Translations under genes and position numbers: made by a program
Shown: piece after piece, positions 1-64,000 of the stretch
How the letters are laid out: each line of letters opens with the position of its first letter
How positions within the stretch are numbered: position 1 is the stretch's first letter
Notes under the pieces: generated by a model
What the model saw: only the letters and a program-made list of their open reading frames with translations
Database searches by the model: none
What the model was told of the DNA's origin: nothing
Assembly: GCA_965233585.1 (NCBI GenBank)
Contig: CBDDTI010000746.1
Location: forward strand, 608,001 to 672,000
Length of the DNA: 64,000 bases
From: a bacterium
GTDB lineage: Bacteria > SAR324 > NAC60-12
Direction: 5' to 3'

Positions 1-882
1 CGCATGATTCAACGTTACTCTGATATTCCGATTCATCTTTCCACCCAGTCGTCTTGTGTCAATATAGATTCTGCTTTACTATGGCGAGATATAGGCGTCA
101 AACGTGTGATTTTAGGCAGGGAGGTTTCAATCAGACAGGCATCAGAAATCAAACAGCAAACAGGTTTGCAAGTGGAGCTTTTCATTCATGGTGCCATGTG
201 TTCGGCATTTTCAGGGCATTGTGTCATTTCAAATTACACGCAAGCAAGAGATAGTAATCGCGGTGGGTGTGTTCAAAGCTGCCGGTTTAATTACCAGATT
301 AAAGACTTGGAAGGTTTTGTGAGTTATCAAAGACGTTTCATAAGCTCCAAAGATTTAAACGGGCTGACCTTACTCCCTGAGTTTGTGAAATATGGAATTG
401 ACAGTTTGAAGATAGAGGGGAGAATGAAGAGCAGTTTGTATGTTGCGACAACAGTTTCTACTTACGCAAAAGGTCTCAAGTTAATAGAAAAAAATGAGGC
501 GCAAAATCAGCTAGAGAATATCACACAAGAGTTGAAAAACATGCCTCATCGGACATACACCACAGGTTCTTTGCTACAAAAGGCTGATCATTCAAGTGTA
601 GTGGAAAGTGGCGACCCTAACCGTGAGAATGGAAGTTATGAAATTGCAGGCACGATTTTGGAGACAACGCCAGTAACCACAGTATTAGTGCAAAATGCGT
701 TCTGCAAAGAGACTCACTTGGAAGCTCTCACTTTTGATGGTCAAGTGATTTCACTGAATCCCTCAAATATGACCAATTTATCTAAAAAACAACTGGATCA
801 AGCCAAGCCCAATACACTCATCAAATTACCTTTTGACCACCGGTTGCAAAATCTTAATCTTGTCAGAATGCCCATTAACTAG
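1..882 (+). CDS. U32 peptidase-family Fe-S protein (TrhP/RlhA/UbiU-like), 5' end outside window
   Basis: ELFIHGAMC..SGHC...NRGGCVQSCR four-Cys motif and DSLKIEGRMKS, typical of the U32 family. Confidence 0.88.
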   Translation, partial: RMIQRYSDIPIHLSTQSSCVNIDSALLWRDIGVKRVILGREVSIRQASEIKQQTGLQVELFIHGAMCSAFSGHCVISNYTQARDSNRGGCVQSCRFNYQIKDLEGFVSYQRRFISSKDLNGLTLLPEFVKYGIDSLKIEGRMKSSLYVATTVSTYAKGLKLIEKNEAQNQLENITQELKNMPHRTYTTGSLLQKADHSSVVESGDPNRENGSYEIAGTILETTPVTTVLVQNAFCKETHLEALTFDGQVISLNPSNMTNLSKKQLDQAKPNTLIKLPFDHRLQNLNLVRMPIN

Positions 883-1849
883 ACTCAATCTGACGTTCGG
901 GAACACCTGTTAAGATTAAAGTCACATGAACCATGTCGTGATTAGAATCTTGACTGCTAGCCTTGCCCAGAATTGTATTGACGTCCTCATGTAGCTTGCC
1001 TTCAAGTTTTTTCATCACATCATCTAAATCTAAAATTCCAACATCGCCAACAATATTCAATAGCAAGCCTTTTGCCTCTTTGATTTCCATGTTTTGTAAA
1101 AGAGGACTTGCCATTGCATGATCTACTGCCTGTTGAAGGGCATCTTCCCCGCTAGCGTATCCTTCACCGATGACGGCAGAACCCATGTTGTGCATGATGG
1201 CATGGATGTCCGCAAAATCAACATTAATAGTACCTGTTGTATTGATGATATTCGTGATGCCCTGTACAGAACTTTTGATAAAATCGTCTGTCTGCTTGAA
1301 AAAATCCTCAGCACTGTCATTGTCATCAGAGTTAAAGAGCGATTCATTTGGCAACTCTATGATTACATCAGCATGCTGTCTTAAATGTAAAATACCTTGA
1401 TCTGCTAAAGCGGCTTTGGTTTTTCCTTCCATATCAAAAGGAAGAGTGACGATACACACAGTGAGAACACCCAAATCTTTTGCAAGTTTAGCTATCACAG
1501 GACTTGCCCCTGTTCCAAAACCTCCTCCTAACGTGCTAATCAGCAAGAGCATTTTGGTCTCTTCAAGCACTTCAGCAATTTGTTCTTGGTAGTCAGAGGC
1601 GATCTCTGCTCCCATCTCACTATTCCCCCCTGTTCCGTAACCATCAGTTGCTTCACTTAAATCAATGAAGTTGATTTCTGGCGGAAAAGACTTTTTCCTC
1701 TGAGTGTCACACGTGACAAGAGAAACATGGTCTAAAGAACATTCAGCAATATTGCAAACCACTCCACTTCCCCCACTTCCTACTCCCAAAATTGTAATCT
1801 TAGGTTGGAGTAGAGATGATTGAATATCAATCGGCAAGCTGGACGTCAT
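875..1849 (-). CDS. ftsZ: Divergent FtsZ paralogue lacking the C-terminal linker and conserved tail
   Basis: GVGSGG, LGGGFGTGASP (canonical GGGTGTG), PFDMEG, INVDFADI, A..SPLL, AKGLLLNI; GGAGG RBS at 1855-1859 before ATG 1849. Confidence 0.85.
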   Translation of the reverse strand: MTSSLPIDIQSSLLQPKITILGVGSGGSGVVCNIAECSLDHVSLVTCDTQRKKSFPPEINFIDLSEATDGYGTGGNSEMGAEIASDYQEQIAEVLEETKMLLLISTLGGGFGTGASPVIAKLAKDLGVLTVCIVTLPFDMEGKTKAALADQGILHLRQHADVIIELPNESLFNSDDNDSAEDFFKQTDDFIKSSVQGITNIINTTGTINVDFADIHAIMHNMGSAVIGEGYASGEDALQQAVDHAMASPLLQNMEIKEAKGLLLNIVGDVGILDLDDVMKKLEGKLHEDVNTILGKASSQDSNHDMVHVTLILTGVPERQIESS

Positions 1850-1963
1850 AACTTCCTCCACTTCCTTATTAGACAAAAATAAAAGGGGGAATTGTAACAT
1901 ACTCTATAACTTAAAAGCAAATTTTTTGACCTGAATGACCTTAAAAACCCGTCTCGTTTCATC

Positions 1964-4792
1964 TTATTTTTTCAATCTCCATACTTGGTTTTGCCAACGT
2001 GCATCGTGGATATGATAGCCTCCTGAAATCCAAATTTGGTCTTGATAAAGCAGACTAGAGGCGTCAATTAATTTTGCCCAATCCCCATGTTGTCTAAGTG
2101 TCCAATTCTGACCATCAAACGAACTCCAAATGCTTGAAGACCCTTGTCCTCTTGTGTCTCCTCCAATGATCCAAATTTGTTCGTCAAAAACGACGGTTGT
2201 GTGCTGAGATCTTGGCTTCCAAGTCGCTTCGCTTGTCTCTTGAGTCCATTTTTTCCCATCAGTAGAACTCCAAACATCATTAAGTAATCCGTTCTGGTCT
2301 TTACCTCCCATCACCCACATTTTATTGTTAAAAACGGTGCTTGCATGAGCATATCTTGGAGTCCAACGAATGTTGTTATCTGTAGTATGTGGAGCCTCCA
2401 GATTCCAAGACTTGCCATCAGTAGAACTCCAAACATCATTTTGATATTCACCATCAGCGACACCATTCCCCCCTAAAATCCATATTTTATCATCAAAAAC
2501 CAATCCCTGATGCCGCATTCTTGAACTCCAACGAATGTTGGTATTTGTAGTCTTTGGTGCTTCCAAAGTCCAAGATTTGCCATCAGTAGAACTCCAAACA
2601 TCATTCATTCTTTCAGAACCGTTGTGTCCACCTAAAAGCCAAAGTTTTTGTTTAAAATTGAGCGATACATACCTGCTTCTGCCCGTCCAACGAACATTGG
2701 TATTTGTAGTATGTGCCACCTCCAAAGTCCAAGATTTGCCATCAGTAGAACTCCAAATGTCATTATACTCCTGACCACTCCCAGTGTGATTATCGTATCC
2801 CCCAACAATCCACATCTTGTCTTGAAAGACAACGCTTTGATGCTCAGGGTTGGGCTTCATTGCTGTTTCCAAAGTCCAAGATTTGCCATCAGTAGAACTC
2901 CAGACCTTTCTATCTCCTTTGGGGTTACCTTCTGCAACTCCCGCCCATAGTTGATTTTTGAATGCAATGAGACTATGAGAACCTCTTGCATCTTTCCAAG
3001 GAGGTGCTGGCTCTTGAGTCCATGCTGTGCCATCAAAGCTGTACACAAAATTGTCAATGCTATCATCTGGAAGCCGCTTTGCTCCACTCAGCCAAATTTT
3101 GTTGTCAAAAACAGTGGTTGTATAGTCTTTCTCAATGTTTGCAGGCACGTCAAGTCCTGTTGCTCTTGTCCAAGTGGCTCCATCAAAGCTCCAAACATCT
3201 GCCAATTTTTGACCACTATCATTTTTGTTAGTCCCTCCAAAAAAATAGAGTGTATTTTGTAAAACGTGGGCATGATAATCAGTTCTAGGTGTCCAAGGGG
3301 CATCATTGGTTTCTTTTGTCCAGCTGACCCCGTCGCTAGACTTCCAAACTTCGCTAGTATCCTCAAGGTTATCATCTATTAAACTTTTGTCTTTGCCCCC
3401 AAAAGACCAATATTGACCTTTGAAGAAAATCCGTCTTGAGTGGCTTGGTCTCAATTCCCCTCCCCCAACCATAGCCCATGTTGCATTGTGGGATTCTTCT
3501 GACCAGTTGACCAAGTCTTGAGAAGAAAGTAACTTCCCTTTATCACTCTCCAACGGTTCCTGAATATACCAACTGTCACCATTGAAAAAAATATTATAAA
3601 TTTGCCCCCATGTTCTTTCGGGAAAGTCAAAATAACGTTTGTCCCAAGTGATGCCATCTGCCGAAAAAAATATAAATGGTTTAGAGTCTTGATTTTGCTG
3701 TTCAGAGGCACTGTAAAATGATGTCTGCAACCAGATTTTATCATTGACAATGGCAGGGTTTTGCAAAGGAATACTTAAATTTACCTTGTCAGACTGTAGC
3801 TGCCATTCAGGTTCTTCCAAAGTTTTAATCGTTTTTTCAGGACTCAATGGACTTTCTCCCCACGCATTGACGGCTGACACACGATAATAATAATCGGTAT
3901 CAGCTAACAAATTGATATGTTTGTAGGTGGTGAGGCTAGTTTCAATGGTGGTGAGGCTAGTTTCAATAGACTGGTCATCTTCCAAGATTTGAGGAGACTG
4001 CGAAAAATAAATTTTATAACTTTGAGCCATAGGAACACTGTCAAAGCTGATTGTCAGATGAGCAAAAGAGATGTTTTCAGTTTTGATGTTTGTAGGATAA
4101 GAGATAGGAATTGCGAACCTATCCTGAGTCGTGGCGTTCAGTAAATCGCTTAAAGTGCTTTCTTGATTTTCAGACAATGCACTAATTCTGAAATAATAAG
4201 TTGTGTTATTTTCTAAATTCTTGTAGTCAAAGACATTCTTAACCGATGTGACAAAGTGGCTGTTCTTTGTGACATTTGAATCTTTTGAATAATACAGGCG
4301 GTAGCTTTGTGCCTCTTTGAGAGCATCAAAGCCAATTCGGAGAGCATTTGATGTAGTCAACAAGATTTGTATATTAGTCGGAGTAGAAAGTTGTTGAAGC
4401 CGTTGAGGTGCAGAATTTTCTGATGAATCTGTTGTAGTAGCCTCAACTTCTGTGCTTAAAGAACTCTCATAGACCCCACTCACTGTGCTTAATCTGTAAT
4501 AGTACGTTGTGCCTTCTTCCAAACCTTGATGCGAGTAAGTATTGGAAGAAAGAGTCTTGAAAGAACTTGTTTTTTCAACTTCTGGCTGTGTAGAAAAATA
4601 AAGTTTGTAAGACTTTGCATCTGGCACAGCCTTGAAAGTGATGTCAATGCTAGAGTTGTCAGCATCAATGATTTCAATTTGGGAGGGAGGAGGTAGTTTT
4701 TGTTCAGGTTGTTCTGACGCACAGCCAAGAGTCAAAATAACTAAAACAAAAGAAAATACAGAAAACAGATTTTTTTGAAGTTGAATTAACAA
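1964..4792 (-). CDS. Lipoprotein with 3 FN3 domains and Kelch/BNR-like beta-propeller repeats
   Basis: Lipobox LTLGC; three L..xTxYYxRxSA FN3 motifs; repeated NDVWSSTDGKSW and WxxR..H. Confidence 0.8.
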   Translation of the reverse strand: MLIQLQKNLFSVFSFVLVILTLGCASEQPEQKLPPPSQIEIIDADNSSIDITFKAVPDAKSYKLYFSTQPEVEKTSSFKTLSSNTYSHQGLEEGTTYYYRLSTVSGVYESSLSTEVEATTTDSSENSAPQRLQQLSTPTNIQILLTTSNALRIGFDALKEAQSYRLYYSKDSNVTKNSHFVTSVKNVFDYKNLENNTTYYFRISALSENQESTLSDLLNATTQDRFAIPISYPTNIKTENISFAHLTISFDSVPMAQSYKIYFSQSPQILEDDQSIETSLTTIETSLTTYKHINLLADTDYYYRVSAVNAWGESPLSPEKTIKTLEEPEWQLQSDKVNLSIPLQNPAIVNDKIWLQTSFYSASEQQNQDSKPFIFFSADGITWDKRYFDFPERTWGQIYNIFFNGDSWYIQEPLESDKGKLLSSQDLVNWSEESHNATWAMVGGGELRPSHSRRIFFKGQYWSFGGKDKSLIDDNLEDTSEVWKSSDGVSWTKETNDAPWTPRTDYHAHVLQNTLYFFGGTNKNDSGQKLADVWSFDGATWTRATGLDVPANIEKDYTTTVFDNKIWLSGAKRLPDDSIDNFVYSFDGTAWTQEPAPPWKDARGSHSLIAFKNQLWAGVAEGNPKGDRKVWSSTDGKSWTLETAMKPNPEHQSVVFQDKMWIVGGYDNHTGSGQEYNDIWSSTDGKSWTLEVAHTTNTNVRWTGRSRYVSLNFKQKLWLLGGHNGSERMNDVWSSTDGKSWTLEAPKTTNTNIRWSSRMRHQGLVFDDKIWILGGNGVADGEYQNDVWSSTDGKSWNLEAPHTTDNNIRWTPRYAHASTVFNNKMWVMGGKDQNGLLNDVWSSTDGKKWTQETSEATWKPRSQHTTVVFDEQIWIIGGDTRGQGSSSIWSSFDGQNWTLRQHGDWAKLIDASSLLYQDQIWISGGYHIHDARWQNQVWRLKK
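3926..3967. repeat. Perfect 21-bp in-frame tandem duplication (IETSLTT x2)
   Basis: ggtggtgaggctagtttcaat repeated twice. Confidence 0.95.
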
Positions 4793-4829
4793 TTTGACCT
4801 TTTTTGAAGTTGAATTAACAATTTGACCT
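4772..4829. repeat. Perfect 29-bp tandem duplication spanning the RBS and start of the 942-aa gene
   Basis: tttttgaagttgaattaacaatttgacct x2. Confidence 0.95.
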
Positions 4830-4835
4830 TATCAA

Positions 4836-5552
4836 TCAACGAACAGTCACACTGGTTGAGCTAGAAAAATCGGAGCAACCTGAGTCATTACATGCTTTCA
4901 CTTGATAGATATACTGTCCTACTGCAAGATTAATAGCATTGTAAGAAGAAAACTTACCCTCGTAAACGAGAGTAAAACTGCCGCTTCCTCCAACTTGATG
5001 ATACAACCGATAGCTTGTTGCTCTAGGAGTTTGATTCCACCCAATGCCCACAGTCCTGAAAATACGAATGACAGCCGACAACCCTGTTGGTTGAGGAGGA
5101 GGTTGCAGAAAGATGTCAATAGTCCACTCGTTGTTGATGTCTTCTAAATTTGTTTGAATAGTGGCTTTCCCTTTCTTTTTTCCTCTGAATGATAATTTTA
5201 AACTGATTTTCTCTTGTCTTGGAAGGAACAATGTCAATTCCCCACTGTCGTTTACACTTTCAATACTTTGGTCATCAGGAACGGTAATTTTGACAAGACT
5301 TTCAGGATATTGCACCACCATCTTCTTACCTTGATATGCTGAAGATAAATCACAATTCAAGGTGTACTGCACAGTTTGACCAACTTCAATTCTGTTATTT
5401 TTTGTATCTAAAGTACAGTTTGAATTTTTAGACTTACTATTTTTCTTTTGAGCAGGATTGCAACTGACGAATATCAAAATCAGGACAATTCCAAGTTTAA
5501 AACGGTAGATTGTAGATTTAAAATGAGGCATTTTTTGAATCATAAATTTCAT
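4836..5552 (-). CDS. Lipoprotein with Ig-like and C-terminal FN3 domains
   Basis: Lipobox IFVSC; PxGL...W...ATSYRLY...YQVKACNDSGCS. Confidence 0.75.
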   Translation of the reverse strand: MKFMIQKMPHFKSTIYRFKLGIVLILIFVSCNPAQKKNSKSKNSNCTLDTKNNRIEVGQTVQYTLNCDLSSAYQGKKMVVQYPESLVKITVPDDQSIESVNDSGELTLFLPRQEKISLKLSFRGKKKGKATIQTNLEDINNEWTIDIFLQPPPQPTGLSAVIRIFRTVGIGWNQTPRATSYRLYHQVGGSGSFTLVYEGKFSSYNAINLAVGQYIYQVKACNDSGCSDFSSSTSVTVR

Positions 5553-5620
5553 AGTAATCTACTAGTATTGAGTATATCCTGACAACTGAAAACTTCCTAA
5601 AACCAATGATTATTGAGCAA

Positions 5621-6667
5621 TTATATTGTAGTGTCAAGGTTTTTTTGTGAACGTTGCTGAAGCAATGTTTCTAGCCAATCTGCAGTTGGTTTGGGAGTTT
5701 GAAGACGTTCTTGAACCTTGAATGCAAGATGACCATGTAGAACGCCTTGAATCCCACGAAATTTGACAACATCTTCCACTAACGCATTCAGAGGTTCATC
5801 ATGGGCTTGGTTCAATGTCAGACAATCTCCTGTTTTAAGCTCAACAAGCTCACGCAAGGTGATTTTGGTCTTCCCTAACTCTACTTTAAAAGAAATTGGA
5901 ATTTGGCTCACCTGATGTTGTAGCCTAATCTTCGCAGTCGTGTCTTCTTCAAGGTTTTTCTTCCAGCTTAAATTCAGGTGAGAACGAATGGGGTCAATCA
6001 TACTCTGCGGCAAGCAAAGCATGAGGTTCATGTCCATTTTGTGCATACTGACACGAAAAGGGGACGTCAACATCGCAGTTGAAGGTGGAATATTTAGAAA
6101 CTGCTGCCTGCTTTCAAGACGAGAGAGACGGGGTTGTAGTGAAGCAACAGGCTCCCAAGCATTTTCTAAACAAAGCAAAATGGTGTGAAGAGATTTTGCA
6201 AGGAGGCGGGATTCTATCGGCGTAAAATCCCTATGAGGCAAATGAGAGACCCCGTGACCAACACCCCCAAGAAGCCTATCTACAAATGAAAAGCTCAAAC
6301 GTCTATCACACACTAGCAATCCTTTGTCAGACAAAGGATTCAACTGGAATACTCCCACGGCAGTAGGAAACTCAATCAACTGGATTAAATCCTTAAAAGG
6401 TATGACTTCAACTGGTTGATCTTGGACATCAACAGGGGTGCGGAAATTAATGCTTAATGTTTGCCTCAATGTATGACAAAAACGTGCATTCACTGCCTCT
6501 ATCGCAGGAAGCCTTCCTTGGATGCAACGTTCTGTCCGCAAGAGGTCATAAGGGACGACATCGTGTTCATCAGGAATCTCATCTTCTGAAGTTGGACGTT
6601 GGGGGACAGCATCAAAATCACTCAACAGCGCATCAACTTCTTGCTGCGAAAGCATGTTTGCCATCAC
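5621..6667 (-). CDS. fliM: Flagellar motor switch protein FliM
   Basis: N-terminal LSQQEVDALL, PYD, DRLLGG.G, RDFTPIE, C-terminal SpoA domain. Confidence 0.92.
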   Translation of the reverse strand: MMANMLSQQEVDALLSDFDAVPQRPTSEDEIPDEHDVVPYDLLRTERCIQGRLPAIEAVNARFCHTLRQTLSINFRTPVDVQDQPVEVIPFKDLIQLIEFPTAVGVFQLNPLSDKGLLVCDRRLSFSFVDRLLGGVGHGVSHLPHRDFTPIESRLLAKSLHTILLCLENAWEPVASLQPRLSRLESRQQFLNIPPSTAMLTSPFRVSMHKMDMNLMLCLPQSMIDPIRSHLNLSWKKNLEEDTTAKIRLQHQVSQIPISFKVELGKTKITLRELVELKTGDCLTLNQAHDEPLNALVEDVVKFRGIQGVLHGHLAFKVQERLQTPKPTADWLETLLQQRSQKNLDTTI

Positions 6668-6673
6668 CTTCTC

Positions 6674-7483
6674 TTAGAAATCGCTATGAAAATACGCAAA
6701 CTCAAAATATAGCGAGCCGACAATCATACCAATCCCGACAATGCTTAAAATGACGTGAAACACCCTTTGTTTGCGTTGAAATCTCAAATAAAGTGCAAGA
6801 CATGCGAAGACTCCCCATGTGATTGAAGCAGCACCAAGTCTCCAAAGGCTAGACTGACTATTGAGCATCTCAGCCAGAACAACCCCAAATAGCAGCCCCC
6901 CTGTTTGCAAAAAGAGACTCCACTTTAAAAAAACTTGCATACTGCGGTCTAGCTTTCCCAGAGGGGGAAATCGGTTGTATGGCAGTTTGAAAGCATGCAG
7001 TTTAATTTGCCTTTCTTGCCTCCAAAACAAAAAGCAGGACACACAGACCAAGCATGAAAGAATATAGCCAACAAGGAGCAAAACAATATGGAACAGCAAG
7101 ATAAACTGGTGACTAATGGACTCTACAATGACATGAGGATATTTAGAAATGAGAAGCCCTACAAACAACGCTGCAGAAATGAAAGGAAAGATGGCATGAC
7201 TCCAACCTAACCCATCTTTAAAACGTACTGACAACCTAAGACATGCTATGGCATACGAGATCACATAAAGCCAAGTAGAAAGCTGATCAAATGGTAAATT
7301 GTTGTTCACAAACAAATCTACCAAAAATGCTAAATGTAGCACAAATGCAGTGACTGTCAGCGAGGTCAGCGAAACTTTGAGGGATAAATAATAAAATTGA
7401 AAGATAGAAAGGACTCCAACAGCAGCATAGAAGAAAATGGTGAACCAGATAATGATTTCTGCAAGGTTCATTTTTGAAACCAA
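6674..7483 (-). CDS. Cytochrome c assembly CcsA/YpjD-like membrane protein
   Basis: About 8 TM helices; FHI..L..GY, QERQIK, PPL.KLD motifs. Confidence 0.7.
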   Translation of the reverse strand: MVSKMNLAEIIIWFTIFFYAAVGVLSIFQFYYLSLKVSLTSLTVTAFVLHLAFLVDLFVNNNLPFDQLSTWLYVISYAIACLRLSVRFKDGLGWSHAIFPFISAALFVGLLISKYPHVIVESISHQFILLFHIVLLLVGYILSCLVCVSCFLFWRQERQIKLHAFKLPYNRFPPLGKLDRSMQVFLKWSLFLQTGGLLFGVVLAEMLNSQSSLWRLGAASITWGVFACLALYLRFQRKQRVFHVILSIVGIGMIVGSLYFEFAYFHSDF

Positions 7484-9150
7484 TGAGAAGCACGTGGCTT
7501 CAATTCAACAATTTTGAAACTGACAGAACGAGAAGAACGATCTACCATTGCTGAACAGGTAATGTCTGCTTTTCCCCTAAAATCATGCCAAGATTTATCC
7601 TTAAACAATAACTTCATTTGACTTGATTCTTGACCTAATTCAAAATTTTGAATCCCAAACACAGGTACAGGATTGCCATGTCCAAAAGGTGAAAGCCTCA
7701 AGATTTCTTCTGCCAGATGATTATTAAATTGCTTGGTTGAAATCCAAGTATCTACTTGCTTCTTCATTTGATGACTTTGACAGTGCTTTGAACAGCACAT
7801 TAAGAAACGTTCTTGAAATTCTTCTAAATGGACAAGTTCCAATTCCAGTCCTAACGCTTGTGAATGTCCACCAAATTTTAAAAGTAAATCTGAACATTGC
7901 TGCAAAATTTCATACAGATTCACCTTTTTATGGCTTCTAGCAGAACCTGCAATTTTACCTCCTCCAGAGTCTCCAAGAATGATGACAGGGCGACCAAAGT
8001 AAGATGACAGTCTTCCTGTCAAACTGCTAATCACTCCCTGATGCAAATTGGGAACATAAAACACCAAAGCACTCTGTTTAGGATTGCGATGCTCTTTAAT
8101 AATTTGTTGGAAGAATCTTTTTTCAATCTGGTATCTTTCTTGATTTAAAAGGACTGCTTCATGGGCTAATTGTTGAGCTTTCACATGAGATGTGGCAAGC
8201 AAAAGTTCTACTCCCAAATCTGGGAAATTAAGTCTGCCACAAGCATTGATTTTTGGAACTATTTGCAAAGCAATGTCATGTACATCAATTTCCCCAAAAA
8301 CACGTGTTTCACGGGCTAGGTGATGTAATCCAATACGGCATTTGTGATTCAAAAGCTCTATACCTTTCGTTACATAAAAGCGATTTTCCCCAAGCAAAGG
8401 GACATGGTCTGCAATGGTAGCTAGTGCAACCAAATCAAGATAGCGATGAAGTTCTGGGACAGAACACCCTTGCAAATCCCAATATTCCTCATCACTCAAT
8501 TTCTGCTGCAACGCCTCAATAAATTTGAAAGCAACACCTGTCCCGCACAAATCTTTGAAAGGATAGTGGCAGTCTGGTTGTTTGGGATTGACCAGTGCAA
8601 AAACATCAGGGAGTTGGTCAGGAACGTGGTGATGGTCTGTGATAATCAAATCTACTCCTGCCTTGACAATTTCCTTCACCTCTTCTACTGCCGTAGAGCC
8701 TTGGTCTACTGTGAGCATCACACTGGGTAAAGACCTCAACGCACGTCGGATTGTTCTGTGATTCAACCCCCTGCCCTCAGTCAGACGGTAAGGAAGGGTG
8801 TAATGAACACGTCCACCAATTTTCTTTAAATACATAAAAAGTAATGCAGTTGCTGAGATGCCATCAGCATCAGCATCACCATAAATCAAGATTTTTTCTC
8901 TCTTTTTAACAGCTTCAACAACTCTGCGAACTGCTTTTTCCATGTTGTGCATGAGAAAAGGGTTGTGGCAGCTTTCCCCGGAGGGATTCAAAAAATCTTT
9001 GGCTTCTGCTGTTGAACGGATTCCGCGGTCTTTTAAGATGGTTGCAATGGCTTCAGAGACTCTTAATTCTCTACAAAAGGAGCGAGTCACAAGTTTTCCG
9101 TGAAAAAAACTATAAAACTTTTGCCAATGAATTGGATTTTGTAAAGGCAT
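7468..9150 (-). CDS. recJ: ssDNA exonuclease RecJ
   Basis: IYGDADADG, TVDQG, ITDHH, TIADHVPL.GENR, GSARS, FGGH, PFGHGNP. Confidence 0.95.
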   Translation of the reverse strand: MPLQNPIHWQKFYSFFHGKLVTRSFCRELRVSEAIATILKDRGIRSTAEAKDFLNPSGESCHNPFLMHNMEKAVRRVVEAVKKREKILIYGDADADGISATALLFMYLKKIGGRVHYTLPYRLTEGRGLNHRTIRRALRSLPSVMLTVDQGSTAVEEVKEIVKAGVDLIITDHHHVPDQLPDVFALVNPKQPDCHYPFKDLCGTGVAFKFIEALQQKLSDEEYWDLQGCSVPELHRYLDLVALATIADHVPLLGENRFYVTKGIELLNHKCRIGLHHLARETRVFGEIDVHDIALQIVPKINACGRLNFPDLGVELLLATSHVKAQQLAHEAVLLNQERYQIEKRFFQQIIKEHRNPKQSALVFYVPNLHQGVISSLTGRLSSYFGRPVIILGDSGGGKIAGSARSHKKVNLYEILQQCSDLLLKFGGHSQALGLELELVHLEEFQERFLMCCSKHCQSHQMKKQVDTWISTKQFNNHLAEEILRLSPFGHGNPVPVFGIQNFELGQESSQMKLLFKDKSWHDFRGKADITCSAMVDRSSRSVSFKIVELKPRASHWFQK

Positions 9151-9180
9151 GGTGTCTTCTTAATTTTGAAAAATCAAGTG

Positions 9181-10596
9181 TTATAAATCAAAAGTGAGCC
9201 GATTGACTCCATTAAATGCCGCAACTTGATACGCTTGGTCTAATGTAGGATAGTTGAAGACAGAATTCATAAAATAGCTGATGTCTCCTCCATAGTGAAT
9301 GACTGCTTGACCTAGATGCACAAGTTCCGGCGCACTTGGACCAATGATATGCACACCAAGTAATTTCAAAGTATCAGGGTCAAAAAGTAACTTCAGAACA
9401 CCACGATCCCCACCCATAATTTTAGCACGAGCCACTTCTTTAAAATATCCCATGCCAATTTCATAGGGAATTTGTGCTTCCGTCAATTCCTTTTCTGTTT
9501 TGCCAACAATACCAATGGGGGGGATTGTCCAAATGCCAGTTGCTAGATTATCAGGCAGACATTCATTTTGGATTTGGTCAAAAGCATGAAGTGTGGCAAT
9601 CCTTGCTTGCAACATGGCAGTAGAAGCTAAGGCAGGAAAGCCTATGACATCACCAACAGCATAAATGTTGGGTATAGTAGTTTGGTAAGTGTCGCGATTC
9701 ACCTCAATTAAACCATTTTGTCCAATCGCCAAATCTAACTTTTCAAGACCCAAATCATCAGTATTAGAAAGACGTCCTGTGGCGATTAAAGCTGCATCAC
9801 AAAGGAGCTTTTTGCCACTTGCGAGTGTCACCGTCACCTGCTTTGTGCCAACTGACTCCACCAGTTCCACATCTTCTCCAAAGCGAAGCGTGATGCGTGA
9901 CTCTCTCATCATCTCCTTGAGCTTATCTGCAATTTCATGGTCTAAAAACTTCAGAATGCTGTAATCCCGTGCAATCAAATTGACACGCACACCAAGTTTT
10001 GCAAAGATGCAAGCATATTCACAGCCAATCACCCCTGCACCGATAATTGCTAGTTTTTTAGGAATATATTGCAGCTGCAAAATTGAATCGGAGTCAAAAA
10101 TCTGCTTCTGGTCAAACTTAGCCCAATCTGGCAGAAAAGGACGAGAACCTGTTGCGATGATGAAATGTTTTGCAGAAATTTTGATTTTTTTAAGGCTGTC
10201 GTAACTGGCAAAGTTCAAAGTATTCGGATCAATAAAAGTACTTTGTCCACGCAAAAGAGTGATGTTTGTTTTTTCTAAATTGCGGTAATACGAACGTTCC
10301 TGCTGTGAAATTACAGATTTTTTGTGGTGCATCAGTTCACTAGCAGTGATGTCATTTTTGATGGAAATAGAGCCTTTGTTGGCTTGACGATCCAAATGTT
10401 GCAAACTCACCACCGTCTCCCAAAGCGATTTAGAAGGGATTGTGCCTGTATGCAAGCAACTGCCCCCAATATTTTTAGGGTCTTTTTCTATCAGCAACAC
10501 TTTCTTACGTAGCTTACTGGCTTGCATGGCAGCCTTTTCTCCTGCTGGTCCAGAACCCAAAATCACCATGTCATAATGCGTGTCAGGCTTCATCAA
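9181..10596 (-). CDS. sthA: Soluble pyridine nucleotide transhydrogenase
   Basis: GSGPAG, GGSCLHTGTIPSK, GAGVIGCEYA, GDVIGFPALAS, FNYPTL. Confidence 0.93.
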   Translation of the reverse strand: MMKPDTHYDMVILGSGPAGEKAAMQASKLRKKVLLIEKDPKNIGGSCLHTGTIPSKSLWETVVSLQHLDRQANKGSISIKNDITASELMHHKKSVISQQERSYYRNLEKTNITLLRGQSTFIDPNTLNFASYDSLKKIKISAKHFIIATGSRPFLPDWAKFDQKQIFDSDSILQLQYIPKKLAIIGAGVIGCEYACIFAKLGVRVNLIARDYSILKFLDHEIADKLKEMMRESRITLRFGEDVELVESVGTKQVTVTLASGKKLLCDAALIATGRLSNTDDLGLEKLDLAIGQNGLIEVNRDTYQTTIPNIYAVGDVIGFPALASTAMLQARIATLHAFDQIQNECLPDNLATGIWTIPPIGIVGKTEKELTEAQIPYEIGMGYFKEVARAKIMGGDRGVLKLLFDPDTLKLLGVHIIGPSAPELVHLGQAVIHYGGDISYFMNSVFNYPTLDQAYQVAAFNGVNRLTFDL

Positions 10597-10654
10597 TCTC
10601 TCTCATAAATTCAAAGCAAAAACTGCCAATTCTACCATCATTCACTCCCATTGA

Positions 10655-11653
10655 CTACCTTACCTCAAAATAAACTTGAAACCCCTGCCCAGATTTTTTA
10701 GAATCTCCCAGTGTTTCATTTGCTGAAACAAATTGCCCCCTTTGCACTTGAACACGATTGAGTCTTCCATAGACTGAAAACTTTTGTAAACGATGTTCAA
10801 TAATCACAACACGCGACAATCCTTCTATGACGTCTGAAAAAACTACTCTCCCATCTGCAACTGCATGCACTTTCATTGGTTTCTGAGACTCAAAAATGAA
10901 CCCTTGAGTAGGTGTAGAAGTTGTTTTGCGAGTGATAGGAGAACGCCCTTGAACAGGTTTGGTGAGATTGTCCCAATTAATCGGTGGCTCTGCTTGGGAG
11001 ACCAACCTCTTGGCAGTGGTCAACTGCTTTTTTAAATGCCGCACACGATTTTGCAAGGGGACAATGTCCAAAGTTTGCAGAAACTTTTGACGTTCACGAA
11101 TATTTTGCTTCACGATAAAAAGCTCCTGTTTTTGTTGTTGTTCCTGTCTCAGCAAATGCTGATGAGTTTGATTGCGAAGGCTCCAAATTTTTGGGGCAAT
11201 CTCAGAAATGTCAAGATGATGAGAGGCAGACCACGCTTGCAAATCCGCAACCAACAGACGAGCAATGAGCTTGTGTTGAAGTCTCAACTGTGGAATGGTG
11301 CTAGATTGTGTGGCTAGATAAGCAACATATAGGTTTTGGATTCTCTTCTCAAAATTGGAGTATGACATCATGTCATCTTGGGAAGAAGACGGAGGCACAA
11401 CAGCCAGTTGTCTTAAAAGTTTTTGAATGTGTGCAAGGTCAGATAAAATTACCTGCTCTTTTTTCTGTGAATCTTGCAGTTTGACTTGACTGGTGTGTTG
11501 GGATTGTTGGAGCTGATGAAGTTTACTTTGTTCTTCTTGAAGTGCTGCTTGGAGCTTCTTGACAAAAGGTTGAAATGTTGATGGTTCATCTGCAAAAACT
11601 GATACAATACTGAACGTCAGATATAAAATAAGTAGTGCAAAATGAAGTTTCAT
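10655..11653 (-). CDS. EnvC-like coiled-coil protein with degenerate M23/LytM domain
   Basis: Signal peptide, coiled coil, V.AVADGRVVF, VIIEH, YFEVR without Zn ligands. Confidence 0.75.
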   Translation of the reverse strand: MKLHFALLILYLTFSIVSVFADEPSTFQPFVKKLQAALQEEQSKLHQLQQSQHTSQVKLQDSQKKEQVILSDLAHIQKLLRQLAVVPPSSSQDDMMSYSNFEKRIQNLYVAYLATQSSTIPQLRLQHKLIARLLVADLQAWSASHHLDISEIAPKIWSLRNQTHQHLLRQEQQQKQELFIVKQNIRERQKFLQTLDIVPLQNRVRHLKKQLTTAKRLVSQAEPPINWDNLTKPVQGRSPITRKTTSTPTQGFIFESQKPMKVHAVADGRVVFSDVIEGLSRVVIIEHRLQKFSVYGRLNRVQVQRGQFVSANETLGDSKKSGQGFQVYFEVR

Positions 11654-13459
11654 CAAAACGATATTGAAAGCGTCAAAGAACGTGTCAACCTTGTTTCTCT
11701 TATGATGGACCGGGGGATTGTTTTAAAACAATTTGGAGACTATTATAAGGCAATCTGTCCGTTTCATCAGGAAAAAACGCCTTCTTGTTCTGTGAATCCC
11801 GCCAAAGGTGTTTACTATTGCTTTGGCTGTGGGGCGAAAGGAGATAGCATTCAATTTGTCATGCAATATGACAATCTGTCTTTTGCAGAAGCCGTGCTTG
11901 AGCTAGCAAAGTCTGCAGGAATCACACTAACACAAGCCACTCCAAAACAACCACATCCTGCATTTGAAGTCTTGAATCAGGCTTCGCTGTACTACCAACA
12001 ATCTCTTGCTCATCAGCCAACGCATTTGCAATATTTGGAGGATCGTCAGATTTCCCAACAACTTATTGAACACTTTGGATTGGGTTCTGCCCCTGATGAG
12101 TGGGATTCTCTGACTCGTCTCTTCATTTCTCAAGGTGTCAACACACAGCTTTTGCAAAACGTTGGGTTGACCAAAATATCTCAAAAAAATAATACAAATT
12201 ATGACACCTTCCGCAATCGCATCATGTTTCCCATTCGCGACGAAAGAGGTCGGTGTCTTGGATTTGGGGCAAGAGCGATTGCCCCTGACCAGCAACCTAA
12301 GTATTTGAACAGTCCTGAAACAAATTATTATCGTAAATCTCAAATTTTGTATGGAGTGTACGAGGCATCTTTGAGGCAAAGAGAGATGATTTTAGTAGAA
12401 GGCTATCTTGATGTAATCCGCATGCACCATCACGGATTCAGCAACACAGTTGCCACTTGTGGGACTGCCTTAACTGCCCAGCATATCCAAAAGTTAAAAC
12501 GAATCACTCAAAAACTAACTTTATTGCTTGATGGAGATGAGGCGGGGCATCGTGCCGCTTTGAAGTGTTGTGCCATGCTTCTTGAATCAGGAATGGAAGC
12601 CTCGGTAGCTTGTTTGCCTCCCAGCGAAGACCCCGACTCTTTTCTCCAAAAACACGGTGCTGATGCCATGACCCAAATTCTCAAATCCAAACGTCCTCTG
12701 TTTCAATATCTTGTCCATGAAACATTCAATCAGCCTCAACATGACGTACAAGGGAAAGTTCAGGCAGTGGACAGCTTAATCCAAGTGGCTCACACCGTAA
12801 AAAGACGAGACTTGCGAGAAATCATGCTGACTTCTATTGCAGAAACGGCAGGACTACCTTTGCAAACCATTTTGCAAAACTTCCAAAAATCCAAAACAAC
12901 TCATGCGTTCAATCAGCAACCTTTGAACCAGACCCCAACACTTCCAGACGAAGACGAACAAATCATTCTGGCGACAATGCTTGAATGCTATCACACGCTT
13001 GCAACGCAAAAAATATCCAATCCAACAGGCAAACAAACTCACAATAATACCAATGAATGTCTGCAAATTATTGAGTATTCCTTGGAGCCTGATGAATTTC
13101 AATCTCTTCTAGCAAAAGACATTTATCTTTTATTGCAGAAAAAGAAAGAAAATTTGAATGAAAAAGAATCTGTTGAAGATTTTGAAGATTTCACAAAGTG
13201 GACAAATGACCCCAATTTGTTGAATACATTCAACATGCTTTGGATCAAACGTCCATCAAGTGCAAGGTTAAATGATGTCAAATTGATCATCAGAAGAATC
13301 AAGGAGCAAGCAATCCGAAGGAACTTCGCCCAAAAGAGACAGGAAATTCCAGATGACATTGAAAAGATGAGATTAAGCCGTGAGGAACGAATGGAGCTTG
13401 CAGAATTGGCAGACCTGTTCCCTATTGGAAAAACAACACGAAGCAAAATTGTCAGGTAG
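11642..13459 (+). CDS. dnaG: DNA primase
   Basis: CPFHQEKTPS..CFGC zinc finger, FRNRIMFPI, KYLNSPET, EGYLDV, DGDEAG, DPD. Confidence 0.97.
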   Translation: MKFHQNDIESVKERVNLVSLMMDRGIVLKQFGDYYKAICPFHQEKTPSCSVNPAKGVYYCFGCGAKGDSIQFVMQYDNLSFAEAVLELAKSAGITLTQATPKQPHPAFEVLNQASLYYQQSLAHQPTHLQYLEDRQISQQLIEHFGLGSAPDEWDSLTRLFISQGVNTQLLQNVGLTKISQKNNTNYDTFRNRIMFPIRDERGRCLGFGARAIAPDQQPKYLNSPETNYYRKSQILYGVYEASLRQREMILVEGYLDVIRMHHHGFSNTVATCGTALTAQHIQKLKRITQKLTLLLDGDEAGHRAALKCCAMLLESGMEASVACLPPSEDPDSFLQKHGADAMTQILKSKRPLFQYLVHETFNQPQHDVQGKVQAVDSLIQVAHTVKRRDLREIMLTSIAETAGLPLQTILQNFQKSKTTHAFNQQPLNQTPTLPDEDEQIILATMLECYHTLATQKISNPTGKQTHNNTNECLQIIEYSLEPDEFQSLLAKDIYLLLQKKKENLNEKESVEDFEDFTKWTNDPNLLNTFNMLWIKRPSSARLNDVKLIIRRIKEQAIRRNFAQKRQEIPDDIEKMRLSREERMELAELADLFPIGKTTRSKIVR

Positions 13460-13465
13460 GTCACT

Positions 13466-13486
13466 TGAAGGCACAACATGCCTTCA
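13466..13486. terminator. Hairpin between convergent dnaG and PEBP genes
   Basis: tgaaggca-caaca-tgccttca, 8-bp stem. Confidence 0.5.
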
Positions 13487-13497
13487 TTGGCATCCTT

Positions 13498-14199
13498 TTA
13501 AGGATAGGTAAAAGAAAGGCTGGCTTTGCCTAAAATCTTTGCATTGATTCTGATGAAGTTAAAAGAACCAGTACCTTCAAGGTAAGCCTGAAAAGCGACT
13601 TTTGCATCACCTGTCCAAAGGTTAAAATTAGCATCTTGATTGGTGGCAGGGGCTTTGTCTAATGCAAAAAGCACCAGATTGTATTGACTGCCTTCACGTT
13701 GTTTGGGTCCTAAATATCTGCTTCTGTTACCATTTCTACTCTGATGACGAATTGTTTGTCCATCAACAGAAGGATTGGTATTGGTAAGATTCAAACCCTC
13801 TGGAAGTTGAGAAACGGAACTCGGGAAAAGAGCAATCCATCTGACTGGTCTGGAATTATCACCTGTCGCTTCTAAAAGAAGACCAAAACCCTTAGTACCT
13901 GAAGGAACATTAGACCACGTCAAAGGTGGAGAAACATTTTGACCCCCAGAATAACCCCTTGTATCACAGCCTGTTGCTCCTCCTCCTGTACCGCAGACAT
14001 ATTTGTTCAGCATTCGTCCATTGCTAATGGCAGCAGAATTGATGCTGAATTGAGTGTTTTCTGGGGCAGGAGGATCCTCCTCTTTTTGATCTTTGCCACC
14101 ACTACTTTCGTTTTTGGATTTGTTGCATGAAGCAACAAAAATGCTCAGCAGCAGAACCAATATTCCAAACAAGAAACGGGAAGATGGAAAAGTTTTCAT
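13498..14199 (-). CDS. YbhB/YbcL (PEBP) family lipoprotein
   Basis: Lipobox VASC; NVSPPLTWSNVPSGTK, YLGP, Y..LFALD. Confidence 0.8.
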   Translation of the reverse strand: MKTFPSSRFLFGILVLLLSIFVASCNKSKNESSGGKDQKEEDPPAPENTQFSINSAAISNGRMLNKYVCGTGGGATGCDTRGYSGGQNVSPPLTWSNVPSGTKGFGLLLEATGDNSRPVRWIALFPSSVSQLPEGLNLTNTNPSVDGQTIRHQSRNGNRSRYLGPKQREGSQYNLVLFALDKAPATNQDANFNLWTGDAKVAFQAYLEGTGSFNFIRINAKILGKASLSFTYP

Positions 14200-14236
14200 A
14201 ATACCTAAAGGGTCAAAAGATTAGCCAAAAGACTAT

Positions 14237-14265
14237 ACTATAATCAGCTCAAAGGGAACTGTCAA
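14237..14265 (-). promoter_or_regulatory. Sigma70-type promoter of the PEBP gene
   Basis: TTGACA-17 bp-TATAGT on the minus strand. Confidence 0.7.
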
Positions 14266-14323
14266 TTAAAACGTCAAACTGGCTAAAGATATGAAACACA
14301 TTTTGGACGTCTTTAAAATTAGA

Positions 14324-15217
14324 CTAGCAAGATTGAAGAAAACGATGGACTTGGATTTGATAACGTTTTTTGTAAGAACTGACTACTCCTTCCACACAGA
14401 GTTTTGCAGATTTTTTGGCAAGTAGAACCCAAAGCGGTAGTGGTTTGAATGACACCGTCCGAATCGGAAGTTTGGGATTCTGTAACGAAATCAATGTCAC
14501 ACCATTTGAAAGAGACTGTTGCTTGAGTAACAAACCCCTGACACGAATAAATTTGTTTTTAAAGCGAGAAAGTTTGATTTTTTTTGCATGTAGAGTTTTG
14601 GAATGATAGATGGAATTTTTTGAGGACATGACTGTTTTTTGCTCCTTAAATAGCCTTTTCAAGTAGCTCTTTCTTAATTTGGAACTCTTCCAGATTCCTC
14701 GTTTTTTATCAAATGCCATTCGCTCTGCTTTGATGTAAATTTTCTCATTTTCAGGACGTTGGAATCTGGTGTCAAAATAGCTGTAACCTTGTTGAATTAA
14801 GGCTAAATTGACCAACCTGTTACGAGACACCAAAAGACCAAGCATTCTGTGATAAGAACCGTAGAGGTTGTTTGGATTGACTGATAATTTCAGCTGGGAA
14901 CGTTGAAGCTCTTTTTCTAAAAACGCTTTGGCTAACATTCCATATTGGCGGTTTGTTCCTTTGTGAGAGGCAGAAAGCTCTGGAGTGTCCACATAAAGCA
15001 GACGCACGACTTCCGTTTTTGAAAAAGACCCATCTTGATTCAAATCTACTTTGAATGTATCGCCATCAATGACTTCACGCTTCATCTCAGAAATGTCAAC
15101 ATGTTCCCATTGATGAGCCAGAACAATTTGACCCAAGAGACAGATGACCAAGAAGGCAAAATAAGGCATCGTTTTAAGCCAAGTAAGGAACTTCTTGATG
15201 CAAAATTGCTTGTTCAT
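14324..15217 (-). CDS. Secreted thermonuclease (SNase) family protein
   Basis: VIDGDT, VRLLYVDTPE, YHR.L, N..LI..G, AE..A...KRGIW. Confidence 0.88.
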   Translation of the reverse strand: MNKQFCIKKFLTWLKTMPYFAFLVICLLGQIVLAHQWEHVDISEMKREVIDGDTFKVDLNQDGSFSKTEVVRLLYVDTPELSASHKGTNRQYGMLAKAFLEKELQRSQLKLSVNPNNLYGSYHRMLGLLVSRNRLVNLALIQQGYSYFDTRFQRPENEKIYIKAERMAFDKKRGIWKSSKLRKSYLKRLFKEQKTVMSSKNSIYHSKTLHAKKIKLSRFKNKFIRVRGLLLKQQSLSNGVTLISLQNPKLPIRTVSFKPLPLWVLLAKKSAKLCVEGVVSSYKKRYQIQVHRFLQSC

Positions 15218-17513
15218 CTTCTGTCAAAATATATTCTATTTTGAGCGCATCAATCAATTTTTGGTTGTCATCAATATTCAAAACTTCAGGGTCTTCAAAT
15301 CCCAGTAACATTTTTAAAATTCTTACAAAGATCACTCTGGGTGTTTCTATGGTGCGGGCAGAAATTCGTAAATACATCTCCTGCCCATTATTGTTAAACT
15401 GACGAGTTTCTGGACAGAACGGAATCTTTTCAGAATTGCTTGTGTAATATCCATAGGGCAAGAACTTCATCTCTGCAAAAGAAAGCAAAAACTCCATCGC
15501 AGTATCACTAACTCCAAGATTAGCTAGGTAGTAATTTTCTTTAAAGGGAGCTTCAGGGTCATATTGTTCTAAAAGATGGTCTAAATAGTTAAAAAACGTA
15601 TGTGGCTTTTCTAAAATCTCCAAAATACCCAATGCTCTTTCTGATGCGAGATGATGACAAACACGTTTCAAGTTGTATAAAATCTCTGGCTGGAAAGGGA
15701 GATAAGGACTTTGCGTCACTTTCTTCTGTTTGGCATTGAGCTTGAGCTTGGGGGAGTCTTTCTTTTCATCAGTCTGGTTGATGCCTTCTATCTCAGCAGT
15801 GTTTAAAGGATCGGCTTCTTGTTCTTCTTCTTTTGACAAACCTGCTGTCACAGACTTCACTCTTGACTTTTCTAGCATCGGCTGAATCCAACGATCATAA
15901 TCTTGCTCAAAACGATACATTTCAGAAAGCTCATCTGTCAAAAGGTCATCTATAAACCACTCCAAACGCAAGACCATTTTCCATTTTTTTTGTAAATACG
16001 TTAAACGGATTTTGAGACTTTTTTCTACATGGTCTTGAAGGTCTTCCAAACTGCATTCATCAGGGAGTTGCTGATAAAATGCCTTCAAGAAAAAAATCTC
16101 CTGCAACACACTTTGACGCCTCAAGAGAACGACATGAATTTGTGTGCTAATCTGTTCTACGTCTTCTTGGGAGGCTAATGCCTCAAAGGCTTCGCTTGGT
16201 GATTCAAAAGACTCAAAAGACCCCACAGTGTATCGGTGAAACGATTTGAGGTAGTTGTTTAGCATCGTCTCAATTTGACTCAACTCAGATGCAAAATTTT
16301 GAGACATTTGAGATGTCATTTTGGGAAGGAGGGTAGATTTGACCAATGCTTGTTCTACTGTGGTCGCAGACTCTTGCCACGATTGCACAAGATTGATGCT
16401 TCTTTCCACCAACTTTCTGGAGGCTGTCACTGTTTTTTGTAGAAACTCCCATGACGCCCCTGAAAACTCCAAAGACCTCCAAATCTTGCCTATCAAAATT
16501 TGCAAATCCACCATGAATGCTCCCAATTTGACAATGTCTTCCTCCCATTTTTTAAAAACAGAGCTGAAGTAGTTAAGTTGTTTCTTTTCAAACTGAAGTA
16601 ACGCTTTGATTTTTTCATCTGACCAGTCTTCTGGCTTGGTCAGCTTCTTCTGAAGACGTGATTCAAAGAACTCGTAAGCCTCAAAAGAACAAAGCAGAGT
16701 ATCTATGTTGGTTCGCACCAAGTCAAAACGTCCTTTTTCCAAGAGCTGATAAGCACCTAAGGACTTGCCATGAGCTGGGTCAAAACGTGCAAGTTTGGCA
16801 GGCAACTTTTTGACATGTTGGAAGGCGTGAGCCAAGTCAAAATTGGGACAAAATGGTTGTTTCAAGAAGTCCAGACGTGCTGAATCAATGGTTTGGTTTA
16901 ACTCCCGTAATTGTGAAAAATATTGGTTCGCTTGGCTCATTTTGTCCCATGGCAAGCGTGAGAAGTGCTGCTGCTTGTCTTGCTGGTCTAAATCCTTGAC
17001 AAACGTTTCATGTTGTGTCACGAAGTTTAAAATCTGCCCTTGTAGGTCTTCATTGAGAATAGGAGACAAGTAGTATTGATCAGGCTTCTTGATGGCTTGT
17101 GTCAGCTTTTTCTTCTTTTGCCATGCCAAGTGGATAGAAGCATGAAGAGTGGAACCTGCTGCTTCAATCTCGTAATAGCCATTCTCCAAAGAAAGGTAAA
17201 TCCACTCAATGTAACGTTCTACCAAAGCAATGGATTGCAAATAATCATGACGATGCAACTCAAAGTGATGTTCACTTCGGCAGCTAGAGACCATGCGTTG
17301 TGTCATCTCATTGATCATTGCCAGACCTTGCACAACCTTCATCTGTGCATTGGCACAAATTGCGGGTTGTTCTTGCTTCAAAAACGAGCTGATCTGTGTG
17401 TTGCTCTTGGCAACTTTGTTGCGAATCTGGCTTAAAACGAATGGCAGCTTTCTCTGATGGTCTAATTCAGATTGGGTCTGCTTTAACTTGGCAATGAGTT
17501 TTTCTGTATTCAT
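15174..17513 (-). CDS. Hypothetical 779-aa alpha-helical protein
   Basis: Long ORF with coiled-coil character; no recognised motif. Confidence 0.7.
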   Translation of the reverse strand: MNTEKLIAKLKQTQSELDHQRKLPFVLSQIRNKVAKSNTQISSFLKQEQPAICANAQMKVVQGLAMINEMTQRMVSSCRSEHHFELHRHDYLQSIALVERYIEWIYLSLENGYYEIEAAGSTLHASIHLAWQKKKKLTQAIKKPDQYYLSPILNEDLQGQILNFVTQHETFVKDLDQQDKQQHFSRLPWDKMSQANQYFSQLRELNQTIDSARLDFLKQPFCPNFDLAHAFQHVKKLPAKLARFDPAHGKSLGAYQLLEKGRFDLVRTNIDTLLCSFEAYEFFESRLQKKLTKPEDWSDEKIKALLQFEKKQLNYFSSVFKKWEEDIVKLGAFMVDLQILIGKIWRSLEFSGASWEFLQKTVTASRKLVERSINLVQSWQESATTVEQALVKSTLLPKMTSQMSQNFASELSQIETMLNNYLKSFHRYTVGSFESFESPSEAFEALASQEDVEQISTQIHVVLLRRQSVLQEIFFLKAFYQQLPDECSLEDLQDHVEKSLKIRLTYLQKKWKMVLRLEWFIDDLLTDELSEMYRFEQDYDRWIQPMLEKSRVKSVTAGLSKEEEQEADPLNTAEIEGINQTDEKKDSPKLKLNAKQKKVTQSPYLPFQPEILYNLKRVCHHLASERALGILEILEKPHTFFNYLDHLLEQYDPEAPFKENYYLANLGVSDTAMEFLLSFAEMKFLPYGYYTSNSEKIPFCPETRQFNNNGQEMYLRISARTIETPRVIFVRILKMLLGFEDPEVLNIDDNQKLIDALKIEYILTEDEQAILHQEVPYLA

Positions 17514-17531
17514 AGTTTTTTACCTGCATTG

Positions 17532-17540
17532 TGTTATAAT
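17532..17540 (+). promoter_or_regulatory. Extended -10 promoter (TGnTATAAT) facing dxs
   Basis: tgttataat. Confidence 0.5.
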
Positions 17541-17719
17541 TCTAAATCGGCTCAGAGCCGAGACATTCGTAAATTTTTAGTGAAGATGCCATCTTTCATG
17601 CGGAAGAAGGCATCTTTAGTGACTTCTGACTAAAAAAAGAACCTCTTAACTATCCCAAAAAATTTCTGATTGTCCTGACTCCAAACTTCCAAATGTTTTG
17701 CCCGAAAAAACTTTGAGAC

Positions 17720-19594
17720 ATGATACACACCATTCAATCGCCAGAGCAACTACATCACTTATCTTTGCAAGATCTTCAACAGCTCACTGAAGACTCCAGA
17801 GAACAAATTATTCGTGTCACAAGCCAAAAGGGAGGGCATCTTGCCTCTTCTCTTGGCACAGTGGAATTGACTGTGGCGCTGCTTCATGTGTTCAATCCTC
17901 ATCACGACAAAATTGTTTGGGACACAGGGCATCAGACGTATGCCTATAAAATCTTGACAGGACGCCATAAATCCTTTCACACTTTATCAGAAAAAGGAGG
18001 GATTAAAAAGTTTTTATCCATGCAAGAAAGTCCGCATGATCACTTTGGAGCAGGTCATGCCTCTACTGCCATTTCTGCTGGGCTTGGTATGGCAACAGCA
18101 CGTGATATGTTACAACAACAACACCATGTGGTTGCCATTTTGGGAGACGGTGCGCTCACAGGAGGCTTGAGCTTTGAAGCACTCAATCATAATGGAGCAT
18201 TGGCAAAAAATATGATTGTCATCCTCAATGACAATGGCATGAGCATTGACCCCAATGTTGGAGCCATCTCAAAAATGATCACCAAATTCACTGCCTCCAA
18301 AACCTACAACTTGGTACGTGATGAAGCGTGGCATTTATCCAAAAAAATGCCGTTCTCCTCTGCGTTACAGGAGTTGATGCACAAGTTTGAAGTCTCTACA
18401 AAAATGTTTTTTTCTCCAATGTTTTTGTTTGAACCTTTGGGCTGGCGTTATTTTGGTCCCGTAGATGGACATTCACTGAAGGGACTCATTGACTTGTTTT
18501 CTCATGTCAAAGATCTCAAAGGTCCCATTGTGATTCATGCACTGACACAAAAAGGCAAGGGATACCGCTTTGCAGAAGAAGACGCTTTTAAATATCATGG
18601 AGTGTCCCCGTTCATTCCTGACGATGGACAATTTATTGGGAAAGCGAAGCCCCAAAGTTACTCCAATCTGCTTGGTCAAGAGTTGGACAACATCATGGCT
18701 CAAGATGACAAAGTTTGTGTTATCAGTCCTGCTATGTTAAGTGGTTCAGGTATTTTTCATCTTTTGGAAAAATATCCTGAACGTATTTTTGATGTCGGCA
18801 TCGCAGAAGGACATGCCACAACTTTTGCGGCGGGGCTGGCGACTTCTGGCGTCAAGCCTTTTTTGGCAATTTACTCTACTTTCTTACAACGTTCCATTGA
18901 CAATGTCATCCATGACATCGCTTTGCAAAACCTGCCTGTCAAAATAATGATTGACCGTGCGGGGCTGGTTGGGGCTGATGGTCCAACACATCATGGCATC
19001 TTTGACCTGACTTATTTACGTATGATTCCGAACATGACCATTCTTGCTCCCAAAGATGGACCAGAATTGCAAGCGATGATTCAGTTTGCATACGAATATG
19101 AAGCAGGTCCCATCGCTGTCAGATACCCAAGAGGCAATGCCGTTTTTGACCGCCAGCTTAAAACACCAATTCAACTTGGAAAGAGTGTTGTAGAAAAAGA
19201 AGGCAAGGACGTGGTGATTTTGGCGGTTGGAACGTTGGTGAGTACGGCTTGGGAAGTAGTGGATTCTTTGACAGACAAAGGATACGATGCGGCACTGGTC
19301 AATGTGAGATTTATCAAACCATTAGACACTGATTTGATTCAAAAATTAGCAAAGCATGCCAAGTTGATTGTGACGATTGAAGAAAACACCATTTGCGGAG
19401 GCTTTGGTTCTGCTGTGTTAGAGTTCTTGAGTCAGCAATGCTTGACTCCTCAAACTCTCTTATTGGCTGTTCCTGATGAATTTATAGAGCAAGCCTCTCA
19501 AAAAGAACAACAAGAACAGTGTGGCTTGTCTGCCAATCGCATCTTACAAGCGATTCTTGCCAAAATTTCCACCTCTCATCACGTTGAAACATGA
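17720..19594 (+). CDS. dxs: 1-deoxy-D-xylulose-5-phosphate synthase
   Basis: GGHLASSLGTVEL, WDTGHQ, GDGALTGG, DVGIAEGHA, DRAGLVGADGPTH. Confidence 0.98.
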   Translation: MIHTIQSPEQLHHLSLQDLQQLTEDSREQIIRVTSQKGGHLASSLGTVELTVALLHVFNPHHDKIVWDTGHQTYAYKILTGRHKSFHTLSEKGGIKKFLSMQESPHDHFGAGHASTAISAGLGMATARDMLQQQHHVVAILGDGALTGGLSFEALNHNGALAKNMIVILNDNGMSIDPNVGAISKMITKFTASKTYNLVRDEAWHLSKKMPFSSALQELMHKFEVSTKMFFSPMFLFEPLGWRYFGPVDGHSLKGLIDLFSHVKDLKGPIVIHALTQKGKGYRFAEEDAFKYHGVSPFIPDDGQFIGKAKPQSYSNLLGQELDNIMAQDDKVCVISPAMLSGSGIFHLLEKYPERIFDVGIAEGHATTFAAGLATSGVKPFLAIYSTFLQRSIDNVIHDIALQNLPVKIMIDRAGLVGADGPTHHGIFDLTYLRMIPNMTILAPKDGPELQAMIQFAYEYEAGPIAVRYPRGNAVFDRQLKTPIQLGKSVVEKEGKDVVILAVGTLVSTAWEVVDSLTDKGYDAALVNVRFIKPLDTDLIQKLAKHAKLIVTIEENTICGGFGSAVLEFLSQQCLTPQTLLLAVPDEFIEQASQKEQQEQCGLSANRILQAILAKISTSHHVET

Positions 19595-20877
19595 ATCCTT
19601 CTATTGGCATTGTTGGGGCAGGACCTGCTGGATGTTATCTGGCTCAAGCCTTGCGGAAGAAGTGGGGGCAGTCTCCAATAGACCTGATAGACCAGCTCTC
19701 CGTGCCTTTTGGTTTAGTCCGTTATGGTGTGGCATGTGACCACCAAGGAACAAAAGGCGTCATTCGTCAATTTGCAAGACTTTTTGAACGTGAACAGGTA
19801 CGGTTCATTGGCAATCTTCAAATAGGAAACGACGTCAGTCTTGAGGAATTGCGGCAGATTTATGACGTGGTTGTTTTGTCTGTTGGACTGTATCAAGACC
19901 GTCAGCTAGGGCTTGAAGGCGAAGATTCCAAAGGCATTTATGGCTCTGGAGTCATCACAAGACTTTTCAATGACTATCCTGACTTTTCTCTATCAACAGC
20001 TCAATCACAGGCAATCACTCAATCACAAATAGACAAATCACAAGTTCACTTTGGGAAGAATCTAGTTGTGATAGGGCAAGGAAACGTAGCAATGGACTTA
20101 GTGAGGCTTTTTGCCAAAAAAGGTGATGAATGGAATGGCTCTGACCTGTCCCCTGACAATCAAAAACTCATTGAACACTCTGAAGTCCAAACCATCTCTG
20201 TTGTGGGACGTTCCCCCATGGAAGACTCCAAATTTGACCTAGTCATGCTCAAAGAGTTCTTAAAGCTCAAAAATGCTCAATTTAAAATACATGGTGAAGC
20301 ACTGCCCCAAACACACCCAAAACTAGAAGTCTTTCAACAGCTCATTGAACAATCTGACGCCCAAGCACCTTGCACCATCTCATTTTATTTTGGCTATACT
20401 CCCAAGCAGTTCATTGCACGACAAGAGCATGTGGAAGGTGTGGTCTTTTCTAACCAGTTGACCTTACCTGCAACCAGCGTTTTCACAGCCATTGGCTATG
20501 AACCGCATTTCAAACATGACCATTTACTAGACGACATGACTTGCCTCCAAACAGGCAGACTGGCAAAAGGACTCTATTGTGCAGGCTGGTTTAAAAGGGG
20601 ACCGAAAGGGACAATTCCTGAAAATAGAACTGATGCTAAATCTGTGGCAGAACAAATTATTCAAGATGTAGAATCTGGCACTATTCCTATTCAGCCTTGC
20701 CAAATTCAAACATCTCAAAGACATAATTTTTTTGAAAAGCTGGCATCTCATCAAACGTTGGTAGATTATGAAGGTTGGCAAAAGATTGATGCTTATGAAC
20801 AAGCCCAAAAGCCTCCCCACCGTACACGATTAAAAGTCTCTGACAAGAGACTCCTTTTAAACCTTGCTACAAAATAA
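19591..20877 (+). CDS. Adrenodoxin/cindoxin-reductase-type ferredoxin(flavodoxin)-NADP+ reductase
   Basis: GAGPAG, PFGLVRYGVA, GQGNVAMD, GWFKRGPKGTI; ATGA overlap with dxs. Confidence 0.9.
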   Translation: MNPSIGIVGAGPAGCYLAQALRKKWGQSPIDLIDQLSVPFGLVRYGVACDHQGTKGVIRQFARLFEREQVRFIGNLQIGNDVSLEELRQIYDVVVLSVGLYQDRQLGLEGEDSKGIYGSGVITRLFNDYPDFSLSTAQSQAITQSQIDKSQVHFGKNLVVIGQGNVAMDLVRLFAKKGDEWNGSDLSPDNQKLIEHSEVQTISVVGRSPMEDSKFDLVMLKEFLKLKNAQFKIHGEALPQTHPKLEVFQQLIEQSDAQAPCTISFYFGYTPKQFIARQEHVEGVVFSNQLTLPATSVFTAIGYEPHFKHDHLLDDMTCLQTGRLAKGLYCAGWFKRGPKGTIPENRTDAKSVAEQIIQDVESGTIPIQPCQIQTSQRHNFFEKLASHQTLVDYEGWQKIDAYEQAQKPPHRTRLKVSDKRLLLNLATK

Positions 20878-20882
20878 AAGTT

Positions 20883-21332
20883 ATGAACATCACCATCTTA
20901 TTTGGAACAGAAACGGGCAATGCTGAAGTGTTGGCAGAAGATTTACAATCAGAATTACAAGGGACACATGAGGTGCAAATCTGCAACATGTGCGACTTTG
21001 ACTTGGCTGATTTTTCAACAAACATTTTTTATATCGTTGTTTGTTCTACCTATGGGGACGGAGATTTGCCCACTTCAGCAGAAGATTTTTACGATGCGTT
21101 GATAGAACAGAAGCCTGATTTGTCTGGAATCCAATTTGCCACGTTTGGGCTGGGTGACACAGAGTATGAAGAGACATTTAATTTTGGCTGTCAAAGAATA
21201 GACAAACTCTTCACCAAGCAAGGCGCTCAAAGAATTGGCACAATCCAAATGCACGATGCCTCCAGCGATGACCTCCCTGAAGACTTGGCAATGGATTGGA
21301 TCAAAGACATTCTCAGTCAAGTCCAAAACTAA
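20883..21332 (+). CDS. Flavodoxin (cindoxin/MioC-like)
   Basis: FGTETGNAE, STYGDGDLP, FGLGD..Y. Confidence 0.92.
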   Translation: MNITILFGTETGNAEVLAEDLQSELQGTHEVQICNMCDFDLADFSTNIFYIVVCSTYGDGDLPTSAEDFYDALIEQKPDLSGIQFATFGLGDTEYEETFNFGCQRIDKLFTKQGAQRIGTIQMHDASSDDLPEDLAMDWIKDILSQVQN

Positions 21333-21414
21333 AACACACGTCCAAAAAACTTTGTGACTTCAACAGTTAAAAAACACTTGATTTCAAAGCACTTTTAACC
21401 TCCAAAACCTAATT

Positions 21415-24051
21415 ATGAAAAACCCTGCTGTTAAATATCTGAAAGACTACTGTCCCCCGAATTACTGGATTGAACACATTGAGCTTTGTTTGGAACTTGA
21501 CCCTGAACAGACAAAGGTTTCTACTCATCTGACGCTCAAACGCAATCATCACCAACAAAAAGATTTAGTTTTAGATGGTGAAGACCTCAAACTCATCTCT
21601 GTTTCTGTCAATCATCAAACACTCTCAAAGCATCAATATTCACATGATGACTCCACGCTCACCATTTTTGACCCACCTGATGCCTTTTCTTTGCAAATTG
21701 AAAATGAGATAGAACCTATTAAAAACACCCAATTATCAGGGCTTTATGTCTCAAAAAACCGATTTTTTACACAATGCGAGGCAGAGGGTTTTAGACGCAT
21801 CACTTATTTCTTAGACCGCCCTGACGTGATGGCAACTTACCAAACTAAAATCATTGCAGATGCCAAACAATTTCCCTTGTTGCTTTCCAATGGCAACATC
21901 ACCAATTCTGGCAAGCTAGAAGATGGCAGGCATTGGATAGAATGGCAAGACCCCTTTAAAAAACCTAGCTACTTGTTTGCCCTAGTAGCTGGGGACTTCA
22001 GCATTTTGGAAGATTCTTTTACCACCGCATCAGGACGTGAGGTGGCTCTTAAAATTTACACTGCACCTGAACATGCCACCAAATGCGACCATGCTATGCA
22101 GTCCCTTAAACGAGCGATGAAGTGGGACGAAGAGAAGTTTGGTCTGGAATATGACCTTGAATGCTTTAGAGTCGTTGCTGTTGATGACTTCAACATGGGA
22201 GCGATGGAAAACAAAAGCCTGAATATTTTTAACTCCAAATGTATTCTTGCCACGCCACAGACCACAACCGATGCACAGCTCAGTCGGATTGAAGGCATTG
22301 TTGCCCATGAGTATTTTCACAACTGGACAGGCAACCGCGTCACATGCCGTGATTGGTTTCAACTCAGTCTAAAGGAAGGCTTAACCGTGTTTAGAGACCA
22401 AGAATTTTCATCAGACATGGGCGACCGTGCCATTCAACGAATAGGAGATGCCCACTTTTTACGAGTGTTCCAATTCCCTGAAGACAGAGGTCCCATGGCT
22501 CACTCCACAAGACCTGATTCCTTTGTTGAAATCAATAACTTTTACACACGCACCGTGTATGAGAAAGGTGCAGAAGTCGTTCGTATGATTCACACTCTGC
22601 TTGGTCAGAAGAATTTCCGTCAGGGCATGGATTTGTATTTTGAACGACATGACGGACAGGCTGTGACGATTGATGACTTCATTCAAGCCATGCAAGATGC
22701 CAGCAACATAGACCTTTCTCAATTCCGACTTTGGCACTCTCAACCCGGTACCCCACAAATCCACGTCCGAGCCATTTATGAGCTAGACACCCAAACCTTG
22801 ACCCTTAAAATCAGACAAAGCATTCCATCTCAACCTGCAAAGACTCCTTTGCATATTCCTTTTGCTATCGGATTCTTAGACCGCTCTGGTTCTCCTTTGA
22901 TTCCACAGCTTTTGGGGCAAAAGACCCCCAACATTCAAGAAACATGTGTACTTGAACTTAAAAAGGAAGAAGAGACGTTTTGTTTCACAGGACTATCCGA
23001 AATGCCAATCTTGTCTTTGTTAAGAGATTTTTCTGCACCTGTTGAGGTGCATTTTGACGCCTCGCAAGAAGAGTTAGCCTTTTTGTCTGTTTATGACCCC
23101 AATCCTTTTAGTCGTTGGGACGCCTCAAGGCAGTTGATTTATGGGTCTTTACTGAATCAGCTTCACTCTGAAAGTCCTGAATCTGAAAGCAACCAAAGTG
23201 AAGTCATTCTTGAAACATTCCGTGAGCTGTTGAAAAACCCAAATCAAAACCCTGCACTCCTTGCCAAAATGCTGGCATTGCCATCTGACAGAGAGTTTGC
23301 AGAACTGGTCAATCCCATTGATGTTGATGCCATTCATCAACTGCTGACCAACACCATCAGACACATTGCAACAGCCTTGCAAGATGAGCTTTTACAAGTC
23401 TATGAACGTTACCATGACACCAATCCTTACCAATGGAACACTGAATCTGTTGCCAGACGTGCCTTGAAAAATGCTTGTCTCCATCTGTTGACCCACTCCT
23501 CAAATTATTTTGAATTGGCTTATGAACAATACCAAAACGCGGATAATCTGACAGACAGACTGGCTGCCTTCCGCGACTTGGTGCATACAGAAAACACGTT
23601 CAAGTCCCAAGTGATTGATGACTTCTTCCAAAGGTTTCAGCACGAAGACCTTGTCTTAGAAGAGTGGTTTGCTGTGCAAGCGACTGCCCCTTTTCCAAGC
23701 ACATTGCAAACCATCAAAACCCTAACACAACACGACAAATTTTCTGTCTCCAATCCCAACAAAGTGCGTTCGCTTTTGTTCTCTTTTGCCATGAACAATC
23801 TGACTCAATTTCATCAGCCTGAAAGCTATCAATTTTACACCGATTGGATTTGGAAGTTGGACGACATCAACCCGCAAGCTGCTGCGTCAGGCTTAGCTGC
23901 TTTTCAAAATCGCATCAGGCATCAACCTGAAAAATCTAAGATGATGGCAGAACATTTGCGGGCATTGCTCAACAAACCTGCACTTTCCAATGACGTCTAT
24001 GAGATTCTCCAAAAAAACCTCCAGCAATCTCCTGTCAAAGAAGCCAAATAA
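21415..24051 (+). CDS. pepN: Aminopeptidase N
   Basis: TQCEAEGFRRIT, GAMEN, HEYFH...E, YEKGAEV, NPNKVRS. Confidence 0.97.
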   Translation: MKNPAVKYLKDYCPPNYWIEHIELCLELDPEQTKVSTHLTLKRNHHQQKDLVLDGEDLKLISVSVNHQTLSKHQYSHDDSTLTIFDPPDAFSLQIENEIEPIKNTQLSGLYVSKNRFFTQCEAEGFRRITYFLDRPDVMATYQTKIIADAKQFPLLLSNGNITNSGKLEDGRHWIEWQDPFKKPSYLFALVAGDFSILEDSFTTASGREVALKIYTAPEHATKCDHAMQSLKRAMKWDEEKFGLEYDLECFRVVAVDDFNMGAMENKSLNIFNSKCILATPQTTTDAQLSRIEGIVAHEYFHNWTGNRVTCRDWFQLSLKEGLTVFRDQEFSSDMGDRAIQRIGDAHFLRVFQFPEDRGPMAHSTRPDSFVEINNFYTRTVYEKGAEVVRMIHTLLGQKNFRQGMDLYFERHDGQAVTIDDFIQAMQDASNIDLSQFRLWHSQPGTPQIHVRAIYELDTQTLTLKIRQSIPSQPAKTPLHIPFAIGFLDRSGSPLIPQLLGQKTPNIQETCVLELKKEEETFCFTGLSEMPILSLLRDFSAPVEVHFDASQEELAFLSVYDPNPFSRWDASRQLIYGSLLNQLHSESPESESNQSEVILETFRELLKNPNQNPALLAKMLALPSDREFAELVNPIDVDAIHQLLTNTIRHIATALQDELLQVYERYHDTNPYQWNTESVARRALKNACLHLLTHSSNYFELAYEQYQNADNLTDRLAAFRDLVHTENTFKSQVIDDFFQRFQHEDLVLEEWFAVQATAPFPSTLQTIKTLTQHDKFSVSNPNKVRSLLFSFAMNNLTQFHQPESYQFYTDWIWKLDDINPQAAASGLAAFQNRIRHQPEKSKMMAEHLRALLNKPALSNDVYEILQKNLQQSPVKEAK

Positions 24052-24054
24052 GCG

Positions 24055-24999
24055 ATGCAAGCCTGTTATCTTTGCTCAAACCCTTTGCCACAGGGGCAGT
24101 CGTTTTATCAAGACCACAGCAAGTTTGTCTGCCTCCAATGTTTCAAAGACTCACCACGTTGCAAAAAATGCAAATTCCCTTCTAAACAACTTGCCATTGC
24201 TCATTACTGGGGCATGGTCTGCGAGTTTTGCCAAGAAGAACTGAACAAATCCATTGGCTCATGTCAGCTTTGTCAAGCAGAAATCACCATCTCTGCTTCC
24301 CATTATGCAGACGCAGGCAGGCTTGTTTGCCAAAAATGCTTTATCGTTGCCAAAAGATGCTTCATCTGTGCCTTCCCTCAATCTGCTCAAACCATTGCAG
24401 GCTTTGGGGACGTCTGCCCTGACTGTCTTGACCCCTTGTTCAGCCCTCAATCTGACTTGTCTGCAGTGACCCAACCCATTCTTAAATTTCTGGCAAGCCT
24501 CAAAGTTTCTGTTGACACTGTCCCCCAAATCAAATGGGTGGATTGGAATCTCTTGCTTGGCATGCAACACAAAGAACGTCCACCTTGTCCTATCAAAAGA
24601 CTTGATGATTTCTTACGATACGCCTACCCCGTCTTTTACCTGAAAGGCACACTTTACACGTTGAAACGTATGACGCCTTCTTTGCTTCTGACTCACATTT
24701 CGGGGCAACTGGCAGCTGCTCAACTCTGTTCACAATATCAACTCCCTCACCTGCTAGATGACTCCCCTTTTTTTGAGCTTGCCCGCTCCTGGGTTCACTG
24801 GGTGTCTTACACCACTGCACAAATTCTCAAATACGAAAAAGAGCAAAAACTACTCACCAGCCGACCCGAATGGGTTCTCAAAGACTTCAAAAAACTACAA
24901 GCCATGTCTCAATTCAATCCTCCTACCAAAATCGTCCTTTACGCACACTCCACTCTTGCCAACTACGCCAAAAAATATCTTTTCCCTCCTCTTTCATAA
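24055..24999 (+). CDS. Multi-zinc-finger (LIM-like) protein with DA1-like C-terminal domain
   Basis: Eight CxxC pairs in two duplicated units, then a zincin-like region without HExxH. Confidence 0.65.
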   Translation: MQACYLCSNPLPQGQSFYQDHSKFVCLQCFKDSPRCKKCKFPSKQLAIAHYWGMVCEFCQEELNKSIGSCQLCQAEITISASHYADAGRLVCQKCFIVAKRCFICAFPQSAQTIAGFGDVCPDCLDPLFSPQSDLSAVTQPILKFLASLKVSVDTVPQIKWVDWNLLLGMQHKERPPCPIKRLDDFLRYAYPVFYLKGTLYTLKRMTPSLLLTHISGQLAAAQLCSQYQLPHLLDDSPFFELARSWVHWVSYTTAQILKYEKEQKLLTSRPEWVLKDFKKLQAMSQFNPPTKIVLYAHSTLANYAKKYLFPPLS

Positions 25000-25119
25000 C
25001 GCCAACCAAACAACAAACCTTTGAACAAAGATTGAAAAAGATTGAGAACAGCAGAATTTTCGTTTTATGATGATGATAACGATTGACTTATTTGATGATT
25101 TTAATTTTTAAGGAGTTAT

Positions 25120-25365
25120 GTGATGAGTATGACATTAAATTTTGAAGCAGATCATGCTTTGAAGGTCTCAAAAAATGAAACCCAAAACATGAAGAAAACA
25201 ATTTTAGAAATCAAAGAACAGATTAGACAGAAAAAAACAGAAAAGAAAGATTATGATTTAGTTTCTATGGTGGGTATAGGGAGGCATTGTAGTTCTTTTG
25301 AAAAAGGAACAATGGACGAAATAGATCAGTATATTCGTGAACTAAGGAGCGAATGGAAAGATTAG
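25120..25365 (+). CDS. Putative antitoxin (VapB-like)
   Basis: Small gene overlapping the PIN gene; C-terminal DxYIRELRSEW typical of PIN-associated antitoxins. Confidence 0.7.
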   Translation: MMSMTLNFEADHALKVSKNETQNMKKTILEIKEQIRQKKTEKKDYDLVSMVGIGRHCSSFEKGTMDEIDQYIRELRSEWKD

Positions 25366-25784
25366 AAAATAAATTATATTTTGATGCAAACATTTTTATA
25401 TATGCGATTGAGGGAAATGCGTTTTTGCAACAATCTTTAAAAGATTTCTTAGATTTTGTGTCTCGCCAGATTGAGATAATTGTTACAAGCGAACTGACCC
25501 TTGCAGAATGTCTAGTTTTACCTAGAAGGAATGATAATAAGTATTTACAAAGCATGTATTTAGACGCTCTTATTAAAAATAGAAAAGTTTCTTTAAAAAA
25601 TGTTGATATTGCAACATGGTTATTGGCTTCAGATATAAGGGCAAAATATAACTTTCACCTTCCAGATTCAGTACACATCGCAACAGCCATTTTAAACGAC
25701 TGTTCTTTGATGACAAATGATAAGAAGTTGAAAGGTGTAGAAGGGTTGAAAATTTTCTATTTAGATGACTTCTTACAGTCATAA
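25353..25784 (+). CDS. vapC: PIN-domain toxin (VapC)
   Basis: YFDANIFIY, TSELTLAECL, DSVHIATA, TND. Confidence 0.92.
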   Translation: MERLENKLYFDANIFIYAIEGNAFLQQSLKDFLDFVSRQIEIIVTSELTLAECLVLPRRNDNKYLQSMYLDALIKNRKVSLKNVDIATWLLASDIRAKYNFHLPDSVHIATAILNDCSLMTNDKKLKGVEGLKIFYLDDFLQS

Positions 25785-25810
25785 ACATTCAACTCCCCTC
25801 GTTTTCCTGA

Positions 25811-25837
25811 ATCATTCTGTGCCTGACACAGAATCTC
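25811..25837. repeat. Isolated REP copy (CGTC family variant)
   Basis: atcattctgtg-cctga-cacagaatctc, same frame as the REPs at 29.7 and 35 kb. Confidence 0.7.
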
Positions 25838-26045
25838 AACCAAGTGAGCAATCGGTGTGTTGGACAACAGTCAAAAAATACAACCTCAAACAAGAATCTT
25901 TGGCATGAACCAACTGAAAATAGGTTGATGAGCTAGCACACAAACAAGCCGCTTGAAGTCCCATAAAAACAGGTAAGCAACGCAAAAGACAGATGCTACA
26001 ACCACCACATTTCAAACTCCATTAGTAAAAAAACGAAAAAAAAGC

Positions 26046-26074
26046 TTGTGTAACTTTTAAAAGGTTTTTACAAT
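26046..26074 (+). promoter_or_regulatory. Sigma70-type promoter; predicted TSS about 26080
   Basis: TTGTGT-17 bp-TACAAT. Confidence 0.6.
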
Positions 26075-26083
26075 ATATTGTTT

Positions 26084-26268
26084 TTCTGACTACGTCAAGA
26101 ATGGTCTTGGCAGAGTTCAGGATTAAATGACACATGACTCCTTTTGATCTGGGGCGTCGTGTGTGTTCTTTCATTCGTTTGTCCAGTTTTGTCAGGAATG
26201 GTCTTGGCAGAAATCTGGATTAAATGACGCATGACTCCTTTTGATCTGGGGTGTTGTGTGTGTTCTTT
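26084..26268 (+). ncRNA. Candidate tandem structured 5' leader (two 97-nt-period units, each with two hairpins)
   Basis: 26094-26171 vs 26191-26268 match at 71/78 nt; stems are retained through G-U and compensatory changes. Confidence 0.65.
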
Positions 26269-26294
26269 AACCATAACTAAAATGAGGATAACCT

Positions 26295-29200
26295 ATGAAT
26301 CTTTTAAAAAGATTTGCACAAATTGCTGCGATTGGACTTGCTGGAGGTTTGATTGCCGCATGTAGTAGTGACAGCTCGTCAAGCAGTAGCAGCAGTGACG
26401 ACGACAAAGCCAGCACCCCAGCTACCACAACCGGAGGAGGCGGAAGCACTTCAAAAGGAGGCAGTGACGCCTTCCCAAGAGTCTCCTTTGCCCCAGGTTC
26501 CACTGATGCCAACAACAAATGTAACGGCTTTGGTGGAATCAAAGCAGAAATAGAAGGCTCTAGTCCCCAAGCCTTTGAATACTTCTGTGATTATGACTTC
26601 CAACATAACTTCACTAAAAACCTAAATGGTGGTGGCGACGATTCCCCACTGGAACCTGAAAACATCAATGCCACGTCTGACAAAATCTTCTTCAACTACA
26701 ATGATGAAGGAAAAAACCAAGTCGGGCTTGTTCAAGATGGTGATGCCAACAGCGCCATTGATTTTGATGACCTTAGCGATGGCACAGTCGCTGGTTTTTA
26801 CAGAACAACCGCCAGCTCCGATGATGATAAAAGGCTCTATATCAGGGTTGACGTTGATGGTGCAGGTGCAGAAACAGTAGAAAGTCTTTACTACATTGAT
26901 GAGTCAGTTTCTCCTAGAAAAGCTGTCCCTGTTAGCGACGTTCCTCACATTCAGGCTGCTAATAATAAAGTCTTTGTAGCAGATTCAGGGGTATTTGTTG
27001 TGCAAGCTGATGGAGGTGTTTATTCAGTGGGTGGAACAGATGGAGTCACAGTCACCACTCATACCTACGCTGCTATTACTGGGCTTGACACAGGAGATAT
27101 TGCAGTAGGTGCGGGAACAACAGACCTTGCAAAAGTTCAAGGTGATACTTTGTATCTGCCACTGGACAATGCAGGTGGTGCTGCAACTGCTCTAGACGCA
27201 GATTCTCTCGGCATTTTTACTCATGGAACAGCCGCAGTTGCAACAAGCAGTGATATCAACACAGCATGGGCTGGCGATGAAAATAAAGCCTTGTTTGTCG
27301 CAGACTCAGGAATCTTTGTTGTTTCTACTGATGACGATGTTTACTCATTAGACGGAGCAACATTGACCACTCATACCTATGGCGATATAGGCAGCCTTGC
27401 CTCAGCAGATGTTGCAGTGGGTGCAGGAACAACAGGACTTGCAAAGGTGAAAGGCGATACCTTGTATCTTCCACTAGACGACGCAGGTGGTGCTGCAACT
27501 GCTCTAGACGCAGATTCTCTCGGTGCTTTCAAACATGGAACAGCAGCAGCGGAAGATGTTGCAGATATTACTACTGCATGGGATGGAACTGAAGCCAAAG
27601 CCTTGTTTGTAGCAGGTTCAGGAATCTTTGTTGTTTCTACTGATGACCAAGTTTATTCGGTTGCAGTGAGTGACTCAAATGTTGCCACAGTGACCACTCA
27701 TACCTACGCTGCTATTACTGGGCTTGGCTCTGCAGATATTGCAGTAGGGGCAGGGACAACGGGGCTTGCAAAGGTGCAGGATGACACTTTGTATCTTCCA
27801 TTAGACAATGCAAATGGTGCTGCAACTGCTCAAGATGCGGATTCTCTCGGTATTTTCGCTCATGGAACAGCAGCAGTTGCAACAAGTAGTATCAATACTG
27901 CGTGGGGTGGAGACGAAGATAAAGCCTTATTTGTAGCAGGTTCAGGAATCTTTGTTGTTTCTACTGATGATAATGTCTATTCAGTGGCAGTGGACGACTC
28001 AAATGTTCCAACAGTAACCACCCATACCTACGTTGCTATTACTGGGCTTGGCTCTGCAGATATTGCAGTAGGGGCAGGAACAACAGGGCTTGCAAAGGTG
28101 AAAGGTGATACTTTGTATCTTCCACTAGACAACGCAGGTGGTGCTGCAACTACCCAAGATGCAGACTCACTCGGCATTTTCACTCATGGAACAGCAGCAG
28201 TTGCTACAAACGCCGCTGTCAATACAGCATGGGCTGGAGATGAAGATAAAGACGTTCTCGTTACAGAAAATGGTGTCTTTGTTGTTTCTGATGAGGATGG
28301 CATTTATTACTTCAGACCTGGAAGTTCAGGAGCAAACGTCACAGGCATCATTGATGCGGCAGATGTTGATAAGGATAATTTCAAAGTGGCAAAGGCAGCC
28401 AAAGGAGCATTAAGCAACTACGCTTTTCACGAAAGTGCAATGATTCTTGGGACTAACCCTGCAGTTGCTTTGAATGAAATCGCCATCTCTGCTGACCAAT
28501 TTGTTCAAACCACCAACGGCAACACTTACTTCACAATCAATGGAAACTTTGACACAGGTCTTTATGCTCATGGAGTGACTGACACAATAGGCATCAGACC
28601 AGCAGTCACAGGCTCTGCAATCAATGCAACCGCAGTCGCTGCCAACGGCAATGATGTTTACTTCTCCACAGCAGATAACTTGTTCAGTTTCAGTGCAATC
28701 GCAACGACTCATGGTGGTTCCGTAACTGACGTCAGCGTCATCTCTGCTCCAACAACGACAACAAGTTCTGCTGTTGATAAAAACAAAAACCTTGAAAAAT
28801 TGGTCTTTGTAGAAGACCAGCTTTATGCACTCAAGAGCAATAAGGTTTACGCATTGAATGACACAGGTGAACTGGATGAAGTACAAACTGATGACGAAAC
28901 TCCAGCAAGTATCTCTGTCAATTCTATCCATCAAGTTGGAGACCAGTTGATTGCAGTGGGGTCAAGTAACGTGTATTCCATTTCTGGCGACGACCCAGCC
29001 GCAACAGAAATTGAAAACACGACTGGAGACACTCCAGCCTCTCTCACTGGCGCAAAATGGGTCGCTGTTGCAGGAGATGTGTTGTTTTTCAATACTGGCG
29101 ATAACAATCTCTGGTTAACTCAAGGTGATTCAGACTCTACCAAACCAGTGAGGAGAAATGGCAATAACGTGACGTGGAATTTAACTGCACAAGATAACAA

Positions 29201-29567
29201 AGCAGTCCAGTCTGGCGATGACTACTACACTCTTTGGAATGGCTTCTTGTATTGGGTGAACGAAAGCACAGGAGTTGCTGTAAGAGCCTCTACAACGAAT
29301 AGGGAGCTTGGCACAGAATCTGTTCAAGGACTCATAGCACTCAAAGTAGGTGATGCCGATGCGATTGCTATCACGACCAGATCAGGTGCTGTTAAAGTCT
29401 TGGTTGGTTGGAAAGGCAAACCAAACAATAAGTTTGTCAATGTGAATACTGGTGGAACTTGGAACACTGCCAAGCCATACTTTGTTGGTGATAGACTTTA
29501 CTTCACAGGCAAAAATGGTCTAGGCATTGAATGGTATTACTTGCAAAAAACGATACCATCTAATTAG
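26295..29567 (+). CDS. 1090-aa acidic surface lipoprotein with four 104-109-aa repeats (S-layer/adhesin-like)
   Basis: Lipobox LIAAC, Ser/Thr linker, repeats, beta-rich propeller-like C-terminus; GAGGA RBS. Confidence 0.8.
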   Translation: MNLLKRFAQIAAIGLAGGLIAACSSDSSSSSSSSDDDKASTPATTTGGGGSTSKGGSDAFPRVSFAPGSTDANNKCNGFGGIKAEIEGSSPQAFEYFCDYDFQHNFTKNLNGGGDDSPLEPENINATSDKIFFNYNDEGKNQVGLVQDGDANSAIDFDDLSDGTVAGFYRTTASSDDDKRLYIRVDVDGAGAETVESLYYIDESVSPRKAVPVSDVPHIQAANNKVFVADSGVFVVQADGGVYSVGGTDGVTVTTHTYAAITGLDTGDIAVGAGTTDLAKVQGDTLYLPLDNAGGAATALDADSLGIFTHGTAAVATSSDINTAWAGDENKALFVADSGIFVVSTDDDVYSLDGATLTTHTYGDIGSLASADVAVGAGTTGLAKVKGDTLYLPLDDAGGAATALDADSLGAFKHGTAAAEDVADITTAWDGTEAKALFVAGSGIFVVSTDDQVYSVAVSDSNVATVTTHTYAAITGLGSADIAVGAGTTGLAKVQDDTLYLPLDNANGAATAQDADSLGIFAHGTAAVATSSINTAWGGDEDKALFVAGSGIFVVSTDDNVYSVAVDDSNVPTVTTHTYVAITGLGSADIAVGAGTTGLAKVKGDTLYLPLDNAGGAATTQDADSLGIFTHGTAAVATNAAVNTAWAGDEDKDVLVTENGVFVVSDEDGIYYFRPGSSGANVTGIIDAADVDKDNFKVAKAAKGALSNYAFHESAMILGTNPAVALNEIAISADQFVQTTNGNTYFTINGNFDTGLYAHGVTDTIGIRPAVTGSAINATAVAANGNDVYFSTADNLFSFSAIATTHGGSVTDVSVISAPTTTTSSAVDKNKNLEKLVFVEDQLYALKSNKVYALNDTGELDEVQTDDETPASISVNSIHQVGDQLIAVGSSNVYSISGDDPAATEIENTTGDTPASLTGAKWVAVAGDVLFFNTGDNNLWLTQGDSDSTKPVRRNGNNVTWNLTAQDNKAVQSGDDYYTLWNGFLYWVNESTGVAVRASTTNRELGTESVQGLIALKVGDADAIAITTRSGAVKVLVGWKGKPNNKFVNVNTGGTWNTAKPYFVGDRLYFTGKNGLGIEWYYLQKTIPSN
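27054..28310 (+). repeat. Four intragenic tandem repeats
   Basis: acc-acY-catacctaY anchors at 27054, 27366, 27693 and 28017 (periods 312, 327, 324 bp). Confidence 0.92.
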
Positions 29568-29600
29568 TCGTTGACCCTTCTTTTTTAACCTTTTTTACGA

Positions 29601-29661
29601 CCTTCTTTTGTCTTTCTCTCACAGCGGAGGAAGGCAACCCGAGAAGGTTGCAACCTTCTTT
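29601..29661 (+). terminator. 3' hairpin/terminator including a perfect 18-bp palindrome
   Basis: agaaggttgcaaccttct at 29642-29659 followed by T's; upstream alternative stem ccttc...gaagg. Confidence 0.55.
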
Positions 29662-29684
29662 CACGTCATTGTCGACGTGTCTAA

Positions 29685-29880
29685 GTCATTGCGGGACCTG
29701 ACCCGCAATCTCCCTCGTCTTCTTCCCAACAACGCCTTTTTTTGAGATTCCGCATCAAGTGCGGAATGACTGAGAGGTTTTGTAGGCGTGTCTTTCCGTC
29801 ATTGCTTACCTTGCCCCGCAATCTCCCTTGTCTTTTTCTCAACAACTCCTTTTTTTGAGATTCCGTGTTCCCCCGTCATT
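29685..29880. repeat. CGTC-type REP doublets (REPIN-like)
   Basis: gtcattgcgggacctgacccgcaatctc - spacer - gagattccgcatcaagtgcggaatgac; second degenerate doublet from 29798. Confidence 0.88.
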
Positions 29881-30652
29881 GGCAGTGTTCACTTGATATT
29901 GGCATGATATTTTTCAAACCTTTTATAGTCAAAGAAGAGTTGTAGAGAGTGTTCCAGCATGTCCAAAGTTTTAGAATGTCGTTTAGATTTTCTCATCAAG
30001 CGAGCTAGGTTATCTCTGATGGAAGAATTAGAAGATTCAATGAGATGAGTCTTTTTTTGCCTATTTCGTGGTTCTCTGGAATTTGTCATTGAGCAAATGC
30101 CACTTGATAGCATGAGTTGGCATCGGTATAGATCGTCTTCATTCTAGGTCGCTGTTCTTTGACTAGTGCATACAGCTTTCGCACAGCTACTAATCCTTTG
30201 CCTATCACAAAGGCAATCACACATTGTTCTTGACGAGAATAGGCTGTCCAAACAGCTACTCTTTGGCTTTTTTTTGAACAAAAGTGTAGATCTCATCCAT
30301 CTCTATACTATCTACTTGTACATGGAAACTTGGTGCGTCTTTTGGAAGTTGAGACACTCTAGCTTTTTTGATCCAGTTGACAATTGAAGCGGGAGACACC
30401 TGCAAAAAACGAGCGATCTTTCTGATGCCTACACTATTGACATACATCTCTAAGGCTTGACGCTTTGTCTCTAGTGGGATTCTCAAACCATTTGAGGTGA
30501 ATGCTCTCTGACATGACTTGCAACGATACCTCTGAACCCCTTTGTAACTTCCATTCTTGATATAAGTCTGACTCCCACAATGATGACAACTTCTCATTTC
30601 CATTCCTCAAATTCACTCTCACATGCAATGACAATACCAACTAAACACTGCC
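29881..30652 (-). mobile_element. IS1-family element (772 bp), transposase pseudogenised
   Basis: TIRs GGCAGTGTTcAcTTGaTATTGgCAT / GGCAGTGTTtAgTTGgTATTGtCAT; 8-bp TSD ccgtcatt; InsA zinc ribbon and HTH at 30256-30603; A8 slip site; InsB carries extra frameshifts and a stop. Confidence 0.93.
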
Positions 30653-30865
30653 CCGTCATTGCGGGACCTGACCCGCAATCTCTCTTGTTTTCTATCCGCG
30701 TCATCGCTCACCTTGAAAACCGTCATTGCTCACCTTGTCCGCCATCTCATCCTTCTTAAAACACATGACAAACTTGGGTTTGTCCCTACGTTGTGACCTG
30801 ATGGCTTGCCTTTTCGTCATGGTTTACTTTAAAAACCGTCATTGCTCAACTTGATTCCACAATCT
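30653..30865. repeat. REP cluster continuing after IS1
   Basis: gtcattgcgggacctgacccgcaatctc at 30655, plus degenerate cgtcattgctca units. Confidence 0.85.
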
Positions 30866-31068
30866 GTCTTCTTTCTACTTCCTCCCATTCCCAAACGCAT
30901 TCTTTCTTCAAAACAGCCAAAAAATTCCTTAAAAACCAAAAAAATTTCCTCAAATCCTGAGTCTTAACTTGTTTTTTTTTTGTACGTGCATAATGCCCGT
31001 TTTGGTTTTTCGCAAAACTCTTATCTTGAAAACAAATGAAGGTTTCATTTCAAGAGGAGAGTTTTTCT

Positions 31069-34000
31069 ATGACAGTATCCTTTGTGTGGAGTGTTGTTTT
31101 TTTGTTGGTTTTTAATTTTTCTTCATCTTGTTCAATTTTGTTTAAGCAGAAAAAGAAACACAAGCACAAGGGGGTCAATGTTTGCAGATTCCCAAAACAC
31201 AGACGCAAGGCACAGGCAACCTTGCCATCTTCAACTCACTAGATGAAGATGTGCTGCTGTCGTATTCCAGCAGTCTGAATGCTGATGATGTGATGGCTGT
31301 CATTGGTGGCAAGCAAAATGGCGTGAAGGTGGACATTTCAAAACGCACCTCTTCCACGGTCATGGTGTTTGGATTCAAAATGCCAGCAGTCAAGGACTAT
31401 CTGAAAGCAGATTGCGATGAGACCAAGATGCCAACAGCGTTTGTGCAAAGTGAGTTCATTCCAACAGCCGAATCTAGTTTTGTGCTGGAAGCCAGCGAGG
31501 TGAAACAAGACTACGGGACATTGCTGATATTCAACAAACGTTCTGGACTGGTGTCTATTTTTCAAGGCAGTTCAAGGAACAAGCAAATCGGAGTGGTTCA
31601 GGCTGGTCAGTCTAACTATCGGATTCAAATCCCCATCGGCTACAAACAACTCGTGTTTTACCTACACAACCCATCAGGAGGCATTGACTTTACAAAACCT
31701 GTCTTTTCCAAAAATCTGGTCTTTAACAAAGGAGACACTAAACTGGTATTCATTCCCAACAAGACCATTTTCAATGGTGCGAAGATCAAGTTTCTCAATG
31801 CCTCTGCCCAAGATGTGATGCTGATGGTGAGAAAGAGTGATAGCCCGTTGTCTAATATAGAGTGCAGTTGTGAGGTCGTTGGCAAACAATCGGATAAACC
31901 TGTGATGATTCTGGTGCAAGACAAGTATTATGCTGATGACTTCTTCTTTTCTGTCATCAATGCAGAGACAGGTGAGACCTTGACAGAGAGTCAACCCTTT
32001 CAGTTAGATAAAAAAACGAACGCCAGTTTTAAGCTACAAACAGATTTGACTCTGAAGAAGACAGATGTGGGCAAGGGTCAAGTTGTTGTGCCAAATGAAA
32101 AACCCAGCACGCCAAGTGAAGTGAAAACGAGCGAGGTCAAAGCCAGCAGTGTCAAAGTCAGTTGGTCGCCTTCAGCAGATTCTGATGGTGAAGTGGCAGG
32201 TTATGAAGTCTCTTACAAGACAAGTAGCGGGTCATGGACTGGCACACAAACCACCACTCAAACCAGTTTGATTGTGTCAGGATTACAGCCTGAGACCAGC
32301 TACACTTTCCGTGTTCGTGCCAAAGATGATGAGGGAGACTGGAGTGCTTATGAAGAAAGCCAACCTGTCAAGACGCCTGAAGCTGCCAATCAACCACCCA
32401 GCAAACCTAGCACCATCAGCACCAGCCAAGTCACTGCGAGTAGTATCAAGGTCTCATGGTCTGCTGCCACAGACTCTGACGGAAGTATTGCAGGCTATGA
32501 AATCTCTTACAAATCAGGCAATAATGTTTTTTGGACAGGAATCAGCACGACAGCCAGCACGACTTACAGCTTCAATCAATTACAACCTGCCACCAGCTAC
32601 ACCTTCCGTGTTCGTGCCAAAGATGATGACGGAGATTGGAGTCCTTACCAGACAAGCACTGCTGTCAGCACTGCACCCAATGCACCAACTGCGCTTGCTG
32701 TCTCTGCTAGAAGCCTGACTTTTATGATGACTTCAGGCAGCAGCTATGAATGCTCCAAAGATGCTGGCACAACCAAAACCAACTGCAACAGCCCCTTTAG
32801 TTTTGGCGATGATGCCATTGCCAAAGACAAGCTCTGCGTCCGTGTCAAAGCATCAGGCAATACGCCTGCTTCTGATTGGAGTTGCTACAGCCAAGCCATT
32901 AATCAACCACCAAGCAAACCCAGCAACATCAGCACCAGTCAAGTCACTGGCAGCAGCATCACGGTCTCATGGACTGCTTCCACTGATTCTGATGGAAGCA
33001 TTGCAGGCTATGAAGTCTCTTACAAAGAAGAAAGTGGCACATGGACAGGCACACAAACCACCACACAAACCACTTATACTTTCAGCAACCTCACTTGGGT
33101 AACTTCTTACACTTTCAGAGTCAAATCAAAGGATAATGATGGAGAATACAGCTCTTATACAACTAGCTCTTCAGTCAAAACAAAATCAGACAAAACTTTC
33201 GGTGGAAGCGACAGGGACGGTGCTAATTCTATCATTCAAACGTCTGATGGCGGATATGTTGTTGCTGGTTACACTAAAAGTAAAGGAGCAGGTGATAGAG
33301 ATTGGCATATCATCAAATTAAATTCTACTGGCAACCAAGTCTGGGACAAAACCTTCGGTGGAAGTCATGATGACTATGCTAATTCTATCATTCAAACGTC
33401 TGATGGCGGATATGTTGTTGTTGGAATTAAGACTCTCTCAAATGGTAGTTCTTGGTATAATTCTTCTTGGATCATCAAATTAAATTCTAGTGGCAATCAA
33501 GTCTGGGATAAAATTTTTAGGTCTTCAACATTTTGGAGTCTAGGCGGAAATGTCTATACTTATTCCGTAGTTCAAACATCTGATAGCGGATATGTTTTGG
33601 GTGTGAATAGAAATCTTATCAAATTAAATTCTAATGGTAACAAAGTTTGGGATAAACCCTTTCATCGCAGCAGGCTTGACACAGCTAGCTCCATCATTCA
33701 AACGTCCGATGGCAGATATGTTGTTGCTGGATATACACTTACTGGTAATAGTTATAATGTGTATATTGCCAATTTAAGTTCTTCTGGAAGACTAAGATGG
33801 CATAGAAACTTTGGTGGAAGTAACGATGATGGTGCTGATTCTATCATTCAAACGTCTGATGGCGGATATGTTGTTGCTGGTTACACTAAAAGTAAAGGAG
33901 CAGGAGATAGTGATGCTTGGATCATCAAATTAAATTCTAATGGTAACAAGGTCTGGGATAAAACCTTCGGTGGAAGCGACAGGGACGGTGCTAATTCTAT

Positions 34001-34106
34001 CATTCAAACGTCTGATGGCGGATATGTTGTTGCTGGTTACACTAAAAGTAAAGGAGCAGGAGATAGTGATGTTTGGCTCATCAAATTAGATGCCAATGGA
34101 AATTAG
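31069..34106 (+). pseudogene. Surface (lipo)protein with 3 FN3 domains and C-terminal beta-propeller repeats; signal peptide out of frame with the body (31182-34106)
   Basis: GAGGAG RBS, ATG 31069, hydrophobic leader ending SSSC in one frame; the body frame is open from 31146; FN3 repeats; TFGGS..D...SIIQTSDGGYVVAG repeats. Confidence 0.65.
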
Positions 34107-34310
34107 GCGAAAAAACCCACTACCAAGCAAGACTTACCCATCCAAATTGGCTCTGACCAATACAAAGTCATCACGGCTTAACACGACCACAGCTTAGCCA
34201 TCAAACAAGACGGCACGCTCTGGGCATGGGATAAAAATCAAGCTGGACAACTAGGCAATGGTATCCGCATCATTCAAAAAACCCCCATGCGTGTCCCCAT
34301 TTTTAAGTAA
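34107..34310 (+). pseudogene. RCC1-repeat relic in frame after the stop of the FN3 protein
   Basis: PIQIGSDQYKVITA*HDHSLAIKQDGTLWAWDKNQAGQLGNG..KTPMRV. Confidence 0.85.
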
Positions 34311-34499
34311 TAAGTGCTTCTGCCTTTGGCATTTACCAGCCCTTCTCTAGCAGAGGGGAATTGAAGCACTCTGTCCTTCGGTTCATTGCTCTCGTTTTCC
34401 TGACTTTTTTAGGTTGCCATTTCTCTTTTTTGAGTGCGTTGTGTTAGAATCTTTTTGGATTTTACTTTATTTATGACTAACTCTAATTAAAAGCTCTTT

Positions 34500-35042
34500 A
34501 TGACCGATGAAGAACTAAAACAGTTGGTGGCTTCTAATGCACAAGCCATTCAGGAACTCAGACCAGCAGTTGCTAGCATGGTGCGGGGCATTCAGAGGAT
34601 GGAAAACTTCATCAGCAATACTTCGGAGATTTTAGAAGGTCGTCTGTGCCGTTCTGTGGAACAGGTTATAGAAAAATATGGCTTCATTGAAATTGGAGGC
34701 ATTCGCTACGACGAAGTGGAACAAAACCTCAAAGGGAAAAATGGCATCACGGCTCAATACGATCTTGTGTTGTTCAGCAAAACAAAACATTTGCTTTTGA
34801 TAGAAGTCAAACGCAAACCTCATGTCAAAGATTTCCAACAAGTGCTTCGGCAGAAAGAGACCTTTCCTAAATTGTTTCCAAGTTATCAAGACTATACAAT
34901 CCATTGCGGTTTGGCAGGAGAAGTCTTTTATGACGAACTCATCAGTGAGGCAGAAGAAGAAGGCATTTATCTTTTTCAAGAACAAGCGGGAGAATTACAG
35001 GTCATCACGTCTGCTTCGTTGCAACCACAGCTGGAAGCGTAG
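34500..35042 (+). CDS. Coiled-coil plus PD-(D/E)XK nuclease-fold protein (DUF3782-like)
   Basis: Heptad N-terminus; E...QYDLVL...LLIEVK core; AEEEGIY C-terminal motif. Confidence 0.75.
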   Translation: MTDEELKQLVASNAQAIQELRPAVASMVRGIQRMENFISNTSEILEGRLCRSVEQVIEKYGFIEIGGIRYDEVEQNLKGKNGITAQYDLVLFSKTKHLLLIEVKRKPHVKDFQQVLRQKETFPKLFPSYQDYTIHCGLAGEVFYDELISEAEEEGIYLFQEQAGELQVITSASLQPQLEA

Positions 35043-35080
35043 AATCCTGAACGCTGGTTTTCTTTTTTCCTAAACTACCC

Positions 35081-35718
35081 CGTCATTGTGGGCTTGACCC
35101 GCAATCTCCTTCTTTTTCCCAACAACTCCTTTTTTTGAGATTCTGAATCAAGTTCAGAATGACGGATTTGAGTCATTCCCCTGTTTTCACAAGAGGCAGG
35201 CTCTGAGTTCTCTTCGTCATCCCTGCGAAAGCAGGAATCCATGCTTGGTTTGGTGATAGATTCCGCATCAAGTGCAGAATGACAACTATTGTCATTCGTA
35301 GCGAAAGAACGTCACCCCTGTGAAAACAGGGGCAGGAATCCAGTCACGTTAGTAATCTGTGCTTGGTTTAAGATAGATTCCGCATCAAGTGCGGAATGAC
35401 GGGAGGATTGCATGTTGTCTCTTCGTCCTTGCGGGCTTGACCCGCAATCTCACTCTTGTTTTTTAAGATTCCGCATCAAGTGTGGAATGACTGGGAGAAG
35501 CACAGAATGACAGGAGGATTTTGCTGTGTTGCACTTGGTCATTCCTGCGAAAGCAGGAATCCATGCCTTGTTTAGGGTAGATTCCGCATCAAGTGCGGAA
35601 TGACTTGATTGCTGTGCAGAATGACGGGAGAACGTTTGAGATTGCGGGTCAAGCTCGCAATGACGGAAAGACTGCTGGAGATTCCCTGTCAAGTGTGGAA
35701 TGACGAAAGGACTGTCAT
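35081..35718. repeat. Dense CGTC-type REP/REPIN array (more than 10 palindromes of at least 3 subtypes)
   Basis: agattccgcatcaagtgcggaatgac and variants, gtcattcctgcgaaagcaggaatcc, ttgcgggcttgacccgcaatctc. Confidence 0.92.
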
Positions 35719-35728
35719 TAGAAAATAA

Positions 35729-36489
35729 GGTATTGTTAAACTATAAGTGATATGCGATATTAAGTTCATTTAATTGAATTGATAGTCATGGTGTAGCAAT
35801 GAAGTCGTGTCCTAGATGTGAAAGTGAGAAGACGGTTAAGAATGGTTTTTTATATGGTAAACCGAGGAGGCGTTGCAATGCCTGCAACTATCAATATACC
35901 AAGTCCTATCGTGGCCAAATCTCACCACAGATCAAAAGAAGAGCATTAGAGTTGTATTTGGAGGGTCTTGGTTTCAGGTCAATCGGTCGTTTGCTGAATT
36001 GTTCTCATGTTTCAGTTTATAATTGGGTCTGTAGTTTTGGCGAACAGCTCAAGGCATTAAGATAAGGACACAGACATTGAAATTATGGAAATTGATGAAA
36101 TGCACACCTACATCCAGTCAAAAAAAACTACTGCTGGCTCTGGATTGCTGTTGATAGATGTGGGAAGCAATTTATCAATTGTGTGCTTGGAAACAGAGAC
36201 TCAAAAGCCTGTAGGCATTTATGGGACAAGGTCAAGGAAACAAAACCTCTTCAGGTGATGACTGATCACTGGAAGGCTTACAAACAAGTCATTCCCAAAG
36301 AAATTCATACATGTTCCAAGGCAGAAACATACACGATAGAAGGGTATAATTCTCTCTTGAGACATTTCTTGGCAAGAATGAGAAGGAAAACCAAATGTTA
36401 CAGCAAGTCTCTTAAAGCATTACAATATTCTGTTCTTTTGTTCATGGCAAAACGGAATAATCAACTATCACTTATTACTTAACAATGCC
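35729..36489 (+). mobile_element. IS1-family element (761 bp), frameshifted transposase
   Basis: TIRs GGTATTGTTAAACTATAAGTGATA / GGCATTGTTAAGTAATAAGTGATA; flanks gaaaataa/aaaaataa; InsA 35799-36065; A-run+C slip site about 36120; InsB TDHW..Y, IEGYNS..RH; extra frameshift about 36061. Confidence 0.92.
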
Positions 36490-36533
36490 AAAAATAATTA
36501 TTTTTTGAAAAAGAAAATTGTTTTTGATTGAAA

Positions 36534-37757
36534 TCAAAAAAAGTGAAATACCACTTGAATTAAGTCTAATTCCCACTCGTAAAATTTGACTTTTTTGCCT
36601 TCTTCTAATTCCATTTCTAAATCAGGGGTATAGCGAATGTTGGTGCGAAGCACGAAAAATTGATTCATCGTAGGGCGAATATCCCACCCTGTTATCAAGC
36701 CCGGTTTGTTCACTGTCTCTTTCTTATCCCAAACGATTTTTCCTTCATCTCTTTCATAGTAGCTCATCTCCACTTGGTTCAGGCTCAAGCCAATATAGGG
36801 GTCAAATCCCTGATAATCAAAAATAAAGCTGTAAACCTCAAGACTTGTGTTGGTCTGTGAGATGGTATTTTTTAGACCAAAGGCGTCTTGACTATTGGTA
36901 AACTCACGATAAGAGATATTAAATTGAGTTTCTTTTTCTCTCCACCACCAACCTACTGCAAGGTCTAGTGCTAGATCACTGATAGGTTCTTGGTGTAAAA
37001 ATGGTCTCTCTTCTTCCAAATATGATGATTCACCTTGAACCCATGCGAACACTCCACCGATTCCTACTGTCAAGTTGTTGCCTGTGACTTGGATACGGGA
37101 AGGATCTGCGGCACCAGCAGTGGTTTCAAAAGAGTATTTATAACCAGCCCAGATGGATTGTTCTGGGAGCTTGACTTTGATAGCTTGGTCTCTTGTGATG
37201 TAGTAATCTATTTTCAGACGATGTGCATTAATTTTTTGGACTCCTGCTTCTAACATACCAATAGGTGTCGCCCAAACTAGTCCATAATTCCAACTTGTAC
37301 GATTTTTTGTAATCTCTGCCCCTTTTTCCCCGTCATCAGATTGGAGGTAATTCAAGGGATTCCAAGCAATGCCAACAAAAGGACTGACCCACCAAAGGCT
37401 AATTGGGATTGGATAAAACCTAAAACCTGTTTCAATGCCATGTGTGTAAGAGATACTTAAATCTCCTTCTTTTGTTTCGCTTCTTATAGGAAAAGAGACA
37501 TAAGCGTCAGCAAATCCCCAAAAGTGCAATGCACCGATAGTCAATCTTGTCTCAGAGTTGGGACGCAATGAAACCTCCTCTAACTCCCCATTTCTTAAAA
37601 CACTCGTTTCTATATCTTCAGAAAAACTCATTTGACCGATACCCAAATAGGTTTGTGCAAAAGAAAATCGTTCGTAATTTTCAGGATAGGCTTGTGCAAA
37701 TGCCATTTGTGCAGAGAAGAACATGATGACAAACAGCCATTTAGTTATTTTTAACAT
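36534..37757 (-). CDS. Hypothetical outer-membrane beta-barrel protein
   Basis: Signal peptide (AFA), amphipathic aromatic beta-strands, C-terminal Phe. Confidence 0.65.
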   Translation of the reverse strand: MLKITKWLFVIMFFSAQMAFAQAYPENYERFSFAQTYLGIGQMSFSEDIETSVLRNGELEEVSLRPNSETRLTIGALHFWGFADAYVSFPIRSETKEGDLSISYTHGIETGFRFYPIPISLWWVSPFVGIAWNPLNYLQSDDGEKGAEITKNRTSWNYGLVWATPIGMLEAGVQKINAHRLKIDYYITRDQAIKVKLPEQSIWAGYKYSFETTAGAADPSRIQVTGNNLTVGIGGVFAWVQGESSYLEEERPFLHQEPISDLALDLAVGWWWREKETQFNISYREFTNSQDAFGLKNTISQTNTSLEVYSFIFDYQGFDPYIGLSLNQVEMSYYERDEGKIVWDKKETVNKPGLITGWDIRPTMNQFFVLRTNIRYTPDLEMELEEGKKVKFYEWELDLIQVVFHFF

Positions 37758-37951
37758 GATTCAATACCTCGTAAAAATGTGAATAAAAATACATCTTAAT
37801 ATTTTATTGTTTTTTTTACAAATAGAAATTTATGTTCTTTTGCAAATATTAGAAAGACCGGCTTTTCATTTAAAATTTAGAAATTGCCATTCAACATGTG
37901 CCTTGTTAGAATGGCAAACTTTCTTCAATTCATTTCTATCAAACAGTCATT

Positions 37952-38557
37952 ATGAAATTAACTTTAATCAGTGGCAGTCATCGTCAAAATTCACAAAGTT
38001 TGAAGGTTGCAAAATACTTGGAAAAGCGTGCATTGGCATTAGACTTCAAAGAAACAAAAGTCATAGATTTGTCCCAAGAAAATCTTCCTATGTGGGATGA
38101 AGAGTTTTGGCAAAATACTTCAAAGTGGCAAAAAGCATGGGGAGAAATTTCAGAGGAGCTAAAGACTTCAGATGCTTTTGCCATCATCACTCCTGAATGG
38201 TCTGGAATGGCAACCCCTGCCGTCAAGAACTTCTTACTTTTGTGTTCTTCTCAAGAGGTTGGCTATAAACCTGCTGTTTTAGCTGGCGTTTCTGCCTCCA
38301 TCGGTGGAACATATCCTATCTCAGAATTAAAACAATTCGGTTCAAAAAATAACCATCTCATTTATACTCCGGAGCATTTGGTCGTTCGCAATGCCGTGAA
38401 ACTCTTTGAAAATGAACAACCTGTTGACGAACATGAGGCGAATTTAAGAGACACCATCAACTACTCATTAAAAGTCTTGTTGAAAATGGCAGAGGCTCTC
38501 AAACAGGTGAGAACAAGCGGAGTGTTAGATTATAAAAACTTCCCTTATGGCATGTAA
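37952..38557 (+). CDS. NADPH-dependent FMN reductase family protein
   Basis: ISGSHRQNSQS, ITPEWSG..TPAVKN, KP. Confidence 0.9.
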   Translation: MKLTLISGSHRQNSQSLKVAKYLEKRALALDFKETKVIDLSQENLPMWDEEFWQNTSKWQKAWGEISEELKTSDAFAIITPEWSGMATPAVKNFLLLCSSQEVGYKPAVLAGVSASIGGTYPISELKQFGSKNNHLIYTPEHLVVRNAVKLFENEQPVDEHEANLRDTINYSLKVLLKMAEALKQVRTSGVLDYKNFPYGM

Positions 38558-38867
38558 TCTCTGGTAAAAGATATGACAATTTGGGACGTGTTTCTGTTTC
38601 ATCAAGACTGTCAGTTGTTTGAGCAATATATCTTGCATCAGACAATGAATTTAGATGATGGTATGCCATCATTAACACAGCCTCAGCAGAATCATTGACT
38701 TGGCATGATGCAATCACAACATGGCTTAGACCTACCTTGTCAAGTTCTATGACCCCAATCGCTTTGAGAATCTGTTCAACCCAAATTGGTTTAGAGTTGC
38801 ATATTCATTTGCAATCATCTAAAATGCAAAACTTTTTCATACTGGGTGTTTGTTGTAGTTGACGTTG

Positions 38868-38943
38868 GCTCCTGTAGTTTAATCGGATAAAACGGTGGTT
38901 TCCTAAACCGCAGTTTGGGGTTCAATTCCCTACGGGAGCGCCA
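38868..38943 (+). tRNA. tRNA-Arg(CCT)
   Basis: Acceptor GCTCCTG/CGGGAGC, anticodon arm GTGGT-TTCCTAA-ACCGC, T arm GGTTCAATTCC, encoded CCA. Confidence 0.95.
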
Positions 38944-38957
38944 ACAGAGATCAAATC

Positions 38958-39449
38958 ATGGAGAATTACTCAAAATCAAATCACAAAGAAGAACAGGCTT
39001 CTCTGTATTTCAAGCTGATTATTTTTAAGGTCAACGACCAACTTTTTTGCTTTGAAATTGAAAAGATTCAAGAAGTTATTCGTTCACCCAAAGTCATGCC
39101 TACTCATAGTCCGTCAGGGTTCATTGAAGGCGTGATTGACCTGCGAGAGAATATTATCCCTGTTGTGTCTTTAAGCAACATTCTGTATCCTAAACATGAA
39201 TCAGGAATTGGAGAAAGAATTATTGTTGTGGACATTTCGCAATACATTTTTGGATTGATTGTAGACCATGTGAACGAGGTGATGGATATTTCGTCCAGTG
39301 AGTTTCAACCGCCACCGCCTGGACTCAGTGTTGGAAACTCCAGTTATATCAAGGGAATCGCACACCTCAAAAATGAAATCCTCTTCTTTCTGGATATAGA
39401 AAAAGTCTTCAATCTGGAACAAATTTTGCAGAATGGGGACTCAATTTAA
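38958..39449 (+). CDS. cheW: Chemotaxis coupling protein CheW
   Basis: IQEVI, GVIDLRENIIPVV, GLIVDHV. Confidence 0.92.
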   Translation: MENYSKSNHKEEQASLYFKLIIFKVNDQLFCFEIEKIQEVIRSPKVMPTHSPSGFIEGVIDLRENIIPVVSLSNILYPKHESGIGERIIVVDISQYIFGLIVDHVNEVMDISSSEFQPPPPGLSVGNSSYIKGIAHLKNEILFFLDIEKVFNLEQILQNGDSI

Positions 39450-39452
39450 AAG

Positions 39453-39953
39453 ATGTCAGATCAAACAGCCAAGCTCATTACCAAACAAAATTTTCTTGAA
39501 AAGAGTCGTGATGCGTCCAACCGATCTGAAGAAGAGCTTGACCTCGTTTGTTTTTCTATCCAAGATGAAACTTACGGCATTGAACTTTCTCTTTTGCAGG
39601 AAATTTTGAAGGTCAAAAATATCACTATTGTTCCTCAAGGTCCCGATGCCCTCATTGGAATTATCAATTTGCGTGGTGTTTTGATTAGTATTGTCAACTT
39701 TAAAAAATGTTTGGGGGTTAAAGAACCAAATGAGACATCTGACCAGTCCAGAATTTTGATTGTGGATTATAAAAGAAGGCTCACAGGGATTTTGGTAGAT
39801 CAGGTTCAAGAGATTGTAAGAATCCACAAAAAAAGACTGGCTGACCCGCCCGAAGAGTCAAGCCACCCCAAAGATGACATGATTGCGTTTATTGCTAAAT
39901 TGGAGTCTGAAGAAATTATTATTCCCAATTTAGAAAAGTTATTTCAGTCTTAA
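39453..39953 (+). CDS. cheW: Chemotaxis coupling protein CheW (second copy)
   Basis: YGIEL..LQEI, GIINLRG, GILVDQV. Confidence 0.92.
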   Translation: MSDQTAKLITKQNFLEKSRDASNRSEEELDLVCFSIQDETYGIELSLLQEILKVKNITIVPQGPDALIGIINLRGVLISIVNFKKCLGVKEPNETSDQSRILIVDYKRRLTGILVDQVQEIVRIHKKRLADPPEESSHPKDDMIAFIAKLESEEIIIPNLEKLFQS

Positions 39954-39989
39954 CCTTATTTATTTAACCCTATTTTCAGAAAAAGTTTT

Positions 39990-42041
39990 ATGGGTATCAG
40001 ACAAAAGTTAATTTATTCCTTCTTAGCTGCTGGAATCTTACCTCTCATCATCTTAGGGGCTGTGGTCTATTTTCTTGTGTTTAGTTCATTTGGTGAATTA
40101 ATCCAGTATGGTTTGGAGTCTTCCAAAGAAACAGAGATTTCAAATTTAGAAAAAATCAGAGATTTTAGAGCAGAACTGATTCAAAATTATTTTGACAAGG
40201 AGGAGGTTGCCTTCAACAACTATGCAGGAACATTTGGGGTCAAAGCCGCTTTGCGTGACTTCAATTTTGCATATTTGGCAGAAAAAAAAGAATCCATCAG
40301 AATAGAATTAGTGAAGCAACCTATTTATGCTGGAGTTCAAGAAAAATATCATGATGACTTTAAAAGATACTTAAACCTTTATGGTTTGTATGATGTTTTT
40401 CTATTCAACGAACAAGGGGATTTAGTCTATTCTGTGAATAAAGAGCTTGATTTTGCCACGAATTTTGTCAACGGACCTTATGCGTCTTCAGGTCTTGGCG
40501 AGGCATTTCGTAAGGCAAAACTTTCTAAAAAAATGGTCTTCGTAGATTTTGAACCTTATGAACCGGCAAAGAGTGTACCTGCCGCTTTTATGGCAATCTC
40601 TATTTACTCTGATGACTCGCTACTAGGTGTTTTTGCGGTTCAAATTCCTGTGGATGAAATTTCTCAGTCTATTTCATCACTCAAAAATCTAGGCAAGACA
40701 GGTGAAGCATACCTTGTTGGACCTAACTTTCATCTTCGTTCCAATGTCAATAGGCACTATGAAGGGCTGACAGTTTCAAAGAGCTTTAAAGAAGACATTC
40801 TTTTCCGTACTGCTGATGTCCAAAATGCCCTCAATGGCAAAACAGGTTCAATGATTCTAAAAGATGAGCATGACAAAGACAATCCACAACTACAACATGC
40901 TGAAGTGGAAGGGCTGACGGTTTCCACTTACCGTCCTATTGAGGTGTTTGGATATACATGGGCGTTGGTTGTTGATAAATCAGAAATTGAAATTGAAAAT
41001 AATGCCTCAATTATTGCATCAAAACAAAATGAATTAATCAGTTCTCTTAACACTTTACTGCTCACGGTGATTGCCGTTTCTATTGTACTAGCCATCATCA
41101 TTGGGATTACAATTTTTAGCTACATCACTAAAGGAGTTGCCAATAAACTGGGACATGTCAGCCAACTTGCACAAAGCGTTCTCAAAGACTCTGAAAAGCT
41201 GTCTGTGCGTTCTCAATCCCAAAATGAAGCAACCGATGAAATTCTGACCTCTTTGGAAGAGCTAATTTCGTCAATTCAAGATGTGGCTCAAAACTCAAGT
41301 AATGTTTCTAACAATGCTAATAATTCAGCAGAAGAAGCTAAACGTGGAGGCACTGCTGTGAATAAGTCTATTTCTGCCATGAAACTTATCAGTGAATCTT
41401 CTCAACGTATCACTGAAATTGTTGATGTGATTTCTGAAATTGCAGAACAAACCAACCTGCTAGCACTCAACGCAGCCATTGAAGCCGCAAGGGCAGGAGA
41501 ACAAGGAAAAGGATTTTCTGTGGTTGCTGATGAAGTCAGAAAACTTGCAGAACGAAGTGCCAAAGCTACGCAGGAAATTACAAACTTGATTCGTGAAGGG
41601 AACACCAGAGTTGATGAAGGCGTTGACCTTTCAGACCAAGCAGGGAATATGCTAGAAGCCATTGTCACACATGTTGACAAAACAGCAGAGATGATTGACA
41701 GAATTTCTGCAGCAACAGAGGAACAAGCGGCAACATCAAATTCTATTAAAGACAGCATTGACCAAATTGCCAGCAGTGCCAAAGATAGCCATTCAGCCTC
41801 TGAAGTGTTAGTTAATTCTGCGATTGAAATGCGTAATGAGGTCATGCAAGTCATTTCAGGACGCATCTCAGAAGACCAAGACTACTCAGCAGTAGAACCT
41901 TCTGTTTCTCCCAAAGAAAAGTCATCACCAGCAACACATTATGAACCCCAAAACTCTGTTGCTCCTATCTCAAGTGTCATGCCTGAACCGAACAAAGCTG
42001 CTGATGGTAAAAAAGGCAAAGAAGATTATTTAGATTGGTAA
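39990..42041 (+). CDS. Methyl-accepting chemotaxis protein with Cache-type sensor
   Basis: Two TM helices; [37 protein letters not shown]. Confidence 0.96.
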
Positions 42042-42065
42042 AAATCAAACTAAGCTAGACACTTT

Positions 42066-42857
42066 ATGGATTTAATCACCCCCCAAGAGATGTCTTTGTT
42101 TGCTGAAAAAGCGTATAAAGAAACGGGCATACGTTTTTCAGAGACCAAAACAACATTGATGAGTAATCGGCTTTCTGCAAGAATGAAAGTGCTGGGTTTG
42201 GCAACATACAAACAATATTATGACTACCTTGTTGCAAACTCCAAACAAGAAACACGTTATTTCATTGAAGCCATTACGACCAATGAAACTTACTTTTTTA
42301 GGGGCAAAGAACATTTTCAAATTTTAAGTCAGAAAATTTTAGAGTCATGGCGTGAGAACGATTTGACTTTTTGGAGCGCCGCCTGTTCTAGTGGAGAAGA
42401 GGCTTACTCTTTGGCAATCGCATCACTGGAAAGACTGGCGAATCCCCGAAGAACTCGTGTTAAAATTTTTGCCAGCGACATTGATTACAGCATTATGAAA
42501 AAAGTGGACGATGGATATTACTCTGATTATGCTGTGCGATTTGTGAATCAAGGATTACTGCAAAAATACTTTAAAAAAACTAATGCGCCAGAACCTTGGG
42601 CGATTGACAGAAAATTGCGACCCATGATTTCTTTAGGATTCCACAATCTCAAAGAACCATTTAATCGGGCAAAAATAGATGTTGTCTTTTGTAGAAATGT
42701 TTTGATTTATTTTGATAATGAAAGCAAAAAAATTGTTTACAAACACTTGGTCAATGCTTTGAAGACAGGAGGTTATCTTTTTATTGGTGAATCAGAAATT
42801 ACGCCAGAAATACCCGGTATGGAACGTATTCATACCTCTATTTTAAGAAAAAAGTAA
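42066..42857 (+). CDS. cheR: Chemotaxis methyltransferase CheR
   Basis: TTNETYFFR, WSAACSSGEEAYS, CRNVLIYFD. Confidence 0.96.
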   Translation: MDLITPQEMSLFAEKAYKETGIRFSETKTTLMSNRLSARMKVLGLATYKQYYDYLVANSKQETRYFIEAITTNETYFFRGKEHFQILSQKILESWRENDLTFWSAACSSGEEAYSLAIASLERLANPRRTRVKIFASDIDYSIMKKVDDGYYSDYAVRFVNQGLLQKYFKKTNAPEPWAIDRKLRPMISLGFHNLKEPFNRAKIDVVFCRNVLIYFDNESKKIVYKHLVNALKTGGYLFIGESEITPEIPGMERIHTSILRKK

Positions 42858-43333
42858 TGGGTAGAATTGTCCGCATTGCTATTGGCGAGGCAGGAGTTGG
42901 ACAACACGATGATGTCTTGTTTACCATTTTAGGCTCTTGCATTGCGATTATGTTATTTGATAAAAAATATAACATTGGAGGGCTAGCTCATATCATGCTT
43001 GGAAAATCTCAAGATGACCGACTGTTGCAACCTGCAAAATATGCAGATACTGCTGTACCGTATTTGGTTCGTTTGATGACACACAAAGGCGCAGCTCCTC
43101 ATCGTTTAAAGGTTGCCAAGATTGCAGGCGCTTCAGAAATGTTCCCCACACAAGACCGTTCCCAAAGTATTTCAATGATGAATATCAAAGCTGTTAGGCA
43201 GGTGTTACACCAACATCAAATTCGGATTACTGCTGAAGATTTAGGTGGGAACAAAGGGAGGCAGGTTAAATTTGACACCAAAACAGGTCGCGTGAGTATT
43301 TTTATTGAAGGCAAGATTAGCAAATATCTTTAA
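42857..43333 (+). CDS. cheD: Chemoreceptor deamidase CheD
   Basis: LGSCIA, GLAHIML, KYAD, EDLGG..GR. Confidence 0.94.
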   Translation: MGRIVRIAIGEAGVGQHDDVLFTILGSCIAIMLFDKKYNIGGLAHIMLGKSQDDRLLQPAKYADTAVPYLVRLMTHKGAAPHRLKVAKIAGASEMFPTQDRSQSISMMNIKAVRQVLHQHQIRITAEDLGGNKGRQVKFDTKTGRVSIFIEGKISKYL

Positions 43334-43355
43334 GACAAAACATCTTTGAGAAAGA

Positions 43356-46301
43356 ATGACCTCACTATCCAAAAAACTACTGATTCAAGCCCTTGATCAT
43401 GCTGATAGTCCTGTTTGCATTCTCCAAAACAAAGACTCTCAAGAAGTCATTGTCCATGCCAACAACAGTTTTTGTAAACTTCTTGGCTCTTCACTAAAAG
43501 AGGTCGTTCATAAGACGATAGACCAATACACTGTCAACATTTCTCCCGTTCCACTCTCTATTGCAGAAACAGAATCACTGATTATGAATCAGTATAATGA
43601 TTCGTTGGGGGATTTAACGCTTTGTGAAACCACACCGAATGTCATCTCTTTTTCTAATGAAGAAGGGGAGTTTCTGATTTGCCGTCTGGATTCTTCTGTT
43701 GTAGAAGAAAACAAAGCTCAAATGGTCTCACCTGCAAAAGAAGAGACCGACTTTTCTGCGTCCATTAACGTCGTGCCTCCTCTTGGTTATAATCAAGAAG
43801 CTCAAACTGAAGAAGTCCCTCTTCATGTTGAAGACCAAACCTTTACAACTACAACTGATGTTGCACCAACTGACCCTCAAGAACCACCACTTGCAACACA
43901 ACCAGAACCAGAAGAACCATTAGAAGAAGGGCTTGCACCTTCTATGTCTGCTATTCAGTTTTTACAAAACTTTCCCGAGGTTGTTTGGGAATGCGATGCA
44001 AACATGAACCTCACTTACATAGGTGGTGCATTGCAAAGTTTGACAGGCTTCACTCCTGAGTCCCTTTTATATGAACCCCTTTATTCTCGTTTTGACCAAA
44101 ACTCTCGTGATAAAATTCAGGAACAAATCACACTTCCCAACACAAACACCATTCGCTGCGGTGGTTTAATTTGCTACACTGCAGACAATTCTGAATTATG
44201 TGTAGAGTTGGTGTTTCGTGCTGCTCAAAACGCTAAGCAAGAACCTTGTTGGATTGGCATGTTGAGAGAGGATTTTTCTCTTGCTCTCATGCCTGCAGAG
44301 GAGTCTCAAGCTGATGAAGTCATTGATGATAGTCAGGCGATCATTCATGTCAATTCTGAAGGCATGATTTTCTTTGCATCAGAAAGCTCCCAAGCCATCA
44401 TCGGTTTCAATCCAGATGAGGCACCCCAAGAAATCACCCCTTATCTTGTTGATGAAACCATCAGACCTATGATTGATTTTGCCTTCATGCAACAAGAAGA
44501 CGTCCCTTTTCCAGTAGAATTGAAGTTTCAAAACACTGCACAACAGGTCTTTTTACGTTTCTATGAAGACCACCTTGAAGCCTCCTTTGATGAAGTCTTG
44601 GAAGTTCAACAAACGTCAGAAGCAGAAGCATCTGATGAGATGGATTTTAGCGATACCATTGACCCTGACATGAAGGCGAATATCCTCAGTGATAGTAAGC
44701 ACCTTGCAGGGGAAACTCTTGAGCTTGTGAGAAGTTTGGAGGTTTGTTCTTATTCTAATGAAGAGGAATTAGACCTTGAAGAGTATAGAAACTTCATTGA
44801 CGACAAGAACATTGACGAATATCGGGAAAACATCAGACTGCTTGCAAACAAAGTTCACGGTCTCAAAGGAGCGTCAGGGTTTCTCATTCCAGCGGCAAAG
44901 AAACTTTGCCATTACACAGAAGAAATCATCAAACCTCTTTCTGAATGCAAGCTAGTTCTGACGCAAAGTAATTTTCAACTTCTCAAACAATTTGTTTTTG
45001 CAATCCAAGAATCACTTGATGAGTTTGAAGAAGGGCGACCAATTAGCTGCAATGTTCACCAGTGGGAAGAGCGAATCCAGCAACAATTACATACAAGTCA
45101 AAAATACGTTGGCAACCAGATTGGGGAGTTCATTAGTTTGTTGGTGCAAGCAGGTGCAAGGAACACTGACCAACATTCTGTGCGTGCTGATGAATTTCTT
45201 TCGGTTTCTCATCAAGGCTATTTACAACTGGCTGAACAAGTGAAGCAGTTATTTTATATGATTGTTGATAACTTATCAGGCGACAGCTTGGTCAACGCAG
45301 GCACACTGTACAACGAGTTTCTTGGCACTCATCAAAAAATTATCAAAATTGCCCCAGATTTGTCCCGTTATGAAAGGCTGATTCCCAACATGGGTTCAGA
45401 ATATGACAAACAAGTTAATTTTGAGTACAACACACATGAAACACGAGCAGACCGCGAATTTTGGAATGCCATGCACGAGGTTTTTAACCACGTCTTAAAA
45501 AATGCTATCATTCATGGGTTGGAGACTCCCAGTGAACGCATTGAACAAAATAAGCCAGAATGCGGCGTTGTCAATCTTGACATTAATGATGATGCACTCA
45601 ATCTTTACATCAAAATTTCTGATGATGGGAGAGGGATTGATGTTGACCAGATTTCACAAAAGGCAGTAGAAAATCAAATCATTTCTCAAGAAGATTTGAA
45701 GAAGATGTCAAAAGAAGAGATATTGGGTTTGGTCTTTGCTCAGGGTGTGTCCACTGCAGACCAAGTAGATGATAATGCAGGACGTGGCGTGGGAATGAAT
45801 GCTGTGCAAGAAGTGATGAAGCAATTCAGGGGAAGTTGTACAATTTCTTCTGACCTTAATATTGGGACGTCTTGGAGTTTTATTTTTCCAAAAAACAATG
45901 TCTCGTTACCTTGTTTTATCGTCAAAATTGGAGAGATGCCCATTGCTATTCCTGAAAATAATGTAGAAGGCTTCCAGAAATATCAGCAAAACTACATTCA
46001 CACAATCAATCAACGCAAGGTTTATAGGAGAAATGAAGAGGTCATTCCCCTTTTGGATTCTAGGGCATTCTTTGGTGATGACAATGTCCATGAACATCAA
46101 AACATTGTGTGCCGACTGCTTATTTTGCAAGAAAATAGTAAAAAGGTGGGATTGGCGATTAATGACATTTTGCATCATGCGACACTTCCTATTTTGGCAT
46201 TGCCCAGTGAGTATCAAAATATTCCTATCTATTTGGGTGCAACTTTATATCGTGATGTCCCTGTTTTAGTTCTCAATGCCCACCAAATCTTTACCGTATA
46301 G
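43356..46301 (+). CDS. cheA: CheA-like kinase with N-terminal PAS domains
   Basis: PAS-like segments, Hpt HGLKG, N-box KNAIIHG, DDGRGID, GVST, GRGVGM, C-terminal CheW domain. Confidence 0.85.
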   Translation: MTSLSKKLLIQALDHADSPVCILQNKDSQEVIVHANNSFCKLLGSSLKEVVHKTIDQYTVNISPVPLSIAETESLIMNQYNDSLGDLTLCETTPNVISFSNEEGEFLICRLDSSVVEENKAQMVSPAKEETDFSASINVVPPLGYNQEAQTEEVPLHVEDQTFTTTTDVAPTDPQEPPLATQPEPEEPLEEGLAPSMSAIQFLQNFPEVVWECDANMNLTYIGGALQSLTGFTPESLLYEPLYSRFDQNSRDKIQEQITLPNTNTIRCGGLICYTADNSELCVELVFRAAQNAKQEPCWIGMLREDFSLALMPAEESQADEVIDDSQAIIHVNSEGMIFFASESSQAIIGFNPDEAPQEITPYLVDETIRPMIDFAFMQQEDVPFPVELKFQNTAQQVFLRFYEDHLEASFDEVLEVQQTSEAEASDEMDFSDTIDPDMKANILSDSKHLAGETLELVRSLEVCSYSNEEELDLEEYRNFIDDKNIDEYRENIRLLANKVHGLKGASGFLIPAAKKLCHYTEEIIKPLSECKLVLTQSNFQLLKQFVFAIQESLDEFEEGRPISCNVHQWEERIQQQLHTSQKYVGNQIGEFISLLVQAGARNTDQHSVRADEFLSVSHQGYLQLAEQVKQLFYMIVDNLSGDSLVNAGTLYNEFLGTHQKIIKIAPDLSRYERLIPNMGSEYDKQVNFEYNTHETRADREFWNAMHEVFNHVLKNAIIHGLETPSERIEQNKPECGVVNLDINDDALNLYIKISDDGRGIDVDQISQKAVENQIISQEDLKKMSKEEILGLVFAQGVSTADQVDDNAGRGVGMNAVQEVMKQFRGSCTISSDLNIGTSWSFIFPKNNVSLPCFIVKIGEMPIAIPENNVEGFQKYQQNYIHTINQRKVYRRNEEVIPLLDSRAFFGDDNVHEHQNIVCRLLILQENSKKVGLAINDILHHATLPILALPSEYQNIPIYLGATLYRDVPVLVLNAHQIFTV

Positions 46302-46305
46302 CCTC

Positions 46306-47364
46306 ATGTTTCATTTGAAATTTCGTCAATTTTTGTTTTTATTTTTCTTTTGCAGCGGCAGTGCATTCGCTCAACAGAACCTTGAAGAACAAAAAAGGAT
46401 AGAAATTTATCAAAAAAGTAGTCCTGCTGTTGTCAACATTACTTCCATTGCATTAAGTTTTGACTCATACTTTAGACCTGTTCCAACAGAATCAGGTTCG
46501 GGTTCAGGCTTCATTGTGGACAAGCAAGGGCATATTTTGACAAACTACCATGTCATCAATAAAGCACAAGAGTTGACAGTGTTGCTTTCAGATGAAAGCC
46601 AAATTGGAGCAAAAGTGATTGGAATAGACCCCAATAATGACCTCGCTATTTTAAAACTTAATCAAGTGCCCAAAAATCTGACAGTCCTGCCTTTGGGCGA
46701 TTCCTCAAAATTACAAGTTGGTCAAAATGCGATTGCACTAGGGAATCCGTTTGGTTTATTACAAACATTGACTACTGGCGTTGTGAGTGCATTAGGCAGA
46801 ACCATTCAGGCACAAAATGGACGCAAAATTGATGGAGTCATTCAAACTGATGCTGCCATTAACCCCGGTAATTCTGGCGGTCCGTTGTTGGATTCTCAAG
46901 GATATGTCATTGGAATCAATACATCTATCATTGGGCAAGGGAACATTGGAATCGGCTTTGCTGTCCCCGTGAACACAGCCAAAAGGATTATTCCAGATTT
47001 AATCAAATACGGCTATGTCCGCAGACCATGGCTTGGCATTGAAACCCTTGCCACGCAAGAACTTCAAAAACTTGGTGTTGATATTCCAGCGGGCATCTTG
47101 ATTATCAATCTTGTCAATGGTGCCCCTGCCCAAAAAGCAGGTTTGAAAGGGTCAAATCGTCAAGCAAGGGTTGGCAGATATTACATTCCATGGGGAGGGG
47201 ACATTATCACTCATGTAGATGACAAACCCATTGATTCAGTAGAGTCATTGTCCGATGCCATTGAGACTCTGTTCCTTAATCAAGAAATCACTTTAACCAT
47301 TATCAGAGACTCTAAATCGTATCAAGTGCCTGTAACACTACAAGAAAGACCCCGTCCTAGATGA
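46306..47364 (+). CDS. HtrA/DegP-family serine protease with one PDZ domain
   Basis: TNYHV, DLAI, TDAAINPGNSGGPL, PDZ. Confidence 0.95.
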   Translation: MFHLKFRQFLFLFFFCSGSAFAQQNLEEQKRIEIYQKSSPAVVNITSIALSFDSYFRPVPTESGSGSGFIVDKQGHILTNYHVINKAQELTVLLSDESQIGAKVIGIDPNNDLAILKLNQVPKNLTVLPLGDSSKLQVGQNAIALGNPFGLLQTLTTGVVSALGRTIQAQNGRKIDGVIQTDAAINPGNSGGPLLDSQGYVIGINTSIIGQGNIGIGFAVPVNTAKRIIPDLIKYGYVRRPWLGIETLATQELQKLGVDIPAGILIINLVNGAPAQKAGLKGSNRQARVGRYYIPWGGDIITHVDDKPIDSVESLSDAIETLFLNQEITLTIIRDSKSYQVPVTLQERPRPR

Positions 47365-48419
47365 ACCATCTCCGATTTGCGGCTCAATGGTTGGGTGCAT
47401 TTGGTCTTTGGTTTGTTAGTATTTGGTTTTTGCGTGACTGGGATTTAGCATTTTCCAGATTTTTTTATCAGCAAGATTCGTGGTTATTCCAAAACCAACC
47501 TTTTTGGATTTGGATTTACGACTACTCTCCCTTGCCTCCCGTTTTGCTTTTGTTGGTATCGCTGATTTTACTGATTTTTCCCAAACTCCAGCGATTTCTA
47601 ACATTTCAAAATGTTCAAGTTTCATCGCATCACATCTTACTTTATTTTTTGACTGGTCTGTTAGCCAGCGGCTTCGTTGTCAATACGATTCTAAAGGGCT
47701 ATTGTGGCAAGCCTCGTCCGTATGAAGTGACCGATTTTGGGGGACAATGGAACTACCAAAAAACATTCCATTGTTCAACAGCAGGCAAAGGTGCATCATT
47801 TCCAAGCGGTCATGTTGCGGCAACGGCTCTTTTGCTTCACTTATGCCGTTTCAAATTTCGTCATCAGAACCTAGTCATTCTTTTAGTTTCTGGCTATATT
47901 ACAATGGTTGCTTTGCAACGTATTGGATCAGGAGGTCATTTTTTAACTGATACACTTTCAGCAGTTTTTTTAGTAGGTTGGATTCATTTTGCAGTTGAAA
48001 AGTGGCTGCTTCCTTTATTTTCTAACAATCAATACAAATGGTTCTCTTGGGGAGGTATCATTTTTTTACTTTTCATCTCTGTCATCACAAGACCTATTTA
48101 TTTAGAGGAACAAAAAGAATGGCAAGCCACATCACAAAACCTACAAATCATCTCAAATTTACCATTGAGTCAATTTCAATTTTCACAAAACAATCAAATT
48201 GTTCTAAAATCTACCATACAAGCGAGAGGCATTGAAGGTGTGATAAAAACAAAATCTGAGTATCTTCAATGCTCCAAACAGCTTGCAAAGATTTTCTACC
48301 ACGTAGACTGGGGAAACTTAACCAAAGATGAAAAATCATCTTTCGTTTTATCTCTTCCTAAAAATATTAAATGGGATTCAATTTATCAAAAGAACTGGGA
48401 TTTTTTTTGTAACAAATAA
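47361..48419 (+). CDS. PAP2-family membrane phosphatase
   Basis: K....PRP, SFPSGH, R...GGHFLTD. Confidence 0.9.
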   Translation: MNHLRFAAQWLGAFGLWFVSIWFLRDWDLAFSRFFYQQDSWLFQNQPFWIWIYDYSPLPPVLLLLVSLILLIFPKLQRFLTFQNVQVSSHHILLYFLTGLLASGFVVNTILKGYCGKPRPYEVTDFGGQWNYQKTFHCSTAGKGASFPSGHVAATALLLHLCRFKFRHQNLVILLVSGYITMVALQRIGSGGHFLTDTLSAVFLVGWIHFAVEKWLLPLFSNNQYKWFSWGGIIFLLFISVITRPIYLEEQKEWQATSQNLQIISNLPLSQFQFSQNNQIVLKSTIQARGIEGVIKTKSEYLQCSKQLAKIFYHVDWGNLTKDEKSSFVLSLPKNIKWDSIYQKNWDFFCNK

Positions 48420-48705
48420 AGTTAGAATTAGCCTTTGATCATTCAAAAAGATTCATGATTTATCAAAGGGACATAGCTTCCCGATTCTTTCTAAAATCCA
48501 AATTAAAATGGGATTGCCTGCTATGTGGAGAAAGTAGGAATTGTATTTCGTTGACAATAGATTTCTCATCAAGTAGGGGAAACAAGAGGCTATTGAAAGA
48601 CTTTACAGTCATTTTCATTTGGCTTAATGTAATTAAGTGTTTTTTCAATATCTATCTTCAAAAGGGTCAAATGATTCAAGGGGCTTTTAAAATCTTAAAA
48701 CTATC

Positions 48706-49425
48706 ATGAGTATTCAAATTTTTAATGAGTGTTTTTATTATATTCTTTTACAAAAAACTCATCTTCAAAAATGGGTACACACTTTATTGTATCGGGTTCT
48801 GAAAAAGTTAAGCCCCGTTTCAATAGAAAAACATACAATTCTTCTGGAATCTAAATTTTGCAAAAATCGTATTTATACAGAATATTCTCAAGAGATTCAA
48901 GACGATTATGAACTTATTCAGGCGTATCTTCCTGCACAATGCTCAAGCGTTTTAGACATTGGTTCTGGCATTGGTGGAATAGATGTTATCTTGCTCAAAC
49001 ACTATGGTTTCAAACCTGACATTTTTCTATTTGATCTCAACAGAATAGATACCAATCTCTACTATGAGTTTCATACTCATGCTGCTGCTTACAATTCATT
49101 TGAAATCGCAGAAACACTACTCAAATTAAATGGTGTTCCTGAAAATAAAATTCATTTGTTTGATGTTGATCAAAATTCCTATTTGCATTTGCAAAATTCA
49201 TTTGATATTGTGGTCTCCTATAAATCATGGGGGTTTCATTATCCTCTAAAAACTTATCTTTCTTGGGTGATGACACGTTTGAAAAAATACAGTATTTTAA
49301 GTTGTGATCTTAGAAAGAACACTGGTGATTTAGAACTCCTAAAACAGCATTTTGATGAAATCATTATTTTGAATAAAGGATCAAAACATTCTCGCATTCT
49401 CGCAAGAAAACCCAAGAAAATTTAA
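48706..49425 (+). CDS. Class I SAM-dependent methyltransferase
   Basis: VLDIGSGIGG, FDIVVS..SWGFHYP. Confidence 0.8.
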   Translation: MSIQIFNECFYYILLQKTHLQKWVHTLLYRVLKKLSPVSIEKHTILLESKFCKNRIYTEYSQEIQDDYELIQAYLPAQCSSVLDIGSGIGGIDVILLKHYGFKPDIFLFDLNRIDTNLYYEFHTHAAAYNSFEIAETLLKLNGVPENKIHLFDVDQNSYLHLQNSFDIVVSYKSWGFHYPLKTYLSWVMTRLKKYSILSCDLRKNTGDLELLKQHFDEIIILNKGSKHSRILARKPKKI

Positions 49426-49645
49426 GCAGAGGGCAAGTCATGAACATCAAATACTGCTGGAGATGAAAAGATTCATATCAGAAAACATGATAACAATGGG
49501 TAGAGGACATGGCTATAACCAGTTTGTTTTTAGAAAAACGTCAATTCAATCAAAATAATCTTCCACTTTATTTTGGAGTGAGGTTAGTTGATCAGGATGT
49601 TTCTTATAGTGTGAAAATTTTTTCAATTTAGATCATTAACTTGAA

Positions 49646-50611
49646 ATGCAAAACACGCCATCTTTTCTCATTACGATAGATACAGAGGGAGATAATCTAT
49701 GGGGTTTTCCACAAGAGATTACGACAAAAAACTCTCAATTTTTACCTCGTTTTCAAAATTTATGTGAGAAATATGGATTCAAACCAACCTATTTAACAAA
49801 CTATGAGATGGCAATGTGTCCTATGTTTCAAGAGTTTGTCAAGGATACTCTTCAAAGGCAACAATGTGAAATTGGCATGCACCTGCATGCCTGGAATAGC
49901 CCACCAATCTACTCCTTGACCAGCAATGATTATCAATATTGTCCATATTTAGTTGAGTATCCTCAAGAAGTTATGGAGAAAAAAGTTAAATTTATGACTG
50001 ATTTACTAGAATCAACTTTTGAAAGAAAAATGACAAGTCATCGGGCAGGTAGATGGGCATTTAATGAAATTTATGCAAAAATTTTAGAAAAATTGGGATA
50101 TTTGGTGGATTGTTCTTGTACACCATATATCTCTTGGAAATCACATCTAGGTAACCCTAACGGTTCTGGAGGCACAGATTATTCTTTATATCCAGTACAT
50201 CATTATTTTTTAGATTTAAATAATCTTTCCCAAAAGGGTTATTCATCTTTAATGGAAATTCCAATGACCATTATACCACATTTTTTGAATCATTCTATTT
50301 ATAAAAAACTTTTTAAAACATATCTTTTGAAAAGAGTTGTAAGAAAATTTTTTAATCCTATTTGGCTTCGTCCTAATGGAAAAAATAAACAGCAAATACT
50401 CAATTTAATCCAAAAAAATATAGACAAAAAATCTCCATACATTCAATTTATGTTACATTCATCAGAATTAATGCCAGGGGGCAGTCCTAATTTTCCAAAT
50501 CATAAATCTATTGAAAATCTTTATGACAATTTGGACATTGTTTTTGAAAAAATTTCAAATTTTTATCAAGGTCACACCCTCACAGAATACTATCATTTAT
50601 GGAAATTTTAA
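49646..50611 (+). CDS. Polysaccharide deacetylase (WalW/WbmS-like)
   Basis: ITIDTEGD, EIGMHLHAW, SHRAGRW, MLHSSE. Confidence 0.88.
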   Translation: MQNTPSFLITIDTEGDNLWGFPQEITTKNSQFLPRFQNLCEKYGFKPTYLTNYEMAMCPMFQEFVKDTLQRQQCEIGMHLHAWNSPPIYSLTSNDYQYCPYLVEYPQEVMEKKVKFMTDLLESTFERKMTSHRAGRWAFNEIYAKILEKLGYLVDCSCTPYISWKSHLGNPNGSGGTDYSLYPVHHYFLDLNNLSQKGYSSLMEIPMTIIPHFLNHSIYKKLFKTYLLKRVVRKFFNPIWLRPNGKNKQQILNLIQKNIDKKSPYIQFMLHSSELMPGGSPNFPNHKSIENLYDNLDIVFEKISNFYQGHTLTEYYHLWKF

Positions 50612-51363
50612 GAGATAGAAGAAAAGGACTTGAATTTGCTTATATCTATTATGAGAATCCTCAAAATATTCCATATTATGAAATTAATGCTGATATTTTA
50701 GTGATATATCAATCTCCAACAATTTTTGAGTATGGTTATCATAAGTCTTTTTGGACTCTGGAACATGATCTTACCAAAAATAGCGATGATTTATTTCAAT
50801 GTATTGGCAAAAACTGTAGATACAAAATTAATAGGGCAGACAAAAAAGACCATTTAACACTTTCTATCATAGACAACCCAAATTTAGAAAGTATCACAAG
50901 TTTTGTATCATTCTATAATCAATTTGCAGATGATAAAGGAACATCATATTGCGACAATGAAAGTCTAAAGCAACTGCAAAATCACAACATGTTAGCTATT
51001 GCTACTGTTCAAAACTCAGATGATGAAACTTTATGCTCCCATGCTTTAATTACAAACAGATACAAAGTGAGATTATTACATTCTGCATCATTATTTAGAA
51101 GTCAATTTAAAAACGAAACTGCGTTACTTGCAAGAGCAAATCGTTATTTACACTGGAAAGAGCTTTTATTTTTTAAAGAAAAAAATTATCAAATCTATGA
51201 TTTTGGAGGGTATGCTTATAATACAGATGAACCTTCTCTAATAGGTATTAACAATTTTAAGCAAAGTTTTGGAGGAAGATTGGTTGAGCAATATCATCTT
51301 ATGATACCTCTTTCTTGGAAAGGTAAAATAGGATGTTATTATCTTAAAAGTAAATGGAAATAA
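50599..51363 (+). CDS. FemAB/GNAT-like acyl/aminoacyl transferase
   Basis: RYKINRA, NRYLHW, YDFGG, FKQSFGG. Confidence 0.8.
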   Translation: MEILRDRRKGLEFAYIYYENPQNIPYYEINADILVIYQSPTIFEYGYHKSFWTLEHDLTKNSDDLFQCIGKNCRYKINRADKKDHLTLSIIDNPNLESITSFVSFYNQFADDKGTSYCDNESLKQLQNHNMLAIATVQNSDDETLCSHALITNRYKVRLLHSASLFRSQFKNETALLARANRYLHWKELLFFKEKNYQIYDFGGYAYNTDEPSLIGINNFKQSFGGRLVEQYHLMIPLSWKGKIGCYYLKSKWK

Positions 51364-51373
51364 TTTAAAAAAG

Positions 51374-52228
51374 GTGTTTATGTCTATAGAAAAAGTATTA
51401 GAAAATTTGGAATTAAAATCAGATGGAATTTATGACAGCTATTTTCAAAATTCCTTACAAAATGATGAAGTCAAGTTAAGAAAATATGTATCAGGGATGG
51501 AATATTCTAACTATTTAGAAAGATTATCTCATAATCACTCCATAGAGGTTATGGATTATGAAATCTGCTTGTTCTTAAAAGAAGTTCCGCAAAATGGTAT
51601 TATCATTGACATGGGGGGTTGTTGGGGGTGGCATTGGAGAAAAATATGTACACAACGTCCTGATATTAAAGTAGTGATTTTAGATTTTGTTCGGGAAAAT
51701 CTAAACCATGCTCTCAATATACTAGCAAGCATGATCAACAAACAAGTTTTTCTAGTACATGGCGACGGGACACAATTGCCTTTTGACGATCATTTATTTG
51801 ATGCTTATTGGGCGGCTGGTTCAATCCAGTCTATTCCGAATTATATTGAGGCATTAAAGGAGAGCCACCGAGTATTAAAAACAAGTGGTTATTTTTCTAG
51901 TTACTGGTTTAATCTTTCTAAGAAAGCACAAATTATGGCTATTTTAAGAGAAGAGGAATACATGGTAGAAGGTCACATCCCCGGTAAATTTTATTTGACA
52001 CGAGCATCAAAAAAACAAAGAAAAATCATTGCAGAAATTTTCGATGCTCCGGTCAAGCAACGTTATTCTGAAATCTTATTTGATCCTGAAGGAAGATTGA
52101 GAAAGTTTGCTCCTCTTTTTGGAGGAGAAGGGTCAATCATTGGGAAAATTGATGCTAGACTTTCAAATAATTTTGGATTTCTTTCTTGGTTTGCTCAACA
52201 ACGATCCTTTCACGTTAGGAAAAACTAG
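51374..52228 (+). CDS. Class I SAM-dependent methyltransferase
   Basis: IIDMGGCWG, GDGTQLPFDD..FD, E..RVLK.SG. Confidence 0.85.
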   Translation: MFMSIEKVLENLELKSDGIYDSYFQNSLQNDEVKLRKYVSGMEYSNYLERLSHNHSIEVMDYEICLFLKEVPQNGIIIDMGGCWGWHWRKICTQRPDIKVVILDFVRENLNHALNILASMINKQVFLVHGDGTQLPFDDHLFDAYWAAGSIQSIPNYIEALKESHRVLKTSGYFSSYWFNLSKKAQIMAILREEEYMVEGHIPGKFYLTRASKKQRKIIAEIFDAPVKQRYSEILFDPEGRLRKFAPLFGGEGSIIGKIDARLSNNFGFLSWFAQQRSFHVRKN

Positions 52229-52231
52229 CCA

Positions 52232-53098
52232 GTGCCAAAGCAGTCTCCTTTTTTCAGTATCATTATGAATTGCTACAACGGAGAAAAATATCTCCGAGAA
52301 GCAATAGATAGTGTACTGACTCAAACTTTTACTGATTGGGAATTAATTTTTTATGATAACTGCTCAAATGATCAAAGTCTTCAAATAGCGTCTTCATGTC
52401 ACGATGCACGTATCCAAATCATCAATGCTCCTTATCACACAGAATTGGGTTCCGCTAGACGCAATGCCATTAAACATACAAAAGGAAAGTGGTTAGCTTT
52501 TTTAGACGTTGATGATTTATGGACTCCTGAAAAGCTAGAAAAACAATACAGGTTGATTACAGATTCCTCAAACAAAGAAAGATCTCTTGGAATTGTTTAT
52601 GGAAAAGAATATGGGTTTACGGGACAAAATATTGTTAGAATCCATCCCAATTATTTGCCACAAGGTGATGTTCTAAAAGAGTTACTCCAATTCAACTTTA
52701 TCAACTCAACCAATGTTATTGTTTTAAAAGATGCTTACGATGCTGTTGGTGGCTTTCCTACTGGATATTATTCTTCAACTGATTATTTTCTTTCTTGTGC
52801 AGTTGCAAAATACTATCCTGCAGGAAGAATTGATGAAGTCATTTCCAAATATAGAATCCATGAAAACAATACAACTCACAGTGTCTTGCCTCAACAAAAT
52901 CAAGAAATCATTAGTACATTAGAAATGTACCTTGATGAATGCCCAAATATCTGGAAAAAAATAGTAAAACTTAAATTATTTTCAATCAGAGCTTTTTTTA
53001 AAAAAGCATTGATTCAATGGCATATTGGCGATTTAGTTTGGAAACAACTACAAAAATATTTTCGCAAGTTATTTCCTGTAACAGTAGAAGTTAAATAA
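52232..53098 (+). CDS. Glycosyltransferase family 2
   Basis: SIIMNCYNGEKYL, DNCSND, FLDVDD. Confidence 0.93.
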   Translation: MPKQSPFFSIIMNCYNGEKYLREAIDSVLTQTFTDWELIFYDNCSNDQSLQIASSCHDARIQIINAPYHTELGSARRNAIKHTKGKWLAFLDVDDLWTPEKLEKQYRLITDSSNKERSLGIVYGKEYGFTGQNIVRIHPNYLPQGDVLKELLQFNFINSTNVIVLKDAYDAVGGFPTGYYSSTDYFLSCAVAKYYPAGRIDEVISKYRIHENNTTHSVLPQQNQEIISTLEMYLDECPNIWKKIVKLKLFSIRAFFKKALIQWHIGDLVWKQLQKYFRKLFPVTVEVK

Positions 53099-53160
53099 AT
53101 AAAATTGCTAAATACAATGATTTTTAATGAATAAATATAATATTTTTTAATTTCAGAAGC

Positions 53161-54303
53161 ATGAAAATTGTGATGGTTGTTGGACAATTTAGACCTGTGG
53201 TAGGAGGAGCAGAAATTTTTACAGAACGTCTTGCCAAAATTTTTAGCAAAAACCACGAAGTCACTATCATTACAGGAAAGCAACACCGTCATTCTAAAAA
53301 AGAAGCTCCTTTAATTGAAAAGTTCCCTAACTTAACTATTGAAAGATTGAATCCATGGGCTTTTGGAAGGCTAAAAATCTATTTGCTGATGTTAGCAATG
53401 TTCTTCAGAATAAAAGGATTGCTTAAAACTTATGATGTTGTCTACGTTCATCAGGCTTTACAATATGCTTTTGTTGCAACATTAGTAGGAAGAATATGCA
53501 AAAAAAAAGTGATTGTTGTTGTAGCCAGCAGAGGAGAAGGCTTTGATTTAAAAAAGTTATCGCAACAATTTTGGTGGGGAAAGTATGCAGCAAAATATAT
53601 TGCAAAACATGCCGCTTTAGTCGCATCTTCTCAAGATATGATTGAGCAAGATTTTAAAACTTGGTCTGACACTATTCACCAGTCTGCCATCATTTCTAGG
53701 GCTACTCTTACTAAGGAAGAAACAATACAAAATAAGAATACATATCGTCAGAATCATCAACTGTCAGAATCTGATTTTATCTTCATCTGCGTTTCTCGTT
53801 TAAGTTTTCTCAAAAATCACAGTACTCTCATTGAGGCTTTCGCACAAATTTTAAATAATTATCCAAATACCAGACTGATTTTTTTAGGTGATGGAGAAGC
53901 AAGACCTTCTTTAGAAAAACAAATTTTAGATTTAGGAATCAAATCTAAAATTGAGTTAAAAGGAAATGTTCAGAATGTAGATGAATTTTTGTATGCAAGT
54001 GATGCCTTTATTTTAGCATCAGACTATGAAGGAGAGTCTAATGCTTTGCTAGAAGCTATGTCTGCTGGTTTGCCCTGCATCATTTCAGAAGGTGTCAATA
54101 ACGGTTCTATAGTTCACAACAAAAACGGGTTAATTTTTCCCACAAAAAATGTACAAGCATTGTCTAAAGAAATGCAATTTTTAATAGAAAATCCTGACGA
54201 TGCCAAACGTCTCGGGCTTGAGGCAAAAGACCATATCAAAAAACATCACGACCTTGAAAAAATTGCAGAACAATATATCCAGTTATTCCAATCTACCAAA
54301 TAG
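53161..54303 (+). CDS. Glycosyltransferase family 4
   Basis: GGAE, RL...KNH, EGESNALLEAM. Confidence 0.93.
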   Translation: MKIVMVVGQFRPVVGGAEIFTERLAKIFSKNHEVTIITGKQHRHSKKEAPLIEKFPNLTIERLNPWAFGRLKIYLLMLAMFFRIKGLLKTYDVVYVHQALQYAFVATLVGRICKKKVIVVVASRGEGFDLKKLSQQFWWGKYAAKYIAKHAALVASSQDMIEQDFKTWSDTIHQSAIISRATLTKEETIQNKNTYRQNHQLSESDFIFICVSRLSFLKNHSTLIEAFAQILNNYPNTRLIFLGDGEARPSLEKQILDLGIKSKIELKGNVQNVDEFLYASDAFILASDYEGESNALLEAMSAGLPCIISEGVNNGSIVHNKNGLIFPTKNVQALSKEMQFLIENPDDAKRLGLEAKDHIKKHHDLEKIAEQYIQLFQSTK

Positions 54304-54304
54304 G

Positions 54305-55519
54305 CTAAATCAGCCCCTCCATTTCCATAGCCATTTCCAATTTAGAGTTGAGTTTGACTGCCTGTGAGTTCTGAATCCCAGAGATTAAACTTCGCGCACC
54401 GACAAGACGTTGCTTAATTTCTGATAGAGGGTAACGATTCCCTATGTTGCGAATCATAAGGTTGTGAAAAAGATATGAACATTGAGCATATTCCACAGCA
54501 AGTGTGTTCCTTAAATCTGGCGAAATCTTAGCCATCGCCTTAATGGCATGTTTCCAGTAAGTGTAAGCATTTTCAAAACATTGATACGCTTGTTTGGTCA
54601 CTCCGCTACGGTGGTCTCCCGATTTGTAGTGTAGTGCCAAAAACCATATCTCTCCCATGTAAACTCTAGCGTACATCCACGCCCCTAAAGGAGACTCTGG
54701 CAAAGCGTGCATCATCACCTCTGCAATTTTTTGCAAAGGTTTGTGTATCAAAAGTGAGGAACGCATTCGCAACGCTAAAATCAAAAATTTTTCTTCTAGC
54801 ATGCTGGCATCTGATGCCTCTCGTAATTCCTTAGCAAGTGTTGAAAAATCTACTTTCACCGCTTCCTGACCATTTTGTGCATAAGGACGTTTCAAAATAG
54901 AGCGATACCCTTGAATGATGTCCATGTTTGAACGAATGCGTTCCACCTTCAAAAGGGCGTCCTTGCGGTTTTCAGTGTGATGACCGTAAGAAGCAAGTTC
55001 AACATAATGAGACAAACGTTGAATCTCGCCTGACATTTGATATTGAACGTGTTGTAAATAGTTATTTTGTGCGTTAAGAAGGTGTCTAACAGAAGTTGTA
55101 TCAACTTGATTGAGGTGGCATGCAACAGCAATCTGCAACAAAATAGCACGATACACCTCCAAAGGTAGATTTTGATTGGTATGGCTAACAGCAATGGCTA
55201 GCAAAATTCTGGACTCATAGTCTGCGGGGTTGGCTTCAAGTTTAAAAACTAATTTTTTAGTGCTTTGCTGTGGAGCCCAATTCAGCAATTCTTGACCTGT
55301 CAGTTGGGGTGTTTTCTCTGCTTTACCTAAATATTTCAATGCTCGTTGTTTCCAGTCAGGATGGCATGCCATGAGGATTTCTTGCTTCCTCCTTTCTAAT
55401 TCGGAATGCCAGTGAGGAACAGCCCCAGGTAAAATGCCCGGATCAGTGAGTGCAATTTGTGTATGTAGCAGCCCCTTTTTAGGAGAAGTTTGGTCTAGGT
55501 CAGGCTTTTGCTTGAACAT
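54305..55519 (-). CDS. Hypothetical helical protein
   Basis: 404-aa ORF, no recognised motif. Confidence 0.6.
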   Translation of the reverse strand: MFKQKPDLDQTSPKKGLLHTQIALTDPGILPGAVPHWHSELERRKQEILMACHPDWKQRALKYLGKAEKTPQLTGQELLNWAPQQSTKKLVFKLEANPADYESRILLAIAVSHTNQNLPLEVYRAILLQIAVACHLNQVDTTSVRHLLNAQNNYLQHVQYQMSGEIQRLSHYVELASYGHHTENRKDALLKVERIRSNMDIIQGYRSILKRPYAQNGQEAVKVDFSTLAKELREASDASMLEEKFLILALRMRSSLLIHKPLQKIAEVMMHALPESPLGAWMYARVYMGEIWFLALHYKSGDHRSGVTKQAYQCFENAYTYWKHAIKAMAKISPDLRNTLAVEYAQCSYLFHNLMIRNIGNRYPLSEIKQRLVGARSLISGIQNSQAVKLNSKLEMAMEMEGLI

Positions 55520-55604
55520 ACAAATTTTGGAGACGAGTCACAAGAAAATTTTAAAAAAAGGGGTATCCTATCACAAGAATTACAGGTGAGGCAATGAAGT
55601 CCAA

Positions 55605-56735
55605 TTACTCAAGGGCAATCTGAACAGTGATGGCATCAGCCAGTAGCAAACCTTTTGTTGTCAAAACTAAAGCACCCTCCTGCCAGTGGGCATACCCTAA
55701 CTGACACAACTGCTCAATTTTGGGCTGGTAATCATTTTGCCACTTGTTCCAAATCTTTTCAGATGTTTGAGTCATACCAAAGCCTTGCCTCTGTCTCAAT
55801 CCCAAAGCTAATAGCTCGTTGAAACGTTGTTTGTCAGAAAGTTCTTCACAAAATTCAATAGGAAACTTTTTTAAATCTAATTTGGACTGATAGATTTGCA
55901 GCGATCTTGTGTTAGCTTGACGTGTCTTTTTAAAAAAAGAATGCGAACCCAAGCCCAAGCCTAAATAGGGGTGTCCCCTCCAAACTAACAAATTAGCTTG
56001 GCTTTCAAAGCCTTTTTTTGCAAAGTTTGAAACCTCATAATTTTCTATTTGCAACTGTTGCAGAGTATCGGTCGCATCAAGATACATTTGCTCGCAGAGT
56101 GATTCGTGTTCATCAATCCATTGCTTATAATCTTGACGTTTGTCAAAAGCTGTGCGGGGTTCTATGGTCAATCCATACAATGACACATGAGGCGGTTGGA
56201 ACGTTTCAATCATTTTCAAGTCGTGATGCCATTGGTCTCGTGTTTGATTTGGAACTCCAAACATCAAATCCATGCTATAATTCGCTGCCGAAGAAGCAAG
56301 GACTTCCAAACTCTCGTAGGATTGTTTGGCATGATGGCAACGTCCTAACTTCAACAACACATCATCACAAAGGCTTTGAACACCCAAAGAAAAACGATTG
56401 ACTCCCAATTCCCTCAATCCCTTCACATATTCAGGCTGGACATCTTCAGGATTCATTTCAAATGTCACTTCAACATCAGCAGACAGGTCAAAAAACTGGT
56501 TGACTTTTTCTAGCAATCGTTGGACGTGTTTTAAATTAAGGCTTGAAGGGGTACCCCCTCCAATGTAAACTGATAGGTTTTGTCTTACAACTTGACTCCA
56601 TTTGTCTTGATAAAGTTGCATTTCACTTGCTAAAAGATTCAGGTATTTCTCATGTTCAGATTGCCTATTTTTCCGAACTGCAAAACTACAAAATGGACAA
56701 ATTTTTTGACAAAATGGAATATGAATATAAAGCAT
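55605..56735 (-). CDS. hemW: Radical SAM heme chaperone HemW (HemN-like)
   Basis: LYIHIPFCQKICPFCSF, GGGTPS, SLGVQS, YEVSNFA. Confidence 0.9.
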   Translation of the reverse strand: MLYIHIPFCQKICPFCSFAVRKNRQSEHEKYLNLLASEMQLYQDKWSQVVRQNLSVYIGGGTPSSLNLKHVQRLLEKVNQFFDLSADVEVTFEMNPEDVQPEYVKGLRELGVNRFSLGVQSLCDDVLLKLGRCHHAKQSYESLEVLASSAANYSMDLMFGVPNQTRDQWHHDLKMIETFQPPHVSLYGLTIEPRTAFDKRQDYKQWIDEHESLCEQMYLDATDTLQQLQIENYEVSNFAKKGFESQANLLVWRGHPYLGLGLGSHSFFKKTRQANTRSLQIYQSKLDLKKFPIEFCEELSDKQRFNELLALGLRQRQGFGMTQTSEKIWNKWQNDYQPKIEQLCQLGYAHWQEGALVLTTKGLLLADAITVQIALE

Positions 56736-56767
56736 CTTAAATCATCATACTTGAGTTTGAATGTCTT

Positions 56768-57544
56768 ATGTCACATCAGCAAGTTTTAATCATTTCAGGC
56801 GATAGAAATTGGATATTTAGAAAGTCTGTGTTCTTCCGAGCAATCATACTTGCCACGTTCAGTGTACTAGCAGTCATCTTTTTTTTACTTTATTGGTATT
56901 TGCAGTATTACATGCGTTTGAATGAGCAAACTTTAGTGTATCACCAGACTCAACTAGAGAATGCCCAACTGCTTAAGCAGATGCAAGAAATGCAAATTCA
57001 GCATGAAAAACAGCTTGATGACCTAAAATTTCGCTACCATTCTGAAGCACAGAATGTCAGAAAAGTTTCAAGAGTGGTGGAAAGTCTGGCACTCTCTTTG
57101 AAGAAGGAAGATGGACAAGAAACGCTCTTAGACCTCATCAATCGTCTACGTGGGGCGCTTCAAGATTTAGCAATCAGTTCTTACGATGCACCAATCAACA
57201 GCAACTCTTTGATTAGCATCAATCGCTTTCGTGCCATCAATGATGGCAAAAAAACGACAGTGCAATTTCAAATCAAAGCATTTAAACATGACCAAATGCC
57301 TCTCAAACTTGCTGTCATTCCTCTCAGCCAAAATCAACTGAATCTTAACTTGCTAGAAGAACCTCCTGATACTCAATCTATTCAGCTAGAAAAAGACCAT
57401 CTCTTTAAAAAAAGCTTCACTCACCCCCAAACAGACGACTCTTTCGCTGCAATCCGTGTGATTCTTTGGGACCAAAACCAACAAATTTTATTTGAACAAA
57501 ATTACCCTATTCTCAAACGTGATGGAAATTTGATTCCCAATTAA
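56768..57544 (+). CDS. Hypothetical membrane-anchored coiled-coil protein
   Basis: One TM helix, coiled coil, beta-rich C-terminus. Confidence 0.6.
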   Translation: MSHQQVLIISGDRNWIFRKSVFFRAIILATFSVLAVIFFLLYWYLQYYMRLNEQTLVYHQTQLENAQLLKQMQEMQIQHEKQLDDLKFRYHSEAQNVRKVSRVVESLALSLKKEDGQETLLDLINRLRGALQDLAISSYDAPINSNSLISINRFRAINDGKKTTVQFQIKAFKHDQMPLKLAVIPLSQNQLNLNLLEEPPDTQSIQLEKDHLFKKSFTHPQTDDSFAAIRVILWDQNQQILFEQNYPILKRDGNLIPN

Positions 57545-57661
57545 ATTCTGTAATTTTTGATGAATTGGTAACGTTGCATTCTATTTTTTCTCTAAATCTC
57601 CACAAAAGACGACCAACCCAAAGACGATTCTTCATCAAGATTCTTGGTTTTTGAGCAAAAT

Positions 57662-58546
57662 ATGACATTACCGATTTTTGCGGCGTTGGCGGCATCTTTT
57701 TGTTGGGCAATCAGCAGTCTTTTTACAGTAGATATGTCCCGCAAATACGGACCTGTCAACTTCAACAGGATTAGGTTAACTGTGGGCATAATTCCAATTT
57801 TATTGCTCGCCTTACTCTCCAGAAATTGGCAAAATTTAAGCCTTGAAGCCATACTGATTTTGCTAGCCAGTGGTTTCATCGGATTTTACATTGGGGACAG
57901 CTTTTTGTATGAATGTTCCAAACGTTGCGGACCTCGCAAGACGGGGCTATTATTTGCCCTCAATGGTCCAATCGCCATGCTACTCTCATGGGTCTTTTTA
58001 AAGCATCAGCTGTCTTATGGACAACTTGCAGGTGCTTTTTTGGTGATGGCAGGGGTATTTGTTGCTATTCTTTGGGGGAGACCAAAGGGGGTGGAACACG
58101 CTTGGGAAGCCAACTTGTCAAGCATGTCATCAATCGTTTTGGTTGGTCTTGGTGCTGCAGCATTTCAGGCGATTGGCTTGATTATGATTAAGCCAATTAT
58201 GCGACCAGAAACAGATGTCATTGCCTCCACAGGGCTTCGCATCTTGGGCGGTTTAGTCCCCTTATACATTTCTGCACTTTTGAAGAAACGAGCCAATGAG
58301 TCCATTTTTATTCTCAAACGAGACATCTGGTTCAATGGTTGTTTTAACGGAATTTTAGCAATCGTGATAGGAGTCAGTTTGTTAAATTATGCCATGAAAT
58401 ATGGTCACCCAGGATTAGTTGCTGTACTCAGCTCAACCTCCCCTGTCTTTATACTCCCTCTTCTTTGGATCAAAACCCAAGCACGTCCTGCTTTTCTTGC
58501 GTTATTAGGTGCGATTTTAGTTGTTGCTGGGCTTGCAATGATCTAG
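57662..58546 (+). CDS. DMT/EamA family transporter
   Basis: About 10 TM helices with duplicated EamA pattern. Confidence 0.88.
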   Translation: MTLPIFAALAASFCWAISSLFTVDMSRKYGPVNFNRIRLTVGIIPILLLALLSRNWQNLSLEAILILLASGFIGFYIGDSFLYECSKRCGPRKTGLLFALNGPIAMLLSWVFLKHQLSYGQLAGAFLVMAGVFVAILWGRPKGVEHAWEANLSSMSSIVLVGLGAAAFQAIGLIMIKPIMRPETDVIASTGLRILGGLVPLYISALLKKRANESIFILKRDIWFNGCFNGILAIVIGVSLLNYAMKYGHPGLVAVLSSTSPVFILPLLWIKTQARPAFLALLGAILVVAGLAMI

Positions 58547-58620
58547 GTCAAGACCCTTTTGACCTTCAGAAGCATATACTGATTTGCCCATTATGAAAAC
58601 AGGTAGAAGGAAACTCTTGT

Positions 58621-58648
58621 AAAAAAAGAGACATTTGGCTCTTTTTTT
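58621..58648. terminator. Hairpin with A/T tails (bidirectional terminator-like)
   Basis: aaaaaaagag...ctcttttttt. Confidence 0.55.
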
Positions 58649-58665
58649 GCGTATTTAAGGATTCG

Positions 58666-58693
58666 TTGACAATCATAGGTTGTCAGTGATACT
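58666..58693 (+). promoter_or_regulatory. Sigma70-type promoter
   Basis: TTGACA-16 bp-GATACT. Confidence 0.55.
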
Positions 58694-58729
58694 TTTCTTA
58701 TTGGTTGCTTGCCTGAAGAATCCCCAAAT

Positions 58730-59932
58730 ATGAAAACATTTTTGCTCATCGCCCTTTATTTTGTGATTGCTGGTGCAGCAACCACTATCTCTTTGGAACA
58801 TGGTGCAGGGGTCATGGCATTGTTGTTAATTGTGCATCTCTTAGTCTCTTATCTAAAAAAACATAGTGAGTTGATAGAGGAAGAGCCAGAAGGCTTGAGT
58901 TCTGATGTCTTTCAGGCATTTCAAAAAAACCTCAAACAAAATGTCGGTCAAAAAAAAGCTAGGCAATCAAAACAACGTCAATCTGTTCCTAAAAAACCCT
59001 CTGTTCAACCTACTCCCAAAAAAACGCCACAAACTCCCAAAAGGGTAGCCAAAAAAGCCCCACCTAAAGTTGCAAAATCTGTTCAAAAATATAGCAAAGC
59101 GAAGCCTACATCTTTGCAAAATAATCCTTATGCCAAATCAAATGCTACTCCACAAGAACGTGCAGGAACGTTGCTGAAGGAATTGACCCAAATGTCTCCG
59201 CAGGAAAATTCAGACATCTTTGCTGATATGAAAGTGGAACTGCCAAGTGAGTCGCGTGTGATGCCAGATGAACAGCCAAAAAATTGGTTAGATGAAGGCA
59301 TTGGAGAATCGCTCAAAACTGCCTCACGAGAAGAACAACTTGCAGAGGCAGAGGCATTGCTCAAATTTGCTAAACAAACTTTTGATTCTTTCCAGTTCCA
59401 CGAAGCGGAGATGACATTAAAATCTCATTTGATTGCACTTGAAGAGTTAGGAACGCCCCCTTCTTTTGACGCGATGATGCTCAAAGGCAAATTAGAAATT
59501 CAACATGAACAGCCTGAAAATGCCTCTCAAACCTTTCAAAACATGCTCTCTCAAATTGAAAATCATGGGCAAAAATATCAGGACGTTTTAGAAGGCATCA
59601 TTCAACTTTTTGAAAATAAAAATTATTTTTCAGAAACACTACCTTATCTTTATCATCTTTTGCATGATGCACGAAACGGATTAGACCGAATCAAAATGGA
59701 TTTGATTTATGAGAGAATTGAGAAGGCACTGGAGGTGACAGGTGAGCAAGAAAAACTCATGCGAACTTACCAGAACCATTTGGAAATCAAACGTATCTTA
59801 AAAGACAGAGAAGGAGAAAGCCGATTGCTTGATTCACTTGGAACTTATCATTACAAATACGGGAATAAAGAGCTTTCACAAAAGTTTTACGAAGAAAACA
59901 TGCGACTGAAAGTGGTGATGGCTCCATCTTAA
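58730..59932 (+). CDS. Membrane protein with Pro/Lys-rich linker and TPR-like C-terminus
   Basis: Two TM helices, low-complexity linker, LG..Y...G...S..FYE TPR-like end. Confidence 0.65.
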   Translation: MKTFLLIALYFVIAGAATTISLEHGAGVMALLLIVHLLVSYLKKHSELIEEEPEGLSSDVFQAFQKNLKQNVGQKKARQSKQRQSVPKKPSVQPTPKKTPQTPKRVAKKAPPKVAKSVQKYSKAKPTSLQNNPYAKSNATPQERAGTLLKELTQMSPQENSDIFADMKVELPSESRVMPDEQPKNWLDEGIGESLKTASREEQLAEAEALLKFAKQTFDSFQFHEAEMTLKSHLIALEELGTPPSFDAMMLKGKLEIQHEQPENASQTFQNMLSQIENHGQKYQDVLEGIIQLFENKNYFSETLPYLYHLLHDARNGLDRIKMDLIYERIEKALEVTGEQEKLMRTYQNHLEIKRILKDREGESRLLDSLGTYHYKYGNKELSQKFYEENMRLKVVMAPS

Positions 59933-59947
59933 AACGACTCGGGAAAC

Positions 59948-60826
59948 ATGCAAAAAGCGCCTTCGTCAAATCTTTTTCCTCAATTTTCTCTTTTACAACA
60001 GCTTAAACTCAGGGCGCCTTTGATTTGCGATGGCAATTTGTCCACAACATCTGCACATTTAGGGTTTTCTTCAAGCGATGCCTGTTTTCTTGCCTCTTTG
60101 CATGATTGGGAACATGTGCGTCAGCTTCATCAAGAATATATTAAATCTGGTGCGGAAGTCTTGCGTTCCAACACAGAAGGTGCGCATTGCTTTGCGTTGG
60201 AAGAGCTTGGAATTTCAGGCAGAGAAGAGGCGTTGAACAATAGTGCGATGGCACTGCTTCAGGAAACGATAGGTCGGCAACACTTGGCAGTTGGTGCTAT
60301 TTCATCAATCAAAAAGATAGTAGAAGGTGTGGTTTTGAAAAAAGATATTGAGTTTGCCTATGGTCAGCAAGCGATTTATCTTTCTGACACAGGAGCTTGT
60401 TTTTTGGTTCTCAATGGCTTTTGCGACCATCAAGATTTGCAGTCTGCTATCCGTGCAATCCACCGTTCATCACAAAAAGAAATCCTTGCTTATTTTGCCC
60501 CTGACCAAGATGAAAACCCACAGCAAATCCTAAACTATTTAAAAAAATATCTGGAGACCGAACGTGTTTTTGTCGGGTTAGAACTGCGTTGCGATGACCC
60601 ACGTTTTCAAGATTTACTTTTGCAAGCAGTAGAAGAAGTGGGAATCGTGGCATGTATGATTGGGGAAGTAGAGAATTTGGAATATGGAGAAGTTTCCCCA
60701 GCTTTTCAAGAAGCAATCGCTGTTGCATTGCAAGCTGAAGTTTCTATCATTGCTGGCGGACTCCGAACTTCCCCAGAACATGTTCGCATGATTTCAGAAA
60801 CTGCCAAAAAAATGGTTGTTTCATAA
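59948..60826 (+). CDS. Homocysteine S-methyltransferase-fold protein, degenerate
   Basis: DG, V..LH.EYIKSGA, NT.GA, G..TSPEHV; GGCC motif replaced by GGL. Confidence 0.75.
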   Translation: MQKAPSSNLFPQFSLLQQLKLRAPLICDGNLSTTSAHLGFSSSDACFLASLHDWEHVRQLHQEYIKSGAEVLRSNTEGAHCFALEELGISGREEALNNSAMALLQETIGRQHLAVGAISSIKKIVEGVVLKKDIEFAYGQQAIYLSDTGACFLVLNGFCDHQDLQSAIRAIHRSSQKEILAYFAPDQDENPQQILNYLKKYLETERVFVGLELRCDDPRFQDLLLQAVEEVGIVACMIGEVENLEYGEVSPAFQEAIAVALQAEVSIIAGGLRTSPEHVRMISETAKKMVVS

Positions 60827-61286
60827 GAATCACGGCTGTTGCACAAATCCCCTCTTTTCTACCTGTGAAGCCAAGATGGTCTGTTGTCGTTGCCTTGATA
60901 GAAATTTGTTGAGGTGTAGCAGATGGAAAGCATTGCACAATCTCTTGTTGCATTTGTGGTAAAAAGTCTGCAAGTTTAGGCTCTTGAGCGCAGATGGTGG
61001 CATCTAAATTGTTCAATCTAAACCCTCTTTGATGAGCATATTCTGTCACTGTTTTCAGCAACTCTCTGCTGTCAGCCCCCTCATACTTCTTGGTTGCAGG
61101 AAACCACATTCCCAGATCACCCAATGTCAACGCACCAAGTAGTGCATCAGTGATGGCATGGAGCAAAGCATCTCCGTCAGAATGTCCTTTTAGCCCCTTC
61201 TCAAAAGGAATTTTAACGCCTCCCAAAATTAATGGTCTCCCCAAAACCAGTTGGTGTGCATCAAAACCTATTCCAATCCGTTGCAT
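60747..61286 (-). CDS. ispF: 2-C-methyl-D-erythritol 2,4-cyclodiphosphate synthase
   Basis: RIGIGFDAH, GHSDGDALLHA, IKATT..LGFTGR.EGI. Confidence 0.96.
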   Translation of the reverse strand: MQRIGIGFDAHQLVLGRPLILGGVKIPFEKGLKGHSDGDALLHAITDALLGALTLGDLGMWFPATKKYEGADSRELLKTVTEYAHQRGFRLNNLDATICAQEPKLADFLPQMQQEIVQCFPSATPQQISIKATTTDHLGFTGRKEGICATAVILMKQPFFWQFLKSCEHVLGKFGVRQQ

Positions 61287-61340
61287 CTTGTAAGCTAAAA
61301 AGTGTTTTGATTGAGTTTGATTGCAGTGGCATCTTGATTG

Positions 61341-62483
61341 TCAGGAGTCAAGTTGCAAAAATTGAAACATTTGAGCAAGATGCCTTTCAAGAGTGAAATG
61401 TTGTTGATAATGCAAATAAGCGGCTTGGCTCATCTGTGTATATTTTTCAGGTGTTTGAATCAATGAATTAATGGCAGAAGCTATTGCATGAGGGTTTTGA
61501 TATGGCACAAGGACGCCTGTTTTGCCTTCTAACACCATGTCGGGAATTGCACCAGATTCAGTAGAAATGACAACAGAACCATGAGCCATCGCCTCAAGAA
61601 TCGCAAGAGGTTGTCCTTCATACTTTGTAGGCAACACCAAAACATGAGACTTTTTTAGTAGTGTCTCTTTGTCTTGCTTGGCAAGCATTCCTTCATACCT
61701 CACATCATTTTTTAAACCCAATTTTTTGATTCTTTCATAAAATTCTTTTTCTGCATGTTCTGCATTTTGAATGGTTTCATCAAATCTAGGTTCACTCAAA
61801 AACTCACCACAAAAATAACAAATGACTTGCAAACTATACTGATTGGATAAAATGCTGACACACTCCAAAACATCTAAATAACCTTTAAACTCAATCAAGT
61901 TAGAAAGATAGAGCAGCGAGATTGGTTGTTGTTTGGAAGATGGCAATGTTTTTGGTGTGAATTGAGAAGGCTCTACTGAACTTTTCACACCATTAGGCAC
62001 AACGCAAATTTTAGGTTTAAGCCGTTGTTCAAAGTCAAACATGCTTTGCAACGAATTGCCTAAAACTGCTATTTTGTCTAACTTTAGTAAGGTCTGCCTA
62101 ATCAAAAACTGCCAAACTTTGGATTGTTGCCTGTAAAAAGTATGATAATTCCCTCCGTGTAAATGCCCAACAATTTGACGCCTCATCAATGAAGCAATCC
62201 AAATGAACAGGCAATCTCTGATGAATCCTTGACGGGATTGAGCAATGGTCAAATACACCAGCGAGCAAGGTCGGCAGACACAAGATAGATATTTTGCCAA
62301 AATGTCAATGTATTCCAAAGCACGACTGAACTTGCTGATTTTTTGTGGATAAACCCGAGTAGAAAGATTGATGATTTTGTGAGGAATATGCTTGCTAGTC
62401 AGTGCATCAATGAGCATTTGGAAAGCAACCGATTGTCCATTGATGGGGGGAGGAACAGGACCAACCAAAATGAGTGGTTTCAT
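61341..62483 (-). CDS. Glycosyltransferase family 4
   Basis: GP.PPP..G, HLHGG, KG, EGQPLAILEAM. Confidence 0.92.
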   Translation of the reverse strand: MKPLILVGPVPPPINGQSVAFQMLIDALTSKHIPHKIINLSTRVYPQKISKFSRALEYIDILAKYLSCVCRPCSLVYLTIAQSRQGFIRDCLFIWIASLMRRQIVGHLHGGNYHTFYRQQSKVWQFLIRQTLLKLDKIAVLGNSLQSMFDFEQRLKPKICVVPNGVKSSVEPSQFTPKTLPSSKQQPISLLYLSNLIEFKGYLDVLECVSILSNQYSLQVICYFCGEFLSEPRFDETIQNAEHAEKEFYERIKKLGLKNDVRYEGMLAKQDKETLLKKSHVLVLPTKYEGQPLAILEAMAHGSVVISTESGAIPDMVLEGKTGVLVPYQNPHAIASAINSLIQTPEKYTQMSQAAYLHYQQHFTLERHLAQMFQFLQLDS

Positions 62484-62869
62484 TCTGGTTCTTGCTGCAA
62501 GATGTAGATGATTTCATCAGGACGAGCCATGCCTAGCTCTTTCCTTGCCATCGCTTCAATGACTTGGGGGTTTGTCCGAAGTGCCTGTGTTTCTGCATAA
62601 AGATTTTTGATTTGTTCCTTTAAATTCACAACCTCTTGTTCCAGCTGGATTCGTCTTGCATGCAGACGATGTTTTGCAAAAACACCATACTCCCCAAACA
62701 ACGCAACCAATGAAAAAATTCCTGAAACTAACAGAATCAACCATGTTGTAGATTTGACAGTTGTTTGAGAGTCTTCGTTGGCTTCAGGCGTTGGAGATAA
62801 GTGAGAAGGCTTTGGCTTGTTTTGGATTTGAGAGCTGAGCAAATCCAAGAATTTTGTGAGTCGTTTCAT
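62480..62869 (-). CDS. ftsB: Septum formation initiator FtsB/DivIC
   Basis: TM helix, coiled coil, IEAMARKELGMARPDE. Confidence 0.85.
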   Translation of the reverse strand: MKRLTKFLDLLSSQIQNKPKPSHLSPTPEANEDSQTTVKSTTWLILLVSGIFSLVALFGEYGVFAKHRLHARRIQLEQEVVNLKEQIKNLYAETQALRTNPQVIEAMARKELGMARPDEIIYILQQEPE

Positions 62870-64000
62870 AGAATGGATTCAATTTTTGTTCTGGAATCGT
62901 TGCTCATTGTTTCATAAATTTGGAACTCATCAATGACAGAACAACCCAAATCTTCTTCAAACTTCGCTTGATTAGGATTTGCTTTTTGGACTGAATCTTT
63001 TTGATTGCCGAGATTGGAAAGAAAAATGCCAGCCGCACTCACTGGTAGAAAATCCTCATAAATGATGGGGTCAAGGTGTAGCAACCCCTCTTCTTGAAGC
63101 TGCTGAAGTGTTGTGACATTTTTTGGAATTTCTGCACCCTCTTTTAAACGATACATGTAGTAAGCAAGACCTTGCTTGTGTAATTCCTCGTGGGAATCAG
63201 GAAATTCTAAAAATTCCTCTTTTAAGATGGCGTTATACTCTTGAGTATTTGAACCATCAGGCAATGGAGAGATTCGGCTTCTGACCTTATCAAGTAGTTG
63301 GTCGTACAAAAGCCTTCCTTTAGTGGTCAAAGCCACCCCACGTTGTTCAATTTCTCCAAAACGTGCTGTATGTTTTCCCTTGATATGAGATGACTCATGC
63401 CCCCAAAAAACCACAGATTCACTCAATGCTTTGAACGAAGTTTGTCGCAGCAAAATAGGACACTTCCTGAAAGGAGGACCTTCCACAACTGCTTTAGGTT
63501 CTATATGGTGTTGTAACATTTGCTCCTGACAAGCATCAATGTCCAACGTTCTAGGAGTGAGGTGATTGATATGCGGACCACGGAAAGCAACAATGTCTGC
63601 GATTAAGGGGTGGACACGATGAAGTTGCTCATAAGTTTCTTTAGTCGTCAGTGAGGTTTGATGCCACCGAAACGTTTCTAGTGCTTCATCTACAAATTCT
63701 AAACTTTCGGCTCTGGATAGTCCCCCTTGATTTTCTGCTTGTTCAATGAGTACCAACACTTTGGCAGTAAAAATAGAACGACCCTCTAAAATTCTTTGTG
63801 AATCTTCCCTTAAATCAACGTTTTCAATTAAATCTAAACGCAATAAAGAAGTAAACACACGGAAAGGATTTTTGGTTAACTCCTCGTGTGTGATGGGACG
63901 AAAGGCAGTAGAGTGAACAGGTAAACCTGCAACAGATAAATCATAGTAGCCAACAGGGTGCATTCCCATCACAGCAAACAATCTCTTAATGTTTCGTAGT
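62866..64000 (-). CDS. hglS: 2-oxoadipate dioxygenase/decarboxylase (YdcJ/DUF1338), 5' end outside window
   Basis: PVHSTAFRP, HINHLTPR, LLRQTSF, HTARFGEIEQRG, YEDFLPVSAAGIF. Confidence 0.92.
   Translation of the reverse strand, partial: LRNIKRLFAVMGMHPVGYYDLSVAGLPVHSTAFRPITHEELTKNPFRVFTSLLRLDLIENVDLREDSQRILEGRSIFTAKVLVLIEQAENQGGLSRAESLEFVDEALETFRWHQTSLTTKETYEQLHRVHPLIADIVAFRGPHINHLTPRTLDIDACQEQMLQHHIEPKAVVEGPPFRKCPILLRQTSFKALSESVVFWGHESSHIKGKHTARFGEIEQRGVALTTKGRLLYDQLLDKVRSRISPLPDGSNTQEYNAILKEEFLEFPDSHEELHKQGLAYYMYRLKEGAEIPKNVTTLQQLQEEGLLHLDPIIYEDFLPVSAAGIFLSNLGNQKDSVQKANPNQAKFEEDLGCSVIDEFQIYETMSNDSRTKIESIL

Follow-up and report, generated by a model that had tools for sequence, protein, structure and literature searches.

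Tandem hairpin-forming repeat units in the putative 5' leader of an orphan lipoprotein gene of a SAR324 bacterium

The window, i.e., the whole stretch of 64,000 nt analysed here, contains a gene for a large lipoprotein, which is separated from its upstream neighbour, a gene encoding a PIN-domain protein, by a gap of 510 nt. This gap holds two tandem repeat units. The features of the locus, in order of position, are as follows:

25353-25784: PIN-domain gene, the upstream neighbour
25812-25839, plus strand: copy of a dispersed REP-like hairpin, located after the PIN-domain gene (11 other matches in the assembly, E <= 0.01)
26027-26043, plus strand: A-rich tract directly 5' of the -35-like hexamer, possibly UP-element-like as judged from its sequence
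26046-26074, plus strand: promoter-like site TTGTGT-17-TACAAT, 8/12 to the sigma-70 consensus (relaxed scan)
26080-26294, plus strand: putative untranslated leader of 215 nt (T 78, G 53, A 48, C 36)
26084-26122, plus strand: predicted hairpin P1 of unit 1 (7-bp inner stem, AUGG loop, 2x2 internal loop)
26094-26171, plus strand: repeat core, copy 1 (78 nt, repeat family D1)
26130-26164, plus strand: predicted hairpin P2 of unit 1 (9 bp, a bulge, and 4 bp; loop UUGAUCU)
26176-26226, plus strand: predicted hairpin P1 of unit 2, nearly continuous over 22 bp, in which the spacer pairs with the 'linker'
26191-26268, plus strand: second copy of the repeat core, with 71/78 positions as in copy 1 and a period of 97
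26227-26261, plus strand: predicted hairpin P2 of unit 2
26262-26289, plus strand: A/U-rich stretch holding GUUCUU and the Shine-Dalgarno (SD) sequence
26295-29567, plus strand: orphan lipoprotein gene (1090 aa), 26295 being the first start codon of the frame

The 1090-aa product has a signal peptide, with LIAAC as its terminal lipobox, as well as a Ser-rich linker and roughly four internal repeats of 108 aa; at the DNA level, these repeats correspond to a 324-nt repeat in 3.7 copies. The protein has no match in Pfam, NCBIfam, or the PDB sequences, and the ESM Atlas returned nothing usable. In a near-length search of a set of 5.8 billion proteins, it was recovered only as itself among the 8000 scored candidates, and no orthologue was found in 63 genomes of the order. 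The assembly encodes one full-length paralogue at 36% identity, together with three genes that are alike in their first 85 residues only. The REP-like hairpin at 25812-25839 may separate two transcription units, and its position is consistent with the lipoprotein gene being a transcription unit of its own. As judged by eye, similar hairpin repeats are located after the lipoprotein gene and also fill the regions upstream of three paralogues.

The first-pass annotation of this DNA had described a tandem unit with a period of 97 nt and 71 of 78 identical positions, and this is exactly what was found: the two 78-nt cores are 91% identical, and their start-to-start spacing is 97 nt. The full units measure 97-99 nt, and their gapless alignment makes the repeat plain and unambiguous. 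Tandem Repeats Finder (TRF) gave 0 rows in 25500-27000, and a run over the whole assembly was likewise without a row at the repeat locus. In 4 DNA runs, drawn from two samples of a single study that may itself have supplied the assembly, contigs spanning the leader also carry two units and match it with 0 differences, without an indel or a joint, so that the duplication is no artefact of assembly; contigs do hide rare variants. By eye, each unit contains two mini-ORFs, the first of nine codons from the ATG of the P1 loop and the second of six codons from an ATGA overlap. A coding role for them was rejected, as they have no SD of their own, a period of 97 nt is not divisible by 3, and 4/6 differences in the candidate frames alter a residue.

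The leader is probably transcribed, as judged from its sequence context, and a start near 26080 is plausible given the 8/12 promoter-like site at 26046-26074. It had been claimed that this site is a sigma-70 promoter with a start at about 26080; TTGTGT-17-TACAAT is indeed present, but it is weak, and a site with an equal score lies downstream of the repeats. The standard promoter scan, which needs 9/12, called no plus-strand site in 25300-26700. The relaxed scan gave three plus-strand sites at 8/12, located at 26046-26074, 26050-26079, and 26254-26283, the last of which (TTGTGT-18-TAAAAT) is the one downstream of the repeats. Among the upstream candidates, only the first is preceded by an A-tract (tract and site together at 26027-26074), and the units occupy the interval from there to the SD and the ATG. 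On the minus strand, the promoter-like site TTGACG-17-TATTGT (9/12) overlaps 26098-26070. The further statement that the leader is almost filled by the repeat units holds: they are non-coding, lie on the sense strand, and take up the stretch from the best promoter-like site to the ribosome-binding site.

These sites bear on the possibility that the repeats act at the DNA level or are not transcribed at all. The real start would then lie downstream, for example at the 26254-26283 site, or far upstream, and the repeats would either be a doubled binding site for a protein on the DNA (an operator or a site of the phase-variation type, for instance) or have no role. The equal-scoring downstream site and the overlapping minus-strand site would suit such an arrangement, as would the single GATC in each unit, the pair being 97 bp apart. 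However, a transcript starting from 26254-26283 would begin approx. 5 nt before the ATG and would lose the SD. Moreover, inverted repeats that depend on G.U pairs make poor DNA palindromes, the minus strand folds at chance level (see below), and no variant in repeat copy number was seen in the contigs of the 4 runs. GATC itself is under-represented in the assembly (28388 observed vs 43101 expected from base composition), and one GATC per 78-nt unit is unremarkable; a Dam/GATC role was rejected on the same grounds. Altogether, a DNA-level or untranscribed element is considered very improbable.

At the RNA level, each unit is predicted to fold into two hairpins, P1 and P2, as had been drawn from the sequence, and to do so better than shuffled sequences. 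P1 consists of GUCARGA-AUGG-UCUUGGC plus an outer closing helix, and P2 consists of ACRCAUGAC, a U bulge, CCUU, the loop UUGAUCU, GGGG, a Y bulge, and GUYGUGUGU. In unit 1, the outer helix of P1 has 8 bp with one bulge and begins 4 nt after the predicted start. The predicted energy of unit 1 is -32.5 kcal/mol (z -3.53, with 1/200 shuffles as good) and that of unit 2 is -33.8 kcal/mol (z -4.46, 0/200). P2 alone reaches -17.5 kcal/mol in unit 1 (z -4.01, 0/200) and -14.4 kcal/mol in unit 2 (z -3.97, 0/200). For the whole leader, the plus strand gives -75.0 kcal/mol (z -5.35, 0/200 shuffles as good), whereas the minus strand gives -40.2 kcal/mol (z -0.88, 38/200). When the strands are compared unit by unit, units 1 and 2 reach -32.5 and -36.5 kcal/mol on the plus strand vs -19.6 and -11.8 kcal/mol on the minus strand. 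Several of the pairs, including ones that are new in unit 2, are G.U pairs, which are absent on the other strand and in duplex DNA. As modelled, the fold relies on many G.U pairs and belongs to the sense transcript rather than to the DNA.

The loops AUGG and UUGAUCU and the GGAUUAAAUGAC segments are identical in both units. The loops and the linker had been described as invariant, which is correct for their sequence, but the linker is predicted to be single-stranded in unit 1 only, its counterpart in unit 2 being paired with the spacer. In the minimum-energy fold of the whole leader, the two P2 hairpins swap arms, and their self-complementary GAUC loops pair together. Such a swap would be expected of any tandem hairpin repeat, and the local hairpins should form first during transcription. 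The 5' side of P2 is complementary to the coding sequence at 26451-26463 (12/13 positions); this match was given no weight, as approx. 0.15 such matches are expected by chance according to a rough estimate.

The two units differ at 17 positions in 97 alignment columns, and the differences are clustered: they occupy 8/16 columns of the 5' flank, which supplies the 5' side of the outer helix of P1, vs 7/78 columns of the core, where the partner strand of that helix carries 3 of the 7 changes. Twenty-seven pairs are common to both predicted folds (pairs being indexed by their 3' column); 2 of them have changed on both sides, 4 have changed on one side and are still paired, and 0 are broken, in agreement with the earlier claim that the differences between the copies are compatible with pairing. 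The change in the outer helix that had been called compensatory, from U-A to A-U (column 42), is real, but to see it the 5' strand has to be shifted by one nucleotide in register. The other two-sided change, C-G to U-A at columns 13/38, had escaped the first-pass annotation. Each of the four one-sided changes in the stems is a transition that makes or unmakes a G.U pair, and two further changes close the P1 internal loop in unit 2.

Simulations addressed how readily such a pattern arises. Random replacements at the observed positions reached the energy of the other unit in 44/3000 and 140/3000 trials, and random replacements at random positions did so in 12/3000 and 70/3000 trials; overall, divergence that preserves pairing is found at the 0.4-4.7% level. 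Exchanging the flanks gave -10.2 kcal/mol for flank 1 with core 2 and -15.9 kcal/mol for flank 2 with core 1, compared with native values of -15.0 (unit 1) and -20.7 kcal/mol, so that only one of the two chimeras is destabilised. The divergence of the units is compatible with RNA pairing, and the element looks shaped by it, as far as the two sequences and their modelled folds indicate. As no homologue was found, this covariation rests on two paralogous copies and not on a family.

Such a pattern has to be weighed against a neutral origin, in which a 97-nt slippage duplication arose in a repeat-prone genome and was tolerated as harmless to expression. The hairpins would then be incidental, or only the ancestral copy would matter, and the cores would be alike through youth or gene conversion. 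The genomic background makes this a serious contender. The assembly (12.0 Mb in 747 contigs, only four of which exceed 200 kb and together sum to 2.78 Mb) is rich in repeats: TRF gave 7706 rows for it, including 444 non-overlapping arrays with a period of 60-149 and fewer than 3 copies, of which 250 are intergenic-like. Among 110 sampled intergenic-like two-copy arrays, the best-strand z was <= -3.5 in 21 and <= -4.5 in 11, while the same script gave -4.1 and -5.0 for the present units. The four largest contigs hold 17 such arrays, 3 of which reach z <= -3.5, and five of the 17 are singletons, with one at z <= -3.5. Of 30 background arrays put through the divergence test, each on a single strand, 3 passed it in both directions. 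Relative to its genomic background, the element thus ranks in the top 10-20%, which is notable but not unique; because that share of comparable arrays folds about as well or passes the divergence test, the element is much less surprising than it had first seemed. A neutral duplication would also be in keeping with the confinement of the element to one genome, with the one flank-swap chimera that folds as well as a native unit, and with the one-sided changes in the stems, all four of which belong to a common type of mutation.

On the other hand, the divergence between flank and core is very uneven for a neutral array, and the clustered flank changes are matched on the partner strand without a broken pair; the simulations succeed only in the small share of trials given above. 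A purely DNA-level origin by template switching is argued against by the newly formed pairs, which include G.U. Moreover, the element belongs to no dispersed family, unlike 12/17 arrays on the large contigs, which are members of families with 33-163 other copies. A neutral by-product is judged unlikely on balance, albeit with a substantial share of the probability, and is the chief rival of the favoured explanation.

Searches for relatives of the element gave a consistent result. A BLAST search of the units in their own assembly returned only themselves, and a covariance model built from the two units (R1) scored them at 122.7 and 120.4 bits, whereas weaker model matches in the assembly reached 17.5-22.8 bits, the best of them at E 0.18. 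The element is thus not a dispersed repeat, in line with the outcome expected from the first-pass annotation. In 40 relatives, the best non-self BLAST match was 21 nt long (E 0.0235), which is at chance level, and over 63 other genomes of the order the covariance model gave a best non-self match of 22.8 bits and nothing credible. The three model matches in relatives whose surroundings were inspected all fall within long ORFs (333, 841+, and 896+ aa), one of them in antisense orientation. A structure-aware pattern, in which the loops and linker were fixed and the stems free, gave 0 matches in the collections genome_contigs and viral_contigs, and two contiguous patterns, one run on each collection, also gave 0; these public collections may leave out records very near the genome of the window. 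One metagenome match to the structure-aware pattern, on a high-GC contig without the stems and not scored by the model, was dismissed as chance. The covariance model did not find the motif in the leaders of the four paralogues either; the paralogue at 36% identity is preceded by a leader of approx. 190 nt whose sequence is unrelated and which opens with a long hairpin (z -3.90, 0/200 shuffles as good). Among the sequences covered, the element is known from one genome only. TAACTGA direct repeats, which are known from giant sulfur bacteria (PMC4679880), were considered as well and rejected, with 0 sets in the assembly.

With respect to known RNA classes, the earlier statement that no riboswitch consensus is recognisable was borne out. 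A scan of 25700-26700 against Rfam 15 at E <= 10 gave only a 10-bit chance match to SCARNA7 at 25711-25792, and at gathering thresholds the whole window yielded only a tRNA at 38868-38940. The suggestion of a tandem riboswitch was not supported, as the units are plain hairpins, no expression platform was found, and there is no homologue in the 63 genomes or the collection scans. A regulated switch, corresponding to this tandem-riboswitch idea or to an attenuator, was weighed as a rival explanation, in which the two modules would bind a trans-acting factor (a protein, a small RNA, or a small ligand) cooperatively and would control either read-through at P2, acting as a weak terminator with the tail GUUCUUU, or access to the SD. 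In the most novel form of this explanation, the element would be a lineage-specific cis-regulatory RNA of a new class, whose AUGG, UUGAUCU, and GGAUUAAAUGAC segments are read by a dimeric protein, a small RNA, or a ligand; contact between the GAUC loops of the P2 hairpins may help, and expression of the lipoprotein would be set cooperatively.

The tandem layout with its identical loops and GGAUUAAAUGAC segments, together with the pairing of the P2 loops in the whole-leader fold, is what such a switch might look like, and the sequence around the SD offers some further support. The tail that follows P2 is U-rich (5 T within the first 8 nt). A distance of 6 nt separates the SD, GAGGA at 26284-26288, from the ATG. 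In the minimum-energy fold, GAGGAU (26284-26289) pairs weakly with GUUCUU (26262-26267), located after unit 2, over 6 bp of which three are G.U. The mean unpaired probability is 0.36 for the SD and 0.63 for the region 26270-26300; the SD region is thus predicted to be weakly and partly paired rather than strongly occluded. However, no plus-strand terminator-like site, P2 included, was called in 25300-26700; the P2 stem is bulged and GC-poor, and its tail GUUCUUU has at most three U in a row. No pairing that competes with P2 inside a unit was seen by eye, and neither an aptamer-like multi-helix junction nor a pocket-like conserved core was found, each unit consisting of two plain, independent hairpins. 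In the modelled structures, the leader thus appears to hold no convincing terminator and no switching platform.

Binding of CsrA was also considered and rejected. The leader has 4 GGA motifs in 215 nt, which is about the number expected by chance when roughly estimated from base composition, and the other three, besides the one at the SD, are located in predicted stems and not in hairpin loops. A csrA gene is present in the assembly. Together with the restriction of the element to one genome and the lack of an Rfam match, these results make a regulated switch improbable, and the same low probability is assigned to a new class of cis-regulatory RNA.

The explanation that fits best, although it is favoured only tentatively and with somewhat less than an even chance, is that the units form a constitutive structured leader that protects the lipoprotein mRNA, by analogy with the 5' UTR of ompA. 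It had been listed by the first-pass annotation beside an unclassified tandem riboswitch, in the form of an mRNA stabiliser or a protein-binding leader, and it is the best fit among the three options. Both units would be part of the 5' untranslated leader of the message and would act at the RNA level. The transcript would begin with four stable hairpins, the first approx. 4 nt from the 5' end, and the last would be followed by an open A/U-rich stretch and a good SD. The 5'-proximal stem-loop and the further hairpins would hinder both 5'-end-dependent and internal attack of the RNase E type, and the structured, C-poor leader (36 C in 215 nt) would give Rho little to load on. The outcome would be a long-lived and well-translated message of 3.3 kb. 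The second unit would have arisen by a 97-nt tandem duplication and would since have been kept foldable. Stem-loops in the 5' UTR are known to protect the mRNAs of ompA, recA, and vacA (PMC7509114, which cites Chen 1991, Emory 1992, and Arnold 1998 for ompA). Two genes of the RNase E/G family are located on large contigs of the same assembly.

Several observations temper the protective-leader explanation. The promoter-like site matches at 8/12 positions and has an equal-scoring counterpart downstream of the repeats; selection is deduced from two paralogous copies only, which gene conversion could also keep alike in their cores; only one of the two flank-swap chimeras is destabilised; and 10-20% of the background arrays fold or diverge in a similar way. 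The stabilising effect on the mRNA is suggested by analogy, and the abundance of the lipoprotein is an assumption. Even so, an ordinary protective leader is more likely than a new riboswitch.

If the leader does stabilise its message, it would be a further example of the hairpin-rich protective leaders found on large messages for envelope proteins, in this case from a poorly studied, uncultured lineage in which the module was doubled while its ability to fold was retained. It would amount to a small natural experiment on the dosage of 5' UTR structure. The leader of the 36%-identical paralogue, which is unrelated in sequence yet equally structured, hints that the property is selected and not the sequence. 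In practical terms, the leader could serve as a portable part for testing with 0, 1, or 2 units; it would open no new field. If it were instead a regulated switch, it would represent a new RNA class with a very narrow distribution, which the present evidence does not favour.

Comparison with known systems places the element among several types of repeat and leader. It is like the intergenic minisatellite or VNTR arrays of the same assembly in being a head-to-tail duplication of approx. 100 nt, and some of these arrays fold well too. Unlike these arrays and the REP-like hairpins, it has no dispersed copies, shows two-sided pair changes, and lies exactly between a promoter-like site and an SD, on the sense strand. 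Tandem riboswitches, such as the glycine tandem aptamers and tandem TPP or T-box leaders, likewise carry two similar structured units one after the other in a single leader. Their units are conserved multi-helix aptamers that occur in many species, are represented by Rfam models, and are coupled to an expression platform, whereas the present units are plain hairpins for which no Rfam match, relatives, or platform were found.

Stabilising leaders are known for genes of S-layer and other abundant surface proteins. The present leader is similar to them in being a long, highly structured 5' leader before a gene for an envelope protein; it differs in having no sequence or structural homology to them, and the proteins of those genes are abundant, whereas abundance is assumed here. 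The closest likeness is to the 5' UTR of E. coli ompA, which is 133 nt long and has the layout hp1/ss1/hp2/ss2. The two have no sequence relation, the start site is a predicted one in the present case, and the module of hairpin, spacer, and hairpin is doubled here. In both, a long leader precedes a gene for a protein of the outer-membrane type, in an organism that encodes an enzyme of the RNase E family. As predicted, the present leader would also share with ompA a hairpin near the 5' end, followed by a single-stranded A/U-rich segment, a second hairpin, and an open ribosome-binding site.

The orphan lipoprotein (1,090 amino acids; gene at 26295-29567, forward strand) has a single full-length paralogue in its own assembly, GCA_965233585.1, with 36% identity. 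Three further paralogous genes, encoding proteins of 1205-1269 amino acids, have in common with it only the signal peptide, which begins MNLLKRFAQI, and the stretch directly 5' of the ATG; their leaders are nearly identical to each other. On contigs C745 and C747 of that assembly, the family occupies the following loci:
C745:289910-293152, orphan lipoprotein family locus
C747:819149-819403, orphan lipoprotein family locus
C747:368556-368810, orphan lipoprotein family locus
C745:127920-128174, orphan lipoprotein family locus

The putative leader of the 36%-identical paralogue, delimited from a promoter chosen by eye, lies in the region L035 extracted around that gene:
L035:4744-4933, minus strand, putative leader of the 36%-identical paralogue

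It is unrelated in sequence to the leader of the lipoprotein gene. Its predicted fold has a long 5'-proximal hairpin followed by a second hairpin (-53.2 kcal/mol; z, the fold energy relative to shuffled sequences, -3.90).

A dispersed REP-like hairpin family, with cores including cattctg...cagaatctcaa and gagattgcgggtcaagcccgcaatgac, brackets the lipoprotein gene in the window (25812-25839 and about 29680-29870) and also fills the regions upstream of the three 1205-1269-residue paralogues. The 28-nt copy at 25812-25839 has 11 further matches in the assembly, and the downstream copies were placed in the family by eye. Most tandem arrays in the assembly are found on contigs shorter than 200 kb, which number 743 of 747 and hold 9.2 of the 12.0 Mb; of 250 intergenic-like arrays, 233 lie on these contigs versus 17 on the four large ones. 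On the four large contigs, the only other strongly folding singleton intergenic tandem array is at C295:129582 (period 81, 2.7 copies), with z values of -3.76 and -4.73 on its two strands.

The leader and the coding sequence carry further elements:
26070-26098, minus strand, promoter-like site TTGACG-17-TATTGT (9/12 match)
27048-28251, tandem repeat in the lipoprotein coding sequence (324 nt x 3.7, 78% matches)

The former overlaps the forward-strand -10 region and the 5' arm of the first hairpin (P1), and no convincing minus-strand gene was found downstream of it. Part of the 324-nt repeat is also aligned by run contigs with 41-48 differences, which may derive from other 324-nt units or from paralogues. 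The 5' side of the second hairpin, P2 (UGACUCCUUUUGA, resembling an anti-Shine-Dalgarno sequence; 26135-26147 and 26232-26244), is complementary at 12 of 13 positions to 26451-26463, an SD-like AAAGGAGG stretch within the coding sequence; this pairing was judged to be near chance and was given no weight.

The product of the next large gene (31182-34106) has 974 residues and contains, besides three fibronectin type III domains, a repeat of the beta-propeller type, which suggests that these genes belong to a surface-protein gene cluster. Before the 25812-25839 hairpin copy lies a further gene:
25353-25784, PIN-domain (VapC-like) gene

It is preceded and overlapped by an 81-residue open reading frame without a Pfam match (pair, 25120-25784), and this arrangement is that of a toxin-antitoxin pair.

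Follow-up and report, generated by a model that had tools for sequence, protein, structure and literature searches.

We found that the open reading frame at 31182-34106 on the forward strand of the window, a 64,000-nucleotide stretch of bacterial DNA, is a mosaic. The 3' third of its third FN3 unit and the propeller head that follows differ in history from the stalk upstream, and a stump of another kind of head lies in frame behind the stop codon. The frame is open for 974 codons and encodes 974 aa. Its first part (31182..32096) is a family-specific domain of about 300 aa, hereafter the N-domain, which is predicted to be all-beta and shares 60-94% identity with eight paralogues. Pfam and NCBIfam scans assigned it to no family, and its AF2 model, based on an alignment of 8 rows, was poor (pLDDT 41). 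Three FN3 stretches were recognized in the ORF (PF00041, 156.9 bits against a cut-off of 25). The first (32097..32381) has a best match of 98% to paralogue units in the 5' part, and the second (32382..32672; C3 0.39) is followed by a four-cysteine spacer module of about 73 aa (32673..32891), which has 77-82% DNA identity to at least eight other loci of the genome and is common to many family members. The third FN3 unit is divided into a family-type 5' two thirds (32892..33082) and a foreign-type 3' third (33083..33185; GC3 0.31), in which the fold motif is kept and the codons differ. A six-bladed DUF5122/delta-60-like beta-propeller (33198..34103; GC3 0.28) forms the head and closes with a TAG stop (34104..34106) where the C-terminus of such propellers usually lies. 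The RCC1 stump (34107..34313) comprises the end of a penultimate blade, the last blade and a native double stop. All these features lie on the forward strand.

The left junction was located by a maximum chi-square scan in which the third FN3 unit was compared with a consensus built from the genome's 34 other FN3 units. Identity to the consensus was 84% left of 33082 and 50% right of it (chi2 36.9), a value that was reached in none of 5000 column shuffles and was the highest among all 35 units. The break therefore falls within about 10 nt of the interval of 33090-33100 that the preliminary description had proposed. The best match of the 3' third to any unit was 59%, the lowest of the 35 save for one unit that is divergent throughout; as a control, other pairs of FN3 units with 70-80% identity in their 5' parts averaged 75% in their 3' parts. 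The best single match of the 5' part (78%) was the FN3 unit preceding the RCC1 head in C295:31641-34196. The third unit had also been called nearly identical in DNA to the second and first, which overstated the resemblance: identity was 87% and 67%, respectively, over the first 126 nt, and 73% and 64% over 198 nt. The codon strings quoted for the amino-acid motif that they share were present at 32593-32625 and 33102-33134. The chimeric unit is still predicted to fold into a beta-sandwich (AF2, pLDDT 78-90).

Codon composition changes at the same place. GC3/C3 was 0.47/0.39 in the stalk part (32382-33083), 0.29/0.21 in the new part (33084-34103), and 0.52/0.40 in the stump (34107-34307). The stalk and the new part differed in GC3 (Fisher P = 1e-5) and C3 (2e-6), and so did the stump and the new part (3e-4 and 9e-4). 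In contrast, the stump and the stalk have the same codon style (0.49 and 0.89). The claim that a new codon style persists through the propeller was thus borne out. For comparison, the long ORFs of this genome have a median GC3 of 0.38 (5-95% range, 0.27-0.54). However, a drop in GC3 from stalk to head was seen in most family members, whose stalk modules are GC3/C3-rich throughout and whose heads mostly are not, so composition alone shows neither a swap nor a recent or foreign event.

The head matched PF17164 with 39.2 bits for the whole protein (cut-off 27), although no single stretch passed alone, and the delta-60 repeat model TIGR02608 scored 59.9 bits, under the NCBIfam cut-off of 76.5. Its AF2 model (pLDDT 88.8) has six four-stranded blades, of which blades 1, 5, and 6 are 87-89% identical in DNA and blades 3 and 4 are degenerate. 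The repeat motif, FGGS..D.a.SiiQTsDGGYvvaGyT.S.GaG..D.wliKld..Gn, is like that of DUF5122/delta-60 proteins (PF17164, TIGR02608). About 7984 relatives were scored, some of them labelled 'delta-60 repeat protein' by JGI. Relatives end 1-3 residues past the same 'KLD..G' strand. The best PDB match was the CylK propeller (7ron, E 1.9e-17), with a sequence identity of 21-24%; the folds are alike in the model, and nothing in it points to CylK-like catalysis. Native fusions of FN3 to a propeller occur at C747:312329-313723 and also in P0133, P0147, P0148, and P0235. No donor was found for the head: blastn against its own genome gave DNA matches to 33140-34103 of at most 69%, its own blades excepted, and the best protein among 5.8 billion was only 55% identical.

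The stump comprises 67 codons, about 1.3 of about seven blades, in the same reading frame as the ORF before the TAG. As the preliminary description had noted, an RCC1 repeat continues there with one internal TAA (34179-34181): PF00415 scored 28.9 bits against a cut-off of 21.7 when this TAA was read as X. The similarity begins at codon 4 after the TAG, placing the right junction within about 9 nt past it, and the stump ends with TAA TAA at 34308-34313. PF25390 (WD40_RLD) reached 36.3 bits against a cut-off of 150 and covered only profile positions 87-135 of 363, so the stump does not amount to a complete propeller. It starts inside the RCC1 head and contains no FN3 sequence; without an FN3 handle, and with so few blades and an internal stop, it cannot recombine back. 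The RCC1-repeat lipoproteins of the same genome (C747:199429-200931, 202108-203616, 529196-530779, and 738576-740114; C745:237210-238796) have a blade motif (HSLAIKQDGTLWAWG.N..GQLG) and a C-terminal ending like those of the stump. Unlike them, the stump retains just these 1.3 or so of about seven blades, is interrupted by one stop, and has no start of its own. Its final residues (...TPMRVPIFK and two stops) resemble the ...TPVKVRF and ...APVKLSF, each with one stop, that end these lipoproteins.

The 5' end of the window copy has also been damaged. The region at 30653..31145 on the forward strand, common to the paralogues and containing the promoter/5' leader, begins right where an IS1-like element ends and showed 71-86% identity in blastn to the regions upstream of paralogues (C745:230138-230656, C746:377361-377608, C747:156846-157390, and others). 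A MAFFT alignment with four paralogues revealed a deletion scar at 31140..31150 (junction 31145/31146), and the blastn offsets agreed. About 175-187 bp that the four paralogues possess are missing here, and with them the Shine-Dalgarno region, ATG, signal peptide, and lipobox (LFAC). The first start codon, the TTG at 31182, is preceded 12 codons earlier by an in-frame TAA. The window copy does not have the signal peptide and lipobox cysteine of a bacterial lipoprotein, a loss that the preliminary description had missed. At 31145 short-read unitigs showed only loose ends of the paralogue type. Because the ATG, signal peptide, and lipobox are deleted, the product can no longer be exported, and the window copy is probably a pseudogene, most likely a young one, since a frame open over its full length indicates that decay is recent. 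To judge from the sequence, translation in the cytoplasm may still be possible, as an SD-like AAGGGGG lies ahead of this TTG.

Mobile elements surround the gene. The upstream IS1-family element (29890..30652, reverse strand, left end approximate) contains an InsA-like ORF (30256-30603) and has a multicopy end, with 30500-30652 recurring at 100% identity at 10 or more sites of the genome. Downstream lie REP/MITE arrays (35080-35700; repeat families D5-D10) and a second, different IS1-family element (35799..36482, forward strand) with its ORFs, which also interrupts the paralogue C745:229926. A promoter and terminator scan of 30600-34700 gave counts not above those of shuffles. The ORF at 34500-35042 (180 aa) had only a sub-cut-off HSDR_N match in Pfam and none in NCBIfam. 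An invertible segment was considered and rejected, as no inverted repeats flank the head in 29500-36600. The sole inverted pair touching the stump, 19 nt long and AT-rich (34298-34316 with 36469-36487), is likely due to chance.

The N-domain was found by tblastn at nine loci in the genome. Paralogues with the same N-terminus and FN3 units but different C-termini had been predicted beforehand, and the nine genes provided them: four had Kelch heads, two SBBP, one Lcl_C, and one DUF5122, and one copy was truncated. In 14 family proteins, the head types recognized by Pfam were Lcl_C, Kelch, SBBP, and RCC1. In intact copies, a signal peptide with lipobox leads into the N-domain, which is followed by a stalk made up of FN3 and four-cysteine modules and finally by the head; this architecture suggests that the head is held out on a lipid-anchored stalk to bind a ligand. 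The signal peptide and lipobox are in frame in seven of the eight other copies (MQKLINRC...LLCITTLFAC, then SSDD, the lipobox being read by eye) and lie upstream of the N-domain but out of frame in C747:469437. Frameshifts or insertions of IS or REP sequences have disrupted several family copies. The stalk modules are reused by other families in the genome, one with an FN3-to-RCC1 head. In a second family (C295), a 5' part that is 90.5% identical between versions occurs with a Kelch head as well as with an FN3-RCC1 head. Paralogues whose heads differ are connected in their 5' parts by long tracts of 88-99% identity. In other paralogue pairs, identity stops at domain borders, among them the end of the four-cysteine module, and not within FN3.

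This family is lineage-restricted, almost lineage-specific, with an N-domain that lacks annotation. A profile search with the N-domain gave 9 matches in 1.84 billion representatives, and the domain was absent from the 30 related genomes searched, none of the same genus. Scans of genome and metagenome contigs, in which very near records were possibly left out, found neither the N-domain nor a syntenic or pre-swap allele. In the literature outside subscription journals, we found neither this family nor any FN3 lipoprotein with a head-swap stump described.

On balance, we favor the hypothesis that an earlier RCC1 head was replaced by an FN3-propeller segment in one homology-anchored event, with the pattern of homology-facilitated illegitimate recombination (HFIR), and that this copy of the nine-paralogue family, likely a young pseudogene, lost its 5' end later or independently. 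The incoming segment would have paired with the resident third FN3 unit and crossed over near 33082, within FN3-FN3 homology, while its other end would have been joined illegitimately a few bases past its own stop codon. The replacement would have deleted the rest of the third FN3 unit and the RCC1 head except for its last 67 codons, which would now be decaying behind the TAG; the 5' deletion would have followed, or occurred independently. The hypothesis is favored because one event accounts for both junctions, because the codon style of the stump is that of the stalk and unlike that of the propeller, and because the nearest relative of the 5' part of the third FN3 unit precedes the RCC1 head of C295. 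On the other side, a donor segment ending within about 9 nt of its own stop is a coincidence here too, and the missing donor, the missing pre-swap allele, and the affinity of the stump to stand-alone RCC1 proteins also count against it.

This affinity bears on the reading that comes next, which we regard as possible, if doubtful: two events in two genes, with the propeller acquired earlier at the third FN3 unit and the stump representing the 3' end of a separate downstream RCC1 lipoprotein gene whose 5' bulk was deleted from just after the TAG. The best matches of the stump were blades of stand-alone RCC1 lipoproteins, namely C747:530111 (63% over 43 aa) and C747:200281 (48% over 60 aa), compared with 32-42% to the FN3-RCC1 head of C295, which is why a truncated neighboring gene has to be considered. 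The ending of the stump fits such a gene, family genes sit in tandem with other propeller genes, the locus has demonstrably suffered deletions, and the 3' part of the RCC1 gene at C747:529229-530779 has a similarly high GC3 (0.45-0.56). However, the stand-alone RCC1 genes mostly have a C3 of 0.10-0.33, against 0.40 in the stump, and the FN3 unit closest to the 5' part of the third unit precedes an RCC1 head. Moreover, two independent events would be needed where one suffices, and the deletion would need a start no more than about 9 nt past the stop and, by chance, an in-frame join.

It is improbable that no head swap took place and that the propeller and the 3' third of the third FN3 unit are native, the 5' part having been overwritten by gene conversion from paralogues, a process that would also have raised its GC3/C3, with the breakpoint as the end of the tract. 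The high-identity tracts between differently headed paralogues and the family-wide richness of the stalks in GC3/C3 would suit such conversion. Nevertheless, these tracts stop at 32655-32821, well short of the break; the best paralogue match over 32822-33082 is only 76-87%; other tracts end at domain borders; and the in-frame stump with stalk-like codons is left unexplained.

Still less credit is due to the preliminary description's reading of a standing diversification system, in which heads are exchanged again and again by way of FN3 handles and those displaced persist as orphans for reuse. The mosaic and the in-frame RCC1 3' end stood, as did a constant 5' part with five head types on shared stalks, and one displaced-looking stump is indeed present. 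However, a foreign-head stump was found within 1.5 kb downstream of just 1 of 16 family genes in a comparison with heads from 12 family genes and 5 RCC1 genes that covered every head type (four of the downstream windows being placed to within 1-2 nt), it carries no handle, and the other head switches lie at domain borders. No recombinase was recognized in 29500-36600 besides the IS1 genes (small ORFs lay outside the family scan), the head has no flanking inverted repeats, Pfam found no toxin domain in the 974-aa ORF, and the downstream ORF offers only its weak HSDR_N match. The broken family copies point to decay rather than to a maintained system. The best reading of the head replacement is therefore a one-off event and not a cassette system.

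An assembly artefact, that is, a chimeric join caused by FN3 units that recur across the genome at 60-100% identity in an assembly of 747 contigs, is hardly credible, as the locus lies on an 830 kb contig and, in all four short-read runs (Logan contigs; two samples of one study, possibly the source sample), unitigs without differing letters bridge 33082 (32860-33227, 368 nt, in X2; 32996-33227, 232 nt, in X1, X3, and X4) and 34106 (34042-34578, 537 nt). The chimera that the preliminary description had named as a refutation of the module swap was thus not found.

The value of these results lies in annotation and in an evolutionary example; they reveal no new mechanism. As a rule, a domain exchange between paralogues is deduced from its outcome, and the window gene has kept both junctions of one exchange. 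A crossover within a folded FN3 domain may still yield a hybrid that is predicted to be foldable. A family with five interchangeable head types also offers good candidates for what a bacterium with a big genome binds. As a wider proposal, which we think rather unlikely, the superfamily (at least 16 genes in a 12-Mb genome, with FN3, four-cysteine, and jelly-roll stalk modules) could be a recombination-driven repertoire of surface receptors. Ongoing gene conversion would keep the GC3/C3-rich stalks alike and thereby make them portable homology that moves at least five kinds of heads between anchors, a non-toxin counterpart of polymorphic toxin loci, with the window copy as a discarded intermediate.

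In polymorphic toxin loci, displacement of C-terminal modules was reportedly described by Poole in 2011 and Koskiniemi in 2014. Such displacement in Rhs, CdiA, and T6SS effector-immunity modules is modelled as HFIR (PMC5361080), and the term itself is defined in PMC3240628. Like the window gene, these loci have a constant 5' and a variable 3' part, a new module apparently anchored by upstream homology, an illegitimate downstream join, and an old 3' end behind the new stop. In contrast, they encode a toxin with its cognate immunity gene, whereas the heads of the window family are propeller or lectin-like binding domains and no immunity gene was found by Pfam and NCBIfam. Their orphans keep part of the conserved region, which allows them to recombine back, and occur as arrays. 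The stump, with its 67 codons, its stop, no FN3 handle, and a single occurrence among the 16 genes, does not sustain the parallel that the preliminary description had drawn. Unlike in these loci, the crossover of the window gene lies inside a folded FN3 domain. The shuffling of FN3 in glycohydrolases, said to have been treated by Little, Bork and Doolittle in 1994, is reportedly a classical example of the shuffling of FN3 and other modules among multidomain extracellular proteins of bacteria. Modular exchange has also been reported for phage receptor-binding proteins (bioRxiv 10.64898/2026.05.12.724579). Bacterial FN3 shuffling involves repeated Ig-like spacer modules, and the window family likewise shows 88-99% identity followed by unrelated C-terminal domains. 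It differs in that its members are lineage-restricted lipoproteins with an N-domain that is without annotation, and in that one copy keeps both scars of the exchange, including a crossover within a domain.

The window (C746:608001–672000) comes from an assembly of 12.0 Mb (747 contigs, GC 39.8%), and the window gene is ORF 31182–34106 (forward strand, 974 codons). In this gene Pfam recognised FN3 three times, as well as propeller repeats of the DUF5122 type, and no family in the first 300 residues (the N-domain). The second and third FN3 are separated by a four-cysteine module of 73 aa that was found repeatedly across the genome, and six blades make up the final 306 codons. The AlphaFold model of the third FN3 and the propeller, based on an alignment of 30 relatives, had a pLDDT of 88.8, and its closest solved fold was the CylK propeller (7ron, E 1.9e-17); the delta-60 repeat model of NCBIfam scored 59.9 bits, under its cut-off of 76.5. 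In contrast to the N-domain, this propeller type is extremely widespread: 7984 of 8000 candidates scored, with 55% as the highest identity, and FN3 precedes the propeller in several relatives and in C747:312329–313723 of the same genome. Within the propeller (33198–34103), blades 1, 5 and 6 share 87–89% DNA identity, a similarity that suggests recent intragenic duplication or conversion, and blades 3 and 4 are degenerate (48–50% aa identity to blade 1). The genome's nearest propeller (50% aa, 69% nt) belongs to a 902-aa protein adjoining a family paralogue (C745:67484–70189, or L016 5985–8690, reverse strand), with seven regular DUF5122-like blades and a long Q-rich N-terminal part without Pfam match; despite this nearness, it is GC3-rich (0.43–0.56).

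The GC content of 200-nt windows was 0.48–0.51 in 32100–33099, 0.36–0.42 in 33000–34099 and 0.47 past the stop. GC3 and C3 were 0.47 and 0.39 in the stalk of FN3 and four-cysteine modules (32382–33083), 0.29 and 0.21 in the new part (33084–34103), and 0.52 and 0.40 in the RCC1 stump behind the stop (34107–34307). The new part differed from the stalk (Fisher p 1e-5 for GC3, 2e-6 for C3) and from the stump (3e-4 and 9e-4), and stump and stalk showed no difference (0.49 and 0.89). Codon choice switched at the break as the preliminary description had reported: AGC fell from 21 of 43 to 8 of 50 Ser codons and GGC from 10 of 14 to 8 of 44 Gly codons, and Arg passed from CGT to AGA/AGG. In a codon alignment of all such FN3 units from the genome, 35 in number, the third FN3 was 84% identical to the consensus of the other units up to 33082 and 50% beyond (chi-square 36.9 for a break after 33082, reached by 0 of 5000 shuffles). 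This contrast was the largest among the 35; the next-largest belonged to units whose ends pass into a different adjoining module. As a control, other unit pairs 70–80% identical over the 5' 198 nt averaged 75% over the 3' 96 nt, and the 3' part of the third FN3 matched no unit better than 59%. The closest relative of its 5' part (78%) is the FN3 preceding an RCC1 head on contig C295. The 33082 scan and the GC3 and C3 tests thus bear out a compositional break and a breakpoint inside this FN3; its start had been called nearly identical to the first two, which was overstated (87% to the second over 126 nt, 67% to the first). Because GC3 generally drops from stalk (0.45–0.55) to head in the family, the break is no proof of recent or foreign arrival, and shows that stalks and heads have different histories or conversion regimes. 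The Lcl_C, one Kelch, the SBBP and above all the C295 RCC1 heads (0.16–0.28) lie at or under the genome-median GC3; two Kelch heads are GC3-rich.

Past the TAG (34104–34106) the frame is unchanged and reads AKKPTTKQDLPIQIGSDQYKVITA, a stop, HDHSLAIKQDGTLWAWDKNQAGQLGNGIRIIQKTPMRVPIFK and a double stop. The RCC1 repeat claimed in this frame was confirmed by Pfam (28.9 bits vs threshold 21.7). It extends over only about 1.3 blades, without any FN3 part, and its C-terminal end resembles the ends of the genome's RCC1 lipoproteins. A blastx search of 1.5 kb behind 16 family genes, run against all head types, found a foreign-head remnant only at the window gene; the other matches came from the following gene of a tandem or from a continuation in a shifted frame. 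In 29500–36600, no inverted repeats flanking the head were found, and no recombinase ORF was recognised besides the IS1 genes, which also weakens the preliminary reading. A stretch at the stump's double stop (34298–34316) is 95% complementary to 19 AT-rich nt where the downstream IS1-like ORF ends (36469–36487), probably by chance.

In the own genome, tblastn located the N-domain at nine loci, all on the three largest contigs. Their heads differ, so that paralogues with the same N-terminus and different C-termini, as expected in the preliminary description, do exist: a two-domain Lcl_C/DUF1566 head at C746:377829, Kelch propellers at C746:183947, C746:585140, C747:157614 and C745:66516, and SBBP propellers at C747:469437 and C746:52566 (interrupted); C745:229926 is cut by an IS1-like element. 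Stalk modules are reused on other N-termini by further genes. At C746:502677 and C746:539726 the family signal peptide runs straight into FN3, followed by the four-cysteine module and SBBP; these two loci (L021 and L022, C746:502677–504551 and 539726–541615), without N-domain, are 95% identical and 37 kb apart. The C295 tandem pair is 90.5% identical over the first 1.06 kb, followed by Kelch in one and FN3 with the RCC1 head in the other, and in two 'jelly-roll' genes a 1093-nt stretch of 98.1% identity precedes Kelch or SBBP. Because shared stalks carry differing heads across paralogues and stalk-sharing genes, head exchange is, to judge from these sequences, the rule in the superfamily. Identity in the other pairs stops at domain borders (the 'CYDQAI' end of the four-cysteine module, the last FN3 strand or the jelly-roll end), and among the cases found only the window gene switches inside an FN3. 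Beyond this genome, the N-domain occurred in 0 of 30 related genomes, whose matches begin at query residue 319 or later, and was not found in scans of species-representative genomes or JGI metagenome contigs. A profile of eight N-domains gave nine matches among 1.84 billion representatives: three proteins of the own genome (P0005, P0007, P0241), a near-identical copy (P0006, 99.7% to one of its loci), two fragments (50–55% identical), one protein at 27% and two weak matches. The N-domain structure model was poor (pLDDT 41).

An in-frame signal peptide with lipobox (…LLCITTLFAC/SSDD or …LIGC/GEDG) is present in 7 of the 8 other copies, and upstream but out of frame at C747:469437. Alignment of the 5' region with four paralogues revealed a loss absent from the preliminary description: the window copy lacks about 175–187 bp, from just past the conserved TTTGTTTAA through ATG, signal peptide and lipobox. 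The Logan unitigs gave no confirmation of this junction. Twelve codons ahead of the first possible start, TTG 31182, the frame is closed by a TAA; since an SD-like AAGGGGG precedes this TTG, some translation is possible. The predicted product could not be exported, and the gene is probably a young pseudogene. Other copies are also damaged, by REP-like insertion, IS insertion or frameshift. Three share a REP-like insertion at the equivalent of 32821 in the four-cysteine module (L018, C747:468900–473300; L016, C745:61500–70500; L015, C745:223000–230800), and in two of them the open frame crosses the insertion and enters the next gene, for a 'jelly-roll' lipoprotein, at its leader and signal peptide, so that the fused ORFs reach 1163–1673 aa. 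The frameshift at C747:469437 adjoins a poly-G run; the run before the N-domain (window 31165–31172) varies between copies (G5 or G7), and the single additional base next to it, which shifts the frame at C747:469437, may, like the variation, reflect sequencing error or a slippage site. The window gene lies between two IS1-family elements of different types (29890–30652, reverse; 35799–36482, forward). At least 10 other places in the genome match the 154-nt end of the first element at 100% identity, and the second type interrupts the paralogue C745:229926. Palindromic REP/MITE-like arrays lie on either side (29685–29886, 30655–30860, 35080–35700; example unit AGATTCCGCATCAAGTGCGGAATGAC), and read-through of such arrays yields 'DPQSH', 'AFAGMT' and 'RNDE' peptide strings behind many family genes. 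A forward ORF at 26295–29567 (1090 aa, lipoprotein-like, …LIAAC/SSDSSSSSSSS, several internal repeats of about 95–100 aa) had no Pfam or NCBIfam match.

We lean towards a single event, in which an FN3-propeller segment would have replaced the head of an N-domain-FN3-FN3-Cys-FN3-RCC1 gene. The left junction near 33082 would have arisen by pairing within FN3, and the right end would have been joined without homology a few bases past the donor's stop, with loss of the remainder of the third FN3 and of the RCC1 head except 67 codons. One event is favoured because it accounts for both scars, for the stump's stalk-like codon use and for the kinship of the 5' part of the third FN3 to the FN3 before the C295 RCC1 head. 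The main rival, which we hold to be considerably less probable, is that the stump was part of a former neighbouring RCC1 lipoprotein gene; the stump is 48–63% identical to stand-alone RCC1 lipoproteins vs 32–42% to the C295 FN3-RCC1 head. That the breakpoint merely marks the end of a conversion tract is doubtful, since high-identity tracts stop at 32655–32821 and the stump would be left unexplained. A cassette system is unlikely: lacking FN3, the stump is unusable as a reusable cassette, and a remnant of this kind occurs at only one of the 16 family genes. An assembly artefact, such as the chimera that the preliminary description named as refuting, is very unlikely, as unitigs from four Logan runs (one study, two samples, possibly including the source sample) bridge both the left junction (32860–33227 or 32996–33227) and the right (34042–34578) with zero differing letters.

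The preliminary description was right about head exchange through FN3 and about head variety in the family, but its likeness to polymorphic-toxin orphan systems went too far: the stump carries no FN3, and a remnant lies behind only the window gene of 16. The replacement favoured here resembles homology-facilitated illegitimate recombination, as defined in PMC3240628 and as proposed for module displacement in T6SS and Rhs effectors in PMC5361080. The finding is modest in importance; the kind of process is already known, and the family and the preserved double scar are new.
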